Shown piece after piece: positions 1 through 64,000 of a stretch of 64,000 bases of DNA. The notes beneath the pieces were generated by a model. That model had not been told where the DNA came from. It worked only from the letters and a program-made list of their open reading frames with translations, and did not search any database. The stretch's first letter is position 1, and each line of letters begins with the position of its first letter. A program made the position numbers and the translations under genes. Source of the stretch: Eledone cirrhosa (taxonomy: Eukaryota); assembly GCA_964016885.1 (NCBI GenBank), contig OZ024740.1, positions 333,312,001 to 333,376,000 on the forward strand, read 5' to 3'.

Positions 1-66
1 TCATTACCAGAGGTTTCCCGAATAAGACGAATACGAAAAACGTCCTCATTCGTTCATCGGACAAGG
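1..66 (-). ncRNA. Hammerhead ribozyme-like motif (U4C core variant), probable PLE terminal repeat
   Basis: Minus strand reads UUGU-CCGAUGA-[A CGAAUGAGGACG...CGUCUUAUUCG G]-GAA-ACC-UCU-GGU-A-AUGA: long stem II, stem III ACC/GGU, GUA cleavage triplet. Stem I runs off the window edge. Confidence 0.5.
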
Positions 67-1104
67 CAATTTAAAACATAGTGAAATATTTGAAAAATCT
101 CCTAAAGAAAGGCAAGAGTTTAACGGGCAAAAACAATATATAAATCAAAGTAATGCAAGAGATATACAAAAAAATAACGAAATATAGTTAGGGTATGTGT
201 ATATGTATGTATATGCACTCACAAATGTACATATGTGTGTATGTACAAATGCATGTGTATGGTGAAAATGTGTGCGTAAGTACATATATGAGGGCAAGTA
301 TATTTGTGTATGTGTGACCACAAATACTTATATAATATGAGTTGAAAAAGAAATTGTAAGATAATATAGTTAACACACATCCAGATACAGGTATTAAATA
401 TATACACATACGAGTATGAAAGCACGCATATAAACACACACACACGTGGTCACTTATATGCAGAAGATAAAAAGAGAAGGGAGTGTAATAGTAAAAAGAA
501 GTGTCATTCTCGATATATGTATAACAATGAAACAATATATGAGAATGAAAAACATTTTTTAAATCAAAGAGAAAGTAAGAGGTAGGGGTTATCAATTAAC
601 ATTAGAAAAAAGAAAACAAACATAGGTACGCACGTACACACATATATATATATATATAAATATATATACATATAAATACGTACAGACAAAAGCGCATGCA
701 TGTGTACATACATACACACGAGGCACGTATATATATATATATATCGCCACTTGTATATCTAATCACACGTACGTACTCGACTATACATATATATATATAC
801 ATACACAACCATACATACATATATATACATACATATACACATACATTCACCCACATATACACACACGTATAAAGAAGTATGTAAAAAACATAGATATAAA
901 AACACACATACACACACATATATATATACGTACGCACGTACACATACGGAGGCGTTCGTATACATATACAGAACGTATACACAAATATGCACACTCACAC
1001 GCATAGATACAAATTATAAACCAGCTGTATAAATAAATGAGTACAAATATAAAATCGGCTGCGAAACAGCAGAATATATCTGGAGTGGAAAACGCAAGTG
1101 ACAT

Positions 1105-1718
1105 TTGATATCGTGGTTGGTGTCGGAGATGTGGGAGGCGGAGGGGGTGATTGGGAGAGGGGACAGTGTGTAGTCGAGAAAGGAAGAGATGAGTTCAGTG
1201 GGGCTGTTGCAGGCGGAGACCATGGGGTGGCCGGGGTTGTCGGGTCTGTGGATCTTGGGGAGTAAATCGATGGTGGGGCCTCGGGGGTGCAGACGATGAG
1301 ATGAGATGTGGTTGGAGGGAGGAGGGAGGTGAAGACGAGATGTTGGATGGTGGAGGAAACTTGTTGTTGGCAGAGGGGTTTGGTCGGAAGGTAAAGGGCG
1401 GTAGAATAGGGGGATACGGAGCTGTCTGAGATCTTCCGGCGTGTAGAGTTCAGCGCGCTTTCCCACCACGGTTTCTCCCTTGTCCGCCGGTTTCATGACG
1501 ATGTCGTCGTGGTTACGAAGGGAGCGGAGAGCGAGAAGTTCGACACGTGTGATGTTATTCCGTTTGAAGCGGCGGCATAACTGGAGGCGATTTACTGCGC
1601 TACAGCAAGCGTCAACGAACGCGTCCAGGGTGCTAAATTGCCCGGTGTCGGCGTCCAAAAAGATGGTCGTCGGCCCAGGGCGAGAAAGGGATCTGGGAGG
1701 CTCGAAACGTAAGGTCAA
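1105..1718 (-). pseudogene. Penelope-like element RT N-terminal fragment (degenerate)
   Basis: ORF 1014-1718 contains DIVMKPADKG, LLPKIHRP-DNPGHPMVS and PTELISSFLD, motifs typical of the pre-RT region of PLE ORFs. (TA)n lies nearby. Confidence 0.75.
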
Positions 1719-1813
1719 TTATCACCCACACAACACCATAGAATCTCTCACGTCCGACATTACCAGCACTATCCATTATTGATAGAAGATATCTGATTCA
1801 GGCGTGCCACCAC

Positions 1814-1846
1814 TATATATATATATATATATACATACATATATAC

Positions 1847-1937
<91 letters not shown>

Positions 1938-1944
1938 TATACAT

Positions 1945-1990
<46 letters not shown>

Positions 1991-1999
1991 ATGTATGTA

Positions 2000-2033
<34 letters not shown>

Positions 2034-2085
2034 TGTATATATATATATATGTATACATATATATATGTATATGTATATTTATGTG

Positions 2086-2133
<48 letters not shown>

Positions 2134-2138
2134 AAGAG

Positions 2139-2203
<65 letters not shown>
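1814..2203. repeat. Compound (TA)n/(CA)n/(GA)n microsatellite
   Basis: Directly visible dinucleotide runs. Confidence 0.95.
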
Positions 2204-2205
<2 letters not shown>

Positions 2206-2843
2206 GTAGAGCACTCAGTCCATGGGACGTGTTTGGTAGAAGTTGAAACACAACAGTTAGTTCACCATACCGAGAACAATTGTTTCACCTTAGCGAAGGT
2301 AAAAGAAAATACCACACTGTCTGGTGCAAGCCAACTCTAGAAGAATGGTGTTGAACTGCTGTTTACATTTCGAATGACGTCTGACATCATCATGGAAAGG
2401 TAACCTGCCAAACATCCCGCCAATAGCTGTACTCCGTACACCATAATTTCCAAACCGGTACACTTTTACAGACGTCAATCCTTTCTACATGTCAATCTCT
2501 TATGGTTTTAAGAAAGTCAGATAATCTACACTACAATTTCAATTGATTAAAATATTTTAACAAGGATCAACACAGAGACTAAGAAATGTCGCCTCCTTTA
2601 CAAAACTGCTCAACAGATCTTCTGTGTTACGGCCCCTTTCTGTACGAGATTCATAACGAAATTTCGTTCGTACATGCCTTCTACAATGCCGCCATATCTA
2701 CACATTGGAACCTATAGCAGCGCACGTAATAAACCTATATTAAGTGTAAGAATAATACCTCTACTAATAATAGCAATAGCAATTATAATAATATATCACA
2801 CACACACATATATTGTGCGCATATATATATATATATATATATT

Positions 2844-2875
<32 letters not shown>

Positions 2876-3372
2876 AGTGTGTGTGTGTGTATGTGTGTGT
2901 GTATGTGTGTGTGTGCGCGCGCGTGTGTGTGTGTGTGTGTCCTAGGTTCAATCGGGAGTAACCACAGTAAGTAAGGTACTCAAAACATAACAGCGTATAA
3001 TTATTTAATATAGAGATAGCTTCTACAGGACCCCTAGAACTGAATGACCAGTTCTATAAAGTGGTTAACCACCAAACCTAAATGAATAATGCTCCTCTTA
3101 ATAATAATACATTTAATAAAAATAATGTTGAGCTATTGCCACCATCGGTCTAATTGCACCCCACTCTGACATCAACTGCAGAAAATAAGTCTATCTCACT
3201 ACTCAGTAACCAATACTTATATCCCTCTCTCCTCCTTCATTCCTTTTCCCTTTTTCCGTTTTCTTTTTTTCTTCTGTCCCTTTTTTCTTGTTCTCTTTTC
3301 TTTTCTTCTCTTTTCTTTTCTTCTTTTTTCTCTTCCCCCTTTTTATATATATATTTATCTCTCTATCTCTCC

Positions 3373-3443
<71 letters not shown>

Positions 3444-3846
3444 CCACTATAAACAATTTAATTCTCTTTAACTCCCTACACTCTAAATTAACGACATCAA
3501 GTCTATGAATCAAAACTGATCGAGGAATCCTTTCATCTTTACCCCTCCTCTCATTTCCGTTTGTCCCTCTACTTCCTAATCCTTCTCCCCCTTCCCGTTT
3601 CTCTCTATACTAGTAAATACGACTCCAAAAAACATTTTTTTTAAATATATTAAAAACCTTTTACAAGTAACTTATTCATTATTTTGAAAATTTGGAGGTG
3701 AATAACAGGTATTATCGAGTGGCTGCTATTTGCAGTATAGTGATATAAGGTTGCGCTTACCAATGAAATGGTTGTAAATACCTGGATAAAATCCTTTTTA
3801 TAATACTTACCTGTGTTTTGTTTTTTATTCTCTCTCTCTCTCTCTG

Positions 3847-3886
<40 letters not shown>

Positions 3887-3942
3887 TCGCTCTACATGGC
3901 TTAATACAATAAATGTAATCTGAATTATTCGAATATTAATAA

Positions 3943-4125
3943 TTGTTTCTACTTTAGGCACAAGGCCAGCAATGACCCAGTGCATTACTGGTACTTTATT
4001 TCATCGACCCCGTAAGGATGAAAGGCAAAGTCAACCTCGGCGGGATTTGAACTTAGATCATAAAGGGACGTAACTATGCTGGAAAGCATGGCGTCCGACC
4101 CTCTAACAATACTGCCAATCCACCA
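3943..4125 (-). mobile_element. tRNA-derived SINE (family 1)
   Basis: Reverse complement has B-box-like GTTCAAATCC, core GACTTTGCCTTTCATCCTTACGGGGTCGAT and tail GGCCTTGTGCC...AGAAACAATT. The same family recurs at least 6 times in the window. Confidence 0.85.
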
Positions 4126-4799
4126 CCTATCAAATATTAATAATAACATCCGTACATACCTCTGTGCTTGCCCATATACACGTATAAACAGACAACTACC
4201 TATATATGTGTGGATTCCCGGGGACACACACACTGTTGCGTGCCTCCCGTGTACACCCGTGTACATATTTTGGATAGGTAATATTAACGACAATAATAAT
4301 TAAGAGATCATGTACAGATAGGTATAAAGAGTTATAAGTAGAAGAGAGTTCTATTATATTTATTTCGCTTGTCTGTGTGTTTCATCGAAGTATGGCTGTG
4401 AATTAATTGGTATTCCTTAGGGTCAGCTCATCCACGTACCTTTTGAACAGATGGGCGTGCTGGTGCACACAATTCATCACGATTTTGACCCTCGCGTTCG
4501 TACTGTTTTTTTTCAGTTTTATTATTTCCGCTGTCTCCGCAAGGTGTTGTCCTCCTAAATGGAGCGAGGGTGCTCGTCTTATGAACGCCCATTCCGTGCT
4601 ACAGGTGCTGTTACAATCTTTAAGCAGCCTTACCTGCTTAAACAATGTCCGAAGGAGCATGCATGGTTATAGGAACAGGATTTAAAATGTCCGCCGGTTG
4701 TACCTAAGTATACATATTTTTTACTGTTTTCCTCAAGAATGATGAATCTGGAGACCAAGCAGTTGTTTCGAAACGGACGCTCCTTACGGGATCATGAGG

Positions 4800-5120
4800 T
4801 GCGGGTGACTGGTGGCTCAGTGGCGCGGGTTTGTGGAATGTTTGTGGCGTAGTATGGTTGTTCGTTGTTCGTTGTCGTCCGATGGTTGGGACTGTCATAT
4901 TCGCCTGCAATTCGCTGTTAGCGGTTGGGTGCAGATTCAGGGCTACTATGGAGGTGACTTTCTCGGTAGTCTTTCAGTTGAGGGCCATTATCAAGCTCTC
5001 AAGGTTCGGTGTTGTTAAAAAAGAGAACTTGGCCGTGTGCCTGTTAATATTATGATGGTATCTATGTGTTGGAGGAAAGCACTGGTCAACGGCCCTGAAG
5101 AATATTCCTCGGATGTTCGT
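4800..5120 (-). pseudogene. PLE fragment (RT thumb/linker upstream of GIY-YIG)
   Basis: Minus-strand translation VDQCFPPTHRYHHNINRHTAKFSFLTTPNL resembles [30 protein letters not shown] of the PLE at 37 kb. Confidence 0.6.
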
Positions 5121-5655
5121 ACGTATTTATATATGCATAATATGTGTATGTACATGTAGGAATGTATGTATTTGTATAGGTATATATATGGGAAAGTATT
5201 GACTTTAATGCACGAGGATGTAATTCAAGGGAATAATGTATTATATTTATGCTTTGAGTGAATATACATTTCTTATATAATTATTTAAAATATTGGTACT
5301 GCTTTCACTTTCACTTCAGAAAGTGGAATCCTACATACATCTACGCCTTTCCCCGGGAGATGAGTTCCTGCAGAGGAGCAGTATCAATCTCTAGATTATT
5401 TCAGGTTCTAGATAAGTGTCGGCTTAATACCGTACCAACCACAGTGCTTTACAATATATATTTCAAAGAAATTGTCATCTCAAAAGGAGAATGACACAGC
5501 ATGATATGTTATTCGAAATGCTGCTGTCATCTGCATCTTTTAGCAAAGCTTATTGTACATCATATCTGAATGCTATTACGATATTCTTTAAGAAAATACG
5601 TCCATTTTCAAACATTTGAAAGTCTTTCAAATACAGAACATTAGACTATATATAC

Positions 5656-5760
<105 letters not shown>

Positions 5761-5764
5761 AACT

Positions 5765-6555
5765 ATAAAGGTTTACATATACATAAAGTCATAGATATAT
5801 ATGTTGCAACCTGTCACGTTGTGGCTCAATGAAGAATTAATACATTAAATATTCAGGGCAATATATCATAAATCATGTCTTTAGAATTATTAGATAATAT
5901 ATATATCATTTCCTCCACCAATTAGCATAATTAACCATATAAAAAATCAATTAAATCAAGCTATAAGAATAAAGGCTCATATGAAGAAATTTCCGACAAA
6001 TAACCGAAAGCGACCTCTTCGCGGTGGCCCCAATAGAGTATTTATCCATCATTTCAACAGCATGTAGAAACTGACTAAATATACCGTCAACCACACACAA
6101 TTAGGTGTAAATTCAAACTTAGAGGAAATGTGTACATACCGTAATTATATCTCTACCATGGTTTCATCCGCATTTTTAGACATCCAATTAACAGGATATG
6201 TCCAGAGTATTGGATTCATCAGCAGAAAAATTCAAAATTAGACATTTAGTTTTCCAAAGTGATCGCGCCAAAAATAGATTCAAAAATGGCTAAGAATCGT
6301 GATGTGGCAGTGGTCAAGTTAGAAAGAATGTGATTAGTTGCTTACGGCGGGTAGGTTTGTTGCTAGAAAGCGCAGCCCAATATCGCCCAATTGTATCTCA
6401 ACCTAACGGGAGATTATTAAAAATAAAGGTTTACATATACATAAAGCCATAGGTATATATGTTGCAACCGGTCACGTTGTGGCTCAATGAAGAATTAATA
6501 AATTAAATAATCAGAGCAATATATCATAAATCATGTCTTTAGAATTATTAGATAA
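5765..6555. repeat. ~133-bp direct repeats (5765-5897, 6423-6555) flanking ~525 bp, embedded in (TA)n
   Basis: ATAAAGGTTTACATATACATAAAG...AGAATTATTAGATAA occurs twice with a few substitutions. Confidence 0.85.
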
Positions 6556-6556
6556 A

Positions 6557-6589
<33 letters not shown>

Positions 6590-7769
6590 TTAGAAACACA
6601 CAGATACATGCGGACACACACATATATACATGAATGCATACGCACCCAACTGTGAGTTAAGGGTGCCAACTTCACCGATGTTGCTCAATGAATGACCGGG
6701 ACAGACCAATTCAGTTGAACTAGACTGAACCAGTATCAGAGTTAAAAATACATTATGAAGAGAGAAGAAACATTTAGATATAATTAGTAATAAAATGTAT
6801 CATACCTAAACTGCTCCTAACTTCCTCGACTACGTAGTTTCGTGGCATAAACAAAAACAATATATAAAACGCCACTTAGCCATGTGTCAAAAGTCCGGAA
6901 TATTAAGGATTGTAGTTACTTGTGACTAAGACAATACGATAATGGGCGAAGAAAATAATTATTGTTGAGCGAAAATACTGCAGGTCCTCTCTATTAAATC
7001 AAATGTATTAGCGGAGTGCTATGCCTTACTACATGCCCAGGCTGTGGCAATCTGTTGCTGCTTATAATATTTATACCCTTGGTGCAATATATAAAGTAGT
7101 GGTTTAAACAAACATAATGGTGATTGTGATGTATCTGCATCAGCAACGATGATTGTGATGTATCTACTGCAGCGGATGATGATTAATAATGAAATATAAT
7201 TATAAATATATATATAAATTGTGGTGTTTTGAAAAATAATATTATTTGCGTATATCTATATACATGCGAATGCCGAATTTCTACAATGGTTAATGCGGCA
7301 TATGCAGTACCATGTATTTACGTTTTTCTATGTTTCGAATAACCATTTATATTGGAATATATGTATTTCTGCGTAAATCTGTTCTATTATATTGATCGAT
7401 TGTTCGAGAATAAAGCATATGTTAAGAGGGCCTTCTTTATGTACAATGTCAAATTATATATTGAAGCGGATTGAGAGTTGTTTAACGGTTGTTTGATTTT
7501 TATAATATAATGGACGTCTTTCAGCATGTTGTACGCATGGGATAAGATATATAATAGTTGTCATTACTTCATAAGAGGAAATGCAACAACGCGTAAAAGA
7601 TGCCCATGCATGAACAATATATTTGAGAACATAAAAAATGCCATTTCTCGAATGATTTTTGTTCGTATTGTAATACACCGATTATGAAAAAAAGCTTCAA
7701 AAAGAACTAAATCACGCACACATCAAATCAGCAATAACATACACACACACCCTCACACGCACACACACG

Positions 7770-7839
<70 letters not shown>

Positions 7840-7882
7840 TATATATATATACATATACACACATATATTTACATACATACAT

Positions 7883-7917
7883 CCTCTTTGGATTTTAGTC
7901 TTCAAATTTATTATTAT

Positions 7918-7920
<3 letters not shown>
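7883..7920 (+). mobile_element. Solo 3' terminus of the PLE family seen at 31193-32690
   Basis: CCTCTTTGGATTTTAGTCTTCAAATTTATTATTATTAC followed by (TA)n is nearly identical to 32653-32690. Confidence 0.7.
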
Positions 7921-7988
<68 letters not shown>

Positions 7989-8643
7989 CATACATATATG
8001 TGTACATACATATAAATACAGCGGTAGCTTCAAGAACAAATGGCATTATTTTTTCCTTACTACCATTTTTAAACCTACTATTAGCGTTCATCATTATTAT
8101 ACAAACAAATGGGGATTAAGCTAGACATTATTTGTAGTGCGCGGAATAAAACACTTTGCCGTCCCTTTTTATATTCAATCGACCAGGTTTCAAACCTTCT
8201 CGTAAATGCGCTATAAAATGTGAGCGAGATCGATAAAATAGGAATACGTGAATTAATTCCATTCATTTGTGAATTAATTTCATTCGTACTCTCAACTGTA
8301 CCACGCTGCCAGGCCTTCAACTTTCGTAGCATATCATTAATATATACATTATAATACACATTGTGGTGTGGATTAAGATAACTAAAATAACGTTGTGCAA
8401 GGTGTATTGCTGCACTGGTTATACGTCATGACTTCAATTTCTACAAAATGTTCCGGCAACGGTTAAATAGAAATATACAAGTAATGGGGTCGTGCAAATT
8501 AGATGTGTCAAATACCAAATAATATGAACTATTTCCATTTTTTTAAGAATATTTATTATTACAAATCACAGATTTTGGGTGCAAAACGTGAAATTTGAAA
8601 GGTTTATCCCTATAGAAAAAAATCTAAATTTCTTTTATGAAAT

Positions 8644-8790
8644 AATTGTTTCTACGTTCTGCACAAGGCCACCAATTATCTCAGTCTATTACTAGTACTT
8701 TATTTTTTCGACCCCGTAAGGATGAAAGGCAAAGTTAACCCCGGCTGGATTTGAACTCAGGCCATAAAGGGCCGGACTCTTTGCTGCAAA
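8644..8790 (-). mobile_element. SINE family 1, 5'-truncated
   Basis: CGACCCCGTAAGGATGAAAGGCAAAGTTAACC...GGATTTGAAC matches the other copies. Confidence 0.85.
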
Positions 8791-9188
8791 ATAATGAATA
8801 CTGGAAATGTTATGTCAGAACATCTGTGCATGAAAGATGTCATATGTGTATGAATTTTATGTGAGAATATATGGGTGTATCCCATTAAATAAGAAATGTT
8901 AGATTAAGTACTTTCAGTCTTTAATCTGCGAATAATAATTTTTAGAAATTCTAAAACGTGGCAACATTAATAGAACACTTCCTTCATCAATGTGCATCGA
9001 AAAACACAAGTACAGTATATTCAGGAGCATATTTAGCAGAAATACTTTGATGAAGATAATTCGATGCAATATCCTTGTGCACATATCACCTAGCTTCTAG
9101 ATAAATATATATTTGCTCAAATTAATCGGTGTCTTGAAGTATTTCGAAGTGGGCATATTTATTGTCTTTTGTTAAATGAATATGCCAC

Positions 9189-9283
9189 CTCGTATGCCTT
9201 GGCAATACATCCCTGCTCCAGTGTGATCGGCTCTGCTGTGCTTGGGACGAAAATCACACTATTCGTTAGCTTATTTGCTTCAA
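9189..9283 (-). CDS. Candidate isolated host exon, product unknown
   Basis: Polypyrimidine tract plus TACAG acceptor, 95-nt open frame (EANKLTNSVIFVPSTAEPITLEQGCIAKAYE), weak GAG/GTGGCA donor, in non-repetitive DNA. No homologue recognised. Confidence 0.25.
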
Positions 9284-10120
9284 CTGTATATTTAGTGACA
9301 AGGAGAGAAAGAGATATATATAAGAAGGTGAGAAAGAAATAATCAACCACAATATTTATATATTGATCTCGCAAGCATGAATATGGAATGCTGATCGTAG
9401 TAGCATTTGAACATATAGAACAGGGAATCAAAACTGATATTGAAAAGCAATATGTATGGAGTGGCTTAGTCTAAAGTTTCTTTGAGCAATGCTAGAACAT
9501 TTACATGGATATTTGATCCAGTCTTTTGATTTTGCCTTTAAATATCATAACTAGTTACACTAACGTATTTAGCAATATATTCTTGTGAAGTGAGCGTTAA
9601 ATTAAATATGTTGGGCAAAGGACATCGTGGGGAAACATATTTTGCTCGAAGTGAATTATTACTTCTATATGTCTTCCACAGTATGTTTGTCTAAATATAT
9701 GTAAATGCTAGATGAATCTTTGAATTCAACTAATAATACCTAGAATAAACATTTGAAATTTATGCGCACATAGGAGATTGTGAATAGGAGCGTTATTGCT
9801 GCATTAGAGCCTTAGTGACTTACATGAAATCATTCTGATAAATTGGACACAACACATTAATTTAAAACATACGTTTCAATTTATCGTATTAAGGATCTTA
9901 TATCAATTACATTTCAATATGATGGGTAGTTTGCAATATATATCTAATCTATGTTATTGAAGTAAACACTTATAATTTGGTTGCTTTCTCTTGCTAGCGC
10001 ATAGAAACTGGATTATATTGGCAAACCTAAGAACATTCTTGATTGAGTTAATAAATATAATTACCATCATTAATATACGATGATAGCTACCAGAAAAAGA
10101 GGATGCATTCTAATTCTTAT

Positions 10121-12358
10121 CAAAATAGTCGACTACACAGACCACAAATTTGTGATCTGTGAGATCGACATAGACAGACTTCATAGACAAGGGCCTGGTT
10201 ACTGGAAGCTGAACGCGTCTTTTCCGGGGCGCAAAGCCTACAGAGACCGGATTAGCGTATTAGTTAAGCGGGCGTTGACGGGAGCGGTCGTCAACAACAG
10301 GTGGTGGTTCACCCTGAAAAGGGCAATTAACGTAGAGTCGATTAGGTTTAGCAAAGGACTAGTGATAGAGGAAAATAGAGTAGAGTGTGAGCTAGTCAGA
10401 AATCTAGAAGAGGCGTTTAGGACAGGCATCGCAACCGACGTGCTTGCGGCGTGTTGCACAAACACGAGCAGATGTGTGAAGCTTTGCAGCAGCACTTTGC
10501 TGAACTGTTCGGGACCAGCGACGGCCCGGATCGGGGCATGGACTTCAGTGCATACCTCGACGGACTGCCTCGTCTCTCGACGACCGCAGCACAGTGTTGC
10601 CAAAAGCCAATAACAGCCGGTGAAATACCGGAAGCGATGGCTAACTGCACGAGGGGTCAATCGCCAAGTTTGGATGGCCTGGCCTACGCCGACGACGTCA
10701 CCGTGGTGGTGTTGAGCACCAGACACATCCAGATGCTCGGCACCGCTCTCAAGGAATACGAAGCGGTGATAGGAGCAAAGATAAACCAGGAAAAGTCGGT
10801 GGGCTTGAAGCTCGGCACCTGGAGAGGCAACTCCATGCCGTCCGACAGCGTCGTGGGGCGTTGGACGGACGGACCAGTTAAATTGCTCGGGGTCTGGTTC
10901 GGACCGGACCTCCAGATGGAGAAAAACTGGTACGAGGTGACGAGCAAGGTGGCCCCTCCCTTGTCGAGAAATGGGCCGAGAGCAAAAGGTCCCTGAAAGG
11001 CCGGGCAGGGGTGGCGAATGCGTACATCGCATCCGTCATCTGCTACCGCCTCACCGTCGTCCCTTGCCCCGGCCCAATTCTCACCAAAATGGAGCGCCTC
11101 CTCTTCCGTTTTTTGTGGAAAGGACGGGCTCCCATGGTCAGACGATCCATCTGCTGTCAACAACCGTTGCGTGGAGGACTGGGCATGCCATGGCTGATGA
11201 TGCGCAAACATGCGCTGAGGCTGCAACATCTCTGGTGCTTCCTTGACGGTGAACAGGTGTAGTCGGCGTTCGCCAGGCAGGTTTTCCCACAGCTCGTCTC
11301 CTTGACGGAGCTGCAGTCTTGGGTCAGAAAAAGACTGAGGGATAGCGCTTGGAAACTGGAATGTCTCCAGGCGCTCACTGCCCTCTTCCACATGGGCACC
11401 AGTATCGGTGGCACATCCACCTCAGCGTTCTATAGAGGACTAGAGGAGAGGAAGTGCGACGACGTTCTCGGAGAGATCCTGGGCGTCGAAGAAGATCAGC
11501 TATATGCTCTCTTTCAGAGAACTTTCAGCCCAGGGCCTATGGATAACTTCCCAAAATCCCTGCCCCTGCAGTGCAACCGGGGAAGGCTGCCGGTTCGAGA
11601 TAAGCTCTACAGGCACTGAAGTGCCGTCAGCCGAGCCTGTCCGAGATATGCGCAGAACGACGAAACCGTCGTGCACGCACTCGTTCAGTTCCCGAGCATT
11701 GCTGACTTGTGGAGCTATGTCGAACAGTTGCTGTCGCGTGTAGGACTGATCCGGTTATCGACTGAGTCCATTGTGCAGATGGTCTCACCGTCTTCCTTCG
11801 TGGAGGAAGGGCAGGCGGTTTTCATCTGCCTGGTGGCCATGGCGAAAGAGATTGTGTGGTGGACAAGATTGAAAATGTTAAAGACAGACACTTTCCTCTT
11901 CGGCGAATCCCTAATTAACTTTTTCAAGTTTCATTTGAAGAGGAAAATCAGGGTGGAAAGGCAAGTGCTGCTTTCTAGCAAGTTTGTTGAAAGGTGGGTG
12001 AATGTAGCGAGAATGGTCCGAGTGAATGCGGCCGCTCTGAATATACGTCTGTAGTTTGAGAAATGGAAAAATTGAGAGAGGGCGCTTGCCCTGGTGGTCA
12101 GAGTGGCCGTGGTCTTTTGTGTGGTTTTCGCCACGAGTAAACCTCGGAGGTTTCCCCCCTATTGGGGAATTTTTCTTTGTTTCAATTTTCATTTTTATTG
12201 TTTATATATATATATGTTTCTATGTCTTTTTTTTCTTTAATTATATAAATAATAAAAATATTTACACGCACAAAACCGACATCGTACCGTCCTGTACCAT
12301 CCTGTGCGGTCTGTAATGTTTTTCCTTGATGTCAGCCCTTGTGGCCAATACAGAAATC
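10121..12358 (+). mobile_element. Tx1/L1-clade non-LTR retrotransposon, 5'-truncated with internal deletions (copy 1)
   Basis: APE C-terminus (YTDHK...GPGYWKLN), YADD, GGLGMP and C-terminal ET..HAL motifs. The 3' end CCCTTGTGGCCAATACAGAAATC runs into (ATT)n. Confidence 0.9.
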
Positions 12359-12386
12359 ATTATTATTGTTTTCATTATCATCATGA

Positions 12387-12440
<54 letters not shown>

Positions 12441-12450
12441 TATTATTATT

Positions 12451-15400
12451 CCTTGAATCTCAGTCATTGATGTTGGTTAACTGGAAAGTCCGTTGGATTG
12501 AATATCAAGCCACTACCTGCAGCCTCAGATATTCAGGACGTATCGGAGGGTTCTTGCCGTTCCAAGCAAGCATGCCTTTTGAAGCGTTCCAAAAAGCGTG
12601 AAGGGCCGATTGTCTTTAACCATCCCTGGAAACCTTTGGAGATAGTCCCCAGTGCGCCTATGACAATCGGGATCACTTTGACTTCATGGCAGTTCCAAAT
12701 CCTTTTCACCTCCCACTTTAGGTCCTGGTATCGGTTAATTTTCTCCCTCTCCTTCTCTTGCACTCTCGTGTCGAACGGGCAGGCCACATCCACAATCAGG
12801 CACGATCTTTTTTCTTTGTCCACAACCACCAGGTCAGGTCTATTGTGTTCCAGTTTTTTGTCCGTCTGTATCCTAAAATCCCACAGCACCTTCACCTGAC
12901 TGTTCTCCATCACCGCCTCTGGCCTATGCTCATACCATTTCTCAGAATGTGGTAGATTGTTTACTTTGCACAGGTGCCAGTGGATCACCCTGCCCATCAC
13001 ATCGTGTCTCCAGCCCTTATAGTGGGTCTGGGCTAGGTGTTTACACTCGGACACAATGTGAGCCACAGTCTCCTCTCTCTCTCCACAGATCCTGCACAGT
13101 GGGCTAGCCTCCTCCTTGTAGATATGGTGCTTCAACCACTTCGTTTTGAGGGCCTGCTCCTGCGCAGCCATTAGCATTCCTTCTGTAGCCTTTTTGAGGT
13201 CTCCTCTTCTCAACCAGTTCCATGTCTGTGGATCTCTAAATTCAGTTTTCTCAAAGAAGGTACTATGAAGGGATTTTCCCTTAAGGCTGCTCTTCCTCCT
13301 TGATGTTATTTCCTCCTTGGGTATCCCCTGGCCTACTGTCCCCTCCTTCAGTACAGCTCTGAGCATTGGCTCCTTACTATAGGTCACGTATTTGTATAGG
13401 TTGTTTTTCTCCATCTGAACACAGTCCTCTATGCTGATAAGAACTCTTCCACCCTCAGATCTCCTTAGGTAGAGTCTATCGACATCACTCCTCTTGTGGA
13501 ACATGTTGTAGATAGTCAATAGCTTCCTAGTCTTCCTATCCATTTCTTTTTGTTCAGCAACATTCCATCTCAGGATTCCCGCACTGTACCTAATAATAGA
13601 CACAGCTCGGGAATTTACTGCGCTTATGGCATTTCTGCTGTTCAGATGTGACTTCAATACGCTCCTTACTCTCCGAATGTATTCAGTTCTTAACAATTCC
13701 TTCATTTTTTTGTTCTTTATGCCATCAGCCTCCAGAACGCCCAAATACTTGTATTCTTCCTCAGAGTCAATTTCCTTTATCATCTCACCTGTTGGTATCT
13801 GGATCCCGTTACTTCTGCTCAACCTACCCCTCCTCATCACAATGACTCCACATTTACCAATACCAAACTGCATACATATATCACTGCTGAAAATACGGAC
13901 AGTGTCAACAAGCACATCCAACTCCTTCTCACTTTTCCCGAAGAGCTAAAGATCGTCCATGAAGAGGAGGTGATTGATGGTAAGCTCTCCCCTTCCCAAC
14001 TTGTATCCTGCTCTCACTTTTCGCAGCATAATGGTCAAGGGCATCAGGGCAAGGACAAACAACAGAGGGGACAGGCTATCTCCCTGGAAGATACCTCTCT
14101 TGATCTTCACGCTTCCCAAGGATACTCCAGTTGATGTCAACTCTGTCTCCCAGGACCCCATACTCCTGCCCAGCAACTGTCTGATGTTATCTGCCACCCT
14201 GAAGATCTCCAGGCTTTTGGTGATCCAGGAATGAGGCACCATGTCAAATGCCTTTCTGTAGTCTATCCATCCCATGGCAAGATCAGTGTGTCTCCTCCTG
14301 CAATTCCCCATTACCATCTTATCAATAAGCAACTGGTCCTTTGTACCACGTGACTTCTTTCGGCATCCTTTCTGTTCGTCCGGCAACAAGTTGTTTGTGT
14401 GGAGGTGATGGTAGATTTCCTCAGACACAATGCTCGTCAACAGTTTCCACATTACGGGCAGACATGTGATAGGTCTATAGTTGGTAACATCATTACCCTT
14501 GATTCGGTCTTTCATTATCAGAACTGTGGTACCTTTTGTCAACCACTCTGGCACCTCACCCGACACCAAGCAGTCATTGAACATGGCCGTCAGCTTCGGG
14601 TGGAGGGATGTTAAATGTTTAATCCAATACCCCTGCACACCATCAGGGCCTGGTGATTTCCAGTTGGTTAGTTTTTTGGCTTGCCCCTTAAGAGTTTCAA
14701 CTGTGATACTCAAATCAGTCTGTTGCTGTGCCTGCTCACCGATCTCCCTCTGTACTGTCTCAATCCACCCTGCCTGGGCATTGTGTCTAACATCCTGCTC
14801 CCATATTCCTCTCCAGAATGTTTTAGCTTGTTCCGCCCCAGGGATCAAGTCGTTGCCTCTTTCTTTCCCCTCAAGCTGTCCAAACAGCATCTTCTGGTTG
14901 TTGTCGAACATGCGGTTCTGTTTATACTGACTGACTCTGTTCTCGTATCGCCTGATTTTGGCACTCTTTGCTACAATGCGTTGCTTCAATTCCTCTATGA
15001 TAATATTTAGCTTTTTACTCCTAGTTTTGTATTTTATTTCCAGTCTATTTTTAGTGCCTATGTTTTTTAGTGTCCCATTCAGTAGTGACTCAAGCTTTCC
15101 TATGTCATTTCTCATTTCCCCGATTTGCCCACTCAGTCGCTTCCTCCACCACGGCTCTGCTCTTTCTTGTCTGTTGTTTCCTCTCGCTTTTATACCAAGT
15201 AGTTTCCTCACCGTATTTGCTGTTGCTTTGAGGATATTGTTGCACTGGTGAAGACTCCTCGCCTCAAGGTATGGGATGACTTTGTTTACCTTAGCTGTTG
15301 TTTCTTTTAACTTTTTCCTGTCTACAAATCTTAGGTTCATAGGTCTCCCACTATCATTGTTCAACTCATCTACCACTAAATTTAGGATGTCAACCGAATC

Positions 15401-16080
15401 TTGTCCTAGCCCGTCAGCATTCATCTCCTCAGTGGCCGTATCTCTGTTCCAGGTATTATTTATCTCAGTATTCAGATCATTGTCTGCTTCGGGTGGTTCC
15501 TCCGTTCTCAGGACCTCCTCACCTTCATTTCCCGCCGGCTCGCTTGTCTGGCATACTACACCCGCCATCTCCAAGCCATTCTCTCTGCTCAGTTCCTCCA
15601 GTTCCAGCTCGCTTATCCACCCATTAGTTCTTATTACCCGAGCCTGCCCGGCCAATTTTTGTTCATCTAATTTAAATAAACCAATCTCGTTCCAGATGTT
15701 ATGCATCCGTCTCCTGTAGCCCCTCTCCTTGGGGTTACTTTTCAGGTAGCATTGCATAACAGTTCTATTCAATTCTTTCGTCCAGTTGGTTCTGGCCCCT
15801 TTCCTTCTTCTTCTTCCTCCAACATCAGCAGTATTTGGTTGACAGTCAGGTTCCTGCTGCTGAGCCAGGGGGCACCTGTTGGGTGAGAGTCTGTCACATG
15901 ACGTTCTAGTCTCCATTTCACCGTTATTCGAACTGTTTATGTTCGATATTTAAACACTCTTATCGAGGATTGGCGAATGTATGTTTACATAGCCATCTGT
16001 GGATCCGCCATCCCACTTGGCCCTTGTGTGGCATTATCACCACGCTGTATACGGACACACATAAACAAACAAACACACGG
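12451..16080 (-). mobile_element. R4/Dong-type RLE non-LTR retrotransposon, near full length (Dong A)
   Basis: Single long ORF with N-terminal W..E....MQCY...GYRRRM..IW, RT (QGDSLSP, HLLFMDD), CRICGEREETVAHIVSEC knuckle, and RHD and HNRPDL..DVACPFD restriction-like endonuclease motifs. The 3' end abuts (TAA)n. The 5' boundary is approximate. Confidence 0.93.
12533..15916 (-). pseudogene. Dong A RT-RLE ORF (~1130 codons) with one nonsense codon and one terminal frameshift
   Basis: ORFs 13946-15916 and 12533-13921 are in frame. Comparison with copy B shows AAG>TAG right after FMDDL and a 1-nt deletion near 12601. Confidence 0.9.
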
Positions 16081-16484
16081 GCAGAAAGGGCCCCAAAAAT
16101 GAATAAGCATAAGTTTCATTGTAATGTAGTATTCGAATGTCTGACTTAGTTTTTGTTTTTTAAGTTTTACTTTTTCCCCCCTCTTCTCTGTCCGCCCGCC
16201 TGCTTCTCTCTTCATTCTTATTTCTTTACGTTTTTGGGGTTTCTTTTTTTGTTTTTGTTTTTCTCTGTTTTTCTCGTTTTTTACTGTTGTTGCTGTGCTG
16301 CTTTTGTTGTTTGTTTTTTCTTTTTTCTTTTGAGTCTATCTATATATGTTGATGCCTTCCTCTTTGTTAGTAGTAGGAATTCTATAATGTGGAAGTGGTA
16401 GCCAGCAGAGACTGGCGGCGCTGGCGATACTGAGACAGTGGTGGTGGTGATGTCGGTACCGAGGCAGTGGTGGCGGTGATGCGA

Positions 16485-17473
16485 CCGTATTACTGTAGTG
16501 ATGGTGCTGTAGCGGTGGCAGCAGCAGTGAAGGAGTCAGGGGGGGGGGTGGCGGCGGTGATGGGATAGTGGTGGTAATGATGGCCGTAGTGAGCGGTGGT
16601 GGTGAAGGTGAAAATGCTGTTGTGTTTAGTGTACACAGATGATGGGGTGGGTGGTGTATCTAGTTTCTGGTGTTGGTGAGTTTCGCTGTCCTATATAGTG
16701 TAGCCAGAGGAGAGGAGAGGGGGGGGGGTTCTTCTTCTTCCATTTATAGCCATTTTATTTTTTTTTTTTGGATATACAGTGTACAATACAATGTTGAATA
16801 TTTGAATATTTGAGCCGTATTACTGTAGTGATGGTGCTGTAGCGGTGGCAGCAGCAGTGAAGGAGTCAAGGGGTGGTGGCGGCGGTGATGGGATAGTGGT
16901 GGTAATGATGGCCGTAGTGAGCGGTGGCGGTGAAGGTGAAAATGCTGTTGTGTTTAGTGTACACAGATGATGGGGTGGGTGGTGTATCTAGTTTTTGGTG
17001 TTGGTGAGTTTCGCTGTCCTATATAGTGTAGCCAGAGGAGAGGAGGGGGGGGGGGGGTTCTTCTTCTTCCATTTATAGCCATTTTATTTATTTATTTTTT
17101 TTTTTTGGATATACAGTGTACAATACAAAGTTGAATATTTGAATATTTGAGCCGTATTACTGTAGTGATGGTGCTGTAGCGGTGGCAGCAGCAGTGAAGG
17201 AGTCAAGGGGTGGTGGCGGCGGTGATGGGATAGTGGTGGTAATGATGGCCGTAGTGAGCGGTGGCGGTGAAGGTGAAAATGCTGTTGTGTTTAGTGTACA
17301 CAGATGATGGGGTGGGTGGTGTATCTAGTTTCTGGTGTTGGTGAGTTTAGCTGTCCTATATAGTGTAGCCAGAGGAGAGGAGGGGGGGGGGGGTTCTTCT
17401 TCTTCCATTTATAGCCATTTTTTTTTGGATATACAGTGTACAATACAAAGTTGAATATTTGAATATTTGAGCC
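16485..17473. repeat. Three tandem ~330-bp units
   Basis: CCGTATTACTGTAGTGATGGTGC begins at 16485, 16815 and 17152. Units differ mainly in homopolymer length. Confidence 0.95.
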
Positions 17474-17639
17474 TTATAACAATATATTTTGGGTCCGAAT
17501 TTTTTTTGGGCTCAAGCCGGGTGCTTTACGTAGCATTTGTACTAAGAGTTGTTATTTCACAAATGATTTAAATATGTTAAAAATTCAAAACTTACGGGAG
17601 CGATTTCATGACCTCCGTCACCTCGTGCGTCTTCTTCCC

Positions 17640-17713
<74 letters not shown>

Positions 17714-17720
17714 GTTATTA

Positions 17721-18015
17721 CTCTTTGAGTCTCAGTCATTGATGTTAGTTAACTGGAAAGTTTGTTGAAATGAATATCAAGCCACTACCTGCAGCCTCGG
17801 TATCGGTTAATTTTCTCCCTCTCCTTCTCTCGCACTCTCGTGTCGAATGGGCAGGCCACATCCACAATCAGGCACGATCTTTTTTCTTTGTCCAAAACCA
17901 CCAGGTCAGGTCTATTGTGTTCCAGTTTCTTGTCCGTCTGTATCCTAAAATCCCACAGCACCTTCACCTGATCGTTTTCTATCACCGCCTCTGGCTTATG
18001 CTCATACCACTTCTC
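17721..18015 (-). mobile_element. Dong 3' fragment (second subfamily) with internal deletion, flanked by (TAA)n on both sides
   Basis: KWYEHKPE...HNRPDLVVLDK plus the Dong 3' UTR. Shares diagnostic bases with the copy at 55081. Confidence 0.9.
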
Positions 18016-18018
18016 CTC

Positions 18019-18049
<31 letters not shown>

Positions 18050-18058
18050 GTTGTTATT

Positions 18059-21000
18059 CCTTGAATCTCAGTCATTGATGTTGGTTAACTGGAAAGTCCG
18101 TTGGAATGAATATCAAGCCACTACCTGCAGCCTCAGATATTCAGGACGTATCGGAGGGTTCTTGCTGTTCCCAGCAAGCATGCCTTTTGAAGCGTTCCAA
18201 AATGCGTGAAAGGGCCGATTGTCTTTAACCATCCCTGGAAACTTTTGGAGATAGTCCCCAGTGCGCCTATGACAATCGGGATCACTTTGATTTCATGGCA
18301 GCTCCAAATTCTCTTCACCTCCCACTTTAGGTCCTGGTATCGGTTAATTTTCTCCCTCTCCTTCTCTTGCACTCTCGTGTCGAAAGGGCAGGCCACATCC
18401 ACAATCAGACACGATCTTTTTTCTTTGTCCACAACCACCAGGTCAGGTCTATTGTGTTCCAATTTTTTGTCCGTCTGTATCCTAAAATTCCACAGCACCT
18501 TCACCTGATTGTTCTCCATCACCGCCCCCGGCCTATGCTCATACCATTTCTCAGAATGTGGTAAATTGTTTACTTTGCACAGTGGATCACCCTGCCCATC
18601 ACATCGTGTCTCCAGCCCTTATAGTGGGTCTGGGCTAGGTGTTTACACTCGGACACAATGTGAGCCACAGTCTCCTCTCTCTCTCCACAGATCCTGCACA
18701 GTGGGCTAGCCTCCTCCTTGTAAATATGGTGCTTCAACCACTTCGTTTTGAGGGCCTGCTCCTGCGCAGCCATTAGCATTCCTTCTGCAGCCTTTTTGCG
18801 GTCTCCTCTTCTCAACCAGTTCCATGTCTGTGGATCTCTAAATTCAGTTTACTCAAAGAAGGTACTATGAAGGGATTTTCCCTTAAGGCTGCTCTTCCTC
18901 CTTGATGTTATTTCCTCCTTGGACATCCCCTGGCCTACTGTCCCCTCCTTCAGTACAGTTCTGAGCATTGGCTCCTTACTATAGGTCACGTATTTGTATA
19001 GGTTGTTTTTCTCCATCTGAACACAGTCCTCTATGCTGATAAGACCTCTTCCACCCTCAGATCTCCTTAGGTAGAGTCTATCGACATCACTCCTCTTGTG
19101 GAACATGTTGTAGATAGTCAATAGCTTCCTAGTCTTCCTATCCATTTCTTTTTGTTCAGCAACATTCCATCTCAGAATTCCCGCACTGTACCTAATAATA
19201 GACACAGCTCGGGAATTTACTGCGCTTATGGCATTTCTGCTGTTCAGATGTGACTTCAATACGCTCCTTACTCTCCGAATGTATTCAGTTCTTAACAATT
19301 CCTTCATTTTTTTGTTCTTTATGCCATCAGCCTCCAGAACGCCCAAATACTTGTATCCTTCCTCAGAGTCAATTTCCTTTATCATCTCACCTGTTGGTAT
19401 CTGGATCCCGTTACTTCTGCTCAACCTACCCCTCCTCATCACAATGACTCCACATTTACCAATACCAAACTGCATACATATATCACTGCTGAAAATACGG
19501 ACAGTGTCAACAAGCACATCCAACTCCTTCTCACTTTTCCCGAAGAGCTTAAGATCGTCCATGAAGAGGAGGTGATTGATGGTAAGCTCTCCCTTTACCA
19601 ACTTGTATCCTGCTCTCACTTTTCGCAGCATAATGGTCAAGGGCATCAGGGCAAGGACAAACAACAGAGGGGACAGGCTATCTCCCTGGAAGATACCTCT
19701 CTTGATCTTCACGCTTCCCAAGGATACTCCAGTTGATGTCAACTCTGTCTCCCAGGACCCCATACTCCTGCCCAGCAACTGTCTGATGTTATCTGCCACC
19801 CTGAAGATCTCCAGGCTTTTGGTGATCCAAGAATGAGGCACCATGTCAAATGCCTTTCTGTAGTCTATCCATCCCATGGCAAGATCAGTGTGTCTCCTCC
19901 TGCAATTCCCCATTACCATCTTATCAATAAGTAACTAGTCCTTTGTACCACGTGACTTCTTTCGGCATCCTTTCTGTTCGTCCGGTAACAAGTTGTTTGT
20001 GTGGAGGTGATGGTAGATTTCCTCAGACACAATGCTCGTCAACAGTTTCCACATTACGGACAGACATGTGATAGGTCTATAGTTGGTAACATCATTACCC
20101 TTGATTCGGTCTTTCATTATCAGAACTCTGGTACCTTTTTTCAACCACTCTGGCACCTCACCCGACACCAAGCAGTCATTGAACATGGCCGTCAGCTTCG
20201 GGTGGAGGGATGTTAAATTGTTAATCCAATACACCTGCACACTATCTGGGCCTGGTGATTTCCAGTTGGTTAGTTTTTTGGCCTGACCCTTAAGAGTTTC
20301 AACTGTGATACTCAAATCAGTTTGTTGGTGTGCCTGCTCACCGATCTCCCTCTGTACTGTCTCAATCCACCCTGCCTGGTCATTATGTCTAACATCCTGC
20401 TCCCATATTCCTCTCCAGAATGTTTTAGTTTACTCCGCCCCAGGGATCAAGTCGTTGCCTCTTTCTTTCCCCTCAAGCTGTCCAAACAGCATCTTCTGGT
20501 TGTTGTCGAACATGCGGTTCTGTTTATACTGACTGACTCTGTTCTCGTATCGCCTGATTTTTGCACTCTTTGCTACAATGCGTTGCTTCAATTCCTCTAT
20601 GATAATATTTAGCTTTTTCCTCCTAGTTTTGTACTTTATTTCCAGTCTATTTTTAGTTCCTATGTTTTTTAGTGTCCCATTCAGTAGTGACTCAAGCTTT
20701 CCTATGTCATTTCTCATTTCCCCGATTTGACCACTCAGTCGTTTCTTCCACCACGGCTCTGCTCTTTCTTGTCTGTTGTTTCCTCTCGCTTTTATACCAA
20801 GTAGTTTCCTCACCGTATTTGCTGTTGCTTTGAGGATATTGTTGCACTGGTGAAGGCTCCTCGCCTCAAGGTATGGGATGACTTTGTTTACCTTAGCTGT
20901 TGTTTCTTTTAACTTTTTCCTGTCTACAAATCTTAGGTTCATAGGTCTCCCACTATCATTGTTCAATTCATCTACCACTAAATTTAGGATGTCAACCGAA

Positions 21001-21533
21001 TCTTGTCCTAGCCCGTCAGCATTCATCTCCTCAGTGGCCGTATCTCTGTTCCAGGTATTATTTATCTCAGTATTCAGATCATTGTCTGCTTCGGGTGGTT
21101 CCTCCGTTCTCAGGACCTCTTCACCTTCATTTCCCACTGGCTCGCTTGTCTGGCATACTACACCCGCCATCTCCAAGCCATTCTCTCTGCTCAGTTCCTC
21201 CAGTTCCAGCTCGCTTATCCACCCATTAGTTCTTATTACCCGAGCCTGCCCAGCCAGTTTTTGTTCATCTAATTTAAATAGACCAATCTCGTTCCAGATG
21301 TTATGCATCCGTCTACTGTAGCCCCTCTCCTTGGGGTTACTTTTCAGGTAACATTGCATAACAGTTCTATTCAATTCTTTCGTCCAGTTGGTTCTGGCCC
21401 CTTTCCTTCTTCTTCTTCCTCCAACATCAGCAGTATTTGGTTGACAGTCAGGTTCCTGCTGCTGAGCCAGGGGGCACCTGTTGGGTGAGAGTCTGTCACA
21501 TGACGTTCTAGTCTCCATTTCACCGTTATTCGA
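18059..21533 (-). mobile_element. Dong B, full ORF region, multiple stops/frameshifts
   Basis: ORFs 20430-21518, 19935-20315, 18849-19919, 18570-18815 and 18133-18522 are nearly identical to Dong A. Homology ends ~15 nt upstream of the ATG. Confidence 0.93.
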
Positions 21534-24500
21534 TGTAAGTTTATTTATTTACCTGTCAAAACTTGTTTATTGAATTTTTGTTTATTGAAGTTTATTGAAT
21601 TTTTGTTGTATAAGTCATACAAGCCCTTGCACTGTGTCCTGTCAAATGGAAATGATAATATTTGGGCCTTTTGGCCTAAATATTTGAACTCTTTTTCATT
21701 TTAAAAAAATTAACGAAAAAAGAATAAACAAAAAAACATGGCCGAGTCACGCCCCGCAGCGATATGTCTGCTGTCGTGCGACAAGACGTAAAAGTTGAGA
21801 GGAGCGCTACGGTGAAATTAACAGAAATTGATACAACAAACACCACCACAAACAATGTGAATAAATACTGCAATGATAACAACACTGAGAACTCTAATTT
21901 TGAAAAAAATGACAGTAACAGCGACAACGAAAATACAGATAACGAAAACAATGACAAATGCAACAATCCCACTAACATGAAAACAAATAGCGACAACACC
22001 AACAGCAACAATACCAATTGCACCGAGAACAACGGCGGCACCAAAGACAACAATGATAACAGCGACAGTGATAACAACACCAACAATAACAACCACAACA
22101 ACAACAACAATAACACACCCAACAACAACAAGAAGAACACTTTCGCTGCGGCAGCAGCAAAAAAGAGGCCATGGACCTCTCAAACAAAGATGAAAAATTG
22201 GCTCAGGCCTGGAAGCTCATCAAGCAAGAGCAAACCTGGGCCAACTTAACTGTCCCGGTAGAAGCTATTGAGGCAGTGGAGCGCAGAATGGTGCATTATA
22301 GATGAATCTCAGCACAAACCAAAAGGGCAGCTTTAATTCCACAAGCAGATGTCGAAGAGGTGCATCGGAGAATACACCGAATACCTAGCGAGGGGCAAAG
22401 AGGACGGCACCATTTCGGTGCTGTTCAAGTCAGAAGCCCACGCTATGAAACACGCTATGACTCCTTGGAAAACCATCAAGGTCATAATGTACCCCTCCCA
22501 CATGGGAAAAAGAACGGCCCGTCTCCGCATTCCAGATTCCCACCAGGACTTGACGTGTGGTGGCTTCTGGGATGTGTGACAAGAACGGCCTGAAAGGACT
22601 GGTCCGGGGTTGACCTGGAGATACTTCTCCAGATCAGGCCCGAGAATTTGAAGACAATCCCGGATTACATCCGCCTTCGGAATGGGACGGTCATTCATAT
22701 TATGACCGAGGGCAAAATGCCGCATTGTTTTGTTTGTGGGGAAAAAACCCATTTGCGAGCCCTCTGGCCTCAATCAACTGCTGAAAGATGCAAGTGGTCG
22801 AAGGGCTCCACTGCTGCCGACGCCGTGGCGAGGACCAAACCCAACACCAGCACCGGTAAAACCACCTAACAACAACACCAATAGAAAGACCACCACCAAC
22901 ATTGACCACTGAGGGGGAAACGAGGAAAGTTGTCAAATTCGCCCTTCCCCCAAAATACACACATCAATAAAAACATAAACACGCACACACACACACACTT
23001 ACTGACACAGACCCCTCATCTACCAGTAGTGAAGATGAAGCAAAACAAAATCCCCAAAATACCAAAAAGGAAACACAAAAAGGAAATATAAAACTCAACA
23101 AAGCACAAAATCACCCCCAATAAAAAATGCAGACACCACCTACGCAAACATTTCTCCAATAACACCAAAATCAATACCACCATCACCATCACCAGAATCC
23201 CCCAAACGCAAACAACCTAAACAGACGCAAGAACAAATACACATACAAACATCTGAAACCACAGACACCGCTCTCACAACAAACACAGATACAAGCGGAA
23301 CAACAACACCAAAACTACAGCCACGCAAACAAATAAAATCACACCAACAGAACATACAAAACTTCGTGCTCGTCAGGAGGGCCAACAAAGAACTGATGGC
23401 CCTCGTAGCACGCAGTGAAAATATACAAAAAGAGCACATTTCGCTTCCAGAAGATTTGTTTCTGGTTCGAATGTCGCTCGATTTATACAAATAGATACGA
23501 GACAGCTTTCCTTGGGACGTGGGGATCCCGAACGTAAAACCCACTTCAAGACTTTTAAAGGAGTTCCCAAAAGAAACCCCACCAATTATGGAGGTCGTAC
23601 CACCTGACCTTCACAAGAGCCCGGAAGGTAAGTAAACCTTTCCTCTCTCTCTTTCAACCTGGCAACATGGCCATATTAAGAGTAGGAAGTTTAAATGTTC
23701 GAGGCCTGGGATCGTCCTGGAAGGGTCACCTGCTCAACGACCTCAGGTCTATAGAAATTGATGTAATTGCCGTCAGCGAGACCAGGATTTCCGATACGTG
23801 TGTACTAGCCCCCATTTCGACGACTATCAGATCTTTGCATCTGTTAGTCGGCCGGGAATTGGAGGTGGGGTGGCAGTGTTGTTTAGGAAAGGCCTGGATC
23901 TCGAGGTAAGGTCGATCTTCCGGGACCCGGACGGGAAGTTAGTATTCCTGGACGTGAACAATAACGAAGGTGGTGCTTTTAGACTCGTGGCCGTCTACTG
24001 GGGCAGGACGCTCGGATTTCTTTAGCCGCCTGGAACCCTTTCTGGGTACGTCTCGCCCTTTACTGTTAGCGGGGGAATAGAACGGCATCTGAGACGCATG
24101 CTGGGACTGTGTCGGAGTATCCGATAGGAGCGGGGTGTGCAAGAGTCTCAAGAACCTTATCAAACTGTCTGACAGGTACCGACTAGATTTCCCTAATGCG
24201 CCAGTGTGGACCTGGACTAACCGCATAGGGTCATCCAGACCGTATATAGACAGGATATTCCTTAGGAAAATAGACATAAATAGTCTAAGCTGGCCACGTT
24301 TTAAAACGGTCGCCTATTCAGATCACAAGTTTGTGATCTGCATCGTCGACCTAGATAAGACGCGTAGGTTAGGACCTGGTTACTTGAAGCTAAACAAGTC
24401 ATTTCCGGCACGAAAGGCTTACAGGGATCAGGTCAACAATTTAGTTAAGAAAAAGTTGACAGGGGGCAGTCGTCAAAAATAGATGGTGGGGGGGATCTCA

Positions 24501-26955
24501 AAAGAGAGATTAGAGTAATGTCAATAGAGTTTTGCAAAGAAGTAGAGTTAGAGAAAAATAGAAAGGAGGGGGAGTTGGTAGATAAGTTAGACGACGCTAT
24601 TAGTAGTGGCATTGCAACTAACGTGCTAGCGGCGAGAAAGGCATTACACCATTTCTTCAATTCGAAACACGAAGGTTGCATTGTCAGAGCTAAGGTACGT
24701 GCCCTAAGAAACGTGGGAACCAAAGCTGTTCGATGGGCCCGCGTTGCAGAGGTGCAACGTGGTAATAAATCCACGATTCGATCTTTGACGGACCGAGACG
24801 GACACGAGCTGAGCGATTCCAAGCGAATGTTTGAGGCCTTTCGCCAACATTTTGCTAGGTTGTTAGGAGGAAGTTGCGGGTCAGAGATGGTGGCGGACTT
24901 CAGTCCTTACCTCGATGGCTGGCCGCAACTCTCGACGGCCGACGCTGGGCGCTGCGAAAGGCCGATTACTTCAGCCGAGATTCAGGATGCCCTTGTCGGC
25001 TGCATGAGGCGCAAGTCAAGCGGTTTGGATGGTCGGCCCTACGAGCTTTAGGTAAATATGCCAGACTTGTTCTCTAATCTCCTCCAAGCGCTCTACTGCA
25101 ACTGGCTGCAGAACGAGAGTATTCCCAGTTCTGTGAGCCAGGGCGTAGTGACGCTGATAAGGAAAGACGAGAACAAGAGGGACACATTAGACAATTTCTG
25201 GCCTATAACTCTGCTCAACACAGAGTTTAAGCTGGATCATTGCAATGCACAGCGGCACGTGCTCGGTTGTGAAAATATAATGGCCACCTTTCGGAACCGT
25301 TTCAGGTCTCCCGATCGGTCCGTCAAGGGTGCCACCTCTCCTCCCTCCTCTATGTATTTACTCTGGAGCCTATAGTGCGGAAGCTGGAGCTGTTGCAGGG
25401 CATCCCGCTCGAATCGGGACGCGGAAATGCTGTGTCGTCTTATGCGGACAACATCACCGTGATGGTGTCGGACACCTCAGAAATCGAGGTGGTCGGCAAC
25501 TTATTGGAGGAATATGAAAGGTTGACGGGAGCAAAACTTAACCCGGAAGAGTCGATGGGCTTGCAACTCGGCACCTGGAGAGGCAAGTCCATGCCATCCA
25601 ACAACGTCGTTAGGCGCTGGACGGACGGACCGGTAAAGTTGCTCGGCGTTCGGTTCGGGCCACACCTCCAGATGGATAAGAATTGGGACGAGGTGACGGG
25701 CAGTGTAGCCAGTCTCACACACAAATGGGCTGGGAGGAAGCTATCACTGAAAGCTCGGGCGGAAGTGACGAACGCGTACGTCGAGTCCGTCATCTACTAC
25801 CGTCAGACTGTCGTCCCTTGCCCCCATTCGCGCCTCGCCATCTTGGAGCGGCTCCTCTTCAAATGATTGTGGTGGGGTCAGGTTCTGCTGGTGAGGCGGT
25901 CCATCTGCTGCCAGCAGCCTCTACGTGGAGGGCTGGGCATGCCATGGCTAATGATGGGCAAACACGTGCTGAGGCTGCTGCATCTCCAGATATTCTGCCT
26001 AAACGGTGAGCAGGTGTGGTCACCGTTTGTCAGACTGTTCTTTCCGCTGCTCGTCTCTTTGACTGAGCTGCAGTCCTGGGTCAAGAAGAGATCGAGACTG
26101 GGTGACTGGTATCTGGAATGTTGCCAGGCACTAACTGCCCTCTACCTGGCGGGCAATGCAGTCAGTGGAACTCTCTCGAGTTCTATAGCGGATTATTGGT
26201 GGGCAAGTGCGACCTCGCATTCAGAGAGGCTCTGGGACTCGACGAAGTCGATCTAACCAGTCTGTTCCGGAGGACTTTCGAGCCGGGGACGACGGATAAT
26301 TTCCAAAACTCCCTCGCTTGGTAGTGCTACCGGGGAACACTGCCGGTTCGAGATAAACTCTACAGGCACGGAAGTGCTGTCAGACGGAGCTACCCAAGAT
26401 GTGCGCAGAGCGACGAAACCGTTCTGCACGCACTCGTCCAGTGTCCGTGCATTACTGACTTGTGGAGTTACGTCGAACAGCTGTTGTCGCGTGTAGAACG
26501 GATCGGCTATCGGCCGAGTCCATAGTAAAGATCGATCCGTCACCTTACTTTGGCCAGGAAGGGCAGGCAATTATCCTCTGTCTAGTGGCAGTAGTGAAAG
26601 AGGTTGTATGGTGGACGAGGTTGAAAGTACTGAAGACAGATACTTTTCTCTTCGGCGAATCCCTCATCAACTTTTTCAAGTTTCACCTGGAAAGGAATGT
26701 GAGGGTGGATATTTACTGAAAGGTGGGTGAATGTGGCGAGAATGGCCCGTGTGAGTGGGCCTACTCTGGTCATGCGCCTGTAGGTGGGTAAATTTTAGGA
26801 GGAGAGGTGTGCCCTTCCAGGGTGCTCTCGTAGCGTCGGCTCGTTCAGGATTGGTGGGGTACCTGAGCGAACCCTGGGTGCTCATCCCCCCTATTGGGGA
26901 ATTTTTCTTGTTGTATTTTTCTTGTTACTTTGTTATTGTTATTCATATTGTTTAC
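21534..26955 (+). mobile_element. Tx1/L1-clade element, near full length, decayed (copy 2)
   Basis: Low-complexity ORF1 with CFVCGEKTH knuckle. ORF2 from 23667: LRVGSLNVRGL, VAVSET, SDHK, YADN. Part of the RT is deleted near 25230. Confidence 0.9.
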
Positions 26956-26959
26956 TCGA

Positions 26960-27130
26960 TATCGGTAGAGGGTTGTACGCCATGCTTTCTAGCATAGTTA
27001 CGTCCCTTTACAATCTGAGTTCAAATCCCGCCGAGGTTAACTTTGCCTTTCATCCTTACGGTTCGATAAAATAAAGTACCAGTAATGTACTGGGAAATTT
27101 GCTGGCCTTGTGTCTAAACTAGAAACAATT
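26960..27130 (+). mobile_element. SINE family 1
   Basis: GAGTTCAAATCCCGCCGAGGTTAACTTTGCCTTTCATCCTTACGG...AGAAACAATT. Confidence 0.85.
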
Positions 27131-27145
27131 GTTTTTAATAGAAAA

Positions 27146-27147
<2 letters not shown>

Positions 27148-27220
<73 letters not shown>

Positions 27221-27221
27221 T

Positions 27222-27257
<36 letters not shown>
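27148..27257. repeat. (AGT)n microsatellite
   Basis: Direct. Confidence 0.95.
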
Positions 27258-28292
27258 ACGGCGGTGGGGTGATGGGGTTGGTGGTGTTTGAGTGGTGGCG
27301 GCGGCGTGGGTGGCGATGGTGGCGGTGGTGTTGGTGGTGGCGTTGGAGTGGTGGTGGTGGTCGTGGTGATATCAGTAGTATTTCGACAAATCAATATGTA
27401 AACCATGAATGTGTAAATTCAATAATCTGCTGAAGTAGCACTTTTCACTTCATTTGAGTCGTTCTAATAATTTATATCACTTCTAATCTTAAATCAAGAT
27501 AGTGATCCCCTACTGAGATATAGTAGTTGCTATCATCATGTAGTAGCATAGTATTTCTGTTATATTAACGTATTCAACATCTTTCACACGTAGAGAAAGT
27601 TTAATAGAAGATAATAATTATGTATAAAGTGGAAGATATAAAGAACGAACAGATAATTCCGTTGTTTTGCTCATTGATTAGATAGAAACGCTACGTTGTC
27701 ATCTTGCAGTTAGGAAGAAGGCAATTATGAACATGATGACAGTGGTAAGGTGGTTTATGTTACTGCTAAGATACAGATTATCTCTGAAAGGGGTCATCCC
27801 TAATTAAGGATGTTCTCGCTGTAAGCAGCCCGATATTTTCTTTTAAATCTGATAATGCTTGACCAATGTGCTACTCTTCGTATATGACAATGCTACTGTA
27901 TGATACGTGTGAGATGTTGCTACCAGGTCTAAAGCCACCGATGACGATGACGACTACAACGTTAATAAAAATTATGACCATGATTGTAATGTGTTTCAAT
28001 CACTATAAATTTCACAGATTATAGCATATTATAGTTAATTAATGTTTTATAGCTTACTCAGCGCTGTAATCACTTTAATATAAAAAAAACATTCGACTCC
28101 TAACATATTCCTTTGCTCCCCACACAGTGTCAGTTTAGAAATAATTTACACGATTTTTTTCGAATTTAGAAAGTTATTTGGAAAAGACTTGACTGAAGGT
28201 ATGTAGAATTGGGATATGACTTATTCTATATTTATAAATATAGTATATTTTTGTTTTCATAACCTCTGAACGTCAACACGTCATGCATTTTT

Positions 28293-28480
28293 GGCAGTGG
28301 TTTGGCAGTATCGGGAGAGCGTCAGATACCATGCTTTTCAGCATAGAGTTATGACCCTTTACGTTCTCAGTTCAAATTCTGCCAGGTTAACTTTCCCTTT
28401 CATCTTTACGGGGTCGATAAAATAAAGCACCAGTAATGCACTGGCGTAATTGCTGGCCTTGTGCCAAAAGAAGAAACATT
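28293..28480 (+). mobile_element. SINE family 1, near full length
   Basis: GGCAGTGGTTTGGCAG head, GTTCAAATTC box, family core and tail. Confidence 0.85.
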
Positions 28481-28518
28481 AATATTAATGAAACAATTAA
28501 TTAGAGTTTACGTTTGAT

Positions 28519-28710
28519 AATTGTTTCTACTTTTGGCACAAAGCCAGCTATTATCCTAGTTTATTACTGGTACTTTATTTTATCGTCCCCGTAAGACTGA
28601 AAGGTAAAGTTAACCTCGGCGGGACTTGAACTCAGAATGACAAGGGCCGTAACTCAATGCGTCAAAGCATGGCGTCCAACCTTCTACCGATACTTTCAAT
28701 CTACTGCCCG
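28519..28710 (-). mobile_element. SINE family 1 with target-site duplication
   Basis: Flanked by TTACGTTTGATAAT (28508) and TTACGTTTAATAAT (28712). Confidence 0.85.
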
Positions 28711-30534
28711 CTTACGTTTAATAATACGCACTAAATGATTCCATTAAGGCAATCTCTTCACTCTTGCAAAGTATGTTTTTAATGATGATCTCACTTTCAT
28801 AATTCCAGTTTCGTTATATTGCGAACTGATAGACAATTACAGTTTAATCCCGGACACGATATATTCATTTAAGACGAAGTGTGAATGTGTAATAGTCTGA
28901 AATGTTGAGATTGAATCTTAAGATCGGAAAGTGGTTTAAGATTTACAATATGTGGAATTTCAAAGTAAATTTTCTTCGGTTAAATTCTAAACATGATATT
29001 CTATTGAAACACATGATCAATCGAAAAACATTTTGTGTTGTGACATGTCACATCCCTTTTATATAAGCATCTGGAAATATTGCTTATATTAGCACAAGGT
29101 GTACAACTATGTCATTTAATTTACGTGATTGAATGAAACAATGCACTCCAAGTATTAATTAATCACTTACAAATTCCAAATGCACTCAATATATTGACGA
29201 TTTCTAACGAAGATATATGATACTTATATTTCTGTTCAATTAGTATATGTTCAAAAATGTGTATGTGTAACAGATGCATTGTGATATTTTATGTTTTTAC
29301 GTATTTATCATCCAGAGCTATATTTGTTGTATTTTAACTGTATAATGAAGCTGAAAAGATCGGTATATATCAAATGCCAAACTATATTGGTTCCCCAAAT
29401 CATATACTAGAAGAACAATAGCAAATTTATGATTTTTACTGAAACGCTGAATCAGGCTGCTTATTGAAGCGTAATCAAAATACATTTTCTAATATTTGAT
29501 ATGAAATTCCATTATACAAACTAAGTTTCACGCTTTTCAATCAGTATATATCATACTTCCACACACACACTCACACGCACACATATGCACACACATACAC
29601 ACACACATACACACACACACACACCCACACAAACACACACATATATATATATATATATATATTATGTATGTACATATTAACATCCTTCGAAAAGACTTTA
29701 GACTATCTATATGTAAATAGTAGCCAGAGTTTGTTTACTAACTTCCTGTGTATATCCGTATTTGATATCGATCTTGAGTATTTTCCGATATTTCTATATA
29801 TTTAAATGAAATTATGTTTCATTATTTCGAACTTGAAGAGATTACATAAAAGTGTCGCTTCTGTTTGATAAGATCTGTTTCTTGAGAGAATTATTGCTAC
29901 TGTCTACGATTGATGTAATTATATTGTTCATCCTTTTATCCTAGAAGTTGATAAATAATGCAAATACAGATATCTGTCGGACGAAAGGTACCCTATATCG
30001 TTTTCACATTTTATAATTACTGCCAGAAGAGAATATATGAGATCATATTTTTTGATTGCCTAATTATTGAAATATAATTCACTGAAATGCAATACATTAT
30101 CAATATTATACCAAGTTCATGAGTAAATACATAATTCTCAAGGACTGTCTAATATGACAATACCATTCTCTTACTTATCAACAGAATCGCTAACGTTTAG
30201 ATTAACACACCACACCACGGTCCGCAAAATGTCTCATATAATTGGAAATTTCCAGTCATCTCTCTAGGATATGATAGCAATTATCATGAAGGCAACAGGG
30301 CGTCCTCATTATTTATGTAATTCGAATTATTGGATAAATTACGATACTAAAAGATTATGCATGGAAATAGAGCAAAATAGTTTATTTGATTATTGAACAT
30401 ATCCATTGATGCAGTAGGTATAACCTTTCAGGTATTATTTATATTATCTAGAAATAAATAGTTATTCAGACACGTTTTACACGCTCACACACACACATAC
30501 ATACGAACACATATACATAAATACACACATACAT

Positions 30535-30603
<69 letters not shown>

Positions 30604-30680
30604 ACGAAGGAAATGTGGTAAGGAACCAGGTGGACCATAACGCACCAAAGTACTCAATACTTGGGGTAGTAGTCCTGGTT

Positions 30681-30724
<44 letters not shown>

Positions 30725-31192
30725 TATATATTTATTTGAGAAAAGGGAAGAATAGCTTCACTGGTGGTGGGAGTGCTTTAATATTTTAGATTTTTACAAT
30801 CAGCCGTTATTTATATCGCATGAATACATTAATATAAAAGTACATTTTTTGCACACTCCTCACATTTATATATGTGTGTATGTGTGTGTAAGCGTATGCG
30901 TACTTAGTGAGAGATGGGAATATAGACCGAGATATTGACTGAGATGGGAGAGATGATATAGATATGTTTCACTGTGTGTATATATGTATGCATGCAAATG
31001 CTACATGGAGGCATTATAGAGTTCTAGTATATTGTTTTAAGGTCAGTTGAAGCACCCTCACACACACACATTCAAACGTGTCCGCTTGAATATGTGTCTA
31101 TGTATAAAACAGATATATAAATATATATTATACCCCCCCCACACACACACACACACGCACACCCCCCACACATATATATATATATATATATA

Positions 31193-32687
31193 GTAATAAT
31201 AATAAATTTGAAGACTAAAATCCAAATGACGTCACTTTCAACTTATATCTGGAGTCTAAAAGACAACAACACACAATATAAGTTACACTGGGAGATCCTA
31301 GCTAGGGCTAGATCGTATAACGGAAAAAAACCTCTGCGCTGCTGATGCCCTGGAAATACTCTACGCCAAAGACCACATCTTAAACAAAAAATCTGAGGCA
31401 ATTTCGGCTTGTAAACATAAATTGCACAAAACTTTCCTGTATTACAGCCCCATATTATACCCTAACGGATAGTACGAACTACATGCGGATATTTTACGTC
31501 TTAATGTGGTAGCTGAGCATATGTTATGTTTATACCATTACTTATTTGTATAGGTAAGTATATATTACCTGTATGTTTTGTGAAGGTACTTATACTTTCT
31601 CCTACGTTTATTTGATGTTATGGCATATATATTATATATTCTGGTACATATGATGTTGGTCATGTGTATACGTGAGTTTTGCGTCTGTGTAAGTATGAGG
31701 TACGTATACTTTCTCGTACGTATATTTGATTGTATATGTTATGGCGTATACTTTTTTTTATATATTCTGGTACTTATGATTTGGTTATGTGTATACGGGA
31801 GTTCGGCATCTGTGTAGAGTATGCAGGTTCGTACGTATGTAGGGTGTGTGTATATGTGTACTTCATGTTTTGGTTGAGTTACGTCTCCGAACATTTGTGC
31901 ATTTACATGTAGGTATGTGTGTGCGCTTGTTATATACGTATTTGTTTATTTATTTACGTTTATTTAATTATTTATTTATTTGTATACACGCACACACACA
32001 CGCACATATTTATATGTGCGTGGTTCTGTATACCTATGGCAAGTGTTTTCGCGTATGCTTGTGTATGTACGTATGGGCATGCGTGTATGTATTTATTTAA
32101 TTTCTATTACCTCTGTATTGTATTTTATTTATTTATTCTTATCTCTGAAGCGGAGATTCATTCGATTTCCTAGTTAGAATTTTAGTCTACGACTTCAGCT
32201 ATACCACTTACGTGGTTTTGTCTTTGCGTGCAATTGTTCTCCACGCTCCACATATGACGTATTTTCTTCGTGTTTTCCGTTCATTGCTAGAGAACGTCTC
32301 TATGAACCACCTAAGAGAACATTAGTCTACGACTTATTTTATACCATAAACGTGGTTCTGTCTTTGCGCGTAATTGTTTTTCACCGCTCCTATTAATGAC
32401 GTATTATATTCGTTTTTTCCCGTTCTTTGCCAGGCAACGTTTCCACGAACCAAAGTATCGTCTTCCTGTTTTCCTCCGGTTGCAACGTTTTTTGAAATAT
32501 CCACTTCTGCGTTTACAGATTGACTTTGTTAGTTTAAAAGATCCCGTTAAGGGTGAAAGCAGCGATTCTTTGCTTAAACCTTAATCTGTTATTTTAATAA
32601 ATATTTGCTCTACGCTTCTTATATATTTGATATATATTTATCCTTATCGAGCCCTCTTTGGATTTTAGTCTTCAAATGTATTATTAT

Positions 32688-32690
<3 letters not shown>
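31193..32690 (+). mobile_element. 5'-truncated PLE with 34-bp inverted termini, inserted in (TA)n
   Basis: GIY-YIG C-terminus TSLSTYIWSLKDNN...WEIL...LNKKSEAISACKH at ~31228-31430. 31193-31226 is the reverse complement of 32657-32690 (1 mismatch). Confidence 0.8.
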
Positions 32691-32757
<67 letters not shown>

Positions 32758-32822
32758 ATATAAATACTATCGATATTTAGGTTCATGTTAGTGGCGAGGT
32801 GTAGAGCTAAACAGAGTGTAAT

Positions 32823-33001
32823 ATATTAATACAAGGACGATTTGTTAAGCCTTCATTACAACTGCAGAGGTCCGACGAGATGTTGATTCCAGCGTCGGAC
32901 AAGATCAATATGGAGCGAACCTGGAGCTGGTCAATAGCGAAACGCGCGTCACCAATCATTAAACGTAATGAAGGCTTAACAAATCGTCCTTGTATTAATA
33001 T
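32823..33001 (+). mobile_element. 179-bp foldback mini-element: perfect 37-bp inverted repeats around a hammerhead motif
   Basis: 32823-32859 is the exact reverse complement of 32965-33001. Confidence 0.8.
32869..32953 (+). ncRNA. Minimal type I hammerhead ribozyme, U4C variant
   Basis: GGU-CCGACGA-[GAUGUUGAUUCCAGC...GCUGGUCAAUAGC]-GAA-ACGCGCGU-C-ACC: palindromic stem III, GUC cleavage site. Confidence 0.6.
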
Positions 33002-33004
33002 TTG

Positions 33005-33445
33005 AATTTGGCAAAGCTGGCCATTTATCGCTCGTATACAGGAAACTGACTGGCCAGTCTGCTGATATAAAAAACTGGCTGATCAGTGGAGCTGCTAATA
33101 TGCAGATCTGACTGATCAGCCAGTCTGCTAATATGCAAATCAGACCGATCAGTCATTGTGTATTTTTGAAAATAGCATATATTTTCACTAGCTCTGACAG
33201 TCTGGCAGGTGAACAGTCAGCTGTACTGATGAAGGGTGATACCCAGAAACATTAGTGTCTGCAGATCTGTTGACATGCCAACACAAGAGCAAGAATAAAG
33301 GGTTCCTTCTACTGACATGGCTATAAAATTGAGGCTAGTTTGCAAAATTGCAAACGAATCGAATGTTATTATTAATATTCAAAAAACTCAGTTTACATTT
33401 ATTGTATTCAGCCAGGTAGAGTGAACATTTTCTTTTATTTATATA
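33005..33445 (+). mobile_element. Hammerhead-bearing repeat (PLE pLTR or retrozyme monomer)
   Basis: Three 33-bp subrepeats with octamer-like motifs, then the ribozyme, then a tail (33314-33430) that recurs at 60180-60335 (+) and partly at 3880-3940 (-). Confidence 0.65.
33204..33279 (+). ncRNA. Canonical type I hammerhead ribozyme
   Basis: CUGUA-CUGAUGA-A-GGGU-GAU-ACCC-A-GAA-ACA-UUAG-UGU-C-UGCAG. Stem I is extended by AACAG/CUGUU and GGCA/UGCC across internal loops. Confidence 0.85.
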
Positions 33446-34104
33446 TAAACATTTTACGTGTTAAGCATTTCCGTAGAAAAGGTAATGGAAAGAATAGTGA
33501 CATATGTATTGTACAGAGCTATTTAATTACAACACAATATAGGTATTTCATTTCCGAAGGTATCGAGAAATAAGATCATTCTTCAAGAAACATCTAGCTC
33601 GTTCGTCAGACAAAACCATTATCTACATATATATTTCATTTAAAGTTTAATATATTCCCCTATGGTAGAGTTAAAATTTAGCCGGATCGGACTGCTTTTT
33701 CTCGCAGCACGCAACCTGACAATGTCCACCTTACTACCCGCCGAATGATCGCTAGTCACGTAATATTTCTTCCATTTTAAATTTTCACTGGTGGCAAACA
33801 AGGAAACATTATTCTGTCTTGACTGAGAAAGTCTACTGAGTATATTACACTTCTCGCAATATTATGAGTATTGCTTTTTTCTCACAGAAACTGCAATAGG
33901 AACATTACAATAATATTTTTATCTTATCTTGTTTGCTGTTCCCAATTGTGATTATATTAAGCACTGAATGGGTTGTCCTTTGTTAATTCTCTTATAGAGC
34001 AAAACATAGTATCGGTTGGACGTATTTATATGTATATATACTTGTATAAAGATATATATATATTGCTTCATTTAATATACATGTATATACACATATATAT
34101 ATAT

Positions 34105-34294
<190 letters not shown>

Positions 34295-37200
34295 AGATAT
34301 ATATAAAGATATCAGGAAATAAGAGTGACACGGTTTGCTATACAAAAAAGATGTTTAATCTCATTGCTGACAATTGTTTCTCTGAACTGGTAGGTCTAGA
34401 GATCGCTACCCGCTACTTTTCACGTCATTCGATCACCAATACGTAGTTGTAACCAGTCAATTCATCGGAGCTTGAGAGAATGATAGGAATATACAGGCAT
34501 GGCAACCATATATAGTAGTAATGGCATTCAATCAGAACGATAACAACAATACTAACAATGCTAGCAATACATTATTTGAAATAATCACAACATCAATCTA
34601 GGTGAGAAATATAGTATATCTACGATTTTAGCGTGTAAAACTATCTGACATGAGGCAGATGTATAACATTGACATGTAAAAGCTGTCATGGGGTGTATTA
34701 TATATATTGTAAAGATGACCCGGTGGTTTTAAACAATGAACAATTTCCATTACTCTTGGTCTGGTGGCCGTAAGACTCATTTATTATCTGACAGATGAAA
34801 AAAATATAACTGTAGGGAGGATAGTAATATTTGTAGTGCTAGGTTCAATATTTATGTGGTCTATATTAGATGAAGAGTTTGTTTAGCTTTCACATCATCA
34901 ATAACATACATGTATAAGATAACATTAACAGAGTAGCAATATAATAGGGAAGTTAATACAGAGGTTAAAGAGGCAATATATATATATTTATATATATAAA
35001 GAGAAAACATGCTGACTACAATTATAACAGGAGGAAGGTAATATTCTGCTGTAGTAGTATTTTGAAATGTTCCTGGATTTAGGTTCATTTGTTGAGAGTC
35101 AAGGGTGAGGAAGTTGTGTTGACAGCAGCTGAGATGGGATATATTTATGGATTGATAAGTTACTTACAGACATTACTGTGTTATAGAATTAAGAAGGCTA
35201 GAAAGTACTTAATGATTGTATTTCTGTGGTGGTTCGTGCAGTATGGTGGTTATCCTAAGCTGAAAGCTAAGTTACGTCGGTTCGATTCACGGAGGCTTAA
35301 ATCTTGTGAATATAGTGGCGATCCTGTGTCTGCAGAAGATTGATCATTCTAACTTGTTGTTGAGTAGCCTTTTTACATTCCTAAGGATATATAGTAATTC
35401 TAGATCACAGAGCCTAGTGGGACATACTGGTACTGTCAGTTTTTGTGGTCGTTAACCTCGACCAGTTGATATTGTTATTGGCGTTATTGTCCTTAAGTTC
35501 CCAGATTCTTTTGGCGAGGGTTATAGAACCCATAAGTGGACGGATTTTCATCGAGTGTCTTTGAAAATACCAACTTTTGTTAAAAGTACCCGCGGTGTAT
35601 CCAATGTAATGCCAGGTGGTGTTGTCTGAGTTGACCGTACACATGTACACTAGGCTCGAATTAAGGCATCTATTCGCCTATAGGCACCTATCCGGTAGGT
35701 GACAGTTACAGTTTGAGGTGTTATTTCGTGCAGCTTCCACACTGCTGTGGAAGCTGCACGAAACTGTACAGTGCTATAAGTGGGTTGTGATTTATGCCCG
35801 TTGGGGTTTTGCTGCTGCGTGCTTGTATGCGCTTGCGGTTGTGATACTGTGATGTGTTTGTGTTTATAATTTGGTGCTATGTTGCGCATAGGTGGGGCGA
35901 ATTCCGTAGAGGTATTTCTGTGGTTGATCTTGCGTATGTGCAATTCTATATTTGCTGCCGTAGAGTATGAGAGTTTTATTGTTTTTCTATTGAGTATTTT
36001 ATTAAATCTGTGTGAAATAGGGAAGTGCTTATCTATTAGTTTAAAAATAATTTTGAAAATAATTTTAAAAATAATTTTGAAACAAAGCATACTATCAGAT
36101 TAATATGCCCATCTAAGTCAGATATAGGTAAAATTAGCAAGAACCTTCTAGATAGGGTAATCGCACAAATAAAGGGTAAACTAGAAATCAATTTATGGGG
36201 TAACACTAACGAGGCGATTGAATGGTTCAATAAAATACGAAATAGGGAGGCATGTAACTTCATACAATTCGATATAAACGATTACTATGCATCCATATCC
36301 CCAGCCACCCTAGATAAAGCGCTTATATTTGCCCAAAATAACTCCGATCTTACCCCTGAGGAAATTGAAATAATAATAGCGGCTAGAAGGACTATCATAA
36401 AATTTGAAAATAGCTACTGGGTAAGAAAAGATAGGATAAACAGCTTCGATATTACAATGGGATCAAATGACTCTGCGCAAATCACTGACGTCGTGGGACT
36501 ATTTATAGCACACAACCTACATAAGGAATTCAGTAACCTCCAAGGAGGGATTTATAGAGACGACACGCTCCTTATAGCTAGGAACTTAAACAACCAGAGC
36601 ATGAAAAGATTAAGAAAAAACATTAGAACATTCTTCAAAAAACTAGGCCTAAGTATTACCTACGAGCTGAACCATGAAAAGGTGAACTTTCTAGATGTGA
36701 CTCTAAATCTAAATACGGGATTAATGGAACCCTTCCACAAAAATAATGAGAATCTGTCCTAAATTAGTTATAACTCAAACCACCCCAAATCCATAATCAG
36801 ATCCATAGCACGTAGTATATCCCTTAGAATATCCCACCTATGCTCAAACCTAGAAATGTTTAATGAAAATGCTAACTAATATAACGCAGCATTACATAGG
36901 GCCGGACATAAAGATAAGCTGCAGTTTATAACGAATAAAGACACGTTAAACAATCCTACTAGCAATTACACCAACCGCTCACACAAACATAGAGGTAACA
37001 GAACTAGACATAGAGTTAGGCACGTAGTACATAGAGTAAGTAGTCCAAACACAAATAATGTATACCCTAGAAACAATAGAAGAATCAGAGAAAGAATATA
37101 TAAGTGCTAATAGAATCTTCAACTCCTCTGTTAAAACTAGACTGCCTTCTACATTCTTTAAACTAATAGATAAACACTTCCCGATTTCACACAGATATCA

Positions 37201-38167
37201 TAAAATACTCAATAGAAAAACTATAAAACTCTCATACTCTACGGCAGCAAATATAGAATTGCACATACGCAAGATCAACCACAGAAATACCTCTAGGGAA
37301 TCCGCTCCGCCTATGCGCAATATAGCACCAAATTATGAATATAAACACATCACAGTATCACAACCGCATGTCCATACAAGCACGCATCAGCAAAACCCCA
37401 ACGGGCATAAATCACAACCCACTTATAGCACTGTACAAAACAGCAGTGTGGAAGCTGCACGAAATAACACCTCAAACTGTAACTGTCACCTACCGGATAG
37501 GTGCCCATAGGCGAATAGATGCCTTGATTCGAGCCTCGTGTACATGTGTACGGTCAACTCAGACAACTCCCACTGGCATTACATTGGATACACCGCGGGT
37601 ACTTTTAAAAAAAGATGGTATGTGCACAGACACTCGATGAAAAACCGTGCACTTATGGGTTCTACAACCCTCGCCAAAAGAATATGGTAACTTAAGGACA
37701 ATAACACCAACTACAATATCAACTGGTTGTCGACCGCAAAGACGTACAGTACCGGTATGTCCAAATGTAGGCTCTGTGAATTGCTATATATCCTTAGGAA
37801 TGTAAAAAGGCTACTCAACAACAAGTTAGAATGATCAATCTTCTGAAGACACAGGATCGCCACTAAATTCACAAGATTTAAGCATCCGTGAATCGAACCG
37901 ACGTAACTTGGCTTTCAACTTAGGATATCTACTATACTGCACGAACCACCACAGAAATACAATCATTAAGTACTTTCTAGCCTTCTTAATTCTATACCAC
38001 AGTAATGTATGTAAGTACCTTATCAACACATAAATATATCCCATCTCAGCTGGTGTCAACAAAACTTCCCCAGCCTTCACTCTCAACAAATGAACCTAAA
38101 TCCAGGAACATTTCATAATACTACTACAGCAAAAGATTACTATCCTCCATTGTAGTCACCATGTTTT

Positions 38168-38474
<307 letters not shown>

Positions 38475-38485
38475 TATATATTTTT

Positions 38486-38739
<254 letters not shown>

Positions 38740-38741
38740 AA

Positions 38742-49217: not shown

Positions 49218-52200
49218 GGCTACCTACGTAGTAAATCGTATCATCGTGAGCTCCGCAAAGGTTTGTTATTTTCAGTTATTTAAAATTGCCATTCATGGAA
49301 AATTTTTATTGTTAACTGTATATAACTGCACATACATTGATATCTGGAAAGGACACTCAAAAATATTGGGGCCTTGAGCCCAAAATTTAAACTTTTTATA
49401 ATAATCAAACAAAAATTTCCTTTGACAAATAATGGATTACTCAGAGTCACTCCTTCCTCACAATCCAACACCTCACACCGACACCACCATTGTAAATATA
49501 GCTACGTTTGCCAACACTGAAATTGTAAGCAGTAGCAATATTTTTAATTTGTCTCAGGCAGACGTTCATTTCCCGCCATTACCAATGACTGCAGGTGTTA
49601 AAGCCGCCACCACCACCACCGCGACAACCATCACCACCACCACAGCGACAACAGAAACAAAAGAAAAAAATAAATTAACTCATGATATCGAAATGAATTC
49701 AACCAAAATGAATTCTTCCACACCGAACACCACTGACGCCACCACCACCACAACTGAAACTAAAATTAACAATAGCAAAAATAACGAAAATAACAACAGC
49801 AACAATGAAATTAAGAAAACTACTCTGAGTTTTGCCAGAGTAGCAAAAACGTGCGAAGCGATCCAGGTAACTCAGGAAGAATTAGGCGAAGCCAAAGGAA
49901 TGGTAAAGAAAGATGGGTACAGGGTCAGCCTCACCCCTCCCACCTAATAAAATGGAGCAACGTCGCCTATGCACGGTCTCTTATCGGACAATAAACATAA
50001 AATCGCGCCGAGTGGAACGGGCATCTGAGTCCCAAATCCAAAAACTTTGGGACATGTGTGGGCAAAAAAACCCGACATCAGACGTGGGCAGAAGTATGGA
50101 ACCGTGGGCGTGTTCTTTGAAACATCACAGGAGGCCAGAGAACACTCCATGGCCCCATTAAGAAGTGACGACTTCACACTCATCCCAAGCTGTTGTGGCC
50201 AGAGACTTGTGAAGATCAGGGTGACCCACGTTCCACCGGCCATCAAAATTCCCTGGCTAATGGCTGCCGTCCTCGCCGGCATCGAGGCCAACACCAAAAT
50301 AATAGAAATTGCAAAAGAAAAGCAGGAGAACTGGTCCGGATCTGGGATGGAGCTCCTGATACAAGCGGACCATAAAAGCCTTGAGGAGATCCCCGAGGTA
50401 ATAGACCTCACTGACGGCAGCCACCTCACCGTAATCGTCGAGGGCAGAAGACCTTGGTGTGCCGTTTGTGGTGAAGGACCGCACCTAAGGGCTTTCTGGG
50501 CTCAGGCTAAAAGGTTGAGGCCACCTCTCTTACCCACCCCAGTGACTCAACCATCAACACCACCAGCAGCAGAAATAGCAGCAACAACTGTAGCAGCAAC
50601 AACAGAAGCAACTGTACCAGCAACAACCACAGCAACAGTAGCAAAACCAACACCACCACCCCCAACGCCCCAGAACTAGCACCAGCGCCTACACCATCCA
50701 CCACGCCACAGCCAAAAGCAACGCCTGTGGAGGATTTTCCACTCCCCAGATCATCGCAACTGGAGACAGATTGTGACGACGAGGAGTGGGAAACGGTATC
50801 AGGAAAAAGAAAAAAAAGAAACCAAAAATGAAAATATTATCTTTTTTTCCCCGTCAAAAAACAAAATACAGAAGAAACAAATAAATTATCGAACAAGAAA
50901 GTTAAGACAGATATGCCACCATTCACACCAGCATCACCAACCCCATCACCACAAACAGCAACACCATCACCATCATTAACCCCAACACCACCATCACCAA
51001 CACCACAAAAGTCACCAAAAAGCGTAACAGAAACAAACCCACAACAAACCCAAACAAAACAAAACAACGAAAACGATACACACTACACAGCATTAAATTT
51101 GAACAACAACCAATTATTACACTACATGCAACACAACACCAGCATCACAGAAAAAGACTAGACAACAAACCAAAAGTTCACACCACCTCCACACATACAA
51201 ATCACTCGCATCACACAGAAAATGTACACAACACTAAAACAAAAATTCCCCAAAGACATCGGAGACTTCCGACAAGCACTCTCCAGGAGGATTTATAAGG
51301 ACATCCTTCCGGAGGAGCCCACAAGCAGTGAAAAGGATGGACAAACCATCCATCCTCTACGAGAAGTAAGGTAAGTGGTCTTTCCCATCTTTTCCACACC
51401 ATTTCAACATGACCTCACTCAGAATAGGCAGCATAAATGCCCGTGGCTTGGGGTCGTCATGGAAGCAGGGCCACCTGCTCAACGACCTCAGGTCACTAAA
51501 CATAGATGTAGTGGCCATCAGCGAGACCAGAATCTCCGAAGCACGGGCCTTTGCACCGATCTTCGGCGGCTACGATGTGTACGCATCTCCCAGCCGTCGG
51601 GGATCGGGGGAGGAGTTGCTGTGCTTTTTCGGAGAGGTTTGGATCTCGCCATACGGGCCATCTTCCTGGACCCAGAAGGTAAGTTGGGTGTGCTAGACGT
51701 GACCAGCGGAGACGGGCAAGCTTTCAGGCTAGTGGCCGTCTATTCCCCGACAGTAGCAGGGCGGCCTGATTTCTTCCGGCGTCTAAAGACCTTTCTTGGA
51801 ACGTTCCGCACTTTAGTGTTAGTGGGCGACTGGAACAGGATCTTAGATGCACGCTCGGATTGTGTGGGATTAGCGGATAGGGGAGGAGGGTTCAAGAGCC
51901 TCACCAACCTGCTCAGGCGTTTTGAACTGTCTGACAGGTACCGATTGGATTTCCCGAATGTGCCAATATGGACTTGGACAAATCGCATAGGGTCATCCAT
52001 ATCATATCTAGATAGAGTATTTTGTAGAGAAATAGATAGGTCTAGCATAGGCTATCCACAATTCAAGATAATCAGCTACACGGACCACAAATTCGTGATC
52101 TGTGTGCTTGTCTTAGATAGGCTTCATAGACGAGGACACGGCGTTGGAAGCTAAATGCGTCCTTACCAGCGCGCAAGGCCTACAGAGACCGGATTATCGA

Positions 52201-55035
52201 ACTAGTTAAGCGGGCGTTGACGGTGCCATCGTCAACAACAAGTGGTGGTTTGCTCTGAAAAGAGCGATTAGAATAGAATCCATTAGGTTTAGTAAGGCTT
52301 TAGCAATAGAGAAAAATAGAGCAGAGGGAGAACTAGTTAGAAAATTAGATGAGGCGCTTAGCAAAGGCATCGCGAATGACGTACTTGCGGCGAAATTGGC
52401 CCTTGACCAATTCTTCAATGCAAAGCACGAAGGCTGCGTTGTCAGAGCTAGAGTGCGTGCTCTCAGACACGAGGGGACGAAAGCCGTTCAATGGGCCCGA
52501 GTGGCGGAGGCGCGTCGTGGCGACAAAGCCACGATCCGGTCTTTGGTGGACCACGAGGGGCGCATACTACTCGATCCCGGGAAAATGTGTGAAGCTTTTC
52601 AGCGACACTTCGCTCAGTTGTTCGGGGGAAGCGGCGGGCCGGATCGAGGGATGGACTTTAGTGTCTACCTCGACGGACTGCCGCGGCTCTCGGCCACTGA
52701 GGCGGAGTGTTGCGAAAAGCCGATAACAGCCGCTGAAGTACGGGAGGCAATGACTAGCTGCACAAGAGGTAAATCGCCTGGTTTGGATTGTCTGCCCTAT
52801 GAACTTTACGTACAGATGCCAGACTTGTTCGGAGGCCTCTTGGCGGACGTCTACTGCAACTGGCAACAGAACGGGAGAATTTCCCAGCTCTGATTGCCGA
52901 GGAGCTGTGGCGCTGCTGAGAAAGGATCCGAAAAAGGGGGATAACATAGATAATTTTAGGCCCATATCTCTGCTAAACACAGAGTTCAAGATTTTGGCCA
53001 AGGTGCTAGCAAAGAGGTTGGCGCTTTTCGTTGGTGGTCTGGTGGGAGAGGCGCAGACATGCGCCATTCCCGACAGACCCATCCACGACAACCTCCACCT
53101 CATGCGATACATCGTAGAGAGGGTAGCTAGGGAACCTGGCACGGGTGGGTCCTTGATCAATTTAGATCAGTCGAAAGCTTTCGATAGGGTCGACCATCGT
53201 TACCTAGCGGCAGTCCTGAGGGCGGCTGGCTTTTAGCCCGTCTTCAGAGGCTGGATCGCTGCCATGCACAGCGACATCTGCTCTGTGGTGAGAGTGAACG
53301 GTCACCTTTCGGAACCGTTCAACATCATGCGCTCGGTTTGCCAAGGATGTCCCCTCTCGTCCCACTTGTACGTATTAACTCTCGAGCCATTACTGCACAA
53401 ACTGGAGACGTTGAGGGGAGTCCCGCGCGAACTAGGATGCGGAAGATCCGTGTCAGCATATGCAGACGATGTCACCGTATTGGTGTCGAACGCCAAACAC
53501 ACAGAGCCGATCGGCACTACACTAAAAGTATACGATCAATGATCAACCAGGAAAAGTCAGTGGGCCTGCAGCCCGGCACCTGGAGAGGCAGGTCCATGCC
53601 GTCCAACAGCGTCGTCGGGCGCTGGACAGACGGACCAGTTAAATTACTCGGGGTTTGGTTCGGTCCGGACCTCAAGACGGACAAAAACTGGTACGAGGTG
53701 ACGAGCAGGGTGGCTTCTCTAACCCAGAAATGGGACGAGAGGAAGCTATCCCTGAAAGCTCTAGCGGAGGTGACTAACGCGTATATCGCGGCCGTCATCT
53801 ACTACCGCCTGACCGTCGTACCTTGTCCTAATCCCCGCCTGACTGAGCTGGAGCGTTTGCTCTTTTGCTTTTTGTGAAAGGGACGCACTCCGATGGTCAG
53901 GCGGTCCATCTGCTGTCAACACCCGCTACGTGGAGGGCTGGGAATCCGTGGCTGATGACGCGCAGACACGCGTTCAGGCTATGACATCTCCACCTCTTCC
54001 TCGACGGTGATCAGGTGTGGTCTCCGTTTATTAGACGCGTCTTTCCCCAGCTTGTTTCTTTGACGGAGCTGCAGTCCTGGGTCAAGCGAAGACCGAGAAG
54101 GAGCGCTTGGAGACTGGAATGTGTTCAGGCGCTCACATCCCTCGACCAATCGGGCAATGTGATCGGTGGAAACTCCACCTTGGCGTTCTATAGAGGATTA
54201 GTGGAGGGGAAGAGCGACGACGTACTTGGGGAAACTCTAGGCGTCGACGAAATTCAACTAGCCAATCTCTTCGGAAGAACTGTCGGGCCAGGGCCTATGG
54301 ACAACTTCCAGAAATCCCTGGCCTGGCAGTGCTACCGAGGAGCTTTGCCAGTTCGGGATAAACTCAACAGGCATGGAGGTGCCGTCAGCCGGGCATGTCC
54401 GAGATTGGCGCAGGGCGACGAAACCGCCCTGCACGCACTCGTCCAGTGTCCGGGCATTGCTGACTTGTGGGTTTATGTCGAACACCTGCTGTCGCGTGTA
54501 GGACGGATCCAGCTATAAGCTGAGTCCATCGTGAGGATTGCCCCGCCCTCTTCCTTTAGCCGAGAAGGGCAGGCAGTTTTTATCTGTCTGGTGGCCATGG
54601 CGAAAGAGATAGTTTTTGGACACGTTTGAAAGGGCTGAAGACGAGCACTTAACTCTTCGGTGATGCCCTGATTAACTTTTTCAAATTTCAATTGAAAAGG
54701 AAAATCAGGGTAGAAAGGGAAGTGCTCTCTTCCCAGCATTTTGTTGAAAGATGAGTGAGAGAGGCAAGAATGGCCCGAGTGAATGGGCCTACTCTGAGTA
54801 TGTGTCTGTAAATTAAAGGTGGAAAACTGGGAGAGGGCACTTGCCCTGGTGGTCAGGGTCAATGTGGTCTTTTAATGGGCTTTCTCCACAAATGTCCCTC
54901 GGAAGTCTCCCCCCTACTGGGGAATTTTTCTTTGTTTTTTTTACACGCAGAAAAGCCCATTTGTACCGTCCTGTATTGTCCTGTACTGTTCTTAATGTCT
55001 ACTTTATGTACACCCTTGTGGTTAATAAAGAAAAC
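49218..55035 (+). mobile_element. Tx1/L1-clade element, apparently full length, decayed (copy 3)
   Basis: ORF1 from 49432 (CAVCGEGPH knuckle). ORF2 from 51409: LRIGSINARGL, VGDWN, YLDR, TDHK, FRPISLLN, DQSKAFD, QGCPLS, YADD. (ATT)n at both ends. Confidence 0.92.
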
Positions 55036-55080
55036 ATTATTATTATTATTATCATCATTATTATTATTATTATTATTGTT

Positions 55081-55645
55081 CTTTGAGGCTCAGTCATTGA
55101 TGTTATTCAACTGGAAAGTTTGTTGAAATAAATATCAAGCCACTACCTGCAGCCTCAGATATTCAGGACGTATTGGAGCGTTCTTGCTGTTCCCCGCAAG
55201 CATGCCTTTTGAACTGTTCCAAAAAGCAGGGCGGAACCAATTTTCTTTAACCATCCTTGGAAACTCTTTGAGATAGTATCTAGTACGCCTATGACATCGG
55301 AACCACTTGACTTCATGGCAGTTCCAAATCCTTTTTACCTCCCACTCTAAGTCCTGGTATCGGTTAATTTTCTCCCTCTCCTTCTCTTGCACTCTCGTGT
55401 GGCAGGCTACAACCACAATCAGGCATGACCTTTTTTTCCTTTTCCAAAACCACCAGGTCAGGTCTATTGTGTTCCAGTTTCTTGTCCGTCTGTATCCTAA
55501 AATCCCACAGCACCATCACCTGATCGTTCTCTATGACCGAGTCTGGCTTATGCTCATACCACTTCTCAGAATGTGGTAAATAGTTTACTTTGCATAGGTG
55601 CCAGTGGATCACCCTAATCATCCCATCATATCTCCAGCCTTTATA
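55081..55645 (-). mobile_element. Dong 3' fragment (second subfamily)
   Basis: HNRPDLVVL, EKINRYQDL and Dong 3' UTR next to (TAA)n. Confidence 0.88.
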
Positions 55646-55735
55646 ATGCTCGGTGTGTTTGTAAGCAAACATCCCGTATTAAGCAGTAGTATCCAGCAAC
55701 CATCGTTGCTCGTTTGTTCAACACTGACAAAGGAA

Positions 55736-55776
55736 CGCTGTACTAGTTTCAAGCTTATTAGCTATCGTCAGCAACG
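55736..55776 (-). ncRNA. Minimal type I hammerhead ribozyme (subfamily 2)
   Basis: CGUUG-CUGACGA-U-AGCU-AAUA-AGCU-U-GAA-ACUAGU-A-CAGCG. Confidence 0.85.
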
Positions 55777-56154
55777 AATACCTTGCTGCCAGATTGTTGA
55801 ACGTATATACTTACCTTATGAATACTAACGGCTGAGTAGCCCAATTTGCATATCGAGTGGGTTAATCGGCGGGGTGCACCGAAAACGATAAACGAAAAAA
55901 ATGAAACAAAATTTCATTTCCCACTCTTTGTACGGCTGTTACTTAAATATAAGTATGTACACGTACTTTCATATATGTATACAGACGTACAGTATTATGT
56001 ATATATATATACATACATGCACACATATATATATGTCCGTATGGATTCACGAACATTTATTATAATGTTCGGTGTGTTTGTAAACAAACATCTCGTATTA
56101 AGCTGTAGTGTCCAGCAACGATCGTTGCTCGTTTGTTCAACACTGACAAAGGAA

Positions 56155-56195
56155 CGCTGTACTAGTTTCAAGCTTATTAGCTATCGTCAGCAACG
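56155..56195 (-). ncRNA. Minimal type I hammerhead ribozyme (subfamily 2)
   Basis: Same motif 419 bp away. Confidence 0.85.
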
Positions 56196-56503
56196 TATAC
56201 CTTCCTGCCAGATTGTTGAACGTATATACTTACCTTATGCATATTAACGGCTGAGTAGCCCAATTTGCATATCGAGTGGGTTAATCGGCGGGGTGCACCG
56301 AAAACGATGAACGGAAAAAATGAAACGAAATTTCATTTCCCACTCTTAGTACGGCTGTTACTTAAATATGAGTATGTACACGTACATACATATATGTATA
56401 CAGACGTACAGTAGTATGTATATATACATACATGCACACATACATATATGTACGTATGGATTCACCGAACATTTATTATAATGTTCGGTGTGTTTGTAAA
56501 CAA

Positions 56504-56554
<51 letters not shown>

Positions 56555-56665
56555 TAAAAATGCATGTGTGTGTATGTGTGTGTGTGCGTGTGTATATATA
56601 TGTGTGTGTGTGTGTGTATGTGTGTGTGTTCGTGCCCTATTATTGCTGTACTATCTCTTACCATA

Positions 56666-57600
56666 CAGCGTGGTTACAAAAGATAATGCCCCTGACCAGT
56701 TTTCTGGGTGAATCACTACAACAAATGTGGTCTCGGAAAAATTTCATCCACATTTGGGAACGGAAAAATCCTTTTTCAAAACCAATATACAAAAGTGGGT
56801 GGGGAACTTTCCGACCAATGGGACAATGGAGAACTTCAATACAATGGTTGAGCACATTCCTAACTATTCTGGATTACCTAGGAAGCGTTCGCGGGACGTT
56901 ATTGTCATGGTTTTAATGTCTGTTGATCACAGTCGAAAGGAACCGCTGCGCAGTAGCATATAATTGGGCCTCCGCAGGGAAACCCGCAGAAGGGTTAAGA
57001 ATCAGAAATTTAAGAAGTATCTCTCGAGAATACTGAATAAACAAAAGCATACTCTTGATGATAAAACGAATGGAAAATATATGGCTGAGAAATCTCTGGA
57101 GAAGATAGAAAGCAGCTCAAGTGTTCTGAATCTGCTGTGAACCTCTGATGAAGCACAATTTCATTTATAGCGGACGATCAACTTTAAGAACAGTGTGTTA
57201 TGAGGGTCAGAGAAACCAACTGAAGTCACTGTGAAACCTATCCCTTCGGCTCCCTTAGACCGCCATTACTGATGTAGGATTGATTGGCCCAAACTGTGTG
57301 GATGAAATTGTTGTCACAACCACAATCTCACAGGAATTCTATGTGTGGGACTTGGAAAACATCCAAAAGGAGCAATACAAATATTCTCCCATGTTTGATA
57401 AAAATGTAAAGGTTCCAGCAAGAGAGAACTGGATGGATCGTGAAATTAACGGAGAAATAACTTTAGAAATCGTGTGGTCAGTTTGAAGACCGATTTTGAA
57501 TGAGCCACACAGGCCTGATTTAATCCATCCAGATTTCGTTTCTTATGGCTGTCTGAAAGATAGGGTGTATGTAAAAACCCCAGGAACATCTATCAGCTAG
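56666..57600 (+). mobile_element. Degenerate Tc1/mariner transposon relic
   Basis: TA|CAGCGTG start. TSDEAQFHL (~57140) and PHRPDLIHPDFVSYGCLKDRVY (~57505-57570) resemble SDEA.FHL and PRSPDLTP.DF.LWG.LKDRVY. Confidence 0.7.
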
Positions 57601-57977
57601 GTCTGTAAATCTACAGTGGGCCGAAAAATTCAATACATTGATTCCAATTGGTCACTTGGAACATGTGATGTAACTCTCCACAAAAGCGTAGTAAATTTGT
57701 TATTAATGGTTGCATCTAAATGTATAGGATTTTATAAAACAATGAATAGTATAGGTAAATGTAATGGTGCAGTTTTATTTAGTTCCCCTGTAATACGGAT
57801 ATTCGCGAAGACTTCATACCACTATATATTCTCGTCTAAAATAATTAGAAAATAAATCTCCCTTATTTACCTAATTTCAAAATTGTTATCACACTCTAAA
57901 TAGTCTAAGAACATTTAACTCACTATATAATACATATGTGCACTCATACCCCCACACATTACGTCTTCATATATGGC

Positions 57978-58018
<41 letters not shown>

Positions 58019-59464
58019 ATAATTCTCTCTATATATAGACATATATGTATGTATGTTTTTGCCACTCTCTATACATATTTGACTGTAGCTTCATTCGTGA
58101 GCGTGTGCATGTACTTTACTGATTAAATTTATATTCATATTTGTCTGTGAGTATGGCTAAATGAATTAAACTTGACGAATTTTCATTCCAAATTATTTTC
58201 CAGAGAAAAATCTATTCAGAAGCAGCTGTGTTGTTACGCCAATGAATATATATTGGATACACAATGATCTTACCAAGATAGGTTATCTCTTTTCAATATG
58301 CTTTTTCACAATAGGGTGAATGTACGCAGCATGTTTTGCCAATCGATTTTATAACTGAGACTTAATTACCGAATATCTCATTGTTGTCAATAACTGTATG
58401 CTATGCATATATGCTCGCATTTCAAAATATACGTACAGATTATAGTTTAAAAGTTACTTTATTTATATATAATAGAGTATATGGAAAAAGAATATCTTAT
58501 TTTATTTATTATATTCCTTCGTCACATTACCCTCGCCAATTATATGCTGAAATATGCTATATTTCATATAATATGAAAAAGTTCAGTATATTGCATTTTG
58601 CTTACATTAGCTATTTTCGATCGGGGACATGTTCCCTACTCACGAATGAAATTTGTTATATTATATGAATGATACCACTCGAAAATGTTGAAATATTTAC
58701 AATATAAACCTGTATATTTGTGATTAACTGAAGAATCAATGAATTCATACCAAAGCGAATATAATTTACGAAAGAGAATACACATGTGTGGATACACTAA
58801 TAAATTATTTTACCATCAAAGTAGCTAATGTAATGTTGCACATTTTACAAGCATCCTTGTCAAATATACTATATTAAATTACTATGAATATTGAATAGAT
58901 AGAGGAATAAATGAATGAAATTCGCTAGTCTAATTAACGAAATTATTATTTCAATAAAGCTTCCAGTGTGTTCATGCAATGCACACATTGTCACGAATTA
59001 TGTAAGTCGTCTGCCAATGCACCAAGATTTAACGCTTCCGGATGAACAATATGTGTGATATCTGTGAATTAATTTTCTTCATATATGACTTAGAATGTTG
59101 GATTTAGCTCTGAAATTGACATTATAATTGATTCTATTTCCATACAGAATTGTACTCACAGTTTAACATCATTCACTGTAAACTATGTTCCATATATTAA
59201 ACTATAAAACTGAAAGTTGTTGATGATTACCTATACATAATATAAATATATATTTGATACACGTAATCGGATAATATATGAAATTCCTGTTTACGTTCTC
59301 CTAATTTTCCAAATTTATGTCAAAACTCATCACGTTTCGGAAGCAAAGAGATTCTAAATTCTACAATTGACTTAATCAGTATTTATGCAAGCCAATATAT
59401 GTGTTTGTAAATATAAGTGTCTGTCTATATATACGCCACATCCATAAAAAGAAATATGGGCGAC

Positions 59465-59509
<45 letters not shown>

Positions 59510-59617
59510 CAAGTATATTAATGTGCACAGACACGCCGATATACTGCTCTTGGTATGACGGTGCGGTTTTAGCTCGAGGTAGGATTACTAGTATACTACA
59601 GAGCCGTTAAAAGTTTA

Positions 59618-59995
59618 GGAATAACCAAAGAGTGCTTAGAAATATATTTTTTTATTTGCTTTCTTACAGTGTTTCATCCATACCCTATGTAATGTAACAT
59701 CAGAGCTTATAAACAAAAATATATCAAAGGTTGCACGCTCCATCGAGATCAGTCACCAGAACAAGGATAAAGGACAAGTCCCAAGGCCAGCGCTATATAG
59801 AAAAACACACAATACATGACGCATATAAGTCATAAAAAATTACATCAAAACTTTATCACACAAATGTGAACAGTGTATTTCTAAGCACTCTTTGGTTATT
59901 CCAGAATCTGATAAGCAGATCGAGAATGGATTCGGGTCCATAAATTCTATGGGTTACCTTCAGACAATACTCTGCGAAACGCACTAAACATTTTG
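59618..59995 (+). repeat. Perfect 27-bp inverted repeat (59618-59644 / 59876-59902) followed by a decayed hammerhead-like motif
   Basis: The inverted repeat is seen directly, followed by CUGAUAA-GCAGA...UCUGC-GAAAC without a good stem III. Confidence 0.55.
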
Positions 59996-60051
59996 ATACA
60001 CAATAACAATCTAACTCCATGTGAAAGAAGCTTCTTCGTTTTCTTTAATAA

Positions 60052-60083
<32 letters not shown>

Positions 60084-60338
60084 GTATATATATATGTATA
60101 TATATGTATATAAATATACATATGGATATATATATATGTATATATATATCTATATATATATACATACATATATATATATGACATAGCTATAAAATTGAGG
60201 CTTGTTTGTATAATTGCAAACGAATCGAATGTTATTATTATTATTGGCCTTGTGCCAAAAAGTAGAAACAGTTATTATTATTATTCGAAAACTCAGATTT
60301 CATTTATTGTATTCAGCCATGTAGAGCGAAATTTTCTT

Positions 60339-60370
<32 letters not shown>

Positions 60371-60571
60371 TATATACATATATACATATGGAGGGCGTAT
60401 ATATATATATATGTGTGTGGGGGGTGTACGTTCCACATTCATGCATCACTGTTTTGCCATTTTCATAACGAAGCGTTTTTGCTGTCGAGATCTTGACTCA
60501 GGGTTATACAGGAAAGTCAACTCTTCAATATCGCCATACAAACATTTCTCCGAACTCAAAACGTACTAAAG

Positions 60572-61211
60572 CAGGGGTTCACAACCCTTTTGTCGTTATC
60601 GCCCACTTTTCCACACACAAAAATTCCCATCGCCCACATAAAGCATTATTCAGAACGGTTGCTTAAAAAATGAAATATTGCAAAATGAGCTTTCGGAGTT
60701 GAAACGTTATTCAGAAGAATGAAGTTTTTGATTGATAAATGTTTCTCAGTGTTTACCGGAGGCATCAGGGAAGTTAAAATTCGAAAAAAGAATTCATAGT
60801 GGCGCAATCGGCGAAGGCAGAAATTCACGATGCGCGGCAACAGCAGTGTTAACACGTTTTGCCGTTGGTTTTGCGTCATCACCTGTTTTAGCTTACCGAT
60901 GCACGCTGATGTGTGCGCGTTCAATGCGAGATGTCCATATCAGCTGTTCGGCAACCGTAAAGTGTAGACATAAATCAGTTGAAAACAGATTCATTACAGT
61001 CATACAGCTGGATACTACTTCCTTAGTCTAGACTAGGGAAGAGCGAATCCGAGCTCTGTGATTACAGCATTCCGGCCATTATATGATCAATAACATACTT
61101 AATTAACGAAAATTCTTTGTCGCCCACCAAAGTTTTAGATCGCCTACCAGTTCCTAAAGATTCGTTCATCGGCCAACCGATAGATGAAATCGCCCAGGTT
61201 GGGAAACCGTC
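60572..61211. mobile_element. Non-autonomous hAT (Charlie-like) element / MITE
   Basis: TIRs CAGGGGTTCACAACC / GGTTGGGAAACCGTC (11/15); imperfect 8-bp TSD TACTAAAG / TACTAGTG. Confidence 0.6.
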
Positions 61212-61321
61212 TACTAGTGTATAAGTAGCAGTTATATCAAATTCATTAAATTGTAATGCATTCCATTTTAACAACTTATTTTCCTCCTTGATGATCAATG
61301 TATATATTGGAAGGAAACAAT

Positions 61322-61355
<34 letters not shown>

Positions 61356-61381
61356 CACGAGGCTCACACCTGCGGTTTGAA

Positions 61382-61500
61382 GGCGTGTGGCTGAGTGGTT
61401 AGAGAATTGGGTTCACAATCTTGAGGTTGTGAGTTCGATTCCTGGACCGCGCGATGCGTTATGTCCTTCAGCAAGACACTTTATTTCACGTTGCTCCTTC
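61382..61500 (+). mobile_element. tRNA-headed CORE-type SINE (family 2), partial
   Basis: A box TGGCTGAGTGG, B box GTTCGATTCC, then CORE-like TGTCCTTCAGCAAGACACTT. Confidence 0.75.
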
Positions 61501-61594
61501 TACCTGGAGTTGCGACCGATAGATAGTACTATCAACTGGAAAGACCAACGGAAACATTGTTTCTTCGGTCCGATTTGACGAAAGTCGATCGATC

Positions 61595-61683
<89 letters not shown>

Positions 61684-62508
61684 TACATTTATATATACAA
61701 TTGTTGCCGTCCAACCAATATGTACATTGATCGTCAAGGAGGAAAATAAGTTGTTAAAATGTATGTATATATATATATACACACACATATATATATATTT
61801 ATATATATATATATAATTACACACACACACACACACACATATATGTATATACAAGTGTGTATATATATATATATACTCAATTGGGTAACAAGAGAAATTT
61901 CTTAATATATCTCGAAAATACAGGAATATATGATAAATGAAACACAATTTACACAAAGAAATAAAATAGTTAACGCAGCACTTCTAACAAAAGATTTTTA
62001 CGATATTTCATATTTCCAATGCGATGGCGTTTATTTACACTTTCAACAATAGGTTATTGTATATAATTATTGGAATTTCAAAGCAGAATACGTTGCAATC
62101 AACATTCTTATTCTGTCTTAAAATCAAAAATTGTCGTTGTGTAAAATAATAAAATATAATTCAGCGGATGCATTTCCATTTACACATATCAAATACTGGT
62201 ACGTCAAAAGACTATTTAAAAATAAATCAATGAAGAACACAGCACTTTGCAAACATTACATCAGCATATCTTCTTATGTAGCAAACTTCCATATTTCAAT
62301 CGCGTTTTCTAGTGACTGATCAATATATGTATAGTAAAATAGGCAGTTTCATGGCAATCATTAATAACGCATAAGAAAAGCATAAAATCGATAATACACC
62401 ATGTTGTGTATAGAGACAAAACATGTAGAAATATTGTTTTCAAACACAGACATCCACGCATACATTGAAACATTCATTCACACACATACTCAATGACACG
62501 TATGTATG

Positions 62509-62591
<83 letters not shown>

Positions 62592-62789
62592 GTGTGTGTG
62601 TGTGTGTGTGCGTGTGTCTGTGTGTGTCTGTGTGTGTGTGTGTCTGTACATATTCGTGTGTGTGTGGTTTTGTGTGTAATGTACTACATACCCCAATCGC
62701 AAAAGAGCATGACTTGATATATAAGCTGTAGGCGCAAGCATGCAAATATACATTCTAGATCTTATCTCATTTGATTCAGCGTAGTCTCC

Positions 62790-63320
62790 AGCATATGGCA
62801 GCTAGAAAAGGATGGTAAGGGAGATGGGCTGGAAGAGCCATTCCAACTCACACGAGGCTCACACCTGCCGTTGGCCAGCTCAGCGCCTATGGTTGTGAGT
62901 AGCGAGGTAGCCCTAGGGCCGAGGACACCAGAAGTCTCCACTGCCAAGGGTACAACCGCAAACCTGTCGGAGAACGACCGGTATTTGGAGAGTTTGGCCT
63001 CCTCAGCCCGACTTGCAGGAAAACCTGGGCTAGTCGACGACTGCACCAGGTTGAGGCTGGAGAAAGTGTCGCTGCAAGTGGCAGCCGAGACAAGGAGTTT
63101 GCCCCGCGGAACGAGGTGATGGTCATGCAATCTGGCCTTTTGCCGTACGTTCGATCCATCCCCACCGGCTCGAGCTGAGAAGGGAGGCCTGCGGCGTCCA
63201 GACCATGCTTTGTGACCTCGTTGAGGGCAACATGGCGTGAAAGGCGGCCGGCACTCTGGCGACAGGAAAGCGGGTGGCAGCCTAGAGCGTCCACGGTGGA
63301 TCCACACGACATTGGTGTCG
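62790..63320 (-). pseudogene. CRE-clade-like non-LTR retrotransposon C-terminus (Zn knuckle + restriction-like endonuclease)
   Basis: CGSTVDALGCHPLSC, RHVALNE, KRPD, ATCSDT, AEEAKLSKY and PLAVETSGVLG across two frames. Confidence 0.8.
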
Positions 63321-63539
63321 CTCGCAGATCCGGAGGCCAAACCTCATGGAAACGCCGATTCGCAGGCTTTTGTTATCCAGCTACGTCCCAGTGGAGAACG
63401 CGGACAAGGCATGAAGCCACGCACCACAGTGGGGTTTGGAAGCCGCAAGAAAAAAGGCAAGGCGGACGCGAGATGATCAAAGTCAAAGTCGACATCAGCG
63501 GTATTTGAACTCAGAGCACAAAAACCAGGAATACATATG

Positions 63540-63665
<126 letters not shown>

Positions 63666-63720
63666 GAGAGAGAGAGAGAGAGAGAGGAGGAGAGAGAGAA
63701 TGTATATATATATATATATA

Positions 63721-63973
63721 TATAAGTTAAAACAATGAAATAAAAAATCAAGTCATTAGATATATACTTCACTGCTTTACGATCGTTTCTAGATGATGAT
63801 AATACATTGTATCTATACTCAGTTATTGATCTATGTAAGTTTACAAACTATCAGATAAAGAAAATATTTACTTACATGCATATCACCAGCTGTTTTTAAA
63901 AGCAATAACGATCGTAAAGCTGTGAAGTATATCTCTCATGACTTGATTTTTTTTTTCATTGTTTTAACTTATA
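63721..63973. repeat. ~67-bp imperfect inverted repeats next to (TA)n (PLE-type mini foldback)
   Basis: 63721-63787 is inverted relative to 63907-63973. The inner end carries the ACGATCGT palindrome preceded by GAA on the minus strand. Confidence 0.7.
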
Positions 63974-64000
63974 TCATGACTCTGTTTTCCTTTTAATGTT

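What the first reader, a model, noticed from the sequence alone, without database searches (positions are those of the whole stretch)
55641..56507. Diverged sister array keeps the ribozyme by covariation
Seen: the 419-bp subfamily differs from the 472-bp one by many substitutions and indels, yet within the ribozyme the changes are structure-neutral. Stem I CGGUG/CAUCG becomes CGUUG/CAGCG (G-U swapped to U-G), the free core position 7 changes U>C, loop II changes AACA>AAUA, and stem III ACUAGU is invariant. Inference: selection on RNA catalysis, arguing that the repeat replicates through RNA rather than as plain satellite DNA.
Basis: partly seen in the sequence, partly recalled or inferred. Interest (0 to 1): 0.75.

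Follow-up and report, generated by a model that had tools for sequence, protein, structure and literature searches.

The report
Penelope-type hammerhead retrozyme under selection
This repeat is one of about 26,000 copies of a small non-coding element with a hammerhead RNA motif, predicted to self-cut, whose functional positions stayed unchanged across its subfamilies and whose insertions look like those of Penelope-like jumping genes, so it likely spreads through RNA; it is a new member of a known kind.

Summary
Both 419-bp units carry a type I hammerhead on the minus strand that differs from the 472-bp sister at the four positions named. The pair alone is weak evidence (4/41 differences inside, 54/230 outside, p=0.06), and the G·U/U·G swap is one inherited event. 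Across 87 insertion sites, subfamily-shared variants fall in 0 of 23 constrained ribozyme columns versus 51 of 173 flank columns (p=0.0008), while private mutation rates do not differ. The whole 41-nt motif is not significantly more conserved than flanks (p=0.12), and downstream hairpins covary more. Stronger evidence for RNA-based spread is insertion anatomy: about 26,000 dispersed copies, variable 5' truncation, two fixed 3' ends in (TA)n, and head-to-head arms pairing a short end with a 56-59-nt tail, as in Neptune-type Penelope-like elements of this genome. Verdict: an animal non-LTR retrozyme, likely Penelope-mobilised, likely cleaving as a dimer. Cleavage, expression and circles are untested, and no autonomous partner was identified by sequence. 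The scan noted similar two-armed retrozymes in other genomes before.

The parts
55641..56507 (-). 2.1 head-to-tail 419-bp units of a non-coding hammerhead repeat; 5'-truncated at 56507 against (TA)n; the normal 3' end is missing at the LINE junction
55736..55776 (-). type I hammerhead, downstream copy (C3 at 55771; predicted cleavage 3' of A17 at 55741); extended stem I spans 55717-55801
56155..56195 (-). type I hammerhead, upstream copy (C3 at 56190; predicted cleavage 3' of A17 at 56160); extended stem I spans 56136-56220
55844..55851 (-). octamer ATGCAAAT about 80 nt upstream of the core (second copy 56263-56270); candidate promoter element, untested
56114..56129 (-). hairpin downstream of the ribozyme (AGCAAC/GUUGCU here, GGCAAC/GUUGCC in the oldest-looking group, GGUGAC/GUUGCC in the 472 group); second copy 55695-55710
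   Evidence: read from alignments; coordinates
56050..56072 (-). hairpin around the UAUAAUAA loop with both-sided changes in 6 of 9 pairs across copies; another copy at 56465-56488
56305..56363 (-). 56-59-nt segment that forms the one-sided 3' 'tail' of insertions elsewhere (second copy 55886-55944)
56506..56556 (.). (TA)n microsatellite at the 5' junction; the usual target of this family
55036..55648 (-). 3' fragment of a multi-copy LINE with an (AAT)n tail that abuts the array and takes the place of its normal 3' end; its C-terminal motif resembles restriction-like-endonuclease LINEs (label recalled, not searched)
41534..43897 (.). sister 472-474-bp array: two arms joined 5'-to-5' near 42772-42777 inside (TA)n; left arm ends with the tail, right arm at the short end; hammerheads at 41847-41887 (-), 42321-42361 (-), 43136-43176 (+), 43608-43648 (+)

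Best explanation
This is a non-coding, high-copy repeat with a type I hammerhead in every unit, whose catalytic and paired positions are unchanged across subfamilies, and it is likely a non-autonomous retroelement (non-LTR retrozyme) copied into (TA)n microsatellites by a Penelope-like reverse transcriptase and GIY-YIG endonuclease. Shown: copy number, dispersion, insertion anatomy, position-specific conservation, pairing-preserving changes. Inferred: tandem copies are transcribed (possibly from an octamer-containing internal promoter); two adjacent hammerheads pair through the palindromic ACUAGU and cut the transcript into unit-length RNA; monomers are likely ligated into circles by a host ligase; the RT starts at a fixed site about 270 nt downstream of the cut site and runs past the cut site for up to several units, which needs a circular or multimeric template; a second arm often starts 56-59 nt further 5' and inserts head-to-head. 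Single-unit copies would be dead ends that mutate neutrally, while selection filters the few source copies.
For: Copies: 20,427 exact hits to a 25-nt flank pattern, 23,072 to a flank-anchored pattern, 26,004 summed over four stem-I states, controls 0. Selection: 87 sites; shared variants in 0/23 catalytic, stem II and helix III columns vs 51/173 flank columns (p=0.0008) and 5/8 tolerant positions (p=0.0003); private rates 1.6% vs 2.2% (p=0.11); 0 of 193 slid masks reach 0 and register shifts give 3-6. Pairing: 96.9% of 1,760 cells paired vs 31-45% for slid partners; 8 of 33 pairs change on both sides; the common one-sided changes (C-G/U·G, G·U/A-U in five pairs) keep pairing only on the ribozyme strand. 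Anatomy: of 71 3' ends, 34 tail, 29 short, 8 other; 57 of 63 run into (TA)n; 12 of 15 inverted pairs join one tail and one short end; 32 of 65 sites hold two or more ribozyme copies. The genome holds GIY-YIG elements (150 scored of 10,597 candidates) with RT ORFs up to 1,096 aa. One Neptune-type family shows the same short/tail rule (6 tail, 3 short of 9 ends; one of each in the L187 inverted pair) and a hammerhead of the same sub-architecture. Literature matches: PMC7229834, PMC4209133, PMC8557442, bioRxiv 10.64898/2026.07.22.740005.
Against: No cleavage, expression or circle was shown. No Penelope-like element among 50 GIY-YIG loci shares alignable sequence with the repeat apart from 3 nested copies, and tail similarity to nine 3' regions was marginal (best p=0.015 of 18 comparisons). 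The whole 41-nt motif is not significantly more conserved than flanks (p=0.12); four runs of 11-14 columns in the flanks and anchor, and one of 17 columns in distal stem I, are also invariant. Counting 10.1/11.1 as constrained weakens the result to 2/25 vs 51/173, p=0.03. The motif lacks the usual G10.1-C11.1 pair and cleaves after A or U, so it may be slow; the monomer's predicted fold traps the core. A cruder landmark count gave 16 tail/short and 11 short/short among 27 inverted sites. In the 2026 preprint only 1 of 9 predicted frog retrozyme dimers cleaved in vitro.
Confidence: 0.82

Rival explanations
1. The repeat is the pseudo-LTR of a protein-coding Penelope-like element, and the copies are truncated by-products made afresh from that element's RNA; selection acted on the autonomous element.
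For: The insertion anatomy is that of Penelope-like elements. Only 50 of 10,597 GIY-YIG candidates were inspected. A few free 5' ends are fused to Penelope-like fragments (L026, L070, L095, L160).
Against: Among 65 free 5' flanks (some are overlapping duplicates) no unique upstream sequence recurs as a common element body; the fusions are to different families and in both orientations. Upstream of a unit lies another unit, up to 7 copies in the unbiased set.
Confidence: 0.1
2. The repeat retrotransposes from linear multimeric transcripts and the hammerhead is kept for another reason (structure for RT binding, or a rare cut), so catalysis and circles are not part of the cycle.
For: Inserted 3' ends lie about 215 and 270 nt from the cut site, not at it. 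Hairpins outside the ribozyme covary more than the ribozyme. The motif has weak helices II and III.
Against: The unpaired catalytic nucleotides (11 columns) show no lineage-shared change while N7, H17 (never G) and loop II do, which fits chemistry better than fold alone.
Confidence: 0.06
3. Plain satellite DNA spread by unequal crossing-over or DNA-level copying, with the ribozyme pattern arising by chance or descent.
For: The pairwise comparison is not significant (p=0.06); the stem I swap is a single event, and 336 U·U copies are about what an average step in a lineage of this size would leave (my estimate).
Against: Dispersed short arrays with fixed 3' ends, variable 5' truncation, inverted arms and a one-sided tail, and the position-specific conservation.
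Confidence: 0.02

Closest known systems
Metazoan non-LTR retrozymes (Cervera and de la Pena 2020, PMC7229834; parts 2-4 of 6 read, supplement unreadable)
   Same: Short tandem units (150-450 bp reported; 419-474 here) with one type I hammerhead each, GC under 50%, no ORF, no LTR, thousands of copies, co-existence with Penelope-like elements; mussel examples of 350-390 bp.
   Different: Expression, cleavage and circles are shown there and untested here. That paper reports target-site duplications when present; here insertions sit in (TA)n where they cannot be read. Inverted arms with a short/tail rule are not described in the parts read.
Axolotl HHR_Amex1 and HHR_Amex2, newt satellite 2 (PMC7229834 part 3; PMC2220036 two passages)
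   Same: 1-bp helix III with a palindromic tetraloop (Amex1) and a U·U mismatch at the base of helix II (Amex2); both cut much better as dimers. Newt satellite 2 is cited as using an snRNA-type promoter.
   Different: This motif combines both weak features in one ribozyme, and its 10.1/11.1 position is C·A in one group and U·U in the rest. That the newt promoter includes an octamer is recalled; the 1994 paper was not held.
Animal retrozymes as non-autonomous Penelope-like sequences (Li, Clavereau, Pollet 2026, bioRxiv 10.64898/2026.07.22.740005; parts 1-3 of 5 read)
   Same: Proposes mobilisation by Penelope-like elements; monomers, dimers and multimers dispersed through genomes.
   Different: Their evidence is co-occurrence and pLTR homology in Xenopus; here no pLTR homology was found and the evidence is insertion anatomy plus a lineage-level conservation test.
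EN+ Penelope-like elements, Neptune clade (Craig et al. 2021, PMC8557442, 12 passages; Cervera and de la Pena 2014, PMC4209133, 12 passages)
   Same: 5' truncation, partial tandems, inverted 5'-truncated arm, one-sided tail, microsatellite bias, hammerhead near the 3' end.
   Different: No coding capacity; tail 56-59 nt against 30-40 bp described; helix II is 4 bp and stem I long (canonical type), not the long helix II of minimal pLTR hammerheads.

Membership tests
Type I hammerhead ribozyme | CUGANGA, GAAA and UH core in type I order with stems I-III | tested here: met
   11-nt core plus non-G H17 intact in 73 of 87 sites
Type I hammerhead ribozyme | G10.1-C11.1 pair at the base of helix II | tested here: not met
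   U·U in 60, C·A in 21, other in 6 of 87 sites; a U·U variant is published as active in axolotl, so this is not disqualifying
Type I hammerhead ribozyme | Rfam hammerhead model match | tested here: not met
   no hammerhead family among the listed hits (150 of 164 shown) or the 2 hits
Type I hammerhead ribozyme | Self-cleavage | not testable with these tools
   needs in vitro transcription
Non-LTR retrozyme | Short non-coding tandem units, one type I hammerhead per unit | tested here: met
Non-LTR retrozyme | Many dispersed copies and co-existing Penelope-like elements | tested here: met
Non-LTR retrozyme | Highly self-paired unit RNA | tested here: met
   circular-fold z-scores -4.5 (419) and -9.4 (472) against 40 shuffles; opposite strand -4.4 and -6.7, so partly due to the palindromic microsatellite-like segment
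Non-LTR retrozyme | Expression as linear and circular unit-length RNA | not testable with these tools
   only contigs of unknown kind were available
Penelope-mobilised element | 5' truncation, inverted arm, one-sided tail, microsatellite target | tested here: met
Penelope-mobilised element | 3' or pLTR sequence shared with an autonomous element | tested here: inconclusive
   none in 50 of 10,597 candidate loci; architecture shared with the L130/L176 family
Autonomous Penelope-like element (as its pLTR) | Continuation 5' into a shared RT/GIY-YIG body | tested here: not met
   65 free 5' flanks, no recurring body

The most novel reading that the evidence does not exclude
The family is a circular-RNA parasite whose genomic record can be read as a natural mutagenesis series for a dimer-only hammerhead: its RT start site is fixed far from the cut site, it borrows the RT of a Neptune family with the same hammerhead design (leaving mixed retrozyme-Neptune two-armed insertions such as L026), and it is transcribed from an octamer-containing module that a second, otherwise unalignable hammerhead repeat of this genome also carries at the same distance, as a shared snRNA-like promoter would be.
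Probability: 0.25. Interest if true: 0.6.

Novelty: new member of a known kind. Interest (0 to 1): 0.36.

Why it matters
Whether animal retrozymes need their ribozyme to spread, and which enzyme copies them, is proposed but not settled in the papers read. This family gives a genetic argument for both: catalytic positions are frozen in the lineages that amplified while inserted copies decay neutrally, and the insertions carry Penelope-type marks. It also offers young, near-identical tandem copies and a long Neptune-type ORF (1,096 aa, L173) for a direct test. The class itself, its dimeric hammerhead and the Penelope link are already in print.

Tried and rejected
Rfam scans gave only microsatellite-driven miRNA matches and no hammerhead. 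RNA search: no RNA holder listed; four runs of unknown kind were laid as contigs and say nothing on expression; two other coded organisms hold short related pieces at low depth, which I did not follow. Search for an autonomous partner by sequence failed. The G·U/U·G swap was rejected as stand-alone proof: it is one inherited event, and the 98% paired genome-wide count reflects linkage by descent; C-containing and A-containing states of that pair were not counted genome-wide. RNAalifold did not recover the first downstream hairpin because the subfamilies are offset by one base there, so that covariation is read by eye only. A branch-based count of changes on a tree was not obtained; the conservation test rests on allele counts among extant copies. 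A non-circularly permuted hammerhead, noted by the scan for other repeats in this genome, does not apply: this motif is in normal type I order. Literature searches listed no paper describing this family or a lineage-level selection test on a retrozyme; the supplement of PMC7229834 could not be read and bioRxiv supplements are closed, and either may list related repeats.

Full report
Observation. The window holds a 419-bp tandem at 55641-56507 and a 472-474-bp sister at 41534-43897. A descriptor scan of both strands found six copies of one type I hammerhead, two in the 419 array on the minus strand and four in the sister, plus one unrelated hammerhead at 33226. The two subfamilies are 82% identical over 337 bp. 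Three details were missed. The sister is two arms joined head-to-head inside (TA)n. Helix III is one base pair capped by the palindromic tetraloop CUAG, and helix II starts with U·U. Stem I continues past an internal loop for about 14 further pairs.

Family size. The window lies in a 3.0-Gb genome. A 25-nt pattern outside the ribozyme matches 20,427 times, a pattern anchored on both sides of the ribozyme 23,072 times, reversed controls 0. Four stem-I states sum to 26,004. These are exact-match lower bounds.

Test of selection. I fetched loci picked by flank patterns, not by the ribozyme core: 70 loci from the first 100 places and the first 30 of 705 places for an older-looking group (whose pattern overlaps distal stem I). 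All lie on contig C1. With the window this gave 146 units at 87 sites, one unit kept per site. Variants were called shared if four or more sites carried them and they clustered among nearest neighbours, otherwise private. Shared variants occur in 0 of 23 catalytic, stem II and helix III columns against 51 of 173 flank columns (p=0.0008), and in 5 of 8 tolerant positions (N7, H17, 10.1/11.1, loop II). Private rates do not differ (1.6% vs 2.2%, p=0.11), as expected if inserted copies decay neutrally and only source copies are filtered. Sliding the same 23-column mask along the unit never reached 0 in 193 positions (mean 6), and shifts of 1-5 bases gave 3-6. Against this: the whole 41-nt motif is not significantly more conserved (7/41 vs 51/173, p=0.12); the window pair alone gives p=0.06; I drew the mask after seeing alignments and left out 10.1/11.1, whose inclusion gives p=0.03; and other invariant runs of 11-17 columns exist.

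The stem I swap. Among the 87 sites the pair is G·U in 43, U·G in 28, A-U in 11 and other in 5. Genome-wide: R·U 17,283, U·G 8,192, U·U 336, R·G 193. Some U·U copies carry flank markers between the older group and the 419 group (L161, L164, L165), which suggests passage through a U·U intermediate. This is one event, and the association follows from descent, so it is weak alone. On an alignment of 55 sequences (53 of 62 candidates; I dropped 9, several with deletions, which favours intact pairs; the two window rows were cut short of the last hairpin), 96.9% of cells pair against 31-45% for slid partners, and 8 of 33 pairs change on both sides, 6 of them in a hairpin outside the ribozyme. The tool warns that relatedness inflates the shuffle control. 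Five common one-sided changes use G·U and keep pairing only on the ribozyme strand; one distal pair is mismatched in 11 of 54. Selection therefore seems to act on RNA structure along the unit, not on the ribozyme alone.

Insertion anatomy. Copies have variable 5' ends and two fixed 3' ends 56-59 nt apart. Of 71 ends, 34 carry the tail, 29 stop short and 8 are other; 57 of the 63 run into (TA)n; 12 of 15 head-to-head pairs have one of each (two pairs in L076 are a local duplication). A cruder count found 27 inverted sites of 65, 16 tail/short and 11 short/short. Craig et al. list 5' truncation, partial tandems, an inverted arm, a one-sided tail and microsatellite bias as marks of Penelope-like insertion. 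The 3' ends lie about 215 and 270 nt downstream of the predicted cut, and arrays run through the cut site for several units, so the template cannot be a linear cut monomer; a circle or an uncut multimer is needed (inference). The 419 array itself lacks its normal 3' end, which is replaced by a LINE fragment.

Partner. The genome has abundant GIY-YIG elements, mostly with the Neptune-type cysteine motif before the nuclease (label recalled), and RT ORFs up to 1,096 aa. None of 50 loci shares alignable sequence with the repeat except three nested copies. One family (L130, L176, L177, L180, L187, L191) ends in (TA)n with the same short/tail rule and carries a hammerhead with U·U at the base of helix II and a 1-bp helix III with a palindromic tetraloop. 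L026 joins a repeat arm 5'-to-5' to a terminal piece of that family without TA at the joint, but both arms end in tails, so a deletion between neighbours is also possible. Among 65 free 5' flanks no common element body recurs, which argues against the repeat being a pseudo-LTR by-product.

Mechanism. Shown: anatomy, copy number, conservation pattern. From literature: hammerheads with such a helix III cut poorly as monomers and well as dimers, and animal retrozymes form circles, probably through RtcB. Predicted here: ACUAGU self-duplex of -4.8 kcal/mol and a monomer fold that traps the core. Inferred: transcription of tandem copies, dimer cleavage, circularisation, and Penelope-type target-primed reverse transcription at (TA)n. 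An octamer lies about 80-90 nt upstream of the core, and a second hammerhead family (1,524 exact copies) has a similar 23-nt module at a similar distance (E=0.018); a promoter role is a lead only.

Comparison and verdict. This matches metazoan non-LTR retrozymes (PMC7229834) and the proposal that they depend on Penelope-like elements (bioRxiv 10.64898/2026.07.22.740005). Five literature searches listed no paper on this family; supplements could not be read. Earlier scan notes describe two-armed Penelope-mobilised retrozymes in other genomes and other hammerhead repeats in this one; look-ups by sequence and by nearby place returned nothing. Those notes suggest a cephalopod host, which I did not test. 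The finding is real and its conclusion is probably right, but it is a new member of a known kind. Interest 0.36.

Noticed in passing
window 33054-33270 (+): A second, unrelated type I hammerhead family (C3 at 33226; at least 1,524 exact copies, some in tandem about 430 bp apart and some inverted) with one or two octamers 85-126 nt upstream of the core in 6 of 8 loci; shares a 23-nt octamer module with the studied repeat.
   Followed up: partly
window 43898-46720: Inverted two-armed 3' remnant of a Neptune-type element (L115/L119 family) sharing the (TA)n run with the 472-bp array.
   Followed up: partly
L026:1270-2390: Repeat arm fused 5'-to-5' to the terminal piece of a Neptune-type family with no TA at the joint; other direct fusions to Penelope-like fragments in L070, L095 and L160.
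   Followed up: partly
L130:2138-2200; L176, L177, L180, L187, L191: Neptune-type family with a compact hammerhead (GAAA-capped 3-bp helix II on a U·U base, 1-bp helix III with palindromic tetraloop) and short/tail 3' ends in (TA)n.
   Followed up: partly
L173:975-4262 (+): [quoted passage not shown]
   Followed up: no
L135-L160: Older-looking subfamily with C·A at 10.1/11.1 and U at position 17; both sides of 10.1/11.1 differ from the U·U groups and neither state is a standard pair.
   Followed up: yes
L110, L173, L176, L180, L191: Further hammerhead-shaped motifs with long helix II near Penelope-like loci.
   Followed up: no
window 53500-55040 (+) and 55036-55648 (-): Two decayed LINE fragments meeting tail-to-tail at an (ATT)n run; both are multi-copy in the window.
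   Followed up: no
L171-L172 (G000:C1 near 96.99 Mb): A long, more decayed tandem array in which several copies share a change in the catalytic core, suggesting local DNA-level duplication after insertion.
   Followed up: no
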